Assembly: GCA_964291395.2 (NCBI GenBank)
Contig: OZ219856.1
Span: 1,056,001-1,120,000 of the forward strand
Origin: Alphaproteobacteria bacterium
GTDB lineage: Bacteria; Pseudomonadota; Alphaproteobacteria; UBA2966
Direction: 5' to 3'
DNA: 64,000 bases
The notes below the pieces were generated by a model. The model saw only the letters and a list, made by a program, of their open reading frames with translations, was not told the DNA's origin and made no database searches. Shown here piece after piece: positions 1 through 64,000 of the stretch. Position numbers and translations under genes: made by a program. The stretch's first letter is position 1. Each line of letters opens with the position of its first letter.

Positions 1-893
1 CGGCCCTTGTCGAAGAAGCCGCGTGCGTACTCATGCCCGAAGAGCTGGCGGGCGGCCGCCTTGGGGGGACGCTGCCGAATGAAGGGATGATCCATGAACT
101 CTGCGAGGAGTTGCCGGTTCGCCGTACCGGCGGCGGCCAGGCGACCGTCTTCGTCGAACGCCTGCCCGCCATCGCTGATCCAGCCGACGAAGGCGTCCAT
201 GATCATGTTTCCGGGGCCCGAGTCGAAGGCGAACATGTCGTCGAGCGTGCCGCCTGCGGGCAAAACCGTGGGGTTGGCGATACCCCCGATGTTGTGGAGC
301 GCCCGGCTCCGCTCGTCGTGGGTGAACAATGCCCAATCGCCGTAGGACACGGTGGGGACACCCAGACCGCCTGCGGCGATGTCGCGTTGCCGGAGGTTCG
401 AGACCGTGGTCACGCCGGTACGCTCGGCGATGAACGCGCCCGCGCCCATGTCCAGGAACGCCGTGACGGCGGTGTCGCCCAGCCAGTTGTGATCCTCCCG
501 CTGGCCGTCGATCACTTGGTAGCAGACTTGGCCCGACGATACGATCAGGTCGATGTCCCGGAGCGCGAGGCCGGCCCGGTCGACGATCCGCTCGGCGATC
601 TCCGCGAAGTAGGCGCCGAGCGCATTGTCGGCTTGCGCGATCCGGTCGACGCTGCCCGTGTTCCTGGAAAAGACGTCAAAGATGCGTTCCTGCAGCGGAC
701 TCTCGTAGTCGTAATCCTGCCAATCGATGATCTCGAATCTCGTGTCGCGGCCGCTTCCGGAGAATTTCGCGATCAACGCGGTGGGACCGTCGGCGGACGT
801 CCCCGAGTGCAGGCCGACGATCGTCCGCGTCTCCTTGCGTACGTAGTCGATGAGAGCCTGGAGGTAGCGAGGCAGGTATTCGTCTGAAGACAC
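1..893 (-). CDS. Anhydro-N-acetylmuramic acid kinase (AnmK)-like protein, divergent; runs off the left edge
   Basis: Not in the ORF track. Manual minus-strand translation from GTG at 893: MSSDEYLPRYLQ...IVGLHSGTSADG...IAERTGVTTVSNLRQRDIAAGGLG...HNIGGIANPT...AFDSGPGNMIMD, matching AnmK motifs GxxSGTSxDG, NIGGIAN and FDxGPGN. No stop before base 1. Confidence 0.85.
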   Translation of the reverse strand, partial: MSSDEYLPRYLQALIDYVRKETRTIVGLHSGTSADGPTALIAKFSGSGRDTRFEIIDWQDYDYESPLQERIFDVFSRNTGSVDRIAQADNALGAYFAEIAERIVDRAGLALRDIDLIVSSGQVCYQVIDGQREDHNWLGDTAVTAFLDMGAGAFIAERTGVTTVSNLRQRDIAAGGLGVPTVSYGDWALFTHDERSRALHNIGGIANPTVLPAGGTLDDMFAFDSGPGNMIMDAFVGWISDGGQAFDEDGRLAAAGTANRQLLAEFMDHPFIRQRPPKAAARQLFGHEYARGFFDKG

Positions 894-917
894 GATGCGG
901 TGTATCCAATTTGGAGA

Positions 918-1856
918 TTACGGACTTGGTTCGGTGCGGCGTTTCGTCGTCGGTTTGGGCATGACGGTGGCGAGGGCGCCGACGAGCAGTGCGAACGCCA
1001 AGGCGTCCAGCGCCGTCATCGTTTCACCGAGCATGACCAGGCCGCCGGCGAACGCCACTCCGGGCACGGCGAGTACGGACAGCGACGCCACGATGGCGGG
1101 GACCTGCTTGATGAGAACGAAGAACCCCAGAAACCCGATGAGGTTGCATCCGAACGCGACGAAGAGGGCGGAGAGCAATGCGGTGGAGGACACGGGTCCG
1201 AACCGGTCGATCTCGGTAAGCCCCATCAGGCAGAGCGGTATCCCGCCGATCACGAACATCCATCCCGTCAGGACGAGCGGCGGGACGTGGCCCGAGGCGC
1301 TTTTGGCGGCGATGGTTCCGCACGCCCATGAGACCGCAGCCGCCAGTCCGATCAGAACGCCCAGGGAGATCCCGCCTCCGGCCGTCTGTATCCACAACAG
1401 GACCATGCCGCCGATCCCCAGCACCAAACCGATCCAGTGGCCGCGGGTGGGCCGTTCTCCCAGCACGGGAATGCCGATGATGAAGGCCCAGAGCGGCATG
1501 GTGTAGATCATGATCGAGGTCTGACCTGCCGCGATGTACAGCGTGCTGAAATTCGTCAGCACATGGGTGAGCGTGACTGTAAAGAAGCCCGTCAGAACCA
1601 CGCCCAGGCGGTATTCGCGTGGCACATGGAGCGAGTGGCCGTTGGCGCGGGCGAGTACCAGCAGGACGAGGCCCGGCACGATCCCCGCCAGGCCCCGAAA
1701 GGTGAAGATCGGGATCTCGAGCGCTGCCGCCTTCATCGTCGGATAGGACGCACCCCACAACAGGACGATGAAGATCAGCAGGACCAGTGCTCGTGCGGAC
1801 AGGCGCGACGGAGTGGGTTGCCGCGCCTCGGCGGCGGGAGGTGTCGACCTGTTCAT
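918..1856 (-). CDS. DMT/EamA family transporter
   Basis: 312 aa, about 10 hydrophobic segments, LLWGASYP and YTMPLWAFIIGIPVLGERP EamA patterns. Confidence 0.9.
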   Translation of the reverse strand: MNRSTPPAAEARQPTPSRLSARALVLLIFIVLLWGASYPTMKAAALEIPIFTFRGLAGIVPGLVLLVLARANGHSLHVPREYRLGVVLTGFFTVTLTHVLTNFSTLYIAAGQTSIMIYTMPLWAFIIGIPVLGERPTRGHWIGLVLGIGGMVLLWIQTAGGGISLGVLIGLAAAVSWACGTIAAKSASGHVPPLVLTGWMFVIGGIPLCLMGLTEIDRFGPVSSTALLSALFVAFGCNLIGFLGFFVLIKQVPAIVASLSVLAVPGVAFAGGLVMLGETMTALDALAFALLVGALATVMPKPTTKRRTEPSP

Positions 1857-2056
1857 GGGTCGACTCTTTCAGGGGGGTCCGGACGCCGCAAGCGTGGTGC
1901 GGGCTTGATCTACGCGCCGATCAACGGCACTGCCGCGTACCGGCCCGGCCCCGTGGACCGGGCAGGCGGGATCGTCGGTTCGAACGCAAGGCGGCGGATC
2001 GTCTATTCTTCCCGTTCGTATCGATCTCTTCGAATGCCTCTTGCGACGGATTCGCC

Positions 2057-3265
2057 ATGAACGACAGACCCACAGGGCCCCTTTCCGGCGTTCGCGTCAT
2101 CGACATCACGACGATCATTCTGGGGCCCTACGCGACCCAGCTGCTTGGAGACCTTGGCGCCGACGTTATCAAGATCGAAGCCCCGGGTGCCGGCGATCCC
2201 ATCCGCCACGCGGGTCCCAAGCGCAACGAGGGCATGGGCGGCATCTTTCTGAACGTGAATCGCAACAAACGGAGCGTCGTTCTCGATCTGAAGCAGGAAG
2301 GGGCGAAGGGAGTCTTGCGCCGCCTCGTCCCGACGGCTGACGTCTTTTTCCACAACATGCGGCCGCAGGCGATCGGGCGTCTGGGATTCGATTACGAGGC
2401 GGTCTCGGACCTGAGGTCGGATATCGTCTATTGCGGCGCGTACGGATACTCCGAAAAAGGTCCGTACGGCGCCAAGCCGGCCTACGACGATCTGATACAG
2501 GGCGCGTCGGGATTGGCGGTGCTCGGCGCGGACTCCGATGGGGCGCCGCGCTACACGCCGACCATTCTGGTGGACAAGCTCGTCGGTTTGATGGCGAGCC
2601 AAGCCATTCTCGGCGCGCTCTACCACCGGTCTCAAACGGGAGAAGGGCAGAAGGTCGAGGTGCCGATGTTCGAGACCATGACGGCTTTCATGCTGGCCGA
2701 GCACATCTATGGCCGCGCCTTCGAGCCCCCGATCGAGGGATCGGGATACGCCCGCGTCATATCCCCGCATCGCAAGCCTGCCAAAGCCAAGGACGGCTAC
2801 ATCTGTATCCTGCCGTACACCGAGGCGCAGTGGTCCGGCTTCTTCGAGATATCGGGGCGCTCGGAATTGGGCTCGGATCCGAGATTCAAGGACTATGCGT
2901 CGCGCAACAGGAACATCGATGCCTTGTACGAGATGATGGGCGAAGCGATCGCGGAGAAGACCGTCGCAGAGTGGGCGGCGCTCTGCGACAGGACCCAAAT
3001 CCCCTGGGCGCCGGTGAATACGCTGGACGACCTGTTCGTGGACGAACATCTCCGGGCGATCGGGTTCTTTCACCGTTCCACGCATCCGAGCGAGGGCGAC
3101 ACGGTTCTTCCGGAGCCGCCCGTTCGGTTCTCGGCGACACCGGCCTCGATCCACCGGCATGCGCCGCGCCATGGAGAGCACGGCGCCGAGGTGCTAAAGG
3201 AGTTGGGATACACGGAGGACGAGATCGACCAACTGGAGGAATGCGGCGCGCTTCGGGTGCCGTGA
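2057..3265 (+). CDS. CaiB/BaiF (family III) CoA-transferase
   Basis: GPLSGVRVIDIT...LGDLGADVIKIE...NRNKRSVVLDLK...AYDDLIQGASG; start taken at ATG 2057. Confidence 0.92.
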   Translation: MNDRPTGPLSGVRVIDITTIILGPYATQLLGDLGADVIKIEAPGAGDPIRHAGPKRNEGMGGIFLNVNRNKRSVVLDLKQEGAKGVLRRLVPTADVFFHNMRPQAIGRLGFDYEAVSDLRSDIVYCGAYGYSEKGPYGAKPAYDDLIQGASGLAVLGADSDGAPRYTPTILVDKLVGLMASQAILGALYHRSQTGEGQKVEVPMFETMTAFMLAEHIYGRAFEPPIEGSGYARVISPHRKPAKAKDGYICILPYTEAQWSGFFEISGRSELGSDPRFKDYASRNRNIDALYEMMGEAIAEKTVAEWAALCDRTQIPWAPVNTLDDLFVDEHLRAIGFFHRSTHPSEGDTVLPEPPVRFSATPASIHRHAPRHGEHGAEVLKELGYTEDEIDQLEECGALRVP

Positions 3266-3312
3266 TCCCGATCGGTCGTCAATGAACCAGGGCACGATCA
3301 AGGAGAGGACAT

Positions 3313-3630
3313 ATGTCGAAGACGTTGGTCATGGTGATGGTGGAAAAGCCTGAGAGTGTCAGCGACGAGGAATTCAATCGACTGTACAGCGAAGACCATA
3401 TCCCGGCGCTCCTGAGCGTTCCCGGGGTGCACGGGGCGAGGCGCTACAGGGTGAACAAGGTGGATGGCGATTTGGACGTGCCGGCGTACTTCGCGTTGTA
3501 CGAAGTCGACTCCCCGGAGACGCGTGGTTCCGAGGCGTGGCAGAAGGCGGCCAACACGGGAGAGTGGGCGGATACCGTTCGCCCGCTTATCACGAAACGC
3601 ATGGCCGTCACGCTCGATCCCATCGATTGA
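3313..3630 (+). CDS. EthD/DUF4286-like dimeric alpha-beta barrel protein
   Basis: EEFNRLYSEDHIPALLSVPGVHGARRY pattern; strong SD (AGGAGAGGAC) upstream. Confidence 0.75.
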   Translation: MSKTLVMVMVEKPESVSDEEFNRLYSEDHIPALLSVPGVHGARRYRVNKVDGDLDVPAYFALYEVDSPETRGSEAWQKAANTGEWADTVRPLITKRMAVTLDPID

Positions 3631-3838
3631 GTTCGCCGGAGCCGACTGTTCGCTGCAGCGCCGGGGGTCCGAGGCCGTTCGCGGAGGCCGTTGAAGTATC
3701 GGATCGTCCCGGAGGAGTTGCCTGCCCGGTAAAGAGCGTTCGGCACGTGCTATCGACCGAGGTCGTTTTGCAGAGGTGGGCTCGCCGGAATGCGTGTTCG
3801 CGGCGGAGGCCCGCGCGTTTCAAGGTAACATACCTCCA

Positions 3839-5932
3839 ATGAGCTGGCGCATCGGCGTTGACATCGGCGGCACGTTCACGGACGTGGCCGTGCTCGACGA
3901 GGTGAGCGGGCGCATCGGTATCGTCAAGACGTCGACCACGCCGCGGGACTTCGTCGCCGGCGTGGTCCACGCGCTGAAAGCGGCGATGGCGCGCCACGGC
4001 GTTCCCGCTTCGGATGTCGTTCTCCTGTCGCACGCGACCACCGTCGTGACCAACGCCATTCTCGAGGAGAAAGGTGCGAAGACCGCTCTGATCACCACGC
4101 GCGGCTTCAGAGATGTTCTCGAGCTGCGCCGTTCGGCTCGCGCGCGTCTCTATGACCGCAATCAGGAGCCGCCGGCCGTCCTCGTGCCCCGTCACAGGAG
4201 ATTCGAGATCACCGAGCGCGTCGGCGCGGACGGCGAGGTGGTGATCCCGCTCGAGGAAGATGAGCTCGACGCCATCGCCGAGGAGATCGGGAACGAAGGC
4301 GTGGAGGCGGTCGCGGTATGCCTCTTGTTCTCGTTTCTCCATGACGATCACGAACGCCGAATCGGTGCGCGGCTGCGGGCCGCATTGCCCGGCGTGCCCG
4401 TCTTCCTCTCCTGCGACGTTCTGCCCGAGTTGAAGGAATTCGAGCGTACCAGCACGACCGCCGTCTGCGCCTATGTCGGCCCCATCCTCGCGTCGTACGT
4501 GGAACGCCTGGAGCAGGCGACTCGGGAGCTGAAACTGCCGCCGCTCCACATCATGGGTTCGAGCGGCGGGTTTCTGGATGTCGCCGAAAGCATGAAGATG
4601 CCGGCCATGGCCGTGGAGTCCGGCCCCGCCGCTGGCGTCGTCGCGGCGGCCTTCATCGGCAGGCAGCTCGACGAGCCGAACCTGATCTCCTTCGACATGG
4701 GCGGCACGACCGCCAAGGCGAGCCTCATCCGTGACGGACGTGTCGAGGTGACGTCGGAGTACGAGGTCGGCGCCGATGCCAACGTCGCCCGTTGGATGCA
4801 CGGCACCGGTCACCCGATCAAGGTGCCCGTCATCGACCTTGCGGAGGTCAGCGCGGGCGGTGGCAGCATCGCGTGGATCGATTCGGGCGGCGGCATGCAC
4901 GTCGGCCCCCGGAGCGCCGGTGCCGAGCCGGGCCCCGTTTGCTACGGGCAGGGCGGGCGGGAGCCCACGGTCACCGACTGCGACCTGATCCTCGGGTACT
5001 TGAATCCGGAATACTTTCTGGGTGGCGAGCTGATCCTCGACGCGGCGGCGGCCGAAGCCGCCTTGCGGGAGAGAGTCGCCGAACCCCTTGGTCTCCCGCT
5101 TCTCGAAGCCGCGGCCGGCGTCGTCGCGGTGGTGGACCACAACATGGCGGAGGCGCTGCGCATCGTTTCCGTCGAACGCGGCCACGATCCGCGCGACTTC
5201 TGCCTCGTCGCGTTCGGAGGCGCGGGGCCGGTGCACGCGGTCAGCCTCGCCCGGGAGCTCGACATCCCGAGGGTCATCGTGCCGCCTATCCCGGGCGGCT
5301 TCTCCGCCTTGGGTTTGGTCGCCACCGACCTGCGCCGGGAATACGTCCGTACCTTCTACAAGCGCCTCGACGAGGTGCCTCCGGATGAGATGTCGGAGGC
5401 ATTGTCGGCGATGGAGGAGATGGGGCGCGACATGCTGGTCGGCGCCGGCGTACCGGAGGTCAGGCGCAAGCTGCAACGGGCCGCGGATGTGCGATACACA
5501 CGGCAGGCCTATGAGCTTACCGTACCGATCGAGGACGGCGATATCGGTGCCGCGCATCTGGCGAAGCTGGCGGAGGCATTCCACGCCCGCCACCGCGCCA
5601 CCTATGGACACGACAGCCCCGACGAGCCGCTGCAGGTCGTCAATCTACGAGTCAGCGCCATCGGCGTTCTGGAGAGCCCGGTTCTGAAAGCGGGCGGTCG
5701 CGGGAGCGGCGCCATTGACGCCGCCCGGCGTGGGACGCGCCAAGTATACTTCAAGAATTTCGGCACAGTCTCGTGCGGGATCTTCGATCGAGACCGCCTG
5801 CCGTCGCGCGGCGATGTACCGGGGCCCGCCATCATCGAGGCGGCGGACACGACAATCGTCGTGCCTCTCGGATGGCGGGCGGGGATCGATCAGAAGGGGT
5901 TTCTCATCATGGAGAGAAGCGGCGATGGCTGA
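3839..5932 (+). CDS. Hydantoinase A / 5-oxoprolinase / acetone carboxylase-type ATP-binding subunit
   Basis: IGVDIGGTFTD, ESGPAAG, FDMGGTT, SAGAEPGPVCYG, FGGAGPVHA motifs. Confidence 0.93.
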   Translation: MSWRIGVDIGGTFTDVAVLDEVSGRIGIVKTSTTPRDFVAGVVHALKAAMARHGVPASDVVLLSHATTVVTNAILEEKGAKTALITTRGFRDVLELRRSARARLYDRNQEPPAVLVPRHRRFEITERVGADGEVVIPLEEDELDAIAEEIGNEGVEAVAVCLLFSFLHDDHERRIGARLRAALPGVPVFLSCDVLPELKEFERTSTTAVCAYVGPILASYVERLEQATRELKLPPLHIMGSSGGFLDVAESMKMPAMAVESGPAAGVVAAAFIGRQLDEPNLISFDMGGTTAKASLIRDGRVEVTSEYEVGADANVARWMHGTGHPIKVPVIDLAEVSAGGGSIAWIDSGGGMHVGPRSAGAEPGPVCYGQGGREPTVTDCDLILGYLNPEYFLGGELILDAAAAEAALRERVAEPLGLPLLEAAAGVVAVVDHNMAEALRIVSVERGHDPRDFCLVAFGGAGPVHAVSLARELDIPRVIVPPIPGGFSALGLVATDLRREYVRTFYKRLDEVPPDEMSEALSAMEEMGRDMLVGAGVPEVRRKLQRAADVRYTRQAYELTVPIEDGDIGAAHLAKLAEAFHARHRATYGHDSPDEPLQVVNLRVSAIGVLESPVLKAGGRGSGAIDAARRGTRQVYFKNFGTVSCGIFDRDRLPSRGDVPGPAIIEAADTTIVVPLGWRAGIDQKGFLIMERSGDG

Positions 5933-7634
5933 CACCGTACCCGCTGCGTTCGCGGACAACGATCCGGCCACGTTCGAAGTGGTCAAGAACAGCCTCTACT
6001 CGATAGCCGCGGAAATGCGCGTCGTCCTGTCGAAAACCGCCTATTCCCCCATCCTGAAGTCGGCGGGCGATTTCTCGTGCGGCATATTCGACGTGCGAGG
6101 CGACATGGTGGCGCAAGGGCCGGACCTGCCCATGCATCTCGGCTCGATGCCGCTGGCCGTCAAGGCCGTCATCCAGGCCTGGGAAGAGGTCGCGCCGGGG
6201 GACGTGTTCATCCACAACGATCCATACTTCGGCGGCTCGCATCTTCCGGACGTCAACGTGGTGACGCCTGCGTTCGCGGATGGACGTTTGCTGGGATTCG
6301 TCTGCCTGCGGGCTCATTGGCCAGATGTCGGCGGCGGCACGCCCGGCAGCTACGGCACCGAGACCGAGATATTCGGCGAGGGCCTGCGTCTGCCTCCGGT
6401 CCGGCTCTATCGCCGGGGCGAACCCCTGCGCGAGGTCGAGGACATCATTTTTGCCAACGTGCGGACCCCGGACGAGGGGCGGGGCAACCTTCGCGCCCAG
6501 GTCGGCGCGAATCGTCGTGCGGTGACCCGACTCGAGGGGCTGGCTCGCCGCCACGGGCCGGATCGCCTGTTGCGCATCATGCAGGGCGTCATGGACCACT
6601 CCGAGATGATGATGCGTCAGGCTCTGGCGGAGTTGCCCGACGGCGAAGGGAGCTTCGAGGACTTCTGCGACGGCGACGGCATCCTCGAGCCGGGTGAGAC
6701 CGAAGACTCACCGTTCACCATCAGGCTGCACGTGAAGAAGAGCGGTGACGAACTCGCGGTCGATTTCACCGGAACCGATCCGGTGGTGCGGGGCCCCATG
6801 AACTCACCGCTGGCCGTGACGGCGTCGGGAGTCTATACCGCCGTGAAGACCGTGGCCGATTCGGACGCGCTGATTCCTCCCAATTCGGGCTGCTGGCGTC
6901 CGATCTCCGTGCAGGCCGAGACCGGGACCGTCGTCAACGCCACGCTTCCCGCGCCCGTGGTGTATGCAAACCACGAAATCGCTCACCGGGTGTGCGACAT
7001 GGTGTATATGGCGATGTCCGGCTTCGCGCCGAACAACGTCATGGCATGCTCCCAGGGAACGTCGGCCATCCTCGCCATGGGCGGCGTCGATCGGCGTACC
7101 GGCAATCGCTACGTCAACTACGAGGTCGTCAAGGGCGGTTTTGGCGCTCGCCCCGGCAAGGACGGTATCAACGCCATCGCTGCCAGCGTCGCCAACACGG
7201 CGAACACGCCGGTCGAGGTCGTGGAAATGAGTTTCCCGCTGCGGGTGGACCGCTACGAGCTGATTCCCGACTCGGGCGGAGCCGGGGAATATCGCGGAGG
7301 TCTCGCGGCCCGCCGCGTGTGGAAGATCCTCGACCACACGGCCCGGGCCACGGTCTGCTGCGAGCGATCCAAATCGCCGCCGTTCGGTCTGTTCGAGGGC
7401 AAGGCGGGTGCGCCTGCGCGCATCTACCTGATCGAGGCGGACGGCACCCGGCGCGACCTCAACAGCAAGGAGCATTTCATCGCGTCCGAGGACTCCGAGA
7501 TCTGGTACGAGGTTCCCGGATCGGGTGGGTTCGGTCCGCCCTCGGAACGCGATCCGGAAAAGGTTCGGGCCGACGTCCGCGACGGCTACGTCAGCGTCGA
7601 GTCCGCCAGGCGCGACTACGGGGTGGATGTCTGA
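5925..7634 (+). CDS. Hydantoinase B / oxoprolinase family subunit
   Basis: HNDPYFGGSHLPD, HWPDVGG, EGLRLPP, PDSGGAGEYRGG, GSGGFG motifs; overlaps the upstream subunit. Confidence 0.93.
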   Translation: MADTVPAAFADNDPATFEVVKNSLYSIAAEMRVVLSKTAYSPILKSAGDFSCGIFDVRGDMVAQGPDLPMHLGSMPLAVKAVIQAWEEVAPGDVFIHNDPYFGGSHLPDVNVVTPAFADGRLLGFVCLRAHWPDVGGGTPGSYGTETEIFGEGLRLPPVRLYRRGEPLREVEDIIFANVRTPDEGRGNLRAQVGANRRAVTRLEGLARRHGPDRLLRIMQGVMDHSEMMMRQALAELPDGEGSFEDFCDGDGILEPGETEDSPFTIRLHVKKSGDELAVDFTGTDPVVRGPMNSPLAVTASGVYTAVKTVADSDALIPPNSGCWRPISVQAETGTVVNATLPAPVVYANHEIAHRVCDMVYMAMSGFAPNNVMACSQGTSAILAMGGVDRRTGNRYVNYEVVKGGFGARPGKDGINAIAASVANTANTPVEVVEMSFPLRVDRYELIPDSGGAGEYRGGLAARRVWKILDHTARATVCCERSKSPPFGLFEGKAGAPARIYLIEADGTRRDLNSKEHFIASEDSEIWYEVPGSGGFGPPSERDPEKVRADVRDGYVSVESARRDYGVDV

Positions 7635-7707
7635 TCGTTGGACCGGCTTTGAGCACCCGGTCGGCGTCTCGCTGTTGTGCACCGGTCGGCATGGCGTTCC
7701 TCCGATG

Positions 7708-8598
7708 CTATTCGCTCCCGTCATAGCGGTCGTCCCACAACGTCATCAGCGCCGGACTTTCCCAGGTGCCCCTTCCGCGCGCGTGCACAGCGGCGTTGAA
7801 TTGGGCGATGAGCGCGGTGATCGGGAGCGCCACGCCGAATCGTCGTGCCTCGTTGAGACAGAGACCCAGGTGGGTCATGAGGGAGTCGATGCCGCCGTCC
7901 ACGGGATCGAGCTCGCCGTCGATCATGCGTTGGATTCTGTGATCGAACCACCAGGATTGTGCCGAGCCCTTGCCGAGCAGTGAAAAAGCCCTGTCCAGAT
8001 CGAGGCCGGATTTGCGGGCGAATGCCACGCCCTCGGCGAGACCCTGCATGTTGGCCGAAATCAGGATCTGGTTGACCATCTTCGTGAGCTGACCGTGCCC
8101 GCTCGGTCCAATGTGATCGGCGGTCCGTGAGTAGGCGGTGAGGTAAGGTTTGGCCGCTGCCACGCCTGCCTCGGTGCCGCCGATCATGACGGCCAGCTCT
8201 CCGGCGTTTGCCAGCTCCTCCGCTCCCGAGACCGGCGCGTCCAGGTATTGGATGCCGCGCTCCGCGGCCGCCGCGGCCGATGCCTCCGCGGCCTGCGCCG
8301 TCATCGTGTTGTGATCGACGAACACGCTGCCGTCGGCCATCGTCTGAAAGGCGCCCGCCGTTCCCCGGGTCACGTCCCGGGACTCGTCGTCGCCCCCGAC
8401 ACAAGTGGCCACGTAGCGGGCGCCTTCCGCGGCCTCCGCCGCCGTGCGGGCGGCCCGCCCGCCGTGCTCGGCGACGAACGCGTCCGCCTTCTCGGAGACG
8501 ATGTCGTGAACCGTCACCTCGTAACCCGCGTTGGCGAGGTGCATGGCCATGGGCCTGCCCATCCGGCCGATACCGATAAACGCAACCTTGTCTGCCAA
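7708..8598 (-). CDS. NAD(P)-dependent oxidoreductase, 3-hydroxyisobutyrate dehydrogenase/tartronate semialdehyde reductase family
   Basis: FIGIGRMGRPMA, YLDAPVSG, GHGQLTKMVNQ; TTG start after GGAGGTG. Confidence 0.88.
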   Translation of the reverse strand: MADKVAFIGIGRMGRPMAMHLANAGYEVTVHDIVSEKADAFVAEHGGRAARTAAEAAEGARYVATCVGGDDESRDVTRGTAGAFQTMADGSVFVDHNTMTAQAAEASAAAAAERGIQYLDAPVSGAEELANAGELAVMIGGTEAGVAAAKPYLTAYSRTADHIGPSGHGQLTKMVNQILISANMQGLAEGVAFARKSGLDLDRAFSLLGKGSAQSWWFDHRIQRMIDGELDPVDGGIDSLMTHLGLCLNEARRFGVALPITALIAQFNAAVHARGRGTWESPALMTLWDDRYDGSE

Positions 8599-8623
8599 TG
8601 GATCACCTCCGGAAGGCTGATAT

Positions 8624-9412
8624 TCAGGTCTTGCGGAAATCCGGTGTCCGCTTTTCCAGGAAGGCGCTCGCGCCCTCATCTCGTTCGCCGCTCGCCAGGC
8701 ACAGCGCGAAGAGTTTGCGCTCGTATTCGATGCCTGCGGTCAGGTCGGCGTCCGGACTCGCCAGAACGGCATCACGGGCGGCCATCAGAGAGACGGGACC
8801 CTTGGCCTGCCATTTGCGGCAGATTTCGCGGCCGGCGTCCATGAGTCCCTCATCTTCGTGCACGGCATTGACCAACCCGATGACGAGTGCCTCGTCGGCG
8901 GATATCGGCTCGCCCAGGGTGACCATCGCCATGGCCCGTCCGAGTCCGACCATGCGGGTCAATCGCTGGGTGCCGCCGCTGCCCGGAATGACGCCGAGGT
9001 TGATCTCGGGCAGGCCGAGCCTCGCCGAGCGTGCCGCGATGCGAAGCGTGCAGGCCAGTGCGATCTCGAGACCGGCGCCAAGACAGTGGCCGTTGACGCA
9101 GGCAAGTGTCGGCAGACGCATGGTTTCCAACAGACGTGGAAGTTCACGGCGCAGGCCGGATTTCGTGGAGAGTTCGCTCGTTACCGTGCGTTCCTTCAGT
9201 TCGTTGACGTCGGCACCCGCGGAGAAGGCCCTGGGGCCGTCGCCGGTCAGGATGACGCAATCCGCCTCGCCGCCGTCTTCCAGGGAATGCAGGGCGTTCA
9301 TGCATTCCTCCCGCATGGGCAGGCTCATGGCATTGTACCGTTCGGGGTCCGAGAGGGTGATGGTCGCTATGCGGTCTTCGATATCGACCGAAATTCGGGT
9401 GTAGGTCGCCAT
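8624..9412 (-). CDS. Enoyl-CoA hydratase/isomerase
   Basis: AFSAGADVNE, GAGLEIALAC, LPEINLGVIPGSGGTQRL. Confidence 0.92.
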   Translation of the reverse strand: MATYTRISVDIEDRIATITLSDPERYNAMSLPMREECMNALHSLEDGGEADCVILTGDGPRAFSAGADVNELKERTVTSELSTKSGLRRELPRLLETMRLPTLACVNGHCLGAGLEIALACTLRIAARSARLGLPEINLGVIPGSGGTQRLTRMVGLGRAMAMVTLGEPISADEALVIGLVNAVHEDEGLMDAGREICRKWQAKGPVSLMAARDAVLASPDADLTAGIEYERKLFALCLASGERDEGASAFLEKRTPDFRKT

Positions 9413-9431
9413 GATCTCTCCACTTCGGGCT

Positions 9432-10997
9432 CTAAGCTGACGCCGAGTCGAGCAGGCTGGCCGCAAGTTCCGCGCGAACGGTCTTGCCGCTCGCGTTCCG
9501 CGGGATCGTCGCTACCAGCTCGAGTCGGCGGGGTTTCTTGTAATCTGCCAATTCCCGCGCGCAGTGGGACTGAAGGTCCGCCAGATCGGGGTGTTCTCCG
9601 TGGCGTGGGATGACGCACGCCGTGACGATCTGGCCCCACTTGGCATCGGGCAAGCCCACGACGGCGCAATCGAATACGGCGGGATGGCACATCAACACCT
9701 GCTCGATCTCTGCGGGGTGGATGTTGACGCCCCCGCTGATGATGATCTCCTTCAGCCGGCCGACGAGGTAGAGGTATCCGTCCTCGTCGAGATAACCGAG
9801 GTCGCCGGTGTGGAACCATCCGTCCGTGAACGCGGCCGCGGTGGCTTCGGAGTCGTTCAGGTACTCGCGCATGACCGAGGGGTTGAGACACCGGATTTCG
9901 CCGACCTCGCCGGTCGGCAGCGCCGCGCCATCCTCTCCTGCGATCCGGATCTCGACCCCGGCGAACGGCGTTCCGACGGACGCCGGCTTGCGCCGTTGAT
10001 CCGCGGGCTCCAGGACCGTCATGCTGTTCGATTCCGTGGAGCCGTAGTAGTCGAACAGCCGGGGCGTCATGCGCTTCAGCACCTTTTCCTTGATCGCCGG
10101 TTGAAGAGGTGATCCGCAGGTCACAAGGCGGGACAGGCTCTCCAGGTTTCGGGGGGCGGAACCGCGTTCCAGTTCATCGAGCACCATGACCAGCACGGTG
10201 GGCACGACGAGGCTCGACGTCACCCGTTCGCTGGTGACGAGCGCCAGGTACTCGGCGGGATCGAAGTCGCGCTGGATGTGCACGCGTCCCCCGGTGTGCA
10301 GATGCATCAGCGTGAACGTGAGACCCGCCGAATGCACCTGGGGCATGACACCGAGATAGGTGTCTTCGGTGCCGAGGCCGTAAACGTCGATCGCCTTGTG
10401 GATCCAGACCATGCGGGCACGGTGGGTGGAGAGCGCGCCCTTGGGTTGGCCGGTCGTGCCCGAGGTGAACATCAGGCTGAAGTCGTCGTCCGGCGAAACG
10501 TCGGGGAGTGCGCCGGGCAACGACTCGCACAGTCGATCGAATGTCGCGTCGCCGGCGCCTCCGTCTGGATCGATGGAAACGATTTCCGGGAGGTCGATTT
10601 TCGCACGGGCGACCGCACGCTCGATCGTGTCCGTCCGGTCGACGGTGGTAACGAGGGTGCGGGGGCGGGCGAGGGCCAGAAGGCCCGCGATTTCACCTTC
10701 CTTCAGGCGCGGGTTGATGGGCGAGAAAATCCCGCCTGCCCGCGCGACCGCCAGGACGATGACCACGTAGGCAATGCAGTTGGGGAGGTAGGCGGAGACG
10801 ACGTCCCCCTTGCGCACGCCGAGATTTATAAAGCCCGCGGCAAGGCCGCTGGCTCGGCGATCGAGGTCGCCGAAGGTCAATGAGGCGTTTCCGTCGGTCA
10901 GGGCAACCTTGCCGGGCGCGGCGCGGGCGACCGCCGTGCCGATCCGGCCGACACGGAGGTCTTCGTTTCCTCGAGACCGTTCAGCCCCGGTCGCCAT
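9432..10997 (-). CDS. AMP-binding acyl-CoA ligase
   Basis: FTSGTTGQPKG, YYGSTE, FHTGDLG, PRNASGK. Confidence 0.92.
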   Translation of the reverse strand: MATGAERSRGNEDLRVGRIGTAVARAAPGKVALTDGNASLTFGDLDRRASGLAAGFINLGVRKGDVVSAYLPNCIAYVVIVLAVARAGGIFSPINPRLKEGEIAGLLALARPRTLVTTVDRTDTIERAVARAKIDLPEIVSIDPDGGAGDATFDRLCESLPGALPDVSPDDDFSLMFTSGTTGQPKGALSTHRARMVWIHKAIDVYGLGTEDTYLGVMPQVHSAGLTFTLMHLHTGGRVHIQRDFDPAEYLALVTSERVTSSLVVPTVLVMVLDELERGSAPRNLESLSRLVTCGSPLQPAIKEKVLKRMTPRLFDYYGSTESNSMTVLEPADQRRKPASVGTPFAGVEIRIAGEDGAALPTGEVGEIRCLNPSVMREYLNDSEATAAAFTDGWFHTGDLGYLDEDGYLYLVGRLKEIIISGGVNIHPAEIEQVLMCHPAVFDCAVVGLPDAKWGQIVTACVIPRHGEHPDLADLQSHCARELADYKKPRRLELVATIPRNASGKTVRAELAASLLDSASA

Positions 10998-11706
10998 GAT
11001 CCGCAATGAGGGACTTGAGCTGTTCCAGAGCGGCGGACAAGGGTATTTCGGCGGGACAGACGCTTTCGGCGCGGACGATCGCGTCCCCGCCCAAGCTGTG
11101 CACTTCCGCGGCGATTTCCTTCAGGCGCGCCGCCCCGGCGCCGTCCCGTTCGTCGAGCGCGAGCATGAGCAGACGATTGAGGGCGGCCGGTCCGACACCG
11201 TCGTCGCCCTTCGCCTCATCGGCAATGGCGGAGACGCAGGCGCCGCAGGTGATGCAGCCGTTCTGCGCCTCGATCGTGGTGCGTTCGTTGGAGGCGGGCG
11301 GTATGACCGGCAGATCCCGGCGATCGGGCTCCCGCGGACGAAGGGCGGCTTCGGCGCGGGCCAGGCCATCGAAAAAGGGCCGCATGTCGGCGATCAGGTC
11401 GTGTCGCGTCGGCAGGCCCCTCAACGGTTCGATACGCAGAGTTCCACCGTCGGTTTCGCCGAGAGAGGTCTGGCACGCCAGGGCTTCCCGGCCGTTGATC
11501 ACGACGGCGCAGGCTCCGCACATACCGACACGGCAGGCGTAACGGAACCCGAGGGTGGGGTCCTCGTTCTCGCGCGCCCAGTTCAAGGCGTCGAGAACGC
11601 GTGCGTGCGCGGATCGCACTGGCACTTCGAAATGGCTCCGGTCCGCCGGATTCGTCCGGGCGACCTCGAGGGTGACGGTGGCGTTCGATCCGGCGATGTC
11701 GGTCAT
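10981..11706 (-). CDS. SdhB/FrdB-like iron-sulfur protein with a reduced cysteine set
   Basis: N-terminal [2Fe-2S] motif CRVGMCGAC...LAC; C-terminal CITCGAC and ESVCP. Confidence 0.85.
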   Translation of the reverse strand: MTDIAGSNATVTLEVARTNPADRSHFEVPVRSAHARVLDALNWARENEDPTLGFRYACRVGMCGACAVVINGREALACQTSLGETDGGTLRIEPLRGLPTRHDLIADMRPFFDGLARAEAALRPREPDRRDLPVIPPASNERTTIEAQNGCITCGACVSAIADEAKGDDGVGPAALNRLLMLALDERDGAGAARLKEIAAEVHSLGGDAIVRAESVCPAEIPLSAALEQLKSLIADHGDRG

Positions 11707-13484
11707 GCGGGGATGAGGGTCTCGCCCCGCAGGGCCTCGGGCGTACGGCGGGTGAAGTCGACGGGGCGGGGTTCGGTATTCGGTTTTCCGTCAGCGGTGC
11801 GCCGCTGGACGAAGTTGACGAGGAAGCGGTCGTCGGAGTCGGGAACGTCCTCGCGGAAGTGGCTGCCCCGGCTCTCTTCCCGGGCGCTCGCCGCCGTGCC
11901 GATGAGACGCGCCACGTCGATCAGGTTCTCCGCGTCCAGGCGTTCCTGCAGGTCGGGATTTGCGCCGCGCCTCGCCGGCATGGCCAAGGCGCCGAGTTCA
12001 CCTTCGATGGCGTCCAGTTCATCGGCTGCCCGTGCCAAACCGTCTGCATCACGGAGAATGCCCAGGTAGTCCCAGGCCAGGGCGCGCAGCCGGTTCTTCA
12101 GTTTGAAGGGCTGTCCCGTGATCTCGCCGGACCCGTCCAGACGGACACGGGCCGGGCCGAGCCGGTCCTTGTCGAAGGGCGCACGCGTCCCTTCTCTCGC
12201 GTGACGGGCGATCGACTCACCGGCGATGGCCCCGAACACCATCGATTCAGCCACTCCATTGCCGCCGAGGCGGTTGGCGCCGTGGACGCCGCCGGCGTCC
12301 TCGCCCGCGGCGAACAACCCGTCCACGGTTGTGCGGCAGTCGGTGTCGATAAGGATGCCGCCCATTTGGAAGTGCGCCGTGGGGGTCACCTCGATCAGGT
12401 CCGTTGCCATGTCGGTGCCGACCGTCAGGCAGCGGGCATACATGCCTGGCGAGGACTTGAGCAGGAACTCCTTGCCGAGATGCCGGACGTCGAGATAGAT
12501 GCCTTCGCTGGCCGTACCGCGACCGGCGCGAATCTCCATCATGCCGCTCCGCGAGACGCGGTCGCGGGTCGAGCGTTCCATCTTCTCGGGATCGTAGCGC
12601 TCCATGTAGCGCTCGTGATTGGCGTTGAGCAGGTGGCCGCCGGCGCCCCGCAGCCCTTCCTCGAGGACCGTCCCGTTCAGCAGCGAACCATCCACGATGA
12701 GTCCCGTGGGATGGAATTGCATCATCTCCATGTCGACGAATTCGGCGCCGGCCCGGTACGCCATCGCCAGCCCGTCTCCCGACTTCTCGAGCGAAGCCGC
12801 GGTGATGCGGTAGAGAGGGGCGGCCCCGCCCGTCGCCAGGAGGACGGCGGTGGCGTGGGCGGTGATGAGCTCGCCGCTGTGATGGTCGAGCAACAGCGCG
12901 CCGGCCACCGTTCGACCCGAGGCATCCAGCAGCAGGTCGATTCCGCGAACCTCGTTGAGCAGCTCGATGTCGCGAACGAGGACCTGTTCCGAAAGGCGGC
13001 TGATGATCTCGATTCCGGTGAGGTCGCCGCAGTGGATGGTGCGGTTGAACGATTGGCCGGCAAGCGCTCGCTGGTGAATGGTGCCGTCGGCGTTGCGGTC
13101 GAAGGTGCATCCGAAGGAGTTCTCCATCTCGAAAACGCGCTCGGGTGCCTGCGTGACCAGGGTCCAGGCAAGCTCCTGATTGTTGATCAGGTTGCCGCCC
13201 CGGATGGTGTCGTCGTAGTGCTTGTCGACCGAATCGTCTTCGTGCAGGACGACGTTGTAGCCGCCCTGAACCATGCGCGTGCAGCCGCTCTTGCCGAACA
13301 GGCCCTTGCTGGCCAAAACGATATCGAGGTCGGGCGCGGAGTCGCTCGCGTGAATCGCCGCGAACAGGGCGGCGCCGCCGCCGCCGATGATCAGGACGTC
13401 ACAGGTCAGGGATTGCACGTGGGTCGCTCGGCGATAAGGGGCGTCTGGATCGAGACTGACGGCACGCCGGGAGTCATAGACCAT
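11703..13484 (-). CDS. SdhA/FrdA/TfrA-like FAD-dependent oxidoreductase flavoprotein
   Basis: IGGGGA, KSGCTRMVQGG, QFHPTG, TRDRVSR, HFQMGG, HGANRLGGN, REESRGSHFR. Confidence 0.9.
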   Translation of the reverse strand: MVYDSRRAVSLDPDAPYRRATHVQSLTCDVLIIGGGGAALFAAIHASDSAPDLDIVLASKGLFGKSGCTRMVQGGYNVVLHEDDSVDKHYDDTIRGGNLINNQELAWTLVTQAPERVFEMENSFGCTFDRNADGTIHQRALAGQSFNRTIHCGDLTGIEIISRLSEQVLVRDIELLNEVRGIDLLLDASGRTVAGALLLDHHSGELITAHATAVLLATGGAAPLYRITAASLEKSGDGLAMAYRAGAEFVDMEMMQFHPTGLIVDGSLLNGTVLEEGLRGAGGHLLNANHERYMERYDPEKMERSTRDRVSRSGMMEIRAGRGTASEGIYLDVRHLGKEFLLKSSPGMYARCLTVGTDMATDLIEVTPTAHFQMGGILIDTDCRTTVDGLFAAGEDAGGVHGANRLGGNGVAESMVFGAIAGESIARHAREGTRAPFDKDRLGPARVRLDGSGEITGQPFKLKNRLRALAWDYLGILRDADGLARAADELDAIEGELGALAMPARRGANPDLQERLDAENLIDVARLIGTAASAREESRGSHFREDVPDSDDRFLVNFVQRRTADGKPNTEPRPVDFTRRTPEALRGETLIPA

Positions 13485-14850
13485 CGGCGAGGTCTGACAA
13501 GGCGCGGTCGACCCCTTCCACGATGTAATCGACGTCGTCGCTGGTCGTGATGAGGGGGGGCAGGATCGGGATCACGCCGTCCGCGGCTCGCGTCAATAAG
13601 CCGTGGCTATCGAGGAGAGCCGTGATCTTGTCGCTGACGCCCATGGCTGCCGGAAACCGCTCCCGCGTCTCCCGGTCCTTCACCAGTTCGACCGCGGCGA
13701 ACAGTCCCTTGCCGCCCCGGATGTCGCCGACGAAAGGATGGCGATAGAGCACCTGAAGGCGTTCGAACAGATACTGCCCCATCTTCGCCGAGTTCTCGAC
13801 CAGGTTCTCTTCCTCGATGATCTTGAGGTTGGCGAGCGCCGCGGCGCAGGCGATCGGGTGACCGCCATAGGTATAGAGATGGCGGAACTTCTCGTCCTCG
13901 CCGCCCAGGAACGTATCGGCGACCTCCTTGCGCGCAATCGCGCCGGCGGCGGGGAGATAGCCGCTGCTCAACTGCTTGGCCATGGTCGTGATGTCGGGCT
14001 GTACGTCCCAGTGCATGCTGGCGAACCACTTGCCCGTTCGCCCGTATCCGGTGACCACCTCGTCCATGATCATCAATACGCCGAAGCGATCGCAGATCTC
14101 GCGGATGGTGGGCCAATAGTCGTCGTGAGGAATGTAGACGCCGCCGGTGATCGACATGGGCTCGCCGATGAAGGCGGCTACCGTCTCGGGTCCCTCGTCC
14201 TCGATGACGCGTTCGACGTCGCGCGCGCATTCGAGCGTGCACGAGCCGTTCTCCGCGCAGAGCGAACAGCGGTACTCGTTGGGCTGGGTCACGTGAAAGT
14301 TGCCGGGTTGCAGCGGACCGTAGTCCTCGGGCGCCGCGATACCGCCGCCGCCCGCGGCCATCGTCGCGTGAGTGCCGCCATGGTACGAGCCGGCTCGGCT
14401 GACGACCTTGTAACGGCCGGCGTCGCCCCGGATCTTGTGGTACTTCTTGGCGATCTTGAGAGCGACTTCGTTCGACTCGGCGCCGCCGTTGGTCAGAAAC
14501 ACCCGAGAGCCCTTGTCGGGCGCGAGGCTGGCGATTTTGGCCGAGACTCGGATGGTATTGGGATTCGTGCCTGCCCAGGGGTTCGACGTGATTCCCTGCA
14601 TGGCCTCGTGGACGGCGTCCGCGATCTCCTTGCGGCCATAGCCAACCGCCTGCAGCCACATCCCGGACATCATGTCGAAGACTCTTCGGCCTTCGATGTC
14701 GGTGAGCCAGCAACCCTCGCCGCTTTCGTAGATCTTCAGCGTCTCCGGCGTCTGGGCGAAGTCGTTCATCTGGTGGAACGGGAGCCACAGATGATCGATC
14801 GCCATCCGGCGCAGGTCTTCATGCGACTGTTCGTTTTCGCGTCCGGTCAT
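13474..14850 (-). CDS. Class III PLP-dependent aminotransferase
   Basis: SYHGGT, FIGEPM, DEVVTGYGRTG, DITTMAKQLSSGY. Confidence 0.92.
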   Translation of the reverse strand: MTGRENEQSHEDLRRMAIDHLWLPFHQMNDFAQTPETLKIYESGEGCWLTDIEGRRVFDMMSGMWLQAVGYGRKEIADAVHEAMQGITSNPWAGTNPNTIRVSAKIASLAPDKGSRVFLTNGGAESNEVALKIAKKYHKIRGDAGRYKVVSRAGSYHGGTHATMAAGGGGIAAPEDYGPLQPGNFHVTQPNEYRCSLCAENGSCTLECARDVERVIEDEGPETVAAFIGEPMSITGGVYIPHDDYWPTIREICDRFGVLMIMDEVVTGYGRTGKWFASMHWDVQPDITTMAKQLSSGYLPAAGAIARKEVADTFLGGEDEKFRHLYTYGGHPIACAAALANLKIIEEENLVENSAKMGQYLFERLQVLYRHPFVGDIRGGKGLFAAVELVKDRETRERFPAAMGVSDKITALLDSHGLLTRAADGVIPILPPLITTSDDVDYIVEGVDRALSDLADGL

Positions 14851-14969
14851 GTCGTTGGCTCCCTGAGGAAATACGTTGAGCGCGCGGCTCCGGCAAACAT
14901 ACCAGATACCCCTCCGGTCTTTCCCCCGCGCTCGCCACCGATGGTGCCGGGAGGGGGAGTAACGATTCG

Positions 14970-16352
14970 TCAGGAGGCGAGCACGGCGTCGGCACGTTCG
15001 CGCGCGGCGGACGCGCGCTGCGGGTCGCCCAGAGCCTCCAGCGTTTCGGCGTACTTGAGCCAATTCCCGCGACTGTTGGGTTTCTCGGCGATCCGTTCGG
15101 CCAGCAGCGTCCGCGCGAGGCCAAGGCGCCTGCTCCGGATCGCCGATTCGATCAGCACCTGGGCGAAGATGTCGCGTTGCGCGTGGCTGCCGCCGACGTG
15201 GGCGAGGTCGTAGCGCAAGGGCAGCAGGCCATCGACCACGGCGTCATGGTTATCCTTGGCGAAGTCGAGCAGGGCCTGACAGATCGGGATCGTCGTCGAC
15301 TCCATGGTCGCGGCGGCGAAGTTGTCGGGCGTCTTGGCAAAAGCATGCAGCGACGCCAACAGCTTCTCGGCGGCGTCGTAGCGCTTGTCGCCCGCCAGCG
15401 CCATCATCGTGTGGGTGTCGGTGAAGGCGAGGACATGATCGTCCACGTGCGCCTCCATGGCATCCGCCAAGGGCTTCCAGCGGTCGCCCACGTCGACGCC
15501 GAGGAGGTCGAGGCGCAGCAGCATGGAGGCGCCGTTCTGGACGTCGAGATAGAAGTCCCATGCCTCGGGTTTGACGGAGCGGTCGAACAGCGTGAGCACG
15601 TCGTCGTAGTCGCCTGCCTCGACCGAATACATGGTCAGGTGCCACCAGAGATGGCCTTTGAAGGGATTGCGGTCCTCCCAGGCGTCCGCCGGGTAATCCA
15701 GCCACTGCATCCCCTCGCGCAGGCGGCCCTGCATCTCGAGGACGTGGGCGACCGCGTGGATCGCCCAGAGGTCGTCCGGGTTGGCCTCGACGGCCCGGCG
15801 CCCGAATTCCTCGGCCCGCGCGTACTCGCCGCATTCCTCCAGGCCGAAGGCGTACATGCCCTGGACGCTGCCGTAGCCGGGCACGGAGTCGTCCCACTGG
15901 TCGATGACCCGGGCGACGCCGTCGCGGAGGTCCTGCGCGCGGCCCATCCAGAAGGAATTGTAATGCTGCAAGCGCAGCGCCAGCAGGTCATGGGGATGTT
16001 CCCGGAGGATGCCGTCCCAGACGGCGCAGGCCGACGTCAGGTCGCCGCGGGACCAGGCCCTGAGCGCGTCCACGTGGGCGGCTTCCCGGCTCGTGACCTT
16101 GCCGACGCCCGCTTCGGCGGCAGCGAGGCTTTCCTCGATCTTCGGCTCCACCGCGGTCGTTCCGAACAGATTGAACAGGTAGCCCTTGAAGCACTGCCCC
16201 ATGACGAAGTCGGGATCCGCTCCGAGCATCCGCTTGATGGCGTCTCCGACCCCCGCCCGGTAGTCCAGGTACTGCGCCATCGTCTCCTTGAAGCCCTCCA
16301 CGGCGTCGGCGCTGTCGGTGGTCAGGGTGAGGCCGCGTTCGTCGCTGTACAT
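14970..16352 (-). CDS. TTC38-like tetratricopeptide repeat protein
   Basis: GMYAFGLEE, DLWAIHAVAHVLEMQG, HLWWHL, GGSHAQRDIF motifs of the TPR protein 38 family. Confidence 0.85.
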   Translation of the reverse strand: MYSDERGLTLTTDSADAVEGFKETMAQYLDYRAGVGDAIKRMLGADPDFVMGQCFKGYLFNLFGTTAVEPKIEESLAAAEAGVGKVTSREAAHVDALRAWSRGDLTSACAVWDGILREHPHDLLALRLQHYNSFWMGRAQDLRDGVARVIDQWDDSVPGYGSVQGMYAFGLEECGEYARAEEFGRRAVEANPDDLWAIHAVAHVLEMQGRLREGMQWLDYPADAWEDRNPFKGHLWWHLTMYSVEAGDYDDVLTLFDRSVKPEAWDFYLDVQNGASMLLRLDLLGVDVGDRWKPLADAMEAHVDDHVLAFTDTHTMMALAGDKRYDAAEKLLASLHAFAKTPDNFAAATMESTTIPICQALLDFAKDNHDAVVDGLLPLRYDLAHVGGSHAQRDIFAQVLIESAIRSRRLGLARTLLAERIAEKPNSRGNWLKYAETLEALGDPQRASAARERADAVLAS

Positions 16353-16463
16353 GGTCGTTCCTCACGTGGGTCGAGACGGTCCGGGGGGCATGGTTTAGAC
16401 GGGAATCGCCGTGTCTTCAACGGCACCCCGGGGGCGCATTCGCGAGTTGGACGAAACCGGCCG

Positions 16464-16793
16464 CTATGAGTCGCCCCCACCCTCCAGGCGGACGTAGATC
16501 TTCCCGTTTTCGACCTTGGTGGCGTAGGTGTCGAGGGCGACGGAGACCGGTGCGCCTTTCGGCTTGCCGGTGGGAATGTGGAACCGCCCCTGATGGACCG
16601 GGCACTCGATGATGTCGTCGATCACGATCCCCTCGGAAAGGAAGGCGAAGGCATGGGTGCAGACGTTCTCTGTGGCATAGAACTCCCCCTTCACGTTGTA
16701 GACGGCCACGGCGGTGCCCTCGACGTTGACGCCGAGAACGTCCTCTTCCTCGATATCGTCGGTCGATGCGACCAGATGCCATTCTTCGGCCAT
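16464..16793 (-). CDS. Rieske [2Fe-2S] ferredoxin (MocE/NdoA-like)
   Basis: CTH...IECPVHQGRF Rieske motif, 109 aa. Confidence 0.93.
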   Translation of the reverse strand: MAEEWHLVASTDDIEEEDVLGVNVEGTAVAVYNVKGEFYATENVCTHAFAFLSEGIVIDDIIECPVHQGRFHIPTGKPKGAPVSVALDTYATKVENGKIYVRLEGGGDS

Positions 16794-16829
16794 GCCGCGA
16801 GCCTCCTGTCGTCTACGGGTGAATGCCGG

Positions 16830-17834
16830 TCAGATGGACTGGATGAGGCGGAACCGGAACCTTCGTTCCAAGTGGTCGCGCAGGACGTCCCGCTGGACCG
16901 CCCAATACCCCTTGTCGACGGGGTTCATCTCGTGACCCACCTCGGCGTGCAGCGCGGGCAGGGCGTGGAACGGAACCGACGGAGCCAGATGGTGCTCGCA
17001 ATGATAGGGCATGTTCCAGCAGAGGAACCGGGTCAGGGGGTCGGTCTTCACGGTGCGGGCGTAGGTCCGGAGATCGAGCTTCCCTTCCGTGCAGCCGGTA
17101 TGGTCGGCGACTCGGAGGGCCCGCGCCACGGGCACGCCGATGACCGTGGGGATGGCCCAGTAGATGGCGACGGCCCAGGTCTCGAGGCCGACGCTGACGA
17201 CGGCGAGGCCCACGTAAATCGCCAGCATGACGCGGGCCTCGAAGAAGATCTTCGGCAACTGGTCCTCGGGCACGAACTGGCGGTTGAACGGGCGAATCCG
17301 GCCCATGGAATGGCGCAGGATCCAGCCGATGTTCTTGATCCACAGTTGGGTGGCCGTGACGTAGTAGACATAGTCCATCCACGACGAGGGACTCGGCAGC
17401 ACGTATTGCGGGTCTTTGTCCATTTCCTGGGCATGGGTGTGATGGCCGGTATGGTCGTAGCGGAAATACGTGGGCGGCCACACGATCAGGATGCCCGTGA
17501 TCCAGTGCACGGTCTCGTTGAGCCAGCGGGTGCGGAAGGCGGTGCCGTGGCTGCACTCGTGCATCGGCGCGAACAGGTGCCCCAGCATGACGCCGTGCAG
17601 CAACATCGCCGGAATCAGCCAGCCGGTCCCCGTGGCCAGATACACCAGATATCCGGTCCCGAAGATGATCGACATGTGTCCGCCGAGATGGATCAGGCCG
17701 TGGCGGTCGGTGCGCTTGGTGAAGGGCTTGAGCCGTCCGCGCGAGATGATCTCCCGCTGCGCCGCCAAGAGCTTCGCATTGGCCTCGGGGCTGGTCAGCT
17801 TTTGGGTCGAGGGGTCGGCGGTTGCGGCTTCCAA
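16830..17834 (-). CDS. Membrane di-iron fatty-acid-desaturase-superfamily oxygenase (MocD-like)
   Basis: Three His boxes HECSH, HTGHH and HCEHH; NMPYH...PFHALP; adjacent Rieske ferredoxin. Confidence 0.85.
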   Translation of the reverse strand: MEAATADPSTQKLTSPEANAKLLAAQREIISRGRLKPFTKRTDRHGLIHLGGHMSIIFGTGYLVYLATGTGWLIPAMLLHGVMLGHLFAPMHECSHGTAFRTRWLNETVHWITGILIVWPPTYFRYDHTGHHTHAQEMDKDPQYVLPSPSSWMDYVYYVTATQLWIKNIGWILRHSMGRIRPFNRQFVPEDQLPKIFFEARVMLAIYVGLAVVSVGLETWAVAIYWAIPTVIGVPVARALRVADHTGCTEGKLDLRTYARTVKTDPLTRFLCWNMPYHCEHHLAPSVPFHALPALHAEVGHEMNPVDKGYWAVQRDVLRDHLERRFRFRLIQSI

Positions 17835-17998
17835 TGTGGTGTCCTTTCGCTAAACTCCCGGCGAATTTTTTTCACCGGAGCGGCGCTCGAACCTAGCAGC
17901 GGCGATCCACGTTCTCAAGCGATCCCAGGCGTATGGGGCGATTCGCATGGACGGGTTCGGGCGCCGTGACGACATGTCCCAGGGAGGCGATGAAACAG

Positions 17999-19552
17999 AT
18001 GTCAGCACCCAATTTCCTTTTCATTCAGGCCGATCAGATGGCGGCGCCGGTTCTGCCGGTCTATGGACACCCGCTGGTCAAGGCACCGCACCTCGAAAGT
18101 CTGGCGCGCGACGGAGTCACCTTCGAGAACGCCTATTGCAACAATCCGATTTGTGCGTCGTCCCGTTTCTCGATGATGGCGGGGCAGCTTCCCTCGCGGA
18201 TCGGTGCCTATGACAACGCGGCGGAGTTCCCGGCGACCGTGCCGACCTTTGCCCATTACCTGCGGGCGCTCGGTTACACCACGTGCCTGAGCGGCAAGAT
18301 GCACTTCGTCGGGCCGGATCAATTGCACGGCTTCGAGGAGCGGCTGACCACCGACATCTATCCGTCGGATTTCGGCTGGACGCCCGACTGGTCGAAAGGG
18401 GATAGGCAGTTGCCGCCATCGGGCATGAGCATGCGCAGTGTCGTCGAGGCCGGCCTCTGTCGGCGCAGCCTGCAGATCGATTACGACGAGGACGTCGGGT
18501 TCCAGGCGGTACAGAAGATCCACGACTACGCGCGCGACCCGGACCGCAAGCCGTTCTTCCTCGCGGCGTCGTTCACGCACCCGCACAACCCGTTCACGAT
18601 CACGCCGGAGTTCTGGGACCTCTACGACCACGACGACATCGACCTGCCCAAATATCCCGGCAAGCCCGTCGAGGAGCGCGATCCCTGGAGCCGGCGCTAT
18701 CACTACCTGATCCGTCAGGACGAACACGAGATCACCGACGAGCACCTGCGCAATGCGCGGCATGCCTACTACGGCATGGTGAGCTACGTCGACCACCACG
18801 TGGGCCGGCTGCTCGGCGCGTTGGAGGCCACGGGCCTCGCCGGCAACACGATCGTGGTATTCACCGCGGACCACGGCGAGATGATGGGCGAGCGAGGCAT
18901 GTGGTACAAGTTCAACCCCTTCGAATGGTCCGTCCGCGTGCCGTTGATCGTCCGTGCGCCGGGGAACGCCAAGGGGCGTCGCGAAGCGAAGTCGGTCTCG
19001 CTCGTCGACCTGCTGCCCACGTTGCTCGACCTCGCCACGGACGGCAGTCCACCCGACCTGGTGGAGCCCGTGGATGGGCACACGTGGTCCGGCATGCTCC
19101 ACGGCGAAGACGACTCGCGACCCGACGAGGCCATGGTCGAGTTCACCGCCGAGGGCGCCATCGCGCCGTGTCTGATCCTGCGCAAAGGTCCATACAAGTA
19201 CATCTATAGCGAGCCCGACCCCGGTATGATGTTCGATGTCGAGACCGATCCGGGCGAGCAGGAGAATCTTTGCGGCGATCCCGAGCACGAGGATCTGGCG
19301 GAGGAGATGCTGGCGGATATCCTCGGTCGCTGGGATCCGCAGAGCATCGAGGAAGACATTCTGGAGAGCCAGCGCCGGCGTCACTTCATCCAGAGCGTAC
19401 TGATGAGCGGCCGACCGGCCCCGTGGGACTACCAACCCATGCGTGATGCCTCGCGGCAATACCTGCGGACGGGCGGCAGCCCGACGATGGTCAAGGGATT
19501 GGCGCGCTTCCCCTATATGGAGCCGGTGCCTCCGGACTTCCCGCGGGCCTGA
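17999..19552 (+). CDS. betC: Choline-sulfatase
   Basis: PNFLFIQADQ, NPICASSRF, GKMHFVGPDQLHGFEERLTTDIYPSDFGWTPDW, WDYQP. Confidence 0.9.
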   Translation: MSAPNFLFIQADQMAAPVLPVYGHPLVKAPHLESLARDGVTFENAYCNNPICASSRFSMMAGQLPSRIGAYDNAAEFPATVPTFAHYLRALGYTTCLSGKMHFVGPDQLHGFEERLTTDIYPSDFGWTPDWSKGDRQLPPSGMSMRSVVEAGLCRRSLQIDYDEDVGFQAVQKIHDYARDPDRKPFFLAASFTHPHNPFTITPEFWDLYDHDDIDLPKYPGKPVEERDPWSRRYHYLIRQDEHEITDEHLRNARHAYYGMVSYVDHHVGRLLGALEATGLAGNTIVVFTADHGEMMGERGMWYKFNPFEWSVRVPLIVRAPGNAKGRREAKSVSLVDLLPTLLDLATDGSPPDLVEPVDGHTWSGMLHGEDDSRPDEAMVEFTAEGAIAPCLILRKGPYKYIYSEPDPGMMFDVETDPGEQENLCGDPEHEDLAEEMLADILGRWDPQSIEEDILESQRRRHFIQSVLMSGRPAPWDYQPMRDASRQYLRTGGSPTMVKGLARFPYMEPVPPDFPRA

Positions 19553-19593
19553 CCCGCGCCCTTTCTTTGTCGTTGTCCTTGTCGTACCGGATG

Positions 19594-20775
19594 TCACGCC
19601 GGGTTCCTCGCGATGAGCTGTCGAGCGATGATGATGCGCTGCATCTCGTTGGTGCCCTCCCCGATGCAGAGGAGCGGCGCGTCGCGGTAAAGGCGCTCCA
19701 CGGGAAATTCCGTCGAGTAGCCGTAGCCGCCGTGGATTCGCATGCACTCCTGGGCATTCTCCAGGGCGGCCTCCGAGGCATAGAGCTTGGCCATGCCGGC
19801 CTCCATGTCGCAGCGCTCGCCCCGGTCGTAGGCGGTGGCGGCATACTCGGTCAGCAGCTTGGCCGCCTGGCAGCGCGTGGCCATATCGGCGAGCTTGAGT
19901 TGGATGGCCTGGTGCTGGCAGATGGGCTTGCCCATCGTCTCGCGTACCTGGGAGTAGGCGGTCGCCTCCTTGAGGGCGGCGTTGGCGATGCCGACGCCGC
20001 GGGCCGCGACGTTGATGCGGCCGAGCTCCAACCCGCCCACGGCCTGGTGGAATCCGCGGCCCTCCTCGCCGCCGATCAGATTGTCTTCCGAAACCTGGAA
20101 GTTCTCGAAGATCAGTTCGGCCGTGTCGATGCCTCTGTAACCGATTTTCTCGAGCTTGCGGCCGACGGTGAAGCCGTGGCCCTTCTCGGCGAGCAACAGG
20201 CTCATGCCCTTGTGACGGGGCTCGGCTTCGGTGTCCGTTTTCACGAGCACCGCGAAGCAGGTCCCTTCGATCCCGTTGGAAATCCAGGTCTTGGTGCCGT
20301 TGACGGTGAAGTTGTCGCCCTGGCGCACGGCGGTCGTGCGGATGGCCTGAAGGTCGGTGCCGCAGTTCGGTTCCGTGAGCGCGAGGCCGCCGCGGACCTC
20401 ACCGCTGGCGAACCGCGGCAGGAACCGTTCCCTTTGCTCGTCGGTGCCGAAGCGTTCCACGGCCGCCGACATGATCAGGTGCGAGTTGAAGATGCCGGTT
20501 AGCGACATCCACACTTCGGAGATGCGCGTGACGATCTTGGCGTAGGTTCCGGCCGGGAGCCCGAGTCCCCCGTATTCGCGGGATATCGTGGCGCCGAACA
20601 GGCCGAGTTCCTTCATTTGCTCGACCATCTCGCGGGGGTATGCGTCGGCGTGCTCGAGCGCCATGACCCTGTCCTTGACGTCCCGGTCGAGCCACTTGTC
20701 GATGGCATCGAGGATTTGTGCCTCGTCCTGGGAGGAAACGTGCGCGTCGGCCGCGCGTCCCGGCGGGTCGGTCAT
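19594..20775 (-). CDS. Acyl-CoA dehydrogenase
   Basis: LALTEPNCGTDL, IHGGYGYSTEFPVERLYRDA, IGEGTNEMQR. Confidence 0.93.
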   Translation of the reverse strand: MTDPPGRAADAHVSSQDEAQILDAIDKWLDRDVKDRVMALEHADAYPREMVEQMKELGLFGATISREYGGLGLPAGTYAKIVTRISEVWMSLTGIFNSHLIMSAAVERFGTDEQRERFLPRFASGEVRGGLALTEPNCGTDLQAIRTTAVRQGDNFTVNGTKTWISNGIEGTCFAVLVKTDTEAEPRHKGMSLLLAEKGHGFTVGRKLEKIGYRGIDTAELIFENFQVSEDNLIGGEEGRGFHQAVGGLELGRINVAARGVGIANAALKEATAYSQVRETMGKPICQHQAIQLKLADMATRCQAAKLLTEYAATAYDRGERCDMEAGMAKLYASEAALENAQECMRIHGGYGYSTEFPVERLYRDAPLLCIGEGTNEMQRIIIARQLIARNPA

Positions 20776-21323
20776 ATCGCCCCTCCCTGTCCGGACTTGG
20801 CGTCGGCCGCGGCGATCACGTCCTCGACGGCGTGACCGCGCTTGGGGATCAGAGCCGATCGCCGAAAGCTCATCACGAGGGTCCCGTCCTGCTTGTGGGC
20901 GCGGGTCTCGACGCTGACGATGCCCTGGGTCGGGCGGGACCTGGATTCGCGTACGTCGAGGACCTCCGTCTCCGCGTAGAGCGTATCGCCGTGGAACACC
21001 GGCGCCGGCATCTCGATCTCCGTCCAACCGAGGTTGGCGATGGCCTTCTGGCTGACGTCCGAGACGGTCATGCCGACCACGACGGAGAGCGTGAGGGCGC
21101 TGTTCACGAGCGGTCGCCCGAATTCGGTGTGGCGGCAGTACTCGTGGTCGAAGTGAAGCGGGTGCTGATTCATGGTCAGCAGCGTGAACCAGGTGTTGTC
21201 GGCCTCCGATATGGTCCGGCCTGGCCGATGCTCGTAGACGTCACCGATGGTGAAGTCCTCGAGATAGCGGCCGAATGATTCACGGTAGCGGCTTTCGCCG
21301 ACCCGTACCGACTCCTTGGTCAT
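20772..21323 (-). CDS. MaoC-family dehydratase
   Basis: GRYLEDFTIGDVYEHRPGRT, TMNQHPLHFD, PVFHGDTLYAETEV. Confidence 0.9.
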   Translation of the reverse strand: MTKESVRVGESRYRESFGRYLEDFTIGDVYEHRPGRTISEADNTWFTLLTMNQHPLHFDHEYCRHTEFGRPLVNSALTLSVVVGMTVSDVSQKAIANLGWTEIEMPAPVFHGDTLYAETEVLDVRESRSRPTQGIVSVETRAHKQDGTLVMSFRRSALIPKRGHAVEDVIAAADAKSGQGGAI

Positions 21324-21502
21324 GGCCCGGCCTCCCTGCGTCTTCCGGTTGGCGAGAGGCGTCACGCCTCTCGCCCGGTCATAATGGCGGCACCGGGCGC
21401 GGAAGGTCCAGAAACGTGCGCGCGGTCGCGATGCCACGACTACGCCATCTTTGATACGTTCAATGGGAAGCGGCGGCGACGCACCCGGTCGGGGAGGCGG
21501 GC

Positions 21503-21917
21503 ATGAGCGACTGCATTTTCTGAGATCGTCGCGCGCGAGGTGCCGGCTCACGTCGCCTGCGAAACCGATACGGCGTTGGCGGTCATGGACGTGGGGCACG
21601 TCGGTCCGGGCCACACCCTGGTCGTCGTCAAGCCGCATGTGGAGACGGTAATGGAGCTCGATGAGGATCTGGCTGCGGACGCCTTTCGCGTCGCGAACCG
21701 CATGGCGAAGGCTCTTGAAGCGCGGTTCAGTCCCGAGGGGATGACGATCCTGCAGGCGAACAGGCCGGCGGGATGGCAGACGGTGAACCATTTTCACCTT
21801 CACGTCCTGCCACGGGCGGCAGATGACGGCGTGACCCTGACGTGGCCCGCGAAGAACCCGCCGCGGGAAGAGCTCGCCGCGCGGGCCGCGGAGATCTCGT
21901 CTTTCATCGTGGACTAG
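21503..21917 (+). pseudogene. HIT family hydrolase, frameshifted after codon 6
   Basis: SD GGGGAGG, then ATG at 21503 reading MSDCIF-TGA. The rest of the HIT domain (EIVAREVPAH...HFHLHVLPR) continues in the +1 frame. Confidence 0.7.
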
Positions 21918-22124
21918 CGCAGGTAAGCGCACCCCACGCGCCGATGGCGCGCTTCCGGCTGGCGTCCGCCCTCGCATGAGCGGACGAAAAACACCGTAAC
22001 GTCAGCAAGTTGGAGACCGGCCGGTCCCGCCCCGTCCGCGAAGGCCTCCGGGTTCGTGCCCTGAAAATGCCCCGCCGCATAGAGTAGCCACCGAAATACT
22101 TCCTTGTTAGAGGGTTTCACTTCG

Positions 22125-22156
22125 GAGCCCAGCACTGGTCACACGGTGCTGGGCTC
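22125..22156. repeat. Inverted repeat / stable hairpin
   Basis: GAGCCCAGCAC-N10-GTGCTGGGCTC, a perfect 11-bp stem. Confidence 0.7.
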
Positions 22157-22260
22157 GCACGTTTTACGGGGTTCAATTCGCGGGTGGAAGACCCGCCTTG
22201 GGTGCGGGTGCGAGAATCCAGCGCTGAAACCAGGGTAAACCGCCACCAGGCATCTTGGCA

Positions 22261-22398
22261 GTTCCAGATCCACGTAGCTGAACAGACCGTCGCCTCGCTC
22301 GTCCCGACCCCGCATCCCTACCTCCCACGACAATCGACGCAGGATCGGAAAACCACGGCACAGAAAATCACTCCAGCGACTTTTCGGCAGCCTGCTAG
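22261..22398 (-). mobile_element. IS5-like element left-end remnant (terminal repeat plus first 18 transposase codons)
   Basis: Minus strand reads CTAG-CAGGCTGCCGAAAAG..., then ATG at 22315 giving MRGRDERGDGLFSYVDLE; similarity ends abruptly. Confidence 0.7.
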
Positions 22399-23447
22399 AT
22401 CCGGTTGGCTTCGGCCTCTGCGTGTCGCAACCGCTCCACGATCCATCGGAAGGCCGGCGCCTCGCCGAGGATCATGTCGCGCATGGCCCGGATCCGGTAG
22501 TCCCGCTCGACGGCCGCGTGCAGCTCGGGTTGCGGGGCCAGCCGGAGCGATCCCGGAATGGCTTCCTCGAACCGCTTCCAGGCCTGCCGGAAGGTGACGA
22601 GATTATGGGTCCGGACCGCGTCGAGCAGGGCGGTGTCGGTGAGCGCGGACTCACCGGTCGCGGTCGCCGCGATCACGGCGGCGTCGTAGTAGTGGCGCGA
22701 AATCCGGTCCTTGTCCGCCGGCAGCCGCCCGGCATCCCGGTAGCCGCAATGCAGGCCGTGCAGGATCAGGAGCTTCTCCCAGAAGGTGCGCTCGGGCGCG
22801 AGCGTCGCGATGTTCCCGACGTGGAACGGCCAGTCCGGCAGCTCGCCGCCGACATACGGAGAAACGGCACGGGTGACGACGGGCTCGAGCGCCGAGCGCG
22901 CCCCGGCCTCGATCTTGACGCGCGGGGGTACATAGGAGGCGTCGCCACCGGGATAGAGGGTGGAATACGCGACCAGGAGCGTCTGCCCGCCAGCGTCGTC
23001 CGGGTCGGACCCTACGGCGCATCCCTCCGTCAGGCCGCCGATCAGCTCCGTCAGGGCGGCCTTCAAATCGCCGAGGACGTAGGCGCCGCAGGCTCCCGCC
23101 AGCTCGTCGAACAGCGCGCTCCTTCGCTTGTTCGAGAGGCCGGCCGCACTCGTCGGATCGCGGTCGCCCGCGAAACCCAGGGCGTCGCGATGGACCACGA
23201 GATCGATGTCCTCCGAGAACCGCCGGATCAGCCCGAAGGCCTTGGAGAGCGAGGTCCCGCCCTTGAACAGCAGCTTCGGGTGCCCGGCCGGCAGCCGGTT
23301 GAAGAGCGCGTCGAGGACGAGACACACCCAGAAATCCTTCTCGACATAGCCCGGCACGGTGTCGAGGCGGTTCGCGGCGGCGGCGAAGACGTCCCGCCTG
23401 TCCCGATCCGGCAGGGCGAGAAAGGACGCGAAGGCGTCCACCGTCAT
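22395..23447 (-). CDS. AbiEii/AbiGii-family nucleotidyltransferase toxin (type IV TA)
   Basis: VEKDFWV...LFKGGTSLSK...IRRFSEDID...PERTFWEK...SRHYYD. Confidence 0.92.
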   Translation of the reverse strand: MTVDAFASFLALPDRDRRDVFAAAANRLDTVPGYVEKDFWVCLVLDALFNRLPAGHPKLLFKGGTSLSKAFGLIRRFSEDIDLVVHRDALGFAGDRDPTSAAGLSNKRRSALFDELAGACGAYVLGDLKAALTELIGGLTEGCAVGSDPDDAGGQTLLVAYSTLYPGGDASYVPPRVKIEAGARSALEPVVTRAVSPYVGGELPDWPFHVGNIATLAPERTFWEKLLILHGLHCGYRDAGRLPADKDRISRHYYDAAVIAATATGESALTDTALLDAVRTHNLVTFRQAWKRFEEAIPGSLRLAPQPELHAAVERDYRIRAMRDMILGEAPAFRWIVERLRHAEAEANRI

Positions 23448-24067
23448 GCTGCCACGGCGTCCTCGGCCGCGATGTCGCGCGCGAGCGGCAGCGCCCAGCC
23501 GGGCAGGTCCCGCCCGTTCCGGGCAAGGTCGCGCTTCACCGCCTCGGGGAGACGGCGCTTCAGGGCCGCGACGACCCGCGCGTCCCGGGCAGCGTCGGGG
23601 CCGAGCCATCGCAGCGCCTGGACCGCCGACGCCGCCGGCCGGTCCGCCCAGCGCATGACGCGGGGGCCGGCGTGGTGGAAGCGGATCGTCCCGCCGTCGA
23701 TCCCGACCGTGCGGGTGGCGCCGTCGGTGACGTAGCCGGCCCTTGCCGGCACCGCGTTGGTGAGGCCCAGCCGATGCGCGGCAGTCGCGCCGTCGGGCAT
23801 GATCCGGATGCCGTCGCGCCGCGCCAGCGCGGCCACGGCAGCGTCGAGGTCGACCGGCGCGGGCCGGTTCAGCACGGCGCTGATGCGCGGCAGGTCGTAG
23901 AGGCCCCTGCCGGCGCGGCGCAGCCGTCCGGACTTGACGAGGCGCGAGAGCGCTTGGTCGACGGCCTCCCGGCTGCCGAGGTCCAGGAAGTCCTTGGGCG
24001 TGCACACCCATCGGCCCCGACCGTGCGCGCTCACCCGCCTCATGATTGCGTCGGCCACGCCGGTCAT
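23444..24067 (-). CDS. DUF6088/AbiEi-like antitoxin (winged HTH)
   Basis: TPKDFLDLGSREAVDQALSRL...RRAGRGLY; SD GGAGGA; ATGA overlap with the toxin gene. Confidence 0.85.
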   Translation of the reverse strand: MTGVADAIMRRVSAHGRGRWVCTPKDFLDLGSREAVDQALSRLVKSGRLRRAGRGLYDLPRISAVLNRPAPVDLDAAVAALARRDGIRIMPDGATAAHRLGLTNAVPARAGYVTDGATRTVGIDGGTIRFHHAGPRVMRWADRPAASAVQALRWLGPDAARDARVVAALKRRLPEAVKRDLARNGRDLPGWALPLARDIAAEDAVAA

Positions 24068-24199
24068 CGGTCGATCCTCCATGCGTTTGTGTCAGAAAAT
24101 ATAGGCATTATTCCTGTCATTTCAACCGCCGTTTGGGATGCCCCTGCAGTCGTCTCCATCCGCGCGCCTTTCTCCATCGAGAGGGGAGTGCCGGCCGTG

Positions 24200-24354
24200 A
24201 GCGGGTCGGCGGTCTGGTGTCGGTGGTCATCGCGCCGCCCGGACCGCCGGCGACGCCGCCGGACACCGTCCCGGGTTCCAGGCCGTCGATGATCCCGGTT
24301 CCGGGCGGCGTCCGTGTGTGGCTGGCCACGGGCGTGACGGACATGCGGCGCGGC
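24200..24354 (+). mobile_element. IS66 remnant (N-terminus of accessory TnpB)
   Basis: ATG at 24289 gives MIPVPGGVRVWLATGVTDMRRG, the typical IS66 TnpB start, truncated after 22 codons; left boundary approximate. Confidence 0.8.
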
Positions 24355-24546
24355 CGGCAGGGTAGCGAAGATGGCCGGTCAGCCTGCCCCGACGCGCTTC
24401 GAAATCAAAGTAGTTCACATATACCGTCAAATTTACAGTAAAAAGTCACTGACAGTCTCTTGAGGGGGTGTTTTTCATGTTGTATCATGGAATTTCAGGG
24501 GCTTCAGGTTTTTGGCTTCGTTTTTCAGTCAGGATCATCAAAATTC

Positions 24547-26100
24547 ATGAATGTCGTGCATCAGCATCGATTTTCAGGGCCGATCACGGTTTTTCAGGAC
24601 AGACGGCTGCCGGAACGGGCGACGCTGGCCGGCTATGCCGCCCTGATCGATGCCTGCAGTCTGCACGTTCCCTTGCCACGGACCTTATCCGCTACGGGCG
24701 AGCGGCACAGGATCTCGGAAGAGGGAGGCTGGCGCCTTCTCACCCCTCGCCATGCTCCGCGCCCCACACTGGAAGCGCACCTGACCTTCGCCCTCAAGTA
24801 TGAGGGACTCGATCTTGCCGTTCTGAAGCGCCTCTTCCTTGCGGTGGATGCGGCCGAGATCGAATCCATCGTCCGGGATACGCCCACGGGCAGCTATGCA
24901 CGGCGCCTCTGGTTTCTTTACGAGTGGCTCACCGGTCAGCGTCTGAACCTTCCCGATGCCACACGGGGCGACTATGTCACGGTCGTCAATCCGCAGCGGC
25001 AATGGGCGGTCCAGGGCGAGAACTCCACGCGACATCGCGTCAGGAACAACCTGCCGGGCACACCGGACTTCTGTCCGCTCGTCCAGCGCACGGAAGCACT
25101 CGAGGAATTCGTCAATCTCGATCTCGCGGAGCGGGCGCGGATGGTCGTCGCTGCGGTGCCGAGGGACTTGCTGGCCCGCACAGCCGCTTTCCTGCTCTTG
25201 AAGGACTCGAAGTCGAGCTACGCGATCGAGGGCGAACGCCCGCCACAAAACCGCATTCAGCGCTGGGGCCGCGCTATCGGCGAGGCCGGCCGCCAACCGA
25301 TCGACCTCGACGAACTGCTACGCCTGCAAAAGATCGTGATCGGCGATGAGAGATTCGTGCGTCCGGGTTTGCGCACCGAAGGCGGATTTGTCGGCGGGCA
25401 CGACCGGGACACGGGCGCTCCGCTTCCCGACCACATCAGCGCGCGGCACGAGGATCTGGCATCCCTGATTGAAGGCATGGTCGCCTTCGGTCGGGGTCCT
25501 GCAACCACCCTCAATCCCGTCATCGCGGCTGCCGCGCTGGCCTTCGGCTTCGTGTATGTCCACCCGTTCGATGACGGGAACGGACGCATTCATCGCTATC
25601 TCATGCATCACGTCCTCGCCCAGCGGGGCTTCAACCCGCCGGGTGTCGTGTTTCCGGTATCCGCCGCGATCCTGCATCGGGTCGACGCTTATGGTGCGGT
25701 TCTGGAAGACTACTCGCGGCGGCTCCTGCCGCTCGTCGAGTGGGAGCCAACGGAGCGCGGGAATGTCCGTGTACTCAACGACACCGCCGATTTCTATCGC
25801 TTTTTCGACGCCACGCCGCATGCCGAGTTCCTGTTCGACTGCGTGCGCACGACGATCGAGGAAGACCTGCCGAACGAGGCGGATTTTCTCCGGCGCTACG
25901 ACCAGTTTACAGGCCATCTTCAGGCAATCGTCGATATGCCTGATCGCACCGCCGATCTTCTGTTCCGGTTCCTCCATCAAAATGGCGGGCGCCTCTCGCG
26001 GCGGGCGCGAGAAAGAGAATTCGAGGCGCTGACGGATGAAGAAACTGAAACTATCGAGCGTCTATATGCCGAGACATTTGGACCGCCGCCGCCGGGATAG
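24547..26100 (+). CDS. Fic family protein (class II, self-inhibited)
   Basis: Canonical HPFDDGNGRIHR motif; upstream SYAIEG matches the inhibitory (S/T)xxxE(G/N) motif. Confidence 0.92.
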   Translation: MNVVHQHRFSGPITVFQDRRLPERATLAGYAALIDACSLHVPLPRTLSATGERHRISEEGGWRLLTPRHAPRPTLEAHLTFALKYEGLDLAVLKRLFLAVDAAEIESIVRDTPTGSYARRLWFLYEWLTGQRLNLPDATRGDYVTVVNPQRQWAVQGENSTRHRVRNNLPGTPDFCPLVQRTEALEEFVNLDLAERARMVVAAVPRDLLARTAAFLLLKDSKSSYAIEGERPPQNRIQRWGRAIGEAGRQPIDLDELLRLQKIVIGDERFVRPGLRTEGGFVGGHDRDTGAPLPDHISARHEDLASLIEGMVAFGRGPATTLNPVIAAAALAFGFVYVHPFDDGNGRIHRYLMHHVLAQRGFNPPGVVFPVSAAILHRVDAYGAVLEDYSRRLLPLVEWEPTERGNVRVLNDTADFYRFFDATPHAEFLFDCVRTTIEEDLPNEADFLRRYDQFTGHLQAIVDMPDRTADLLFRFLHQNGGRLSRRAREREFEALTDEETETIERLYAETFGPPPPG

Positions 26101-26202
26101 GGATCGCGCCAATGAAAGACGTCGTGGCGCCCCCGGCGGCGCCGGCCCGCCCGCCCGGCGGCAGCGTTCCGCCGCGGGCAAGGATCCGATCGGCGGCGGC
26201 CC

Positions 26203-26975
26203 CTACCAGCGCACGGCGCTGCGCACCATCACGCCCTGCTCGGGCGCATCGTCGTTGGCGCTCTCGCTCAGCGTGCCTTCGAGGTTGAGGCTCACGTCGG
26301 GCGCGATGCTCCAGCGGGCGCCCGCGCGCCAGGTCCGCGCTGGTGCGCTCCGGCGCGCCGCCGTCGAGGTCGAGCGTCAGCCGCCCGGAGCCGGTTCCCG
26401 CCAGACCCCAGGCCGACAGCCGCTCCGAGAGCGCGAGCCGCGCATAGGGCAGCGCCGTCGTCACCGAGCTCCCCATCGCATAGCTCCGGCCCGAGCGTGC
26501 GCGCCGTGTCCGGCCGCAGCAGCGCGTCCATGCCGCCGGTCGCCTCCGTCCCGACCGCCTGGCGCAGCGTCAGCTTCGGGCCCCGGTCAGTGTCGGGCGA
26601 GGGGTCCCAGGCCAGCGAGCCCGCAAAGCCCCGCTCGCTCAGGCTCCCGTCCTCGTGCGTCAGCAGACCCCGCGCGGCAAGCTCCGCCCGCATCCCGAGC
26701 AAGGGATCGGCCCAAAGGAGCCTTGCCCCAATATCCGCACCGAACCCGGTCTCCGCGTCGCCCCCGTCATGGCGCGCGCCCACCTCCAGCGTCGGCACCA
26801 GCGTCCCGAAGCCGCGCCACGTCCCCTCGAGGCCCAGACGCAGACGCGTCACGTCCGCCTCCGACGCCCCAAGGCTGCCGCCGCTCCCGCGCACCTCCTC
26901 CGACGTCGTGCGCACGACCAGCGCATCCGACGTGACGCTAAGCTCCAGACCGCCCTCGGCCGGCCAGGAGAGCGA
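26203..26975 (-). pseudogene. Fragments of an autotransporter-like outer-membrane beta-barrel domain
   Basis: Three pieces joined by frame changes: VTRLRLGLEG...EVGARHDGGDAETGFG...GSLAWDP; VTTALPYARLALSERLSAWGLAGTGSG; and WRAGARWSIAPDVSLNLEG...VRW-stop. No start codon or passenger domain. Confidence 0.65.
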
Positions 26976-27376
26976 TGAAGCCGAGCGCAGGCATACGCGT
27001 GTTCGTGGACGGCAACAATGTGATGGGTTCGCGCCCGGATGGATGGTGGCGCGATCGCGGTGCCGCGGCGCGGCGCCTCGTGGCCGAGCTTGAACCCGTC
27101 GCGCGACGCCTGCGAGGGAAGTGGATGGTCGTGTTCGACGGCTGTTCGCCGCCCGGGAAGGCCGCAGGGCCGGCAACCGCCGTCAGCGTGGAGCATGCTC
27201 TTCACCGTGGTGCGGATGCTGCCGACGACCGCATCGTCGCACTCGTCGCCGCCCTGCCGGAACAGTCCGACGTCCTGGTGTACACGTCCGATCGGCGGTT
27301 GCGTGAGCGGCTGGCGGCGCTGGGAGTACATGTAGAGGGCGCAGGTGCATTGTGGGAGCTTGTCGCGACTGCTTAG
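26975..27376 (+). CDS. NYN (PIN-like) domain protein, YacP-like putative RNase
   Basis: VFVDGNNVMGSRPDGWWRDR...VVFDG...ADDRIV...VYTSDRRL acidic NYN motifs. Confidence 0.82.
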   Translation: MKPSAGIRVFVDGNNVMGSRPDGWWRDRGAAARRLVAELEPVARRLRGKWMVVFDGCSPPGKAAGPATAVSVEHALHRGADAADDRIVALVAALPEQSDVLVYTSDRRLRERLAALGVHVEGAGALWELVATA

Positions 27377-27389
27377 TGCCGAACGCGCC

Positions 27390-27441
27390 CCCCGCTTGAT
27401 CGGCGCGGCATGCAATATGTTGCCACGCCGATCAAGCGGGG
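27390..27441. repeat. Long inverted repeat next to the IS21 remnant
   Basis: CCCCGCTTGATCGGCG ... CGCCGATCAAGCGGGG (16-bp perfect arms plus an inner GGCA/TGCC pair). Confidence 0.75.
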
Positions 27442-27454
27442 CTATCCGGAACTG

Positions 27455-27550
27455 TGCCGGTGCCGGGCGAGGCCCTGCCTGATCCGTTAGCTCCCGGCGT
27501 TCATCTCCAGGATGTGGACATCGTAGGTGATGTGGTCGAGCAGGGCCCCG
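27455..27550 (-). mobile_element. IS21 istB C-terminal remnant
   Basis: Minus-strand translation GALLDHITYDVHILEMNAGS*RIRQ resembles the IstB end ALLDRLTHHxHILEMNGESYR, with a premature stop. Confidence 0.7.
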
Positions 27551-27638
27551 GGGCGGCGCTCGCCATGGCCGAGGTAGGCGAACCGGATGGAGATCGGGGC
27601 TACAGTTTGTTCATCATCGCCAAGCGCCTAGCGGGTTC

Positions 27639-28571
27639 ATGTCTGTCATCGTCGAAGTCATTCTTCCGATCTTCGCCATCATGCTGGCGGGTTATGCGGC
27701 CGCTCGCATCCGCTTGCTCGTGGAGGGTGCCAGCGAAGCCATAAGCCAATTCGTTTACTACGCGGCGGCACCGGCGCTGGCTTTCGTTTCCCTGTACCGC
27801 ACGTCTCTTGAGGATTTCTTCAACTGGGCGTTCCTCGGCGCGCTCGGCGGCGGACTGATGATAACCCTGTGCCTTAGCCTGCTGGTCGCCGTCCGCTTCT
27901 TTCCGGGAAGTCTCACCGCTTACGGCCTGCACGGCATGTGCACCATGTTCCCGAGTACTGGCTATGTAGGCGTGCCGCTACTGTTCATCGCCTTCGGCGA
28001 TGTGGGTCTCGTCCCGGCGATCATCGGCGTCGTCGTTACCGGGGCGTTCTTCCTGCCCATATCCATCATTTTCGCGGAGATCGACCGGGGCAAGGGCCGA
28101 TCCCGAAATCTGCTCCGGCCCTTTGCCGGCGCGTTGGCGAGCCCGCTGGTCGCATCGGCGGTGGCCGGTCTTGCAGCCTCTGCCAGCGGCCTGCAGTTGC
28201 CGACGGCAGCCGTCACCTTCTTCGACATGCTGAGCGGTGCCTTCGCGCCGTGCGCCCTGTTCGCCGCCGGGCTATTCATGGGTGGCCGCAAGGTTCGGGC
28301 CGATCGGAAGGAGGTGACATGGCTGGTGGTCGTGAAGCTGGCGATACAACCTCTGATAACCTGGTGGCTGGCATATCGGGTCTTCGGCCTCGACGGCATC
28401 TGGGCGGCATCGGCCGTCATTCTTGCCGCTCTCCCCACAGGTGTGCCCGTGTTCGTCGTGGCGCAGCGCTACGGCAGGTACGTCGAGCGCTCGGCCGCCG
28501 CCGTAGTCGTCTCTACCGCGGTCTCGGTGTTCACCCTGTCAGCGCTGCTGATCGTGCTGGACGTGAAATGA
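27639..28571 (+). CDS. AEC (auxin efflux carrier) family transporter
   Basis: VILPIFAIMLAGY...YAAAPAL...GYVGVPL...KLAIQPL...AALPTG. Confidence 0.9.
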   Translation: MSVIVEVILPIFAIMLAGYAAARIRLLVEGASEAISQFVYYAAAPALAFVSLYRTSLEDFFNWAFLGALGGGLMITLCLSLLVAVRFFPGSLTAYGLHGMCTMFPSTGYVGVPLLFIAFGDVGLVPAIIGVVVTGAFFLPISIIFAEIDRGKGRSRNLLRPFAGALASPLVASAVAGLAASASGLQLPTAAVTFFDMLSGAFAPCALFAAGLFMGGRKVRADRKEVTWLVVVKLAIQPLITWWLAYRVFGLDGIWAASAVILAALPTGVPVFVVAQRYGRYVERSAAAVVVSTAVSVFTLSALLIVLDVK

Positions 28572-28745
28572 CTCGAAAATACGACGAGGTTGATTGCGCA
28601 TCGCACGTTGCAGGCCGGGGCGGCGATAGCGACATGAAGGCGCCGCTGAAATCCTCGACAACCATCGACTCCCTTGATCTGATGGCTTCCACGCATTTCG
28701 GAGCGCTTGGCACTTCGAGAGGCGCCAATGAAGGGAGATCGGCCC

Positions 28746-29015
28746 ATGAGCACCCTGGACCCCAATCGCGTCGTGTCGAATGACGAGGAGTTCACCCTCA
28801 CGTGGCACGACATAGGGGAACCATTGCTCATCCACACACAACCCAATGAAGACCGTCGCTATGGCGTTTGCACCATTCTCGTGCCGGCGCTCGGCGCGCA
28901 ACTGATGCGCAACGGCGTGGCGGCGGCGGGTAGCCCCTGGCCCCGGGAACGCGAAGGCCGGCCCTTCAGCACCTGCGCGCTCGCATTCTCGGAAAGCTGG
29001 ACGGAGGCACGTTAG
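28746..29015 (+). CDS. Small hypothetical protein, possibly a truncated remnant
   Basis: SD AAGGGAGA before ATG 28746; 89 aa with protein-like composition ending ALAFSESWTEAR. Confidence 0.5.
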   Translation: MSTLDPNRVVSNDEEFTLTWHDIGEPLLIHTQPNEDRRYGVCTILVPALGAQLMRNGVAAAGSPWPREREGRPFSTCALAFSESWTEAR

Positions 29016-29095
29016 CTCCGGTCCGTGAAGTGCCTCGACTTCGGGAAACACCGCCTCCACACCGGAATCCTCTGTAGGCGCAGCAGGAGCCTCCA

Positions 29096-29854
29096 TTGAA
29101 AGTCTATATCGTTCTGGCTCACCCCGAACGACGTTCGTTCAATGCCGCCTTGGCCGACGTCTACCGCTCTACTCTTGAGGCTGATGGCCATCACGTACGT
29201 TTCAGGGATCTCCATGCAGACGGATTTAATCCCCTCCTCACCCGTGCCGATTTCGAAGGTTATGGAGTTGGCGATCTCGTCCAGTTTCCCAATGCCCAAT
29301 CGAGGGCTTGGTCAGGCAACAGGACTGCGGCGGACATCGCCATCGAGCACGATAGTCTCGCATGGGCCGACGCCGTCATCCTGCAATTTCCACTCTGGCT
29401 CTACGGTCTGCCGGCCATGCTGAAGGGGTGGTGCGAGCGTGTGCTCTCCGAGGGTGCAGCGCACCGACCCGCTGAGAACATCTGGTTCGAAAACGGTGGC
29501 TTCAGCGGTACGAGGATAATGTTGTCGCTAACAACCAACGGCCGCCGGGAGACATATGCCCACAACGGCCGGCATGGCAGCCTCGACATCATCCTCTGGC
29601 CGATTGCGAATGCATTGCGTTTTTCCGGATTCGACCTCGTCGAGCCGTTCATAGCATTCGACGTCGTCCGTGTATCTGACTCCGATCGACGCGAGATCCT
29701 CGGGCATGCCGCCAACCGCGCCCGGTCCATGCTGGACCTCGACCTCATGCCCTTCCATGCCTTGACCGACTACAGTGCGAATGGCGTGTTGAAGGACGAT
29801 GTGCGACCTGCCACTCCGGGCCAGCAACGACCCGACAACCGTGTTCGATGCTGA
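29096..29854 (+). CDS. NAD(P)H-dependent oxidoreductase, flavodoxin-like fold (NQO/KefF family)
   Basis: IVLAHPERRSFNAAL...LQFPLWLYGLPAMLKGWCERV; SD AGGAG before TTG. Confidence 0.9.
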   Translation: MKVYIVLAHPERRSFNAALADVYRSTLEADGHHVRFRDLHADGFNPLLTRADFEGYGVGDLVQFPNAQSRAWSGNRTAADIAIEHDSLAWADAVILQFPLWLYGLPAMLKGWCERVLSEGAAHRPAENIWFENGGFSGTRIMLSLTTNGRRETYAHNGRHGSLDIILWPIANALRFSGFDLVEPFIAFDVVRVSDSDRREILGHAANRARSMLDLDLMPFHALTDYSANGVLKDDVRPATPGQQRPDNRVRC

Positions 29855-29859
29855 TGCCG

Positions 29860-30010
29860 TTGGGTGGATGAGCTTTGTCTGCCGTCGACCCTCACCAGAT
29901 TTTTGGTAGAAGGTCCTTCGGCGCCGGATTGTGCGGAGTAACCTCCGCCAGCAGGCGCTTCAGCGGGTCGTTCTCCATCTCAAGCTCCTGCAGGGGCTGC
30001 GTGGCCTTCA
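29860..30010 (-). mobile_element. IS3-family (IS407-like) orfA C-terminal remnant
   Basis: LQELEMENDPLKRLLAEVTPHNPAPKDLLPKIW* resembles the orfA end LKxLExENxRLKRLLAxxxLDNxxLKDLLxKKW*; boundaries approximate. Confidence 0.65.
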
Positions 30011-30247
30011 CTGGATTAGCGGGCCGGGTGCAATTTCCCAGCGGACTCGACCGCGAATCATACGGGATGTGACCGCGGTTCCTTAGCATTTGACCGTTCA
30101 GGGCTGGGACCGCGCTTGCCTCGCGGTTACGGCCATCTTCGCGATCATGACATCGAGTGTACCGCCGAGCACGGCGGGCAACCCGTCGCCGCAAACAGAG
30201 GGAATGCGGGCTTGATATTAGTAGGCCATTGGCCTATATATGTGGGG

Positions 30248-30529
30248 ATGGAGTTCGAATGGGACGAGGCCAAGAACAGTGCCTGTTTCGAGCATCGCGG
30301 CTTCGACTTCGCCTATGCCGTCCGGGCGTTCCTCGATCCGCACCGGATCGTCGCGCAGGACCGCCGGCGGGACTATGGCGAGGACCGCTACCGGCTGCTC
30401 GGCACGGTCGACGGGCGCGTGTATGTCGTCGTCTATACGGTGCGGGGTTCGGCCGTCCGCATCATTTCGGCTCGCAAGGCCAACCGGGAGGAGGTCGCGG
30501 ATTATGAGCACAACGCGCATCAGGATTGA
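30248..30529 (+). CDS. BrnT family toxin
   Basis: MEFEWDEAKN...RGFDF...DYGEDRY...VVVYTVRG...RIISARKAN. Confidence 0.92.
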   Translation: MEFEWDEAKNSACFEHRGFDFAYAVRAFLDPHRIVAQDRRRDYGEDRYRLLGTVDGRVYVVVYTVRGSAVRIISARKANREEVADYEHNAHQD

Positions 30530-30839
30530 CCCGGACGATCCGTCCACCCTGCCCGAGGGGCGGATTGACCCAGCCAGGGTGGACGCCACCACCGAGGCGG
30601 AGGTCGCGGCGCAGGAGCGGGAGGACGAGGCTGAGGCGATGCAGGACATGGCGCGGTATGCGCGGCGGGTCCGGCGGCGGCTGGGGCTTTCCCAGACCGA
30701 GCTGGCTCGGCGCATCGACGTGTCGCACGAGACGATCCGGAACTGGGAGCAGGGGAAGCGCTGCCCGACCGGGGCGGCGCGCGCCCTGTTGCGGGTACTC
30801 GACAAGGCGCCGGAGACCGCGCTCCGCGTGTTGACCTGA
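30504..30839 (+). CDS. Xre/Cro-type HTH antitoxin
   Basis: RRRLGLSQTELARRIDVSHETIRNWEQGKRCPTGAARALL; overlaps the toxin 3' end. Confidence 0.88.
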   Translation: MSTTRIRIDPDDPSTLPEGRIDPARVDATTEAEVAAQEREDEAEAMQDMARYARRVRRRLGLSQTELARRIDVSHETIRNWEQGKRCPTGAARALLRVLDKAPETALRVLT

Positions 30840-30847
30840 AAGGATTG

Positions 30848-30943
30848 CGGCGCCGCGCGTCGGGCGCGAGCGACCGCGCCGAGCTGGCCGAGCTCGACCG
30901 GAAGATCGAGGCCATGGTCGCGGTGATCGAGGACGGCGCCCTG
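30848..30943 (+). pseudogene. Fragment resembling the coiled-coil region of a large serine recombinase
   Basis: RRRASGASDRAELAELDRKIEAMVAVIEDGAL with no start codon; recognised from memory of alphaproteobacterial recombinase C-terminal regions. Confidence 0.45.
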
Positions 30944-30960
30944 CGGCGGCCGGTTCTCGA

Positions 30961-30997
30961 CTCGCCAAGTCTCGCCTAGTCTCGCCTAGTCTCGCCT
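30961..30997. repeat. 10-bp tandem repeat, about 3.7 copies
   Basis: CTCGCCAAGT CTCGCCTAGT CTCGCCTAGT CTCGCCT. Confidence 0.9.
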
Positions 30998-31039
30998 CAG
31001 CCCCCGCACGGACGGTGCCGATGTGGACGGGTGAGGGTG

Positions 31040-32257
31040 CTATTCCGCGGCGGCGGCTTGGATCTTGGCCATTGCCGCGTCCGCCTTGGCGAAATCCTCC
31101 TCGCCGAAGCCGTAGAGATGTCCGCCGCCCATGAAGATGTCTGCCGCCATCTCCCGGCCCACGTTGGCGATAAGGTTGCTCGAGACGTTCGGAAAGTTGG
31201 AATCGAAGTGGGGATAGTCGGTCGAGATGCACATGCGGTCGGCGCCGATGAGGCTCGCGGTCGCCGCGATCTCCGGCTCGCTTCCTTCGACCGCGGCCCA
31301 GCAGTTGCGCCGGAAATACTCCTTCGGAGTCAGCGAGAGATAGGGAGCATGAGAGTCCCGGTACTGCGGGTAGTCCCACTCGATCCGGGTGAGGATTCCG
31401 GGAACCCATGAGTTCTGCGCCTCCAGGAAGGCCACGCGGAGGTTGGGGTAGAACTCGAACACGCCGCCGATGATCATGGCGATCAGTGCCTGCTGCATCT
31501 CGATCCAGTGGCTCGCGACGTGTCGGTAGAACCGGTTCTCGCCATAGATCTCGTTCATGTGGGAGTTCCAGACGCCGGTGCCCTCGTGAAAGCCCCAGGT
31601 GACGTCGAGTTCCTCGTGCAGCGCGTAGAGGTCGTTCCAGTAGTTGGAATGCCAGAAGTGACCCTTGATCAGGTTCGGCCGTATCATCGATCCTGCGGCG
31701 CCGAGTTCGGTGACACAGCGAACCAGTTCCTTGCAGGCGAGATTGACGTCGTGGATCGGCAGCATCGCCGCGAATTTCAGCTGATCCGGGCTGTACTGGC
31801 AGAACTCGTGGATCCAGTTGTTGTAAGCCTCGCACAGCGCCACGGACATCAGCGGGTCCATGTCCTCGACGGCGATGATGTTGAGGCCCGTGGTCGGGAA
31901 CAGCACCGCGATGTCGATCCCTTCCAATTCCATGCCCATGACCTGCGCCACCGGGTCAAAGCCTCGCTCGATGGCGAAATTCAGGCGTCCGCTCTCGGCC
32001 GAGCGAGAGCCCGACAACGGTTGCGATATCGATTTCGTCTTGTCCAAGCCGGTCGTGCGCTTACGGTATTTCTGGATTTCCCAGTCGATGAAGTTGGGTT
32101 TGCCGTCGATGACGATCATGCCCCGCTTGAACTTGCCGTCGGCGCCCACCGGCAGGGTCACCCGATCCCGGAACCCGGGATCGAGATAGCGATGGAATAG
32201 ATCCTCGGGTTCGGTGACGTGCATGTCGCAATCAACGAAACGAAGCCCTTCCTTCAT
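31040..32257 (-). CDS. Amidohydrolase_2 family metal-dependent hydrolase/decarboxylase
   Basis: VDCDMHVTEP, AYNNW, GFHEG, AFLEAQ, STDYPHFD. Confidence 0.9.
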   Translation of the reverse strand: MKEGLRFVDCDMHVTEPEDLFHRYLDPGFRDRVTLPVGADGKFKRGMIVIDGKPNFIDWEIQKYRKRTTGLDKTKSISQPLSGSRSAESGRLNFAIERGFDPVAQVMGMELEGIDIAVLFPTTGLNIIAVEDMDPLMSVALCEAYNNWIHEFCQYSPDQLKFAAMLPIHDVNLACKELVRCVTELGAAGSMIRPNLIKGHFWHSNYWNDLYALHEELDVTWGFHEGTGVWNSHMNEIYGENRFYRHVASHWIEMQQALIAMIIGGVFEFYPNLRVAFLEAQNSWVPGILTRIEWDYPQYRDSHAPYLSLTPKEYFRRNCWAAVEGSEPEIAATASLIGADRMCISTDYPHFDSNFPNVSSNLIANVGREMAADIFMGGGHLYGFGEEDFAKADAAMAKIQAAAAE

Positions 32258-32503
32258 GACGGTTTCCTCGCAATTCGGCTTTGAGATGCGTCCAAGTCGC
32301 TCTGTCTGCGGACCGCTGCCGGGGCGGTACGATCCGGCAAAGGGTACCAGACGGCGTCCGTTCATCCAAAGATTCATGGAATTCGCTTGTGAGCGGACAC
32401 CGGGGGCATTTCGGGTTCCGTTGACACCCACGAACCATCGGCGATGATTTCGTTCGAATCGGATCCCGGGCAACTCCGACGAACCATGATGAGGTGAATC
32501 GTC

Positions 32504-33085
32504 ATGCCGAGAATCAGACTGGTGGAACCTGAGGAAGCGACCGGAAAGGTCAAGGAGATCTTCGACGAGATCGCGGAAGCCGAAGGCTACGTTCCGGCAC
32601 TCTTCCGCGCCTATGCGCTGTTCCCTCCGCTTCTCGAAGCCAACTGGCAGCAGCACAAGGCGTTGATGTTCGAAGGACAGCTGTCGTTCCGTCTCAAGGA
32701 AGCGATCATGCTGACCGTGGCTGACGCGAACCGGTGCCCCACGTGAATTAGCTACCATTCCGGTGCCCTCCGTGAAGAGGGTGTTGACGAAGACGAAATC
32801 GAAGCGGTGATCGCGGTGGACGGGGAGAAACTCGCCGAAAAGGAAGCGGTCATACTGGAGTTCGCCCGCCGGTCGACTCTCGAACCGGCGGACATCACCG
32901 ATGAGGACTTCCAGAAGGTCAAAGACGCCGGCTACAGCGACGCGGAGATCATGGAGGCGCAATACGTTATGGGTCTCTCGACTCTGGAGACCAAATTCTG
33001 CGATTCCCTTGCGTTCGTTCCCAGCCGTCCCGAAGTCCTTGCGGCGCAGGCGGCACCGACTCCTTACCGCACAGTCGGCACCTGA
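32504..33085 (+). CDS. AhpD/carboxymuconolactone-decarboxylase-family peroxidase-like protein; candidate selenoprotein (CxxU, TGA at 32744-32746)
   Basis: ORFs 32504-32746 and 32807-33085 share a frame. Read-through gives 193 aa containing KEAIMLTVADANRCPT-U-ISYH, the AhpD N-x-C-x2-C-x3-H motif with TGA at the second Cys. Confidence 0.85.
32762..32785 (+). promoter_or_regulatory. Candidate bacterial SECIS hairpin
   Basis: GGTGCCCTC-CGTGAA-GAGGGTGTT: 9-bp stem including G-U pairs, 6-nt loop with G at position 2, loop starting 24 nt after the UGA. Confidence 0.65.
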
Positions 33086-33181
33086 TCGTTCCCGACATGC
33101 GGCATTGCCGCCGAGCGGGCGAGTCGTCCCGCAGCGACGGCCGGCCGCCCCGCAGAGATCGTTCCTCTTTGACGGTCGCCG

Positions 33182-34177
33182 TCAGGCGACGCTCTCGTAG
33201 CGGCGAAGGACTGTGGACTCGAGCCATTCGAGGAGTTCGTGGTCGAAACCCGTTGGCCAGAGCACGAAGTAGCGCACGCCGATGTCGACGAGTTCGTCGA
33301 GGCGCGCCAGGGTTTCGGCCTTCGTGCCGATCATGTAGTCGGCCTCGACGTCCTCGAACGGCATGTTCGAGATCTTGGACAGGCGCTCGCGAGCTTCCTT
33401 CCTTTCGGTGTCGTCTTCGGAGCTCAGGAAGACGATGTTGAGGTGCGCGAAGGTGATGTCTTTCGGGTCGCGGCCGTACTCTTTCGCATACTGCGTCAGG
33501 TGCTCCCAGTCCTGCTTCATCAGTTCCCGGTTGGTCACCGCTCGCGAGATCCAGCCGTCGCCGATTCGTGCGATACGACGGAGAACCCGCTCGACCTGCG
33601 GCGAATACACCGTGTCGGCGTGGCCCGCCGCGCTGCCGCCGGCGAACCAGACGGGGATCTTCGGCTGCACCGGTAGCGGCTCGATCGTGATGTCCTTGAA
33701 CTGCCAGAATGCGCCTTCGTAACTGATGTTGGGTCCGGACAGGAGTTTGTTGACGATTTCGACGGTCTCTTCGGTTCGCGCGCCGCGCTCGCTCTTGGGA
33801 ACTCCGCTGACCTCGAACTCCTGGTCCCACCATCCGACACCCGCCCCGAAGATCACGCGGCCGTTCGATAGGTAGTCCATGGTTCCCAACGTCTTCGCCA
33901 GGATGGATGGCGTTCGGATGGGTGTGACGAGTATGGAAGTGCCGATCTTCACACGCTCGGTCACGGCCGCCACCGCGGACAGAACCGTCAGCGGCTCCAG
34001 CCACGCCGTCCGATAGATCGGGGGCGCCACGACCAGGTGATCGATGACCCAAAGGCCATCGAAGCCCATCGCCTCGACCCGTTGCGCGAATTCGGTGAGT
34101 CGCGGAAGCGTAGGGTCGTTGTCTTCATAAGCGCCTCCGTAAAACGTCGGCAGCACGATCCCCAGCTTGACAGGCAT
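33182..34177 (-). CDS. LLM-class flavin-dependent oxidoreductase (luciferase-like)
   Basis: GFDGLWVIDHL...EPLTVLSAVAAVTERVKIGTSIL...LSNGRVIFGAGVGW. Confidence 0.92.
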   Translation of the reverse strand: MPVKLGIVLPTFYGGAYEDNDPTLPRLTEFAQRVEAMGFDGLWVIDHLVVAPPIYRTAWLEPLTVLSAVAAVTERVKIGTSILVTPIRTPSILAKTLGTMDYLSNGRVIFGAGVGWWDQEFEVSGVPKSERGARTEETVEIVNKLLSGPNISYEGAFWQFKDITIEPLPVQPKIPVWFAGGSAAGHADTVYSPQVERVLRRIARIGDGWISRAVTNRELMKQDWEHLTQYAKEYGRDPKDITFAHLNIVFLSSEDDTERKEARERLSKISNMPFEDVEADYMIGTKAETLARLDELVDIGVRYFVLWPTGFDHELLEWLESTVLRRYESVA

Positions 34178-34260
34178 GAACTCTCCTCCTGACTTCGGCC
34201 TGAAGCGCCGATCTTCGCTCCGAGACGCTTCCGGACGGGATTTCGGCGTGGGCACCCTGC

Positions 34261-35121
34261 TCAATAAGGGGTGTCGCCCTCGATGGTGGTGCGGTGCATG
34301 TGGCGCCGGTGGCGGCGGTCATAGGGCGCGACGCGGTGCATGGTGCAGCGGTTGTCCCACATGAGGATGTCGTAGGGGCGCCACTTGTGTGTGTAGATGT
34401 TCTCGGGGCGTGTCGCATGGGCGACGAGTTTGCGAATAAGGGCGCGGCCTTCCTCCGGATCCATGCCGACGATGCGGTCCGTGTGCGACTGGCTGACATA
34501 GAGGGATTTGCGCCCCGTTTCGGGATGCGTACGGATCACGGGGTGCACGACGTCAGGCGTCTTGGTGAGCTGTGCCTTCGACATCCGAATGCGTCCGTCG
34601 ACGCTCGTGCGCCGGCCTTCGGCAACCCGATTGACCGCCGTCATGCCTTCTAGTCGCCCTTTCGCAGCTTGAGGCAACGTGTCGTAGGCACGGGTCATGT
34701 TCGTGAACAACGTGTCGCCGCCCGTGGGCGGTACCTGCAGCGCGTACAGAATGGACCCCAAGCTCGGCCGTTTCATGTAGGCCAGATCGGAATGCCAATA
34801 CTTGCCGGCATCGGCGAGGCCGATAAGCTCGCCCTTTTCCCGCTTGTTCGACACCCGCAGGATCTCGGGGTGTCCCGGCAGCAGGAATTGGTCAAAGACG
34901 TGAGTGGCGAGGCCGCCGAACCGGCGGCTGAAGGCGATATGCTGCTCCGGCGTGATGTGCTGATCCCGGAATAGAATCAGGGAATGTTCCAGGAAAGCGC
35001 CGTGGATCGCGCGGAAAGTGATCTCGTCCATCGGCCGGGCGAGGTCGACGTCGAAAAGCTCGGCGCCCAAGGCATCCGAGAGGGGCCGCGTTTCGATCTT
35101 CATGACTTCACGCAGTGCCAC
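34261..35121 (-). CDS. TauD/TfdA family 2-oxoglutarate/Fe(II) dioxygenase
   Basis: WHSD, GGDTLF, HPVIRTHPETGRKSLY, WDNRCTMHR. Confidence 0.93.
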   Translation of the reverse strand: MALREVMKIETRPLSDALGAELFDVDLARPMDEITFRAIHGAFLEHSLILFRDQHITPEQHIAFSRRFGGLATHVFDQFLLPGHPEILRVSNKREKGELIGLADAGKYWHSDLAYMKRPSLGSILYALQVPPTGGDTLFTNMTRAYDTLPQAAKGRLEGMTAVNRVAEGRRTSVDGRIRMSKAQLTKTPDVVHPVIRTHPETGRKSLYVSQSHTDRIVGMDPEEGRALIRKLVAHATRPENIYTHKWRPYDILMWDNRCTMHRVAPYDRRHRRHMHRTTIEGDTPY

Positions 35122-35190
35122 TGTTTCGCTTTATGCCGACAATCGGTCAGAGAGCGTGATGCCGGAGGATAGCATACGCGGGGCGTGCCT

Positions 35191-36132
35191 TCACGAGTCG
35201 GGTTGGGACGCGCCGGGCCGCGGCAACACGGTCGAGATGCCGGCGACGAGCAGGAGGAGGGCGGTGACTTCCATCCAACCCAGGGGTTCTCCCAATGCCA
35301 GGGCTCCGATGACGAGACTCACGACCGGGACCGCGAGGACCGAGAGGGACGCCACCCAGGCCGGCACCATGTCGACGATCTTGAACCAGAGCCAGTAGGC
35401 GGCGGATACCCCCAGAAACGTCGCGTAAGCTGTACCCGTCCAGGCAAGCACCGAGGCACGTTCCATGGTGACGAAGTCCGGAATGGCGAGCACGATCAGC
35501 GGGATGCCGCCGAGCAGGAACTGCCAGCCCACGAGGACCAGCGTGGGCGCCTGCCAGGGAATCCTCTTCATCAAAACCGTCCCGACGGCCCACGAGAACG
35601 CCGCCACCATCATCGCCGCGATGCCCCGCCAGTCCCCTTCGATCATGTTCAGGTTTCTGAACAGCAGGATTCCGACGGCGCACATTCCGAGGGCCAGGCC
35701 GATCCACTTGCCGAGACTCGGGGTTTCGCGCAGCGCGACGGTGCTGATGAGAAACAGCCAGAGCGGGAAGGTATATGCGGCGATCGCGGTGTGTCCCGCC
35801 GTGATGTAAGACAGCGCTAGGCCCGTGAAATACAGCCATAGCGTCGCGTTGAAGAGGGCGGCCGGCAGAATCCAGCGGCGCTCGGTAGCGTCGAGGCGCA
35901 GCGATTGACCGGCGAGTACGGCGAGAACGAGCACCAGAGCGCCGCCGCCGATGCCGCACAAGCCGCGTACGACGAAAATGGGAATCTCGTCGATCGCGAC
36001 CTTCGTCAAGGGCCAGCTGTTGCCCCAGATCAATGTCAGCAGCACCAGCAGCAGAAGACCGCGGGCCGGAAGACGCGTCGGCTCGGGTGCCGAGTCGGGG
36101 GTGCCCTGGTGTCGACCCGTCGCGTCCGCCAT
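35191..36132 (-). CDS. DMT/EamA family transporter
   Basis: 313 aa hydrophobic protein, paralogous to 918-1856 (EIPIF, VASLSVLAVP). Confidence 0.9.
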   Translation of the reverse strand: MADATGRHQGTPDSAPEPTRLPARGLLLLVLLTLIWGNSWPLTKVAIDEIPIFVVRGLCGIGGGALVLVLAVLAGQSLRLDATERRWILPAALFNATLWLYFTGLALSYITAGHTAIAAYTFPLWLFLISTVALRETPSLGKWIGLALGMCAVGILLFRNLNMIEGDWRGIAAMMVAAFSWAVGTVLMKRIPWQAPTLVLVGWQFLLGGIPLIVLAIPDFVTMERASVLAWTGTAYATFLGVSAAYWLWFKIVDMVPAWVASLSVLAVPVVSLVIGALALGEPLGWMEVTALLLLVAGISTVLPRPGASQPDS

Positions 36133-36140
36133 GTCCTACG

Positions 36141-36270
36141 TCATGACCGAGGGTAAGCGGGGGCTGCGGTGGTGGAACGTCGACACCGTCGTGAGCGCGC
36201 CGGGGACGCGGAGGAGGGCGGTGACCTCAATGAGGCCGGGGGGCTCGTCGAGCGTCGGCAGCACCCGCAG
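36141..36270 (-). pseudogene. Remnant 3' end of another DMT/EamA paralog
   Basis: LDEPPGLIEVTALLRVPGALTTV versus LGEPLGWMEVTALLLLVAGISTV in the adjacent gene; shared DNA GGAGGAGGGCGGTGAC. Confidence 0.6.
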
Positions 36271-36495
36271 CGGTGGGTGTCGTATCGAATCGGATGATGG
36301 AGAGGCGGACATCCCCGCTGACCTACCGCCGTCGCTCCGAGAAGTCCACAGGCCGTCTCACCATTTGCCAACCGATCGTGGGATTGGCCTTGAAGCTCTT
36401 GTCCTGTCGCGGGTGGCCTTCCCGGGTCCAGGCTGTTCCTCGATGGTCTTCTGGGGTATGTGAGTCATCCTGGCGTTGGCGAAGGAGGTTCGGCG

Positions 36496-37746
36496 ATGAA
36501 TCGGAGCATCGTTGAAACCGTACAAGGTGGCCCGCCACTCGCGGGAAAGCGGGTCCTCGATCTGACGCAGGTCGTCGCGGGCCCGTTCTGTACGACCATG
36601 CTGGCCGATCTCGGCGCCGAGGTCGTGAAGCTGGAGCGGCCGGGAATCGGCGACGATACGCGCCGGGTCCAGCGTTACGAGGGCCGCGAGGACCACGAGG
36701 ACTACTTCAATGCCAGCAACCGCTGCAAGAAGAGCATCGAGCTCGATCTCAAGGACCCGGTACATTTGGCGATCGGCCGGGGGCTGGCCACGCGGGCGGA
36801 CGTAGTGGTCGAGAACTTCGCGCCCGGAACCGCCGCGCGCCTCGGCATGGCATGGGAAGACCTGCAGCCCCTGAATTCGCGTCTCGTCTATTGCTCGATA
36901 TCGGGGTTCGGCCAGGACGGCCCCTATCGTGACCGTCTGGCGCTCGACACCATGACGCAGGCCGTGGCCGGTCTGATGAGTGTCACCGGCTTTCCCGACG
37001 GCGATCCCGTGATCATGGGGGCCCCGCTCGCCGACGTCATTAGCGGTATGTTCGCCGCCTATGCGGTGCTCGGTGCACTCTATTCCGTCGCCCAGGGCGG
37101 CAACGGCCAGCATATCGACGTGAGCATGCAAGACAGCCTGATTGCCGCCATCGGTCCCCGCATGGGAGAGGCTCTCCAGGCCGGCAGATCATCGGGCCGG
37201 ATGGGAAACGAGAACCCTATCCGCGTGCCGTCCGACACCTTCCGGACACGTGACGGCCGGTTTATCAACATTACGGTGGTCAACGAACGCCATTGGGCGC
37301 CGTTCTGCCGTGCCATCGATCGTGAAGAGTGGATCGATGACCCGCGGTTCGCCGACATGCCCTCCCGCATCCGGCACCGCGCCGACCTCAAAGGGCCGCT
37401 CGTTGCGCGGTTCGCGGAAGAGACGCTCGAGGAATGGATATCGCGCCTGGATGCGGCACGGGTCCCGTATGCACCCGTCAACGACTACGCCCAGGCCCTG
37501 GCGGATCACCAGGTCGCGCACCGCGGGCTCGTGCGCGAAGTGGAACATCCCGGGTCGGGCGCCATCAACGTGATCGGCCCGCCATGGATTTCGACGCTCG
37601 CCTCCCCGCCCATGACACCGCCCCCGCTCCTCGGACAGCATACGGAGGAGGTCCTGCGGACATGGCTCGGCTGGAGCTCCAACTCGATCGCCGAATTCCT
37701 CCGTTCCGGAGAGGCGCCCGCCAGCAGCGTCGCGGCCGGTTCCTGA
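36496..37746 (+). CDS. CaiB/BaiF (family III) CoA-transferase
   Basis: PLAGKRVLDLTQVVAGPF...LADLGAEVVKLE...NRCKKSIELDLK; SD AAGGAGG. Confidence 0.92.
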   Translation: MNRSIVETVQGGPPLAGKRVLDLTQVVAGPFCTTMLADLGAEVVKLERPGIGDDTRRVQRYEGREDHEDYFNASNRCKKSIELDLKDPVHLAIGRGLATRADVVVENFAPGTAARLGMAWEDLQPLNSRLVYCSISGFGQDGPYRDRLALDTMTQAVAGLMSVTGFPDGDPVIMGAPLADVISGMFAAYAVLGALYSVAQGGNGQHIDVSMQDSLIAAIGPRMGEALQAGRSSGRMGNENPIRVPSDTFRTRDGRFINITVVNERHWAPFCRAIDREEWIDDPRFADMPSRIRHRADLKGPLVARFAEETLEEWISRLDAARVPYAPVNDYAQALADHQVAHRGLVREVEHPGSGAINVIGPPWISTLASPPMTPPPLLGQHTEEVLRTWLGWSSNSIAEFLRSGEAPASSVAAGS

Positions 37747-37799
37747 TACCCCGAAGCGGAGGAAGGGGGTCTCTCCCCACGTACGTCGAAAGATGATCG

Positions 37800-39026
<1,227 letters not shown>

Positions 39027-39043
39027 GTACGCTCTCGTTTCTT

Positions 39044-39436
39044 TCAATCCGACGGGACCACGGCGGTCGTCTCGATCTCCAGCAGGGCGTCTTCGTACAC
39101 CAGCCGGGATACTTCGACCAACGTCATCGTGGGATAGTGTTTCCCGATGATCTCTCCGTAGGCGGCGCCGACCTCCTTGAGGGCCGCCAGGTATTTGTCC
39201 AGGTCGGTGACATACCACGTCATACGTGTAATGTGTTCGGGCCTGGCGCCCGCCTCGGCCAGGACGGCGACGGTGTTCTCGAGAACTCGCCGGAACTGGC
39301 TGCCGAAATCCGGCGCGAAGTCACCCTCGGGCGTCGAGCCGACCTGTCCGGCGACGAAGACCTGCCGCCCCTCGGCCGCAATTCCGTTGGAATAGCCGCG
39401 GGGACGTGGCCAGCCTTCGGGGTTCAGAACCTGCAT
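39044..39436 (-). CDS. RidA/YjgF family protein
   Basis: [15 protein letters not shown]...VAGQVG...YPTMTLVEV...LLEIETTAV. Confidence 0.9.
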
Positions 39437-39543
39437 GAAAGTCTCCACCGCTATTTTCGCGGGCGACGCCCGGCAATGTCTGGAACGAAGGATTACCGCG
39501 CTCTTCCTTCGTGTATACCATGTGGAAGGGGTGTTGCGTGGCA

Positions 39544-39557
39544 CTGACATGGATCAA
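39544..39557 (+). promoter_or_regulatory. Possible FNR/FnrL/FixK box upstream of hemA
   Basis: CTGAC-ATGG-ATCAA versus consensus TTGA(T/C)-N4-ATCAA (one mismatch). Confidence 0.35.
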
Positions 39558-39665
39558 GGCGATGGCAGGGCTCATGGGCAAGGTATCCGTGTCAATCTGG
39601 GTACTCCGCGCTATATGATGAACGGGGCGCCGAGCCACCCTGAGGGGTGATCGCGAGGACGCGGC

Positions 39666-40877
39666 ATGGACTACACGAAACTGTTTGCTGATCGGGTGGC
39701 GGATCTCAAGAAGGAGGGTCGTTATCGCATCTTCGCCGAACTCGCGCGGAAGAAAGGAAGTTACCCCCACGCATCATGGTACACGGGCGACGGGACCCAG
39801 GACGTCATCGTCTGGTGCAGCAACGACTATCTCGGAATGGGTCAGCACCCCGAGGTCGTCGCGGCGATGCGCGAGGCCCTGGAAAGGTGCGGCGCCGGCG
39901 CCGGCGGCACCCGGAACATCTCGGGCACCAATCACTATCACGTGCTCCTGGAGCGCGAGCTCGCGGATCTTCACGGCAAGGAAGCCGCTCTCATCTTCAC
40001 GTCCGGCTACAACGCCAACGAGGCGGGCCTCAGCACCTTGGGCCGACTCATTCCCGGGACGATCACGTTCTCGGACGAGCTCAACCACGCCTCGATGATC
40101 GAGGGAATCAAGCACGGTCGCACCAGCAAGCGGATCTTCCGGCACAACGATCCAACTCATCTCGAGGAGTTGTTGAAGGAGACGCCGTCCGATGCACCGA
40201 AGCTGATCGCCTTCGAGTCGGTGTACTCCATGGATGGCGACATCGCGCCCATCGCCGATTTCTGCGATCTCGCCGATGAATACGGCGCCATGACCTATCT
40301 GGACGAAGTTCACGCCGTTGGCCTCTACGGGACGCGCGGCGCGGGTGTAGCGGAACGCGACGGGCAGATGGGCCGGGTCACCGTCATCAACGGGACGCTG
40401 GGCAAGGCGTTCGGGGTCGGCGGCGGCTATCTGGCGGGGCCGGATGCCATCATGGATGCCATCCGCAGCTATGCTGCGGCGTTTATCTTTTCGACGGCGC
40501 TCTCGCCCGTCATCGCCGCTGGCGCGCTGGCGAGCGTCCGGCACCTGAAGGACGCCGAGGCCATTCGGGAACGGCACCAGGAGCGGGCGGCAAAGCTGAA
40601 ACGGAGGTTGCGTGAGACCGGGCTGCCCGTGACGGACTCGGTGACGCACATCGTGCCCGTGATGATCGGTGACGCCGAGCGCTGCAAGGAAGTCTCGGAC
40701 ATGCTTCTCGAGGGGTACGGGATCTACGTTCAGCCGATCAACTACCCCACGGTGCCGCGCGGCACGGAGCGCCTGCGCTTTACGCCGACGCCGCTCCATA
40801 CCGACGAGATGATCGAGCACCTCGTCGATTCTCTGAACACGGTGTGGGGACGGTTGAACCTCAGGCGCGCGGCGTAG
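39666..40877 (+). CDS. hemA: 5-aminolevulinate synthase
   Basis: [60 protein letters not shown]. Confidence 0.97.
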
Positions 40878-41141
40878 GGCGGATCTTGCTCCGGGCGGGT
40901 ATGGTCCCCGTGACTCTCCATGTTCATGACGTCTTCTGGCCCGCCGTTTGCGTGGATTTGACGACCGGTTCTCCGGGCGCCCTGCGAACCGTTTACCGGG
41001 TAGTTCGGGCCGGCCATGTCCAATTCGGTACCGTTGCGGAAGCAAGTCATCCCTTTGGCGCGGGACACGCTCCGTTTTGCGAACGTGCCCTCATTCGGTA
41101 ACTTTAGGGCTCCGAAATTTGACACCGAAGGATCCAGGCTC

Positions 41142-41867
41142 ATGACACAGGCAACCACCCTTGCATCCCAGGCGGAGTCGTTGACATCACTGCTTGGGTT
41201 ATCCGAACCCCCGCTCGCCATCACGTTTTCATCCGAAGCGCCCGATGGTGTGGAACGCTTTGACGCCGCGATGCCGGAGCCCACGCCGGACGGCCGAACG
41301 GGCCGGGTCGCCGCGGGCTGCGTGTTCTGGGTGGAGGCGCGCAGCGGGACGTTCACGACGGTGGCGGAGGATCACGGCAACTGCAGTGTCGGTTCGCTGA
41401 CCCATGGGTTCAAGACCCTGGAGGAGGCGGCGACCGGTGCGGACGTGGCGGCACTGGTCGAATCGGAGTGGGTGACGCCGGACGTATTTCCGCACATCCC
41501 GACGGTAAGCGAGAAGCCCGGGTTCGTGACCTACGGGCCCCTCCGTGAATCGCCGGCCGCACCGGATGTCGTGTTCCTGCGGTTGAACGGCAAGCAGGCC
41601 ATGATGCTGCACGATGCCTGGCCGGAACTTCGTGTCGAAGGCAAGCCTCAGTGTCACATCATCCCCATCGCCAAGGAGAGCGGCGACGTCGCGCTGAGCG
41701 TAGGGTGCATGCTGAGCCGTGTCCGAACGGGCATGAGCAACAACGAGGTCACATGCGCCATCCCGGCGGTAAAGCTGGGCGAGCTCCTTGAGCGGCTTGA
41801 AACCGCGAACGGCGCCGACATGAAGGTGGCGGCCTATGCCGCGGCGGATGCCAAGCGTTTCGCCTAG
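41142..41867 (+). CDS. DUF169 family protein
   Basis: AGCVFW...HGNCSVG...YGPL...PDVVFLR...KPQCHII...SVGCMLSR Cys pattern. Confidence 0.75.
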   Translation: MTQATTLASQAESLTSLLGLSEPPLAITFSSEAPDGVERFDAAMPEPTPDGRTGRVAAGCVFWVEARSGTFTTVAEDHGNCSVGSLTHGFKTLEEAATGADVAALVESEWVTPDVFPHIPTVSEKPGFVTYGPLRESPAAPDVVFLRLNGKQAMMLHDAWPELRVEGKPQCHIIPIAKESGDVALSVGCMLSRVRTGMSNNEVTCAIPAVKLGELLERLETANGADMKVAAYAAADAKRFA

Positions 41868-41955
41868 ACCTCGCCGTCTGTTGGTCGCTCTGAAGGTCCT
41901 CTGATATGCGCATCGGCATCTCGCGCGAAGAGTCCGGCAGGTCCGTGAAGGAACC

Positions 41956-42942
41956 GTGATGTCGGACACGATCCCCGTCATCGACATTTCCGACTTCATG
42001 TCGGGCTCGGCGAAGGGGTTGGAGAACGCCGCGCGCCAGGTGCGCGAGGCCCTGACGACGGTCGGCTTTTTCGTTCTCGAGGGACACGGCGTACCGCGGG
42101 CGCGGATTGACCGCGCGTTCGCCGCCGCCGCACGGCTGCACGAGTTGCCCATGACGACGAAGCTCGCCCTGAGAATGAACGAGCACAACAACGGCTACAT
42201 GACCTTGGGTCGTTACGCGGTCTGGACGTCCGAGGTGAACGACAACGACCGGCCCGACTTGAACGAGGCCTTCTTCATCCGGCGCGAGCGGCCCGCGGAT
42301 GATCCTGTCTATGCGTCGGGGCGGCGTTTTCTGGGACCCAACCAATGGCCCGACGAAAACGATATGCCGGGATTCCGCGCCGAGATTCTCGATTACATGC
42401 GCGCCCTCGAAACATTGTCGCACCGCTTCCTGCCCGTCGCAGCCAGGTCCCTCGATCTTGAGCCGGACTGGTTCGACGGGTTTTTCGCGGACAGCTACTA
42501 CATTCTGCGCGTGTCCCACTATCCGCCGGTGGAGGCAGGGGCCAACCAGTACGGAATCGCGCCGCACACCGACGCCAATTTCCTGACCTTCCTGCCGCTC
42601 ACCGACGTTCCCGGCCTTCAGGTGCGCATGCCCGACGGCGGATGGCAGGACGTGCCCTACGTTCCCGGCGCTTTCGCGGTGAATTCCGGCGACATCGTGA
42701 AACGATGGTCGAACGGACGCTTCAAGTCGACGCCGCACCGCGCGCTTCCGCCGGTGGACCGGGATCGCTACGCCCTGCCGTTCTTTTTCGGTCCGAGTTG
42801 GGATGCGACCATCGAATGTATGCCCGGCTGCAGCGGACCGGACAATCCGCCACGGTGGCCGGTGACTACCTACGGTGAGTGGATGACGGGCTGGTACGAC
42901 GCCAACTACGATCATAGGGTCCAGGTTTCCGCCGTCGGATAG
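41956..42942 (+). CDS. Isopenicillin-N-synthase-like 2OG-Fe(II) oxygenase
   Basis: IPVIDIS, GFFVLEGHGV, HYPP, HTD, NSGD...WSNGRFKSTPHR, RYALPFF. Confidence 0.92.
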   Translation: MMSDTIPVIDISDFMSGSAKGLENAARQVREALTTVGFFVLEGHGVPRARIDRAFAAAARLHELPMTTKLALRMNEHNNGYMTLGRYAVWTSEVNDNDRPDLNEAFFIRRERPADDPVYASGRRFLGPNQWPDENDMPGFRAEILDYMRALETLSHRFLPVAARSLDLEPDWFDGFFADSYYILRVSHYPPVEAGANQYGIAPHTDANFLTFLPLTDVPGLQVRMPDGGWQDVPYVPGAFAVNSGDIVKRWSNGRFKSTPHRALPPVDRDRYALPFFFGPSWDATIECMPGCSGPDNPPRWPVTTYGEWMTGWYDANYDHRVQVSAVG

Positions 42943-42990
42943 CGGTCTCCGTGCCTTGTCCTTCGACGGGTTCAATCACAGGGGGCACGT

Positions 42991-43917
<927 letters not shown>

Positions 43918-43921
43918 ACCG

Positions 43922-45436
43922 TTGACGGACATCATCGCCCGGCCCTTGGCGGGCACTCGACCGTTCCGTCTGCAGGGCGCGCTGAAGGAAGCCGGTCTCG
44001 CGGCGTTCGTCATGTTCGCCTTGAGCCTCGCCTTGATCGCGGTGCGCGTCGAGGACGTGCCCGGCGGATTGGCAATCCGGTGGCGGCCATTCGACGTGAT
44101 CGCGGCGGTCGTCCTCGTGTTTCTGGGGCGTCTGGGTCTGGCATTCCTGCGCAACAACCGGCCTGCGCCCGTGGCGCTGGCCTCGGGGCTGTTCAGCGCC
44201 GTGATGGCGCTGCTGCTGATCGTCTTGGCGAGCGACGGTGGTGAGGCTAACTGGGCACAATCACTGCTCCCGTTCAGCGGTTTCGTGGTCAATGTCCTTG
44301 TTCTGATCATCTCCCTCGTTCTTACGCTGCGCGCGGGACTGATGTGGCGCCGCGGCGAACGGGCCGACGCGGGCGCGGGCGTCGGAGATACGATGGACCG
44401 GCTCGCGGCCTCCGTGCAGGGCGTTGCCGTCTATGTCATTCCCGTCTTCCTGGTGGCGGTGATAATCTTCCCGTTCCTGCCCTTCGCCGACCGCCGCATT
44501 CTGGATATCGCCATCCTCGTGGTCACGTACATCATGCTCGGCTGGGGACTGAACATCGTGGTCGGGCTGGCCGGTCTCCTTGATCTGGGATACGTCGCGT
44601 TCTATGCGGTCGGTGCCTATGCCTATGCCCTGCTGGCGACGGAAATGGGCATAGGCTTCTGGCTTTGCTTGCCGTTCGCTGGCGCCATGGCGGCACTGGC
44701 GGGCGTGCTTCTGGGATTCCCGGTGCTGCGTCTGCGCGGCGATTACCTCGCCATCGTCACGCTCGGCTTTGGTGAAATGATCCGGATCATCCTCCTGAAC
44801 TGGTACGAAGTCACGAACGGTCCCGACGGCATCTCCGGCATCCCCCGGCCTACGTTCTTCGGCCTGCCGTTCGTGCGATCGCCGCCCGAGGGCGTGGAGT
44901 CGTTCCACAGCTTCTTCGGACTCACCTACGCGCCCGTCGACCGGATCATCTTCCTCTACTACGTGATCCTGGTGATGGCGCTGATCACCAATCAATTCAC
45001 GTTGCGAATCCGCAAGCTACCTGTGGGCCGGGCCTGGGAGGCCTTACGTGAAGACGAGACGGCCAGCCGGTCGCTCGGGATCAATCCTCGCAACACGAAG
45101 CTCACGGCGTTCGGTATCGGAGCGATGTTCGGGGGCTTTGCGGGATCGTTTTTCGCGACACGCCAGGGCTTCATCAGTCCAGAGAGCTTCACGTTCATCG
45201 AGTCAGCGGTGATTCTGGCGATTGTCGTGCTCGGCGGCATGGGGAGTCAGATTGGCGTGGTGCTCGCCGCGGTCCTGTTGATCGGTCTGCCCGAGATGTT
45301 CCGGGAGCTCCAGGAATTTCGGATGCTCGCGTTCGGAGCGGCCATGGTGCTGATCATGATCTGGCGGCCGCGCGGGCTTTTAGCGCATCGGGAACCCACG
45401 ATCCGCCTGTTCGAAAAGGGGGCGGGTAAGCGATGA
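43922..45436 (+). CDS. livM: Branched-chain amino acid ABC permease
   Basis: [20 protein letters not shown]...[17 protein letters not shown]...[11 protein letters not shown]. Confidence 0.93.
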
Positions 45437-46278
45437 CGGCGGCGGATATCCTGGAGTCCGCGCGGCCGCTGCTGGACGTCGAGCATCTGACGATGCGTTT
45501 CGGTGGCCTCGTGGCCATCGACGATGTCTCCTTCGCCGCGGCACCGGAGGACATCACGGCGATCATTGGGCCCAATGGGGCGGGCAAGACGACCGTGTTC
45601 AACTGCCTGACCGGTTTCTACCGGCCTTCGGTCGGACGGTTGACCCTGCACCGGGACGGTCAGGAACACCTGCTCGAGCGCATGGAGGGCCACGATATTG
45701 CCCAGGCCGGTGTGGCGAGGACGTTTCAGAACATCCGATTGTTTCCACAGATGTCCGCGCTCGAGAACCTCATCGTTGCCCAGCACAACAAGCTGATGCG
45801 GGCCTCGGGGTACACGGTGTTCGGATTGATGGGCATGCAGGCCTATTCCGAGGCGGAGGCCCAAGCCGTCGAGCTTGCCCGGTACTGGCTGGAGAGGATC
45901 GAGCTGGTAGACCGTGCGGATGACGATGCGGGCAATCTCGCCTACGGACAACAACGCCGGCTCGAGATCGCCAGAGCGATGTGCACGGAACCCGCGCTTC
46001 TCTGCCTGGACGAACCCGCAGCAGGACTGAACCCACGCGAGTCGGTAGAGCTCGAGGAGCTCCTGCTCTTCATTCGGGAACAGCATGGTGTCGGCATCTT
46101 GCTGATCGAGCATGACATGAGCGTGGTCATGGAGATCTCCGATCACATCGTCGTCCTCGATTACGGGCAGAAAATTGCCGAAGGGACGCCGCAAGAGATT
46201 CGCGACGACCCAGCCGTGATCCGAGCCTATCTCGGCGAGGAGGGCAGTGCCGGTGCCGAGCGAGGCGGGGGCGCGTGA
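45433..46278 (+). CDS. livG: Branched-chain amino acid ABC ATPase
   Basis: [39 protein letters not shown]. Confidence 0.93.
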
Positions 46279-47021
46279 TGCTCGAGGTAACCGGGGTCGA
46301 GACCTTTTACGGCAATATTCAGGCGTTGCGCGGAGTCGACGTCTCGATCCAGCAGGGAGAGATCGTGACGCTCATCGGAGCCAACGGCGCCGGGAAGTCC
46401 ACTTTGTTGATGACGATCTGCGGAAATCCCCGTGCGGCATCGGGGCGGATCGCCTTCGAGGACCGAGATATCACGACCCTGCCCACCTACGAGATCGTGC
46501 GGCTGGGAATCGCGCAGTCGCCCGAGGGGCGCCGCATTTTTCCCCGCATGACGGTGTTGGAAAACCTGCAGATCGGCGCGACGATCGCGGAAGAGACCTA
46601 CTACGAAGAAGACGTTCAGCGAGTCTTCAAGCTCTTTCCCCTTCTTTACGAGCGCCAGCATCAGCGCGGCGGCACGTTGTCCGGTGGCGAACAGCAGATG
46701 CTCGCAATCGGCCGCGCCTTGATGAGCCGGCCCAAGCTTCTGTTGTTGGACGAGCCCTCTCTCGGCCTCGCGCCGCGCTTGGTGGCCCAAATTTTCGAGG
46801 TGATCAAGGAGATCAACGAATCGGAAGGTGTGACCATCTTCCTCGTCGAGCAGAACGCCTATCATGCCTTGCGCTTGGCGCATCGGGCCTATGTCATGGC
46901 GAACGGCAACATCCTGTTGACCGGGACGGGCCAAGAGTTGCTCGAAAACGACGAGATCCGCGCGGCGTATCTGGAGGGCGGGGCCAGGAAGACGGATGTC
47001 GGACAGTCGGGGAACGCGTGA
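46278..47021 (+). CDS. livF: Branched-chain amino acid ABC ATPase
   Basis: GANGAGKST, PEGRRIF, LSGGEQQML, LDEPSLG. Confidence 0.93.
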   Translation: MLEVTGVETFYGNIQALRGVDVSIQQGEIVTLIGANGAGKSTLLMTICGNPRAASGRIAFEDRDITTLPTYEIVRLGIAQSPEGRRIFPRMTVLENLQIGATIAEETYYEEDVQRVFKLFPLLYERQHQRGGTLSGGEQQMLAIGRALMSRPKLLLLDEPSLGLAPRLVAQIFEVIKEINESEGVTIFLVEQNAYHALRLAHRAYVMANGNILLTGTGQELLENDEIRAAYLEGGARKTDVGQSGNA

Positions 47022-47362
47022 TGGAGGGGCTTCTCGGCACCGGCTACGGCGTCTTCTTCATCGTGACCATCGTGGTCATGGGTTTCGCCGCGTACGTGAC
47101 GGGACAGGCCTGCGCGAACACATGGCGTCCCATCGGTCACGTGGTCTTCTACTGCTTCCTACTGGGCTTGACGGACAGGTTTCTGGTCTTTGCCCTGTTC
47201 GAAGGTGAGTTGTTGTCGGTCAGCGGCTACCTCATCGACACCGTGGTGCTGATCGTCATCGCGCTGTTCGCCTTCCGGCTGAACCGGGCCGCACGCCTGG
47301 TGACGCAATACCCGTGGCTTTACGAACGCACGGGGCTCTTGTCCTATCGCAGGCGCGCCTGA
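47021..47362 (+). CDS. Small membrane protein typical of alphaproteobacterial liv operons (DUF6867-like)
   Basis: TGQACANTWRP...DRFLVFALFEGELLS...LVTQYPWLYERTG. Confidence 0.8.
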   Translation: MEGLLGTGYGVFFIVTIVVMGFAAYVTGQACANTWRPIGHVVFYCFLLGLTDRFLVFALFEGELLSVSGYLIDTVVLIVIALFAFRLNRAARLVTQYPWLYERTGLLSYRRRA

Positions 47363-47726
47363 GCCGTCTGTTCCGCGTGATCGGGGCGACATACGCGACG
47401 GCGGCGGAGATACCGCCCAACTTGCTCCACGACCCGTTCCAAGGCCGGGCCGATCGCCCGGGTTATGCTGGCCGGGTCCTGCAGCATGACCTCGCCATGC
47501 TCGGTCAGCAGGCCATGTAGGTCGTTGAATCTGGGCGGAGCGGCTGTCCACTTGTACACAGGGCGGCTGCGATACAGGGGCACATATGTCCCTTGCCCGC
47601 GCGACTCCCCGTGCTACAGTGACGCGAACTGCGGAGCTATCGCAGGGGATGCGAGCGCGCGTCCAGTCCCGGCCGGCGGAGTGCCGGGTCATCGTCGGTC
47701 ACAATCGAGAGGGGAGGAGGATCCCG

Positions 47727-48845
47727 ATGTTTAGCATTCGTGGCAGTCTCGTGGCGGTGCTGGCCGCTTCGGGTCTCGCGCTTGGAGCCAGCGCGGCACA
47801 GGCACAGATCAAGATCGCGACCGCCGGTCCGATGACCGGGCAGTACGCTTCGTTCGGCGAGCAGATGCAGCGGGGCGCGGAGATGGCCGTCGCCGACCTC
47901 AACGCCGCTGGCGGCGTCCTCGGCAAGAAGCTGGAACTGAGCATCGGTGACGATGCCTGCGATCCCAAACAGGCGGTTGCGGTGGCCAACAAGATGGTGA
48001 GCGACGGCGTCGTGTTCATGGCGGGCCATTTCTGCTCGGGTTCGTCCATCCCCGCCTCGAAAGTCTACGAGGAAGAGGGGATTTTGCAGATCTCTCCGGC
48101 GTCCACGAACCCGAAGCTGACGGATGAAGGCGGCGACAACGTGTTCCGTGTCTGCGGTCGTGACGATCAGCAGGGTATCGTCGGAGGAAACCTGCTCGCC
48201 GATGTCTTCGGCGAGAAGAAGATCGCCATCCTTCACGACAAGACGGCGTACGGAAAAGGCCTCGCGGACGAGACCAAGAAGCAGCTCAACAACCGCGGCG
48301 TGACAGAGACCATGTACGAGGCCTATACGGCCGGCGAGAAGGACTACACCGCGGTCATCTCGAAGATGAAAGCCGCCGGCATCGATGCCTTCTACGTAGG
48401 CGGTTACCATACCGAAGCCGGTCTCATGATCCGGCAGGCGCACGAGCAGGGCTACAAACCGCAGCTCGTGTCGGGCGATGCCCTGGTCACGGACGAGTTC
48501 TGGAAGATCACCGGTGCGGCTGGCGAGGGCACGCTGATGACCTTCAGCCCTGACCCCCGGAAGAATCCGGAAGCTGCCGATGTGGTGAAGAAATTCCAGG
48601 CTCAGAACTACGAGCCCGAGGGTTACACGCTCTATACCTACGGTGCCATCCAGGCGTGGGCGCAGGCCGTCGAGAAGGCCGGCTCCACGGACACCAACGT
48701 CGTGATCGAGTCGCTGCGGTCGAACAAGTTCGACACCGTGCTCGGCAACATCGGCTTCGATCAAACGGGCGACGTCACGGCCCCGGGTTACGTTTGGTAC
48801 GAATGGAGCGACGGAACGTACGACTACACCAAGAAGATGATGTAG
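47727..48845 (+). CDS. livK: Branched-chain amino acid ABC substrate-binding protein (LivJ/LivK)
   Basis: Signal peptide; GPMTGQYA, DDACDPKQAV, GHFCSGSSIPA, RVCGRDDQQG, HDKTAYGKG. Confidence 0.93.
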   Translation: MFSIRGSLVAVLAASGLALGASAAQAQIKIATAGPMTGQYASFGEQMQRGAEMAVADLNAAGGVLGKKLELSIGDDACDPKQAVAVANKMVSDGVVFMAGHFCSGSSIPASKVYEEEGILQISPASTNPKLTDEGGDNVFRVCGRDDQQGIVGGNLLADVFGEKKIAILHDKTAYGKGLADETKKQLNNRGVTETMYEAYTAGEKDYTAVISKMKAAGIDAFYVGGYHTEAGLMIRQAHEQGYKPQLVSGDALVTDEFWKITGAAGEGTLMTFSPDPRKNPEAADVVKKFQAQNYEPEGYTLYTYGAIQAWAQAVEKAGSTDTNVVIESLRSNKFDTVLGNIGFDQTGDVTAPGYVWYEWSDGTYDYTKKMM

Positions 48846-48871
48846 TCGCGACCGGCACTTGAAATCGGTTT

Positions 48872-48899
48872 GGGCCGGCGGTGGCACCGCCGGCCCTTT
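48872..48899 (+). terminator. Probable intrinsic terminator after livK
   Basis: GGGCCGGCGGT-GGC-ACCGCCGGCCC-TTT between convergent genes. Confidence 0.65.
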
Positions 48900-48939
48900 C
48901 GGTTGGCGGGGCTGCGGGCGGCCACCCCGGAACGTGCGG

Positions 48940-49740
48940 TCAACGCTCTCCGGTGAAGTTGGGCTCGCGCTTCTCGAACATGGCGTCCACGGCCTCCCGG
49001 TGGTTGGCCGTGTGATGGGCGATCGCCTGCATTCCGCAGGAGAGTTCCAATAGCGTTTCGAGGTCGACGCGCTGTCCTTCCCGGATGAGCCGCTTTGTCA
49101 TTCTCAAGGCTTCAGGAGGATTCACGGCAACACGACCGGCGAGAGCTCGTGCCTCGTCCATCAGGCTTTCTGGTGGAACTACCCGCGACACGAGGCCCCA
49201 TTCGAGCGCCGTTTCCGCATCGAGCCGGTCACCCGTGAAGGACATCTCGGCTGCCCGCGCCATGCCGATGGCACGCGGCAGAAACCACGCGCCGCCATCG
49301 CCTGGGATGATGCCGAGCTTGACGAACACTTCCGCGAAGGAGGCCCGTGTCGACGCGATCCGCATGTCGCACATCATGGCGATGTCGAAACCCGCACCGA
49401 TGGCGGCGCCATTGACGGCCGCGATGATGGGAACTTCCAGACGATACATCGCAAGCGGCATGCGCTGTATGCCTTCACGATAGGCCGATCGGATCTGGGC
49501 GGCCGAGCCACCGAACAGGCTGGTCCGGTCCCGCATGTCCTTGATGTTGCCGCCGGACGAAAAGCCCTTGCCGGCACCTGTCAGAATGATGCACCGGACA
49601 GATAGGTCGTGGTTGATTCGGTCACAGTGAGCAACAAGCGATTCGCAGATGTCCTCGGTGATGGCGTTTCGGGTATCGGGTCGGTTGAGCGTCAACGTGA
49701 CGACGGACCCGTCCTGCTCGCAAACGACTGCATCGGTCAT
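48940..49740 (-). CDS. Enoyl-CoA hydratase/isomerase (crotonase)
   Basis: LTLNRPDTRNA, GFSSGGNI, AVNGAAIGAG, KLGIIPGDGG. Confidence 0.92.
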   Translation of the reverse strand: MTDAVVCEQDGSVVTLTLNRPDTRNAITEDICESLVAHCDRINHDLSVRCIILTGAGKGFSSGGNIKDMRDRTSLFGGSAAQIRSAYREGIQRMPLAMYRLEVPIIAAVNGAAIGAGFDIAMMCDMRIASTRASFAEVFVKLGIIPGDGGAWFLPRAIGMARAAEMSFTGDRLDAETALEWGLVSRVVPPESLMDEARALAGRVAVNPPEALRMTKRLIREGQRVDLETLLELSCGMQAIAHHTANHREAVDAMFEKREPNFTGER

Positions 49741-49824
49741 GGCGGCTTCTTGCCTTTTCTCTTGGTTCATTGGGGATTGAGGAGCATCCAGCGCAGGGTT
49801 CGCCGGATGACCTCCCGAAAGCAT

Positions 49825-49854
49825 CCGGCCGGCGTCGGCCGGCCGGTTTTTTTT
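49825..49854 (+). terminator. Intrinsic terminator with plus-strand polarity
   Basis: CCGGCCGGC-GTCG-GCCGGCCGG-TTTTTTTT. Confidence 0.7.
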
Positions 49855-49875
49855 GTACGTAGGGTAGATGCGACG

Positions 49876-50316
49876 TCAAGCGTCCCTGGCGCGACCGCCG
49901 CCCTTTCCCTTGCGTCCCAGCCCAATCTTTTTGGCGAATTGCGACCGCTGCTTCGCGTAGTTCGGCGCCACCATTGGATAGTCCGATGGAAGCCCCCATT
50001 TGGCGCGGTATTCGTCGGGTGTCATGTTGTACGCAGAACGCAAATGGCGTTTCAGCATCTTGAGGCGCTTTCCGTCCTCGAGACACACGATGTAATCGGG
50101 CGTGATGGATCGTCGAACCGGCACCGCGGGCTTGGAATTGTCGCGATCTTCTACCGGGACGCGGCCGACGGACGACAACGTAGCGTGGACCGTCTTGATG
50201 ACATCCGGCAGCTGCTCCGCAGAGAGGGTATTGTGGCTTACGTACGCCGCGGCAATGTCTGACGCCATGTGAAGGAGTTCGGCGTCAGAAACGCCCGAAT
50301 GTTTGTCTTCCACCAT
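49876..50316 (-). CDS. mucR: Ros/MucR family zinc-finger transcriptional regulator
   Basis: PAVPVRRSITPDYIVCLEDGKRLKMLKRHL...YRAKWGLPSDYPMVAPNY. Confidence 0.95.
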   Translation of the reverse strand: MVEDKHSGVSDAELLHMASDIAAAYVSHNTLSAEQLPDVIKTVHATLSSVGRVPVEDRDNSKPAVPVRRSITPDYIVCLEDGKRLKMLKRHLRSAYNMTPDEYRAKWGLPSDYPMVAPNYAKQRSQFAKKIGLGRKGKGGGRARDA

Positions 50317-50614
50317 TATTTAGTCCCCCGACGGTCATTAATTCTTCGGTTTTCTTAACCAATTCTCAAGGATGTCCTGCAACGTCACGGCAATGTTAGT
50401 GAGGCGTCGCTATCATTACAAGGTCTCTTCCGCCACCCCATATCCGTATGCTTCCCGTTCGAGACATTGAGGGTTGGTTTACCGGAGGTGGCGTTCTCCG
50501 GTATGCTCAACGTCAGATCGAGACGATTTGGTAGCAGTTGGCACACCCGGACGCGGCAAGCCACGAGACTGTCCGGCATCCTCGTGGAGCCCCAATCAAA
50601 GGGAGTACAATCCA

Positions 50615-51916
50615 ATGTCCAAAATCCTTTCGACGCGCTTGAGCCGGCGCCGGCTGCTCAGTGCCGCCACAACGGCGGCGGGCACTCTGGCGGCGGTGAA
50701 CTTGTTCCCGCGTCGCGTATTCGGCGCGGATCCCGTGATCAAGATCGGTTTTCTCGCCCCCCTGACCGGCGATGTGGCCGCCTGGGGCAAGCCCGGGCTC
50801 GACGGCTGCCGAATCTGGGGTGAATGGATCAACGCGGCAGGCGGGATCAATATCGGCGGCCAGGCTCACAAGGTCGAATTCGTCGCCTACGACAACGAGT
50901 ACGATCCTGCCAAGGCACGCGCTGGCGCGACCAAGCTGATCCGTGAGGACGGCGTCAAATTCATTATGATGCTCGGCGGAGACACGTGGCCAGGTGTCCA
51001 GCCGGTGGCGGACAATACGGGCATGCTGTTCTCGACGCTGCTGCCCTCGGATCTCTCTCCTGACACGGCGACGCTGGTCGCTCCGGCGGAGGTGCATCCG
51101 ATTTACAACGTCACGGGCGTGGACTGGCTGGGGCGGAACCGCCCGGAGTTGAAGTCCTACGTGATCTGCGCGCAGGACGACGCCCTGGGCATCCCCTCCG
51201 TGGCGACCTACCTCGCCGCCTTCGAAGCGGCGGGAATCGAACGCCTCGGCGATCCGCTGCTGTTCGATCCGGCGACTACCGACTTCGCGCCGGTGGTGAC
51301 GAGGATGTTGGCCTCGAAGCCGGACATCGTGTGTCTGGACACGGCTTACACCGACTATGTGCACCCAATATGCGAGCAGCTCTACCTGCAACGCTTCGAG
51401 GGCCAGATCATCTCCTGCACCGCGGATTTCTACGACAAGATCATCGAGCGTACGTCGCGAGAGTTCGTCGAGGGTTTGGTGTTTCAATTCCCCGACTTCG
51501 ACGATCCGGCGCTTGAGACCCAGGGCGTCAACTTCCGCAATCCGAACCAGTTTTTCGAGGAGTACGCCAAGCGCTATCCGGGGGAATGGGGCGCCGTTTC
51601 CTGGGAGTACGCCTCGATCATGGATCTGTGGATGGCCGCCGCCGAAAAGGCCGGCTCCGCCGAGCCCGACGCCGTGCTCGCCGCGATGAAGGAAGGCGGA
51701 AAGGGCCTGCACGCGTTCGGAGAGGCCGACTGGTGGGGCACCGAGCTCTTCGGCATTGACAACGCTCTGGTCGGCAACTGGCCCGTGGTAGTCATCGAGA
51801 ACGGCAAGGCCGTGATCAAGGAGTTCGGCAATATCCCCGAGTGGTGGGCCAAGCATGGTGACCTGCTCGTCAAGCACATGGAAGCTTACGGGCAGATGCA
51901 CTATCAGCGCGGCTGA
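50615..51916 (+). CDS. HAAT-type ABC substrate-binding protein with a Tat-like signal
   Basis: SRRRLL twin-arginine leader; IKIGFLAPLTGDVAAWG...INAAGG periplasmic binding fold. Confidence 0.88.
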   Translation: MSKILSTRLSRRRLLSAATTAAGTLAAVNLFPRRVFGADPVIKIGFLAPLTGDVAAWGKPGLDGCRIWGEWINAAGGINIGGQAHKVEFVAYDNEYDPAKARAGATKLIREDGVKFIMMLGGDTWPGVQPVADNTGMLFSTLLPSDLSPDTATLVAPAEVHPIYNVTGVDWLGRNRPELKSYVICAQDDALGIPSVATYLAAFEAAGIERLGDPLLFDPATTDFAPVVTRMLASKPDIVCLDTAYTDYVHPICEQLYLQRFEGQIISCTADFYDKIIERTSREFVEGLVFQFPDFDDPALETQGVNFRNPNQFFEEYAKRYPGEWGAVSWEYASIMDLWMAAAEKAGSAEPDAVLAAMKEGGKGLHAFGEADWWGTELFGIDNALVGNWPVVVIENGKAVIKEFGNIPEWWAKHGDLLVKHMEAYGQMHYQRG

Positions 51917-52032
51917 TCTTGCGTATCCCGTGTCCTCCGGGACAAGACCGCCCCGGCGCCTAACGGCGTCGGGTATACCGTTGAGTTCCACCCAACCGTC
52001 GGGAGCCTCAATCACGGCATGACGGGTCGGCC

Positions 52033-52902
52033 ATGACCGAGTTGCTGCTCCAGACCGTGGTGAACGCGACCTACGCTGCCAGCTATCTGGCGCTCGTTGC
52101 CGTCGGGCTCGTGCTGATCTTCGGCGTCATGGGCATTATCAACTTCGCTCACGGCGAGTTCTACATGCTCGGCGCCTATTGCGTGGTCGCCGTCTACGCG
52201 GATCTGGCGTTACCGTTCCTGCTCTCGGTGGCAGTGGGGCTGGTGTTCGTAAGCCTCGTCGGGATGGCTGCGGAACGGGCGCTATTCCGCCCGATGCGCG
52301 AGAATCCCCTGGGCGGGCTGGTTGTATCGATAGGGCTGCTGCTCATCCTGCAATCGCTCGCGACCCTCGGGTTCGGCGTGCGCATGGAACACATCCCGCC
52401 TCCGTCGCAGACCGTGGTCCAGCTCGTCGAGGGAGTCGGCATTCCCCTGCAGCGGCTGGTCGTGATTCTGGCCGCCGTGGCGCTCCTCGGCGCGCTCTGG
52501 CTGTTCCTGCGCCGCACCCGATGGGGCTGGGCGCTTCGGGCGAGCGCTCAGGACCCCGAGGCGGCGGCGCTTCAGGGCATTTCGATGGCTGTCGCCTCCC
52601 GCATCGCGTTCGCGATCGGCGCCGCCCTCGCGGGAGTTGCGGGCGCCCTCACGGCGCCGCTGGTGCGCACCTACCCGTACATGGGCCACTCGGTCATCGT
52701 CGCCGCTTTCATCGTCATCATCGTGGGCGGCATCGGAAGCCTTGAGGGGGCAGTGCTCGCGGCGATCGCCTACGCGTTTGCTCACACCTTCGTGACCACC
52801 TTCGTGGACGGCGTGATCGCCGACGTCGTCGGGCTGCTCCTGATGCTCGCGGTATTGATCGTCAAGCCAACGGGCTTGTTCGGAAGCCGTGATCGTGCCT
52901 GA
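52033..52902 (+). CDS. HAAT-type ABC permease (LivH-like)
   Basis: GLVLIFGVMGIINFAHGE...IVGGIGSLEG. Confidence 0.9.
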   Translation: MTELLLQTVVNATYAASYLALVAVGLVLIFGVMGIINFAHGEFYMLGAYCVVAVYADLALPFLLSVAVGLVFVSLVGMAAERALFRPMRENPLGGLVVSIGLLLILQSLATLGFGVRMEHIPPPSQTVVQLVEGVGIPLQRLVVILAAVALLGALWLFLRRTRWGWALRASAQDPEAAALQGISMAVASRIAFAIGAALAGVAGALTAPLVRTYPYMGHSVIVAAFIVIIVGGIGSLEGAVLAAIAYAFAHTFVTTFVDGVIADVVGLLLMLAVLIVKPTGLFGSRDRA

Positions 52903-53890
52903 AACACGCGCGCTGCGCATTTTCGGCGCGCTCGCGCTCGCCGCCGCCCTGGTGGCGCTGCCGCACGTGCTGAGCTTCTCCCAGCAGGAGATCCTGGTCT
53001 TTCTCGTCATCAACGTCCTGCTGGTTATGAGCTATCGGTTCCTGGCGCTGACCGGAGAGTGGTCGCTGGGGCACGTGGTCATGATGGGCGTGGGGGCCTA
53101 TGCCAGCGCCATCGTGAGCAAACGACTCGGCTTCCCGGTTCCGCTGGCGATGTTTACGGGTGCCGCGGTGGCGGCGGTCGTTGCTTGGTTGCTGAGCTTC
53201 CCCCTGTTCCGCATGAAGGGGTTCTATTTCCTGATCGGCTCCTTCGCCGCCGGAGAAGTCATTCGCCTGCTGTGGAAACGGTTCCGCGATCCCTTCGGAG
53301 GTCCCAAGGGCCTGAAACGGATCGACGAGTTGCCGGACATCGAGCTCGGCGCGCTGCAAATCGATTTCTTCGATCCCGTCGCCTACTACTACTTTTGCCT
53401 GATCGTCGTAGTGGTCTCCCTCTGGTTCCTCTTTCGCGTCGAACGCTCGCGCGTCGGCCTGACCTTCCATGCCATCCACTGGCGCGACAACCTGGCGGCG
53501 TCGGTCGGTGTCGACACGCGCGGCTACCGTACGCTCGCCCTCGTCATCGCCTCGTTTTTCGCCGGGCTGTCGGGAACGCTATTTGCGCACTACGTGGGCG
53601 CTATCAATCCGAACCGCTTCAGCGTCGAAGAAATGGTGTACGTCCTAACCTGGGCGATCGTCGGCGGCACCGCTACGTTCTACGGGCCGATTCTGGGAGT
53701 GGTTCTCCTTACGGCGCTGAACGAGGTGGTGTTTCGCGAGCTCGGATTGGAGCAGGCGCGTCCCCTGATGTATGGCGTCGTCCTCATCGCCTTCGTGATG
53801 TTCCTGCCACGCGGAATCGAAAGCGTCGTGCCGCGACTTCTGCGGGTGGGAGGCGGACTTTCGCTGTCCGGCGGGCGGCGTGGAACCTGA
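52889..53890 (+). CDS. HAAT-type ABC permease (LivM-like)
   Basis: TGEWSLGH...RMKGFYF...IVGGTATFYGP. Confidence 0.9.
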   Translation: MIVPETRALRIFGALALAAALVALPHVLSFSQQEILVFLVINVLLVMSYRFLALTGEWSLGHVVMMGVGAYASAIVSKRLGFPVPLAMFTGAAVAAVVAWLLSFPLFRMKGFYFLIGSFAAGEVIRLLWKRFRDPFGGPKGLKRIDELPDIELGALQIDFFDPVAYYYFCLIVVVVSLWFLFRVERSRVGLTFHAIHWRDNLAASVGVDTRGYRTLALVIASFFAGLSGTLFAHYVGAINPNRFSVEEMVYVLTWAIVGGTATFYGPILGVVLLTALNEVVFRELGLEQARPLMYGVVLIAFVMFLPRGIESVVPRLLRVGGGLSLSGGRRGT

Positions 53891-53891
53891 C

Positions 53892-54656
53892 ATGGAGGTG
53901 CTTCGCGTAGAGGGACTGGTCAAGCGCTTTGCCGGTATCGTCGCGGTCGACGGCCTCGACCTCGCGGTACGCGAGGGAGAGATCCGCGGTCTTATCGGAC
54001 CGAACGGCGCGGGCAAGACGACGACCTTCAACGTAATCAGCGGCCTGTTCGCGCCGAGTGCCGGCCGCATCGTCTATCGCGGCGAGGATGTTTCCGGACT
54101 GCCGATGCACCGGATCGCGGGCAAGGGCTTGGTGCGTACCTTCCAGCATTCGACATTGTGTCTGGAGATGCGGGTTTTCGAAAACGTGCTGATCGGGCGT
54201 CATCTCCACAACCGTTCCGATCCCGTATCCTTGCTGTTCCGTCGGGGGCGCTGGCGGGAGGCGGAGGACCGCGAGCATGTCGACGAAGTCCTGCGTTTCT
54301 TCGAGTTGGAGCCCCATCGCGACGCGCTCGCGTCAGAGCTCCCCTACGGCGCTCAGCGGGCGCTCGGCATGGCGATCGCGCTTGCGGCCGGGCCGGACAC
54401 CATCCTGCTCGATGAACCGTTCACCGGCATGAACCCAGAGGAAACACGCCGCATGATGGGGCTGGTCGAAGCGCTGCGAGAGCGCGGCATCACCATTCTT
54501 CTCGTCGAGCACGACATGCAGGCGGTCATGGGGCTTTGCGATCGTATTACGGTGATGAACTTCGGCCGCTTTCTCGCAGAGGGAACCCCGGCGGAGATCC
54601 GTGCTGACGCCAGGGTCGTCGAAGCCTATCTCGGAAGCTCCCGCCGTGCTTCTTGA
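53892..54656 (+). CDS. ABC ATPase (LivG-like)
   Basis: [27 protein letters not shown]. Confidence 0.92.
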   Translation: MEVLRVEGLVKRFAGIVAVDGLDLAVREGEIRGLIGPNGAGKTTTFNVISGLFAPSAGRIVYRGEDVSGLPMHRIAGKGLVRTFQHSTLCLEMRVFENVLIGRHLHNRSDPVSLLFRRGRWREAEDREHVDEVLRFFELEPHRDALASELPYGAQRALGMAIALAAGPDTILLDEPFTGMNPEETRRMMGLVEALRERGITILLVEHDMQAVMGLCDRITVMNFGRFLAEGTPAEIRADARVVEAYLGSSRRAS

Positions 54657-55353
54657 GCTCCGGGAGGCAAGCGTCGCCTACAATATGGTGCGGGCGTTGC
54701 ATCGGGTCAGCATGACCGTGCCGCTTGGCGGGATCGTCACCATCATCGGTGCCAACGGGGCCGGAAAGACCACCGCGTTGCGTGCCATATCGGGCTTGGT
54801 TAGGCTCGCGGAGGGGGAAATCGTGTTCGCCGGTGATCGCATCGACGGAATGGCTCCCGACCGGATCGCGGCGCGCGGCGTCGGGCACGTGCCGGAGGGA
54901 CGCCGTGTGTTTCCCGACCTCACGGTCGAGGAGAACCTACGTACTGGCGCGTTCCTCCGCCGCGATGTTGATCAGGTTCGCCGCGACCTTGAGGATGTCT
55001 ATGGCCGCTTTCCTCGCCTGGCCGAACGCCGGAGGCAATACGCCCGCACTCTGTCCGGCGGAGAGCAGCAGATGCTCGCCATCGGCCGCGCCCTCATGCT
55101 GCGGCCGCGACTGCTGCTTCTCGACGAACCCTCCATGGGACTGGCTCCGGTCGTGGTGGAAGAAATCGCCCGCATCGTCCTCGAGATCAGCGGGACGGGT
55201 GTTCCCATCGTGCTCGTAGAGCAGAACGCGGAAATGGCGCTCGAGCTGGCGGACTATGCCTACGTCCTGGAAACGGGCTCGGTAACCTTGCAGGGAGACG
55301 CGGAAGAACTGCATGGGAACGAGCATGTCCGTCGCGCCTATCTTGGCGGCTGA
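54646..55353 (+). CDS. ABC ATPase (LivF-like)
   Basis: GANGAGKTT, PEGRRVF, LSGGEQQML, LDEPSMG. Confidence 0.92.
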   Translation: MLLELREASVAYNMVRALHRVSMTVPLGGIVTIIGANGAGKTTALRAISGLVRLAEGEIVFAGDRIDGMAPDRIAARGVGHVPEGRRVFPDLTVEENLRTGAFLRRDVDQVRRDLEDVYGRFPRLAERRRQYARTLSGGEQQMLAIGRALMLRPRLLLLDEPSMGLAPVVVEEIARIVLEISGTGVPIVLVEQNAEMALELADYAYVLETGSVTLQGDAEELHGNEHVRRAYLGG

Positions 55354-55921
55354 TCGTCCCGGAGGTCCGCGGCCAGCCGGCTGGCGCCGCTCCGACCTAT
55401 GGTGGGAGCGCGTGCAAGTACGCGCCAAGAAGTTCCAACTCGAGGGGAACGTTCGGGCGGCGGCACGCTGCTGGACGTTCGGTCACCTGCTCGGAGTGCT
55501 CTTTTTTCCGGCGAACGATCCGCGCTCCGCCTGCGGCCTTGCCAACGCCGCTGCCGCCGCACGCCTCCACGGCCGGGTTCGGGCCGCGGAACTTCGGCTG
55601 CGCAGGGCGAGGGTGCTCTGGTCCGGGGTGCCGGATTGGCTCGAAACGATGCGCCTTGCGCCTCGAGCACGCAGTTCGCTTTACCATCTGCGGATGACCG
55701 TTCGCCACGGCGACACATTCGATCGTGCGCTCAAGGCGCGCCTGATGGAGCAGGTCCGGGAAGCCGAAGAGCGGCTGATCGAGGGCACGCTCGAACCGCC
55801 GGGAGACACGAGCCGATGGGTCGTCGAGCGCCCGCCGGTCTATGATGATACGCGCCGGCTTGCGGCGGCCTGCTTTCTGCTCGCCTTCGCGGGTCCCAGG
55901 CGGGAGCGCGACGATCGATGA
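55343..55921 (+). CDS. Hypothetical helical protein at the end of the ABC operon
   Basis: Overlaps the ATPase stop; Trp/Arg-rich with NDPRSACGLANAA and PRARSSLYHLRM; start codon uncertain. Confidence 0.6.
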   Translation: MAADRPGGPRPAGWRRSDLWWERVQVRAKKFQLEGNVRAAARCWTFGHLLGVLFFPANDPRSACGLANAAAAARLHGRVRAAELRLRRARVLWSGVPDWLETMRLAPRARSSLYHLRMTVRHGDTFDRALKARLMEQVREAEERLIEGTLEPPGDTSRWVVERPPVYDDTRRLAAACFLLAFAGPRRERDDR

Positions 55922-56030
55922 AGCATACCGTCGCGAGGCCGTGCCCTTGCTGCCGGGGCAGCCCGGGTCCGGCGATCGTGGAGCCCGGCCCTCGCGCTGA
56001 AGGGGGACGAGGACGCGGCCGGATCGGTGT

Positions 56031-58388
56031 TCAGCCTCGAACGCGCCGTTTTTCCGGGTCGTAGTGCGGGAAGGGCGCGACCGTCGCGGGAAGCCGCTTC
56101 TGTTCCCCGTCGAGCTTGCCGATCTCGACGTGCTTTCCTGGCCCGGCATGGAGAACGTCCAGCCGAGCGAGGGCGATGACCCGGCCGAGCGTCGGGGAGC
56201 GGGTCGCCGACGTCACGGCCCCGACCCGACTCCGCCCGACGTAGAGGCCGTCTCCACCGGCCGGTACCTCGCCACCCTCGATGTCGAGACCCACCAACCT
56301 GCGGTTCGGGTTGGCCGAGCGGCGTTCGAGCGCCTCGCGACCGATGAAATCTTCGTTCTTGGTGCGCAGCGGCACCGTGAAGCCGATTCCCGCCTCGAAG
56401 GGATCGGTCTCGTCATCGAACTCGCAACCGGCGAAGACGAGTCCGGCCTCGACGCGTAACATGTCCAGTGCCTCCAGTCCGAACGGGGAGAGGCGAAATT
56501 CCTCCCCCGCCGTCCAGATTGCGTCGAACACCGCGTTCGCGTCTTTCGGGTGACAGAATATCTCGTAGCCCAGCTCGCCGGTGTACCCGGTTCGCGAAAT
56601 GAGCATGGCTGGGCCGTCGAAGCCACCGATGCGGCCCACGGTAAAGCGAAACCACGGGAGTTCCTCGACGGTGGGACGGGCAGGGGGGGTCCAAACGAAC
56701 TTGGCCAGAATCTCCCGGCTTCGCGGGCCCTGGAGCGCTAGGTTGTGCAGATGATCCGTGGAAGGCTTGACCCAGGCGTTCAAACCGCGCCGCTCGGCTT
56801 GGTCGCGGAGCCACAGTCCTGACCGGTCGCTTCCGCCCACCCATCGGAAATTGTCGTTGCCCAGCCGGTAAATGGTGCCGTCATCGATCATGCCGCCGTG
56901 TTCGTGACACATGGCGGTATAGACGACCTGACCGACGGCGAGCCTCCGCACGTCGCGCGTCACGCAGTGCTGTAAGAGTGTCTCGGCGTCGGGTCCGAGG
57001 ACTTCGTACTTCCGCAAGGGAGAGAGGTCCGTGAGAGCGGCCCTTTCGCGGCAGGCCCAGTACTCGTCGATGGCGCCGTGACCGGTATAGTCCAGGGCCA
57101 GCCAGTAGCCGTTGTACTCCGCGAAGTTCCGGGTGCGCTCAGCCAGGCGTTCATGGAATGCCGTCTCCTTGGTCATGGCGGGCTCCGCGTCGGGGGTTGC
57201 TCGATAGGCGATCGCCTGCCGGAACGTCCGCCCGACGTCGTAGACACGGACCTGGATGTCGGTCGGCTCCCAGCCGTTCGCCGGGTCGATGTCGCAGGGG
57301 CAGGCCGTCGAGAAGCAGACGAGGTCGGTGAGCGCCCGAAGCAGCACGTAGTCGCCCGGCCGCGACCACGGATCATCCATGCCGATGCCGTTCGCCGAAT
57401 CGAGTATGGTGTTGTAGAAGAAATTGATGGCCGGCCAGCCGGCTCGGGCCGCGATCCCATAGCGTTCCGCTTCCGCGTTCAGGTTGTCCGAGCAATTCAC
57501 GTGACCGGGATAGCCGAGGTCTTCGTAATAGCGTGCCGTGCAGGCGAGATTGAAGGCATCGTGGCGCCCCACCGTATCCTGAACGATCTCCACCATCGGC
57601 GTTTGGGCCATCGAGAAATACTTCGCGTAGAGGCCGGGTTCCGGGTAGGCGATGCCGGTCATGGACCTGGTGGTCGTGGGATCGATGTCACGGACCTCGC
57701 CGCGTTCCAGCGCGCGCATCTCCCAGGCCTGGAAATCGGAACATTGGCGCCCCTGTACGTCGACGACCTGGATAAACTGCCCGGCTTCGACCTCGTAGGC
57801 GCGCGCGGTACCCGGATCGAGGTTGAAATCCTGGACCGGATCGGCGAGCGGTGGCGGCGGGTGGCGGCGGTCCGTGTTTCGAGCCGTGGCGCGGCGCACG
57901 TAAAGCACGATTTCGCTGGGTGGGTTCCACCCACCGGGGTCCATGGGCGAGGCCGGAACGCCGACGACCAGGGTTCCCGCTTCTCCGGCCGGGAGATGAA
58001 CGGTGTCTCCCGCACGCGACTCCGCGCCGAACAGGCGACCGCATTCCGCGTGCGCGATGTCGCACGCCGTGGCTTCGAGCGCTCTGCGGACATGCAACGC
58101 AGAGGCCTCGTCGCCGCTCAGGATGCCGGCTATCCCGCTCACCACGCTGCCTCCAGGGTCGAGGCCGAGGGCGCCGAGGGCGGAACGCCCCTCGCGATCG
58201 AAGTACGCCACCTCGCAGAGCTGCAGCCCGTAGCGGTCTTCGACGACGATTTCGTCGCCGGCCTCGATGACCAGCGTGCGGGTGCCGCCGCCGGGGATCG
58301 GGTAGCGCTCGGTATCCGGTGCCAGCACAGGCAGACCGGGAAGAAGCGCCCGGCCACGTCGTCCCGGCAAGATTTGCGGGGCCGGCAT
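56031..58388 (-). CDS. tdm: Trimethylamine N-oxide demethylase (DUF1989 plus aminomethyltransferase fusion)
   Basis: 785 aa; QCSDF, DTVGRHDAFNLAC...GHVNCSDN, TACPCDIDPANGW, followed by GcvT-like DLSPLRKYEV and SRTGYTGELGYE; directly downstream of tmm. Confidence 0.9.
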   Translation of the reverse strand: MPAPQILPGRRGRALLPGLPVLAPDTERYPIPGGGTRTLVIEAGDEIVVEDRYGLQLCEVAYFDREGRSALGALGLDPGGSVVSGIAGILSGDEASALHVRRALEATACDIAHAECGRLFGAESRAGDTVHLPAGEAGTLVVGVPASPMDPGGWNPPSEIVLYVRRATARNTDRRHPPPPLADPVQDFNLDPGTARAYEVEAGQFIQVVDVQGRQCSDFQAWEMRALERGEVRDIDPTTTRSMTGIAYPEPGLYAKYFSMAQTPMVEIVQDTVGRHDAFNLACTARYYEDLGYPGHVNCSDNLNAEAERYGIAARAGWPAINFFYNTILDSANGIGMDDPWSRPGDYVLLRALTDLVCFSTACPCDIDPANGWEPTDIQVRVYDVGRTFRQAIAYRATPDAEPAMTKETAFHERLAERTRNFAEYNGYWLALDYTGHGAIDEYWACRERAALTDLSPLRKYEVLGPDAETLLQHCVTRDVRRLAVGQVVYTAMCHEHGGMIDDGTIYRLGNDNFRWVGGSDRSGLWLRDQAERRGLNAWVKPSTDHLHNLALQGPRSREILAKFVWTPPARPTVEELPWFRFTVGRIGGFDGPAMLISRTGYTGELGYEIFCHPKDANAVFDAIWTAGEEFRLSPFGLEALDMLRVEAGLVFAGCEFDDETDPFEAGIGFTVPLRTKNEDFIGREALERRSANPNRRLVGLDIEGGEVPAGGDGLYVGRSRVGAVTSATRSPTLGRVIALARLDVLHAGPGKHVEIGKLDGEQKRLPATVAPFPHYDPEKRRVRG

Positions 58389-58419
58389 CGGCGGGTGCTC
58401 TGCTTGCCGCGTCCGGTCT

Positions 58420-59766
58420 CTACCCGCCCGCGTTGTTCACGAAGGACTCGAGGGAATCGTCCATGGCCGACAGCCAGGGAACGCTGGGTAGTGGCGCCAT
58501 GGTGCCCGTGCAGGGGGAACGGAACGCCTTGTTCCGGTAGGCCGTGATGTCGTCGATCTTATGGTGCTCCCACTCCTTGAACGCCGCCACCGTGAGATCG
58601 ACGTCGAACTTCGGGTAGTCGACGACGTCGAGGAGGTCCCGCATGTAATCGGCCTGGAAATCGATTTCTTGATAGGGATCCTCCAGCGCCTCCTCCCGCG
58701 CGACCCAGCTGGCGATGTCCTCGGCCATGGCGGCGGCGGAGGGCAGTGCCGTCCGCCCCATGACCACGTCCCGGGCGTACCACGCCTGCGCGTCGAACAT
58801 GGTGAACGTGTAGTACTGGTCCTGCATTCCCAGATAGATGAGCCGCGGATTTTTCTCGAACACCACCCCCTTGTAGAGAGCCGGTGGATAGAGCCGATTG
58901 CCGGTGTGCAGCCTGAGCGCGTCCTCGAGGAAGGGGAAGTGGTGCAAGTAGCCCGTGCAGAGGATGAGCGCGTCGAACTCCTTGCTGGTGCCGTCCTTGA
59001 AGTGAGCCACGCGTCCGTCGAAGCGCTGTACGAGCGGCCGTTCGTCCATGGTCTCGGGCCATTTGAACCCCATGGCTCCGGTCCGGTATGTCATGGTCAC
59101 CGACTTGGCGCCGTACTTGTGGCATTGCAGGGCGATGTCCTCTGCCGAGTAGCTGGCGCCGACGACCAGCACGTCTTGGCCCGCGAACTGCGCCGCGTCC
59201 CGGAAGTCGTGCGCGTGGAGCGCGCGTCCGGTGAAGGTCTCGATACCGTCGAAATGGGGCACGTTGGGGACCGAGAAATGCCCGGTGGCGACGATAACGT
59301 TGTCAAACAGTTCGGAACGGGTGCCGCCGGATTCGAGCTCGTCGGCGGTGAGAACGAATTTTTCCCTTTCAGCGTCCCAGTACACGTATCGCGCTTCTGT
59401 ACCGAAGCGAACGCAATCCCGCATGCCGCTCTTATCGGCACGTCCCCGGATATAGTCGGCCATAACCCCGCGCGGCGGAAACGAGGGGATCGGCTTGCCG
59501 AAATGCTCTTCGAAGGGGTAATCGGCGAACTCCAGGCATTCCTTGGGGCCGTTGGACCAAAGGTAGCGGTACATGCTGGTGTGCACGGATTCGCCATGGG
59601 TGCCGGTACCCGTGCGCCAAGTGTAGTTCCAAAGTCCGCCCCAATCCGACTGCTTCTCGTAGCACACGACTTCCGGGATGTCCGAGCCCGCGGCCTTGGC
59701 CGCGGCAAAGGCGCAGAGCTGACCGAGGCCGCAGGGACCCGCGCCGATGATGGCCACTCGCTTCAT
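58420..59766 (-). CDS. tmm: Trimethylamine monooxygenase (bacterial FMO)
   Basis: IIGAGPCG, WGGLWNYTWRTG, SMYRYLWSNGPKECLEFADY, ATGHFSVPN, HAHDFR, GMQDQYYTF. Confidence 0.93.
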   Translation of the reverse strand: MKRVAIIGAGPCGLGQLCAFAAAKAAGSDIPEVVCYEKQSDWGGLWNYTWRTGTGTHGESVHTSMYRYLWSNGPKECLEFADYPFEEHFGKPIPSFPPRGVMADYIRGRADKSGMRDCVRFGTEARYVYWDAEREKFVLTADELESGGTRSELFDNVIVATGHFSVPNVPHFDGIETFTGRALHAHDFRDAAQFAGQDVLVVGASYSAEDIALQCHKYGAKSVTMTYRTGAMGFKWPETMDERPLVQRFDGRVAHFKDGTSKEFDALILCTGYLHHFPFLEDALRLHTGNRLYPPALYKGVVFEKNPRLIYLGMQDQYYTFTMFDAQAWYARDVVMGRTALPSAAAMAEDIASWVAREEALEDPYQEIDFQADYMRDLLDVVDYPKFDVDLTVAAFKEWEHHKIDDITAYRNKAFRSPCTGTMAPLPSVPWLSAMDDSLESFVNNAGG

Positions 59767-59998
59767 GTTTTCCTCCCATCTCGATGGCCGGTCCGCGCGG
59801 TGCGGCGGGACCGATCCTGCATCCGGTACGTGGTACTGCCTAGACGATATTGTTCCGTTCGATACAAGGCAAGCCGCGCGACAGCCCGCACGATAGCCCG
59901 AGACTAGTCATCGCCGATGCCTCACCGAAACTTTGTGCGGTGTTGGCGCCGGCACGCGACATGTGGTACTAGACCGGGTAGCTCACGAACCGACTGTC

Positions 59999-60433
59999 AT
60001 GCCCTCCGAAGCCATCGTCATTGCCTCCGATCATGCCGGGTATGAGCTCAAGGAAGTCCTCAAGCAGGAGCTGACGACCATGGGCTACCGGGTGTTGGAT
60101 TTGGGGACCGGCAGCACGGAATCCGTGGATTATCCTGATTTTGGACGCGCCGCCGCGAAAGCCATCGCCGACGGCCGGAGCTCACGTGGGATCATCGTCT
60201 GCGGAACCGGAATCGGTATTTCCATCGCGGCTAATCGACATCCCGGGATCAGAGCAGCCTTGTGCCACGACGTGGAGACCGCGCGGCTGGGGCGGGAGCA
60301 CAATGATGCCAATCTGTTGGCGCTGGGAGGACGGACGACGGACCTTGAAACGGCAAAGGCTTGCCTGAAGACGTTCCTCGAGACGCCGTACGATGGCGGC
60401 CGGCATGAACCGCGGGTCGCGAAGCTCGCGTGA
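59999..60433 (+). CDS. rpiB: Ribose-5-phosphate isomerase B
   Basis: ASDHAGYELK, SVDYPD, CGTGIGISIAANR, REHNDAN, GGRH. Confidence 0.95.
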   Translation: MPSEAIVIASDHAGYELKEVLKQELTTMGYRVLDLGTGSTESVDYPDFGRAAAKAIADGRSSRGIIVCGTGIGISIAANRHPGIRAALCHDVETARLGREHNDANLLALGGRTTDLETAKACLKTFLETPYDGGRHEPRVAKLA

Positions 60434-60630
60434 TCGAGGGGACGGCGGGAGATCACCGAATTATGAACCGATCTTCGTGGGGGCATCCGAAACCTGGAAT
60501 GACCGTCGCGGGGCCAACGCGGTTGAAACACGGTTGGGCCTGGACGTCGGCGTCCTTGAATGACGCCGGGTCGGAGATATCCGGATCCGTCATGATCGCG
60601 CAAAGCTCAGTGTTGGGAGTGGGGTGAACC

Positions 60631-61092
60631 ATGCGCTGTCCGTTTTGTGGAGCAGAAGATACTCAGGTGAAGGACTCCCGTCCCACCGAGGACAAGAATG
60701 CGATTCGCCGGCGCCGCTTCTGCCCCGATTGTGGATCCCGTTTTACGACCTTCGAACGGGTGCAGCTTCGGGAACTCACGGTGGTCAAGAAGAATAATCA
60801 GAGGGTGCCGTTCGATCGCGACAAGCTCGTGCGTTCCGTGCTCGTGGCTACGCGCAAGCGCCCTGTGGAGCCCGAGCGGATCGATCGAATGATCAGTGGC
60901 ATCGTCCGGCAGCTGGAGAGCCTCGGGGAAACGGAAGTTTCATCCGACGTCATTGGCAAGATCGTCATGGACGCGCTGTCCAACCTGGACCAGGTCGCAT
61001 ATGTACGCTTCGCGTCCGTCTATCGGAACTTTCGCGAGGCTCGCGACTTCGAAGAATTCATCGGCGAACTGAGTGGCGCAAAAGACGACTGA
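60631..61092 (+). CDS. nrdR: Transcriptional repressor NrdR
   Basis: MRCPFC...VKDSR...RRRRFCPDC...RFTTFE...AYVRFASVY. Confidence 0.97.
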
Positions 61093-62227
61093 TCCCGCCG
61101 ACGCCTCCTTCATGACAGCCGCGCTCGGCGTGGCCCGGCGAGGGCTCGGCCGGGTTTGGCCCAACCCCGCGGTAGGGTGCGTCATCGTTCGGGACAACCG
61201 TGCGGTTGGACGCGGTTGGACGTGTGAGGGCGGGAGGCCGCATGCGGAAACCGAGGCGTTGCGCAGGGCTGGCGATCTTGCGGCGGGGTCTACCGCATAT
61301 GTCACGCTCGAACCCTGCGCACACCACGGCGAGACACCGCCTTGCTGCGAAGCGCTGGTGGAGGCAGGCGTGGAACGCGTGGTGGTTGCATGTATCGACC
61401 CTGATCCGCGCGTCGACGGTGCCGGCGTCAAAGCGCTGCGCACCGCCGGTGTGGATGTCGACGTCGGGGTATGCGCCGACGCGGCGCGGGAATTAAACGC
61501 CGGCTTTCTTCTGCGGGTGACGGAGGGACGGCCGCTGATAACGTTGAAGCTGGCCAGCAGTCTCGACGGCAGGATCGCGACGCGGACCGGTCACAGCCGT
61601 TGGATCACGGGCGAAGCCGCGCGGGCCCAGGCCCACGCCCTTCGGGCCCGGCATGACGCGATCCTCGTTGGGGGAGGGACGGTGATTACCGACAATCCGC
61701 GGCTGACTTGTAGATTGCCGGGACTCGAAGAGCGTTCGCCGGTACGGATCGTCGTCGACGGTCATTTGTCCTTTCCGCTCACGGCGGATGTCGTGGCCTC
61801 CGCCTTGACCACTCCGACATGGGTCATCACACTGCCCAGCGCCGACGCCGGTCGGCGCAAGGCCTTGGCGGACAGCGGGGTTGAAATCATCGAAGTGGCG
61901 GCGGATTCGGCGGGAAGACCGGATCTGCAACAAGCCATGAAGAGCCTGGGTTCGTTGGGTTTGACTCGAATTCTCGTGGAAGGCGGCAGCCGGATTGCCG
62001 GCGCCTTGATTCGCGATGGCTTGGTTGATCGCGTGGTTTGGTTTCGGGCGCCCACTGTGCTGGGCGGCGATGGAACGCCCGCTGTAGCGGGATTTGGTGT
62101 GGAAAACGTGGCCGAGGCCCCCATGCTTCGGCAGATGGAGTCGGCCAGAATAGGTAGCGACGTCATGGAGTCCTACATCGTGGAACGTTCGTTCGACACC
62201 GGCAGCCGAGATCCCGACGAGGGCTGA
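61073..62227 (+). CDS. ribD: Bifunctional riboflavin deaminase/reductase
   Basis: [37 protein letters not shown]. Confidence 0.95.
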
Positions 62228-62231
62228 GCCC

Positions 62232-62834
62232 GTGTTTACCGGTATCATCACGGATATGGGGCGGGTACGTGCCGTGGAATCGAACGGGGACACCCGGTTC
62301 ACGATCGATACGGCGTACGGCCTTTCGGAGATCGACATCGGTGCCTCCATCGCATGCGCGGGTGTGTGTCTGACGGTCGTTGACAAATCCCCAAGCGTCG
62401 ACTCGGCAAGTAGCTTTTCGGTTACGGCCTCAGCCGAAACATTGTCGAAAACAACGCTTGGAGACTGGACGGAGGGAACGTACGTCAATCTCGAGAAAAG
62501 CCTCAGGGTGGGAGATGAACTGGGTGGCCACATCGTTACGGGCCACGTCGACGGCACTGTCACAATCGTTTCAACGGTTCAGGAAGGAGATTCCATCCGG
62601 TTCGTGTTCCGGATCGAAGACGCGTTGAGGCGTTTCGTCGCTCCGAAAGGCTCGATCGCCCTCGATGGTGTGTCTCTGACCGTGAATGAAGTGGAAGGCG
62701 ATACGTTTGGCGTGAACATTATTCCCCATACGCGCGCCGCGACAACGTTTGGCGAGGCTGCACGAGGCGGCAGAGCCAACCTGGAAATCGACGTGCTGGC
62801 CAGGTATGTCGCGCGCCTGGCGGAGGATGGATGA
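62232..62834 (+). CDS. ribE: Riboflavin synthase (alpha chain)
   Basis: MFTGII, GVCLTV, GGHIVTGHVDG, GVSLTVN. Confidence 0.95.
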   Translation: MFTGIITDMGRVRAVESNGDTRFTIDTAYGLSEIDIGASIACAGVCLTVVDKSPSVDSASSFSVTASAETLSKTTLGDWTEGTYVNLEKSLRVGDELGGHIVTGHVDGTVTIVSTVQEGDSIRFVFRIEDALRRFVAPKGSIALDGVSLTVNEVEGDTFGVNIIPHTRAATTFGEAARGGRANLEIDVLARYVARLAEDG

Positions 62835-63955
62835 CCGTATCGGATCTCGACTATCTGACGGACGCCGAAGGGATCGTCGAGGAATTCCGGCGTGGCCGCA
62901 TGGTTATCCTCATCGACGACGAGGGGCGGGAGAACGAGGGTGATCTCGTGATACCTGCCGAGCTTGCCGATGCCGACGCCGTCAATTTCATGGCAAAGTA
63001 CGGGCGAGGATTGGTCTGCCTCGCGTTGACGGCGGAACGGGTCCGCGAACTCGACCTACCGTTGATGGCGCGGACGAACGAGTCACGCCACCAGACGGCC
63101 TTTACCGTCTCGATCGAGGCTCGAGAGGGCGTCACCACGGGAATCTCGGCGGCGGACCGCGCACGCACGATTGCGGTTGCCATCGATCCCGCGTCCGGCA
63201 AATCCGACATCGGCAGTCCCGGACATGTATTCCCTCTCATCGCGCGGGACGGTGGCGTTCTTGTGAGGGCGGGCCATACCGAGGCTGCAGTCGATCTCGC
63301 GAGAATGGCGGGATACGCGCCGGCCGGCGTGATCTGCGAGATCATGAACGATGACGGCACCATGGCCCGGCTGACCGATCTCGTGAAGTTCGCCCAATTT
63401 CACAATCTCAAGATCGCCACTATCGCGGACTTGATCGCCTATCGGCGTCGCAACGAAACGATCGTCAAGCGCACCCACGAAATCGATTTCGAGAGTCGGT
63501 ATGGGGGGAGGTTCCGTCTCGTCGTGTACGTCAATCAGGTCGAATACGCGGAGCACATCGCGCTGGTTAAGGGCGATGTCGGTGACGGCGACCCGGTGCT
63601 CGTGCGCATGCATTCGCTCAACGTCCTCGAAGATCTTCTCGGGGACGAACCTGACCGCGGATCACAGCTTCACGCGGCGATGGCTGAGGTCGGCCGCCGG
63701 GGGCGGGGAGTGGTGGTCCTGATTCGCGAACCGCGGCCAACCGCCCTGTCCGATCTCGTGGAACGGCGATTGGGCGTCCGGGAGGCTCAGTCGGTCAGAC
63801 TGCGCGACTACGGAACGGGCGCCCAGATCCTCCTCGACTTGGGCGTGAAGGACATGATCCTCCTCTCCAATACGGCCCGGCGGACGATCGTGGGATTGGA
63901 CGGTTATGGCCTGTCGGTGATCGACGTTCGGCCGATACCGCCGATGGAAGGCTGA
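62831..63955 (+). CDS. ribB: 3,4-dihydroxy-2-butanone-4-phosphate synthase fused to a degenerate GTP cyclohydrolase II-like domain (RibBX type)
   Basis: DDEGRENEGD, TAFTVSIEA, RAGHTEA, CEIMNDDG; the C-terminal domain reads RMHSLNVLED and lacks the Zn-binding cysteines. Confidence 0.92.
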   Translation: MTVSDLDYLTDAEGIVEEFRRGRMVILIDDEGRENEGDLVIPAELADADAVNFMAKYGRGLVCLALTAERVRELDLPLMARTNESRHQTAFTVSIEAREGVTTGISAADRARTIAVAIDPASGKSDIGSPGHVFPLIARDGGVLVRAGHTEAAVDLARMAGYAPAGVICEIMNDDGTMARLTDLVKFAQFHNLKIATIADLIAYRRRNETIVKRTHEIDFESRYGGRFRLVVYVNQVEYAEHIALVKGDVGDGDPVLVRMHSLNVLEDLLGDEPDRGSQLHAAMAEVGRRGRGVVVLIREPRPTALSDLVERRLGVREAQSVRLRDYGTGAQILLDLGVKDMILLSNTARRTIVGLDGYGLSVIDVRPIPPMEG

Positions 63956-63958
63956 CCG

Positions 63959-64000
63959 ATGGCTGACGCACCGTATCTGCTCGTCGTCGAAGCCCGATTT
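63959..64000 (+). CDS. ribH: 6,7-dimethyl-8-ribityllumazine synthase (start only, runs off the right edge)
   Basis: MADAPYLLVVEARF matches the RibH N-terminus; expected position after ribB. Confidence 0.7.
   Translation, partial: MADAPYLLVVEARF

Follow-up and report, generated by a model that had tools for sequence, protein, structure and literature searches.

An AhpD-like gene split by annotation at an in-frame TGA, very probably a selenocysteine codon, in an uncultured alphaproteobacterial genus

Described AhpD-like proteins and the protein of the window

AhpD-like selenoproteins with a CxxU motif (COG2128) were already described in 2005 and have been catalogued. PMC1088965 gives 27 AhpD-like CXXU sequences assigned to COG2128, and PMC2398784 lists AhpD-like 1 (COG2128, CxxU) with 299 selenoproteins and 902 Cys homologues, together with AhpD-like 2 (pfam02627, CxxU) with 70. 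The AhpD-like selenoprotein family is also included in a table of PMC9312934 and has its own database page according to PMC13326102. The original prediction for this locus had stated that Sec-containing AhpD-like proteins were known, and PMC1088965 and PMC2398784 agree with it.

The locus studied here lies in a window of 64,000 nucleotides, which is the whole stretch of DNA that was analysed. The assembly is of the metagenome-assembled type and is rated 9% contaminated; the AhpD-like gene and the sel genes are located on the same contig, C1. Compared by description, the protein resembles the AhpD-like selenoprotein family (COG2128/YciW-type; Zhang, Gladyshev and co-workers) in its CMD/AhpD-like domain with a probable Sec as the second redox residue of C-x-x-U, in its widespread Cys homologues, and in a predicted stem-loop directly 3' of the UGA with a G in the small apical loop. 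Unlike its relatives, 54 of 61 of which have Tyr before the second Cys, the lineage of the window reads C-P-T-U.

By comparison with the solved members of TIGR01926 (6k40 from D. radiodurans, 2oyo, 2pfx, 3c1l, and 2prr), the all-alpha fold of about 190 residues and the NxCxxC...H motif are shared, but those proteins have Cys and, judging from the PDB titles, their physiological substrates are mostly uncharacterised. The copy of AhpD-related CFYUT (NF041238) in the same genome likewise has C-x-x-U followed by x3-H and a CGUGA loop 24 nt past the UGA, but it is 388 aa long and has two domains. Mycobacterium tuberculosis AhpD (TIGR00777; PDB 1gu9) has in common with the protein of the window the CMD fold, C-x-x-C-x3-H, and an upstream Glu. 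It differs in that the Foldseek E-value to 1gu9_A was 0.26 and that neither an AhpC-type partner nor ahpC adjoined our gene among the neighbours scanned. We take the second Cys of M. tuberculosis AhpD to be the nucleophile towards AhpC, and its place is presumably that of Sec in the protein of the window.

The profile search placed the joined protein in PF02627 over residues 42-106, a match that spans the TGA (50.6 bits against a cut-off of 23, E 1.9e-13), in the NCBIfam family TIGR01926 'peroxidase-related' over residues 2-156 (89.6 bits against 81.8), and in TIGR00778 ahpD_dom (40.5 bits against 27.8). Membership of four other families was rejected: true AhpD (TIGR00777) gave 15.9 bits with a cut-off of 191.95, NF053654 GroundWater_YciW 42.3 with 310, NF041047 GSU3128 26.9 with 110, and NF041238 CFYUT 19.4 bits with 175. 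The assignment to gamma-carboxymuconolactone decarboxylase (PcaC) was also discarded: the 9 NCBIfam families listed at E<=0.01 include none for PcaC, and no pca genes were seen among the neighbours scanned.

PDB 6k40_A was aligned to residues 11-176 (E 3.1e-20), with NRCptCisyH facing NRCvyCavsH. The AF2 model is a single all-alpha domain (pLDDT 93.0, pTM 0.86). Foldseek, run with this predicted model, gave TM values of 0.81/0.84 to 6k40_A over 179 columns and of 0.77-0.84 to 2oyo, 2pfx, 3c1l, and 2prr, and neither half of the protein is a domain by itself. The active-site columns E66, N76, C78, U81, and H85 were conserved in 50, 53, 57, 57, and 57 of the 61 homologues, respectively.

Reading frame and constraint across the internal TGA

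Translation from the ATG at 32504 meets a single internal TGA, codon 81, and then stays open for 112 codons until the terminal TGA at 33083-33085, which gives 193 residues. The pieces 32504-32746 and 32807-33085, reported as separate ORFs under table 11, have this frame in common, so translation bears out the single 193-aa frame originally proposed, with its one internal TGA at 32744-32746. The peptide across the join, KEAIMLTVADANRCPT-U-ISYHSGALREEGVDEDEIEA, is also the one written at that time. The motif across the TGA, N-R-C-P-T-U-I-S-Y-H, is inside the CMD/AhpD-like domain. Considering that the codon of His85 is 3' of the TGA, this residue is translated only with readthrough. Glu66 is presumably the counterpart of the proton-relay Glu of AhpD. 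The features are collected in Table 1. The promoter match in it was seen once, where shuffled sequences gave 0.1 on average, and the gene has as neighbours Amidohydro_2, a luciferase-like monooxygenase, TauD, and EamA.

Table 1: Position of the features of the AhpD-like locus in the window.
Feature	Position	Strand	Remarks
Full AhpD-like/CMD gene, probable selenoprotein	32504..33085	+	193 codons and terminal TGA, Sec at codon 81 (translation)
Sigma-70-like promoter match	32421..32448	+	TTGACA, 16 nt, GATGAT; 10/12; consensus match only
Shine-Dalgarno-like GAGGTG	32492..32497	+	6 nt 5' of ATG 32504; putative, read from the letters
Glu66 codon GAA	32699..32701	+	12 residues N-terminal of Cys78; Glu in 50/61 homologues
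Cys78 codon TGC	32735..32737	+	First residue of CxxU; Cys in 57/61 homologues
In-frame TGA, very probably read as Sec (U81)	32744..32746	+	Second position of the C-x-x-C/U redox motif
His85 codon CAT	32756..32758	+	Histidine of C-x2-U-x3-H; His in 57/61 homologues
SECIS-like stem-loop	32761..32786	+	Core 32765-32770 GCCCUC / loop 32771-32776 CGUGAA / 32777-32782 GAGGGU
GTG-started 92-aa piece	32807..33085	+	As reported by standard gene calling

Homologues were taken from an exhaustive HMMER search; a word-indexed search had given 2 matches and was uninformative. In the alignment, the column of U81 was occupied by Cys in 57 of the 61 homologues. Among 80 genome loci there were 77 with Cys, 2 with TGA, and 1 where the motif was not found, and the 56 metagenome loci comprised 41 with Cys, 2 with TGA, and 13 where the motif was not found. 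The pairing of Cys with TGA that was expected at this column is therefore present. It was also possible to see the TGA at the same codon in L044, a 39%-identical homologue; the nearest Cys homologues are about 38-43% identical.

The Sec form is rare. Among the 61 relatives an internal TGA was found only in G000 and G005, a count from which one flagged match (G023:C49) was discarded on inspection, its TGA being the terminal stop, and which leaves out two further TGA-flagged matches (G025:C223 and G003:C38) and 2 flagged for TAA/TAG. Among the 401 genomes sampled from the class it was found only in G000, with 4 TAA/TAG-flagged matches left out. A tree was built from 52 rows, 6 of them Sec-bearing and 46 Cys homologues from the top of the HMMER list, fused and fragment matches being excluded. 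For the Sec forms the best tree implies 4 changes, and its well-supported branches alone demand no fewer than 2. It is mostly weakly resolved, and it does not support that Sec arose only once in the family.

The open frame, the motif, and the conservation exceed chance. The same-genus genome G005 holds a syntenic orthologue (L024/L043) with 88% identity and the TGA at the same codon, and the NG86 dN/dS calculated against it was 0.099 over the 80 codons that precede the TGA; downstream, over codons 82-176, it was 0.114. These values are difficult to reconcile with a nonsense pseudogene, that is, a dead or decaying gene in which TGC or TGT became TGA, even if one base change suffices for it and Cys is found at the column in most homologues. 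A close orthologue is missing in 4 of the 5 same-genus genomes, which is in favour of a gene dispensable in the genus. Nevertheless, the 112 codons downstream carry neither further stops nor frameshifts, and the N-terminal piece was found as 13 distinct 80-aa variants, 94-99% identical, on 57 contigs, all of which stop at ...NRCPT. The TGA in the 39%-identical homologue and the presence of the full Sec machinery are equally against decay. Taking into account the purifying selection downstream, the pseudogene is largely refuted and we consider it very improbable; the relaxed selection by which the original prediction would have recognised it is not what the retained TGA and the codons after it display.

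The automatic annotation corresponds to two products, namely an 80-aa peptide ending at the TGA and a 92-aa GTG ORF (32807-33085) translated independently. Sec insertion is inefficient in bacteria, and a certain amount of termination at the UGA is therefore to be expected. However, codon-level conservation extends through the 60 nt between both pieces, where the nearly invariant His85 (57/61) is encoded, and the solved homologues 6k40 and 2oyo are single chains over residues 11-177. The predicted model is one compact domain in which helix 79-91 would cross the join, and 5' of the GTG at 32807 no Shine-Dalgarno-like sequence was apparent. Two separate products have, in our opinion, a very small chance of being real, and the 92-aa piece is the C-terminal half of the domain and no independent gene.

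SECIS-like hairpin and Sec machinery

The arms of the hairpin are formed by 32762-32770 (GGTGCCCTC, 5') and 32777-32785 (GAGGGTGTT, 3'), with the loop CGTGAA at 32771-32776. A spacer of 24 nt leads from the UGA to the loop, whose positions 2-3 are G and U. According to the predicted folds, in the genome of the window the 6-bp core is extended by four more pairs, mostly G-U, up to 10 bp. The orthologue of G005 has exactly the same core hairpin; the lower stem is not kept there. At the same offset L044 has GCCUUC/CGUGCU/GAAGGC, in which C-G is replaced by U-A and G-U by G-C; the compensatory change from C-G to U-A consists of one nonsynonymous and one synonymous substitution. The CFYUT paralogue of the genome has AGGCUC/CGUGA/GAGCCU, also at the same offset, and it was left out of the pairing counts because its 5-nt loop puts the 3' arm out of register in a gapless alignment of 4 sequences. 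The hairpin was present in the 3 TGA-bearing sequences, and 20 of 21 cells were paired, compared with 43-62% when the partner was slid. The covariation check thus found the hairpin kept in the TGA-bearing homologues, with one compensatory change in only 3 sequences, a number limited by the metagenome scan, which gave no close orthologue (best 36% identity). With n=3 the test is underpowered, and the covariation was matched by 153 of 500 shuffles.

Taken alone, the hairpin is weak evidence and not beyond chance. The folding z-scores, -0.10 for a stretch of 67 nt and -0.69 for one of 47 nt, correspond to a stability no better than that of shuffled sequences. We applied the limits that bSECISearch reportedly uses (16-37 nt, loop of 3-14), and in this genome of 64% G+C a hairpin with 6 bp or more that satisfied loose bacterial-SECIS rules was found after 29% of the 2492 in-frame coding positions drawn at random, and after 29% of 2590 genuine TGA stops. 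Hairpins scoring like the conserved 6-bp core followed 19.9% of random in-frame positions, and those equalling the full 10-bp form 2.2-2.9%. The hairpin also overlaps the conserved codons A-L-R-E-E-G, so that part of its conservation is at the protein level. Rfam at gathering thresholds gave no match in the whole window, a search that is uninformative on bacterial SECIS. Of what had been claimed for this element, the location, the 24-nt spacing, and the G and U of the loop stand as described; its weight as independent evidence does not, 20-29% of random positions being comparable.

The gene's own contig, C1, encodes selA (573.6 bits), selB (425.6 bits), selD (309.6 bits), and a tRNA-Sec of 70.7 bits for which ARAGORN gives the anticodon TCA, all of them above curated cut-offs; selA, selB, and selC are clustered at C1:1022644-1026097. 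The Sec-decoding system anticipated by the original prediction is therefore complete on that contig. ARAGORN found nothing on the 64-kb window. Both selA and tRNA-Sec occurred in 5 of 5 same-genus genomes. The machinery would have three other clients in the same genome, each with a single in-frame TGA: an NF041238 AhpD_rel_CFYUT gene (C3:977958-979124, 450.5 bits, cut-off 175) and two UxxC genes of the PrdB/GrdB-like type. The genome-wide TGA screen, with filters of GC3>=0.78 and CxxU/UxxC, found 3 other genes and missed that of the window, so it is not exhaustive, and the predicted selenoproteome has at least 4 members, two AhpD-type and two PrdB/GrdB-like. A Sec-type formate dehydrogenase was not found in it; formate dehydrogenase was rejected as a Sec client, the TIGR01553 matches having no in-frame stop. 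This profile resembles the aerobic/marine selenoproteomes of the GOS analysis.

Low-level near-cognate readthrough of UGA occurs in bacteria, and insertion of Trp or Cys by this route, or a genome-wide reassignment of TGA, could also account for the open frame. In this genome TGA is a normal stop: of 1246 open frames with 500 codons or more, 733 end in it, as does the AhpD-like gene itself, and TGA has therefore not been reassigned. In relatives the column holds the catalytic Cys, a typical site of Sec/Cys exchange. Together with the sel genes, the tRNA-Sec, three further genes with a TGA that belong to known selenoprotein families, and the hairpin at the canonical distance, it leaves readthrough without Sec scarcely probable. 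A single-base assembly or sequencing error, for which the type of assembly and its 9% contamination could speak, is of negligible probability, as the same TGA is found at L024/L043, in a second species that was assembled independently, and truncation at the same codon in 13 variants on 57 contigs from several sources.

Proposed mechanism, function, and annotation

Taking into account the Cys pairing, the kept TGA, the dN/dS values, and the sel genes, which support the original prediction in this respect, the TGA at 32744-32746 very probably encodes selenocysteine. We assign a probability of roughly 0.9 to the whole account, in which one AhpD-like protein, likely an oxidoreductase, has its UGA recoded to Sec by way of SelA, SelD, SelB, and the hairpin. 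The segment 32504-33085 would encode one AhpD-like protein of 193 residues (CMD fold, TIGR01926) whose active site would be Glu66 ... Asn76-x-Cys78-Pro-Thr-Sec81-x3-His85. SelA would make Sec-tRNA(Sec) from the selenophosphate supplied by SelD, and SelB would deliver it after binding the stem-loop with its apical loop CGUGAA 24 nt past the UGA, selenium being in this way inserted at the UGA. Sec81 would stand in place of the second Cys of C-x-x-C, at the N-terminus of helix 79-91, where a catalytic role is presumed, and during turnover a selenenylsulfide would link it to Cys78. A thiol/selenol oxidoreductase is the most likely identity of the product, and hydroperoxides or an oxidised partner protein are its likely substrates. 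A peroxidase function would be attributed by family analogy only.

It is also conceivable, if unlikely, that the C-P-T-U lineage (the window, G005, P0048, which is a C-terminal fragment 64% identical, and perhaps L044 with C-D-V-U), devoid of the near-invariant Tyr, represents a functionally shifted selenol-dependent reductase that would work with the conserved neighbours and not as a peroxidase. A possible chemistry for such a reductase is reductive dehalogenation or C-S/C-X chemistry, like that of the CMD-fold debrominase Bmp8. Bmp8 was among the structural matches given by Foldseek.

For the AhpD-like selenoprotein that we favour, the consequence foreseen for standard annotation was confirmed: gene callers split the gene, and fragments of 80 and 89 aa are found in protein collections, such as P0004, an 89-aa C-terminal fragment with 93% identity in a public collection. 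No dedicated NCBI AhpD-type '(seleno)protein' model reaches its cut-off, so automatic pipelines will keep missing the gene. A redox enzyme is mis-annotated in the genome of the window and in its relatives as fragments of 80 and about 90 aa, and no fewer than 13 sequence variants, from 57 contigs, carry the truncated form further. The finding also points to the use of selenium by an uncultured alphaproteobacterial genus. Its value is that of an annotation correction, and it leaves the knowledge of Sec decoding and of the AhpD-like selenoprotein family unchanged.

Reading frame, family and fold across the internal TGA

Under translation table 11 the AhpD-like/CMD gene appears as an 80-residue ORF and a GTG-started 92-residue ORF in the identical frame. 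The original prediction, that one frame with one TGA joins the two pieces, was borne out by translation, and the peptide proposed at that TGA agreed with it (...ADANRCPT-U-ISYHSGALREEG..., with the motif C78-P-T-U81).

Translated through the TGA, the protein matched the Pfam family CMD (PF02627, 1.9e-13) at residues 42-106, which span U81, and the NCBIfam model TIGR01926, "peroxidase-related enzyme", at residues 2-156 (89.6 bits; cut-off 81.8). The cut-off of the AhpD core domain (NCBIfam TIGR00778) was likewise exceeded. Matches to true AhpD (TIGR00777) and to three curated AhpD-type "(seleno)protein" equivalogs (NF053654, NF041047 and NF041238) were weak and far under their cut-offs. The best solved relative by sequence was 6k40_A (E 3.1e-20, residues 11-176 aligned), the D. 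radiodurans AhpD-like alkyl hydroperoxide reductase, with NRCvyCavsH opposite our NRCptCisyH. The AlphaFold2 model (pLDDT 93.0, pTM 0.86; input alignment of 62 sequences) predicts one all-alpha domain, in which helix 79-91 begins at the CxxU motif. With Foldseek, the model aligned with 6k40_A at TM 0.81/0.84 over 179 columns and with 2oyo, 2pfx, 3c1l and 2prr at TM 0.77-0.84. Since the family domain and the predicted fold run across the TGA, the two table 11 pieces are halves of one domain.

Features of the AhpD-like locus and of the Sec system (plain positions, window; C1 and C3, contigs of its genome, G000)
Feature	Position	Strand	Remarks
AhpD-like gene, single frame	32504-33085	+	ATG 32504, end TGA 33083-33085, 193 residues
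Internal TGA, codon 81	32744-32746	+	sole one inside frame
SECIS-like hairpin	arms 32762-32770, 32777-32785; loop CGUGAA 32771-32776	+	fold prediction
GAGGTG	6 nt 5' of ATG 32504	+	read from sequence
Sigma-70-like match TTGACA-16-GATGAT	32421-32448	+	promoter-type consensus match
BrnT-type RNase toxin domain	30116-30529	+	PF04365, 6.6e-27
Amidohydro_2 enzyme	31040-32269	-	conserved neighbour
Luciferase-like monooxygenase	33182-34264	-	conserved neighbour
TauD-family dioxygenase	34261-35121	-	conserved neighbour
EamA transporter	35191-36132	-	conserved neighbour
selA	C1:1024742-1026097	-	573.6 bits
selB	C1:1022802-1024688	-	425.6 bits
tRNA-Sec	C1:1022644-1022734	-	70.7 bits; ARAGORN: tRNA-SeC, anticodon TCA
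selD	C1:2560694-2561611	+	309.6 bits
NF041238 "AhpD_rel_CFYUT (seleno)protein" gene	C3:977958-979124 (L181:559-1725), TGA C3:978699		450.5 bits, cut-off 175; C-F-Y-U-T
PrdB/GrdB-family gene (PF07355)	C1:2343250-2344482, TGA 2343715	+	P-[IV]-U-P-x-C-T-R
PrdB/GrdB-family gene (PF07355), paralogous	C1:679388-680686, TGA 680227	-	P-[IV]-U-P-x-C-T-R

Conservation and selection around the TGA

An exhaustive HMMER search gave 2810 homologues at E<=1e-3, from which 61 of the best full-length sequences were aligned with the query. In the column of U81, Cys stood in 57/61; C78 was Cys and H85 was His in 57/61 each, E66 was Glu in 50/61 and N76 was Asn in 53/61. Among 80 loci of species genomes, Cys was found at the U81 column in 77 and TGA in two (L043, in the same-genus genome G005, and L044, whose protein is 39% identical), the motif not being located in one (L046). 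The motif was located in 43 of 56 metagenome loci, 41 with Cys and two with TGA (L142 and L169). This is the Cys/TGA pairing proposed as a check, with TGA in few loci. In a comparison of 61 relatives the Sec form was confined to G000 and G005, and in a class-wide sample of 401 genomes, 78 of which had a match at E<=1e-12, an internal TGA occurred only in G000. The 52-row tree, mostly weakly resolved, requires at least two Sec/Cys changes by well-supported branches and four on the best tree, in line with the dynamic Sec/Cys exchange that PMC1794560 announces in its title and abstract.

The G005 orthologue (L043; public title "MAG: Alphaproteobacteria bacterium") lies in a conserved neighbourhood, is 88% identical in protein and likewise has TGA at codon 81. 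Nucleotide identity was 86% in the gene and 88-89% in the flanking Amidohydro_2 and luciferase-like genes. By the Nei-Gojobori method against G005, dN/dS was 0.099 over the 80 codons before the TGA (dN 0.031, dS 0.31) and 0.114 over codons 82-176 (dN 0.055, dS 0.48), rising to 0.150 with the variable C-terminal tail counted. Being alike on both sides, these values indicate that purifying selection acts equally on the downstream and the upstream region. The two proteins diverge in their C-terminal tails, and the spacer to the luciferase-like gene is ~460 nt in G005 (L043:3550-4011) versus ~124 nt in the window (33053-33177).

That gene callers split the gene, as had been predicted, is evident in the public protein collection. 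It contains the exact 80-residue N-terminal fragment, whose 90% cluster comprises 13 distinct variants (94-99% identical, 57 contigs in all), and downstream pieces matching the split: P0004 (89 residues, 93% identity), P0048 (80 residues, 64%) and P0140 (102 residues), which begins directly after the U column of L044.

A pseudogene, two genes, non-Sec readthrough or an assembly error, even taken jointly, are improbable explanations of the interrupted frame. They are opposed by the TGA shared with G005 and the selection downstream of it, by the 13 variants, every one of exactly 80 residues and ending in ...NRCPT, by the use of TGA as an ordinary stop in G000 (it terminates 733 of the 1246 open frames that are 500 codons or longer, as well as the gene itself), and by full Sec machinery on C1 with three other TGA-containing genes as clients. 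These comparisons show a single-domain AhpD-like protein, as predicted from its sequence, in which a conserved, selected UGA occupies the second position of C-x-x-C.

Hairpin after the UGA and Sec machinery of the host

The hairpin was found where originally proposed, with 24 nt from UGA to loop and G and U at loop positions 2-3. It did not fold to a lower energy than shuffled sequences (z -0.10 and -0.69). Under loose SECIS rules, with the distance and loop limits reportedly described for bSECISearch, 29% of in-frame positions drawn at random are followed by a hairpin with 6 bp or more; the figure is 19.9% for one on a par with the conserved core and 2.2-2.9% for one on a par with the 10-bp version. 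The hairpin is real and weak as stand-alone evidence, and its weight comes from comparison. The core GCCCUC/CGUGAA/GAGGGU is unchanged in G005, where nearby synonymous sites vary; the lower stem, mostly G-U pairs, is absent there. In L044, at an offset that matches exactly, the sequence is GCCUUC/CGUGCU/GAAGGC: a C-G to U-A switch joins Leu-to-Phe on one arm with synonymous GAG-to-GAA on the opposite arm, and G-C replaces G-U. In the three-sequence alignment 20/21 cells paired, versus 43-62% with the 3' partner slid; 153/500 shuffles equalled the covariation, so three sequences give no statistical proof of it. The CFYUT gene has AGGCUC/CGUGA/GAGCCU, its loop also 24 nt past the UGA; the like loops fit one SelB reading both. 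The two proteins are, however, distant homologues, and L-R-E is encoded at the hairpin in both.

The Sec-decoding system anticipated for the host is present: selA, selB, selD and tRNA-Sec all lie on C1, the contig of the AhpD-like gene, each scoring above its curated cut-off, and judged from these genes the system is working-looking. The selA-selB-selC cluster (C1:1022644-1026097, minus strand) is ~62 kb upstream of the gene and ~30 kb before the window start. Both selA and tRNA-Sec occur in 5/5 other genomes of the genus. In G005 selA matches in two consecutive frames (G005:C1:2288909-2290265; model positions 2-240 and 239-447), perhaps through a frameshift or an error of long-read assembly; the tRNA-Sec of that genome is intact. 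The selD of G000 is the C-terminal part of an 809-residue fusion with Pyr_redox_2, NADH-dehydrogenase-like (C1:2559293-2561722; L010:100-2529), the Ndh-SelD fusion type mentioned in the GOS paper PMC2398784.

A simple screen of G000 (rated 98.1% complete, 9.0% contaminated) for TGA between high-GC3 open frames in a CxxU/UxxC context yielded three further TGA-containing genes, the CFYUT gene and two of PF07355. Both PF07355 genes have G+C-rich hairpins 3' of the UGA; their proteins fell far under the PrdB and GrdB equivalog cut-offs, and well under that of TIGR04483, their best NCBIfam match. None of the formate-dehydrogenase-like molybdopterin genes of G000 has an in-frame TGA, so its selenoproteome is without FdhA-Sec.

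Proposed mechanism, neighbourhood and place in the known family

SelB-GTP-Sec-tRNA(Sec) would bind the hairpin loop, so that codon 81 is decoded as Sec. Sec81, which lies at the N-terminus of helix 79-91, would be the nucleophile and Cys78 would resolve, with His85 and Glu66 as a putative proton relay; we take these roles to follow the chemistry of M. tuberculosis AhpD. None of the four conserved neighbours is an AhpC-type gene. Apart from these, the BrnT domain is followed by an ORF in overlapping frame up to 30839 (+), whose C-terminus resembles a helix-turn-helix antitoxin, so 30116-30839 (+) is probably a BrnT/BrnA pair.

The first report of AhpD-like CXXU selenoproteins (COG2128) came from the Sargasso Sea, with 27 sequences and SECIS figures (PMC1088965). 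In the GOS data AhpD-like families are among the most abundant (AhpD-like 1, 299; AhpD-like 2, pfam02627, 70; PMC2398784). They are tabulated in a 2022 review (PMC9312934) and have a family page in the database described in 2026 (PMC13326102). Our gene thus belongs to a known kind, within which C-P-T-U may form a small new lineage; identity to the closest Cys relatives is ~40%. Considering the Cys pairing, the downstream selection and the sel genes, the proposal that the UGA is selenocysteine in a mis-split gene is very probably right. In practice the gain is a corrected annotation and, for a genus of uncultured alphaproteobacteria, a small selenoproteome.
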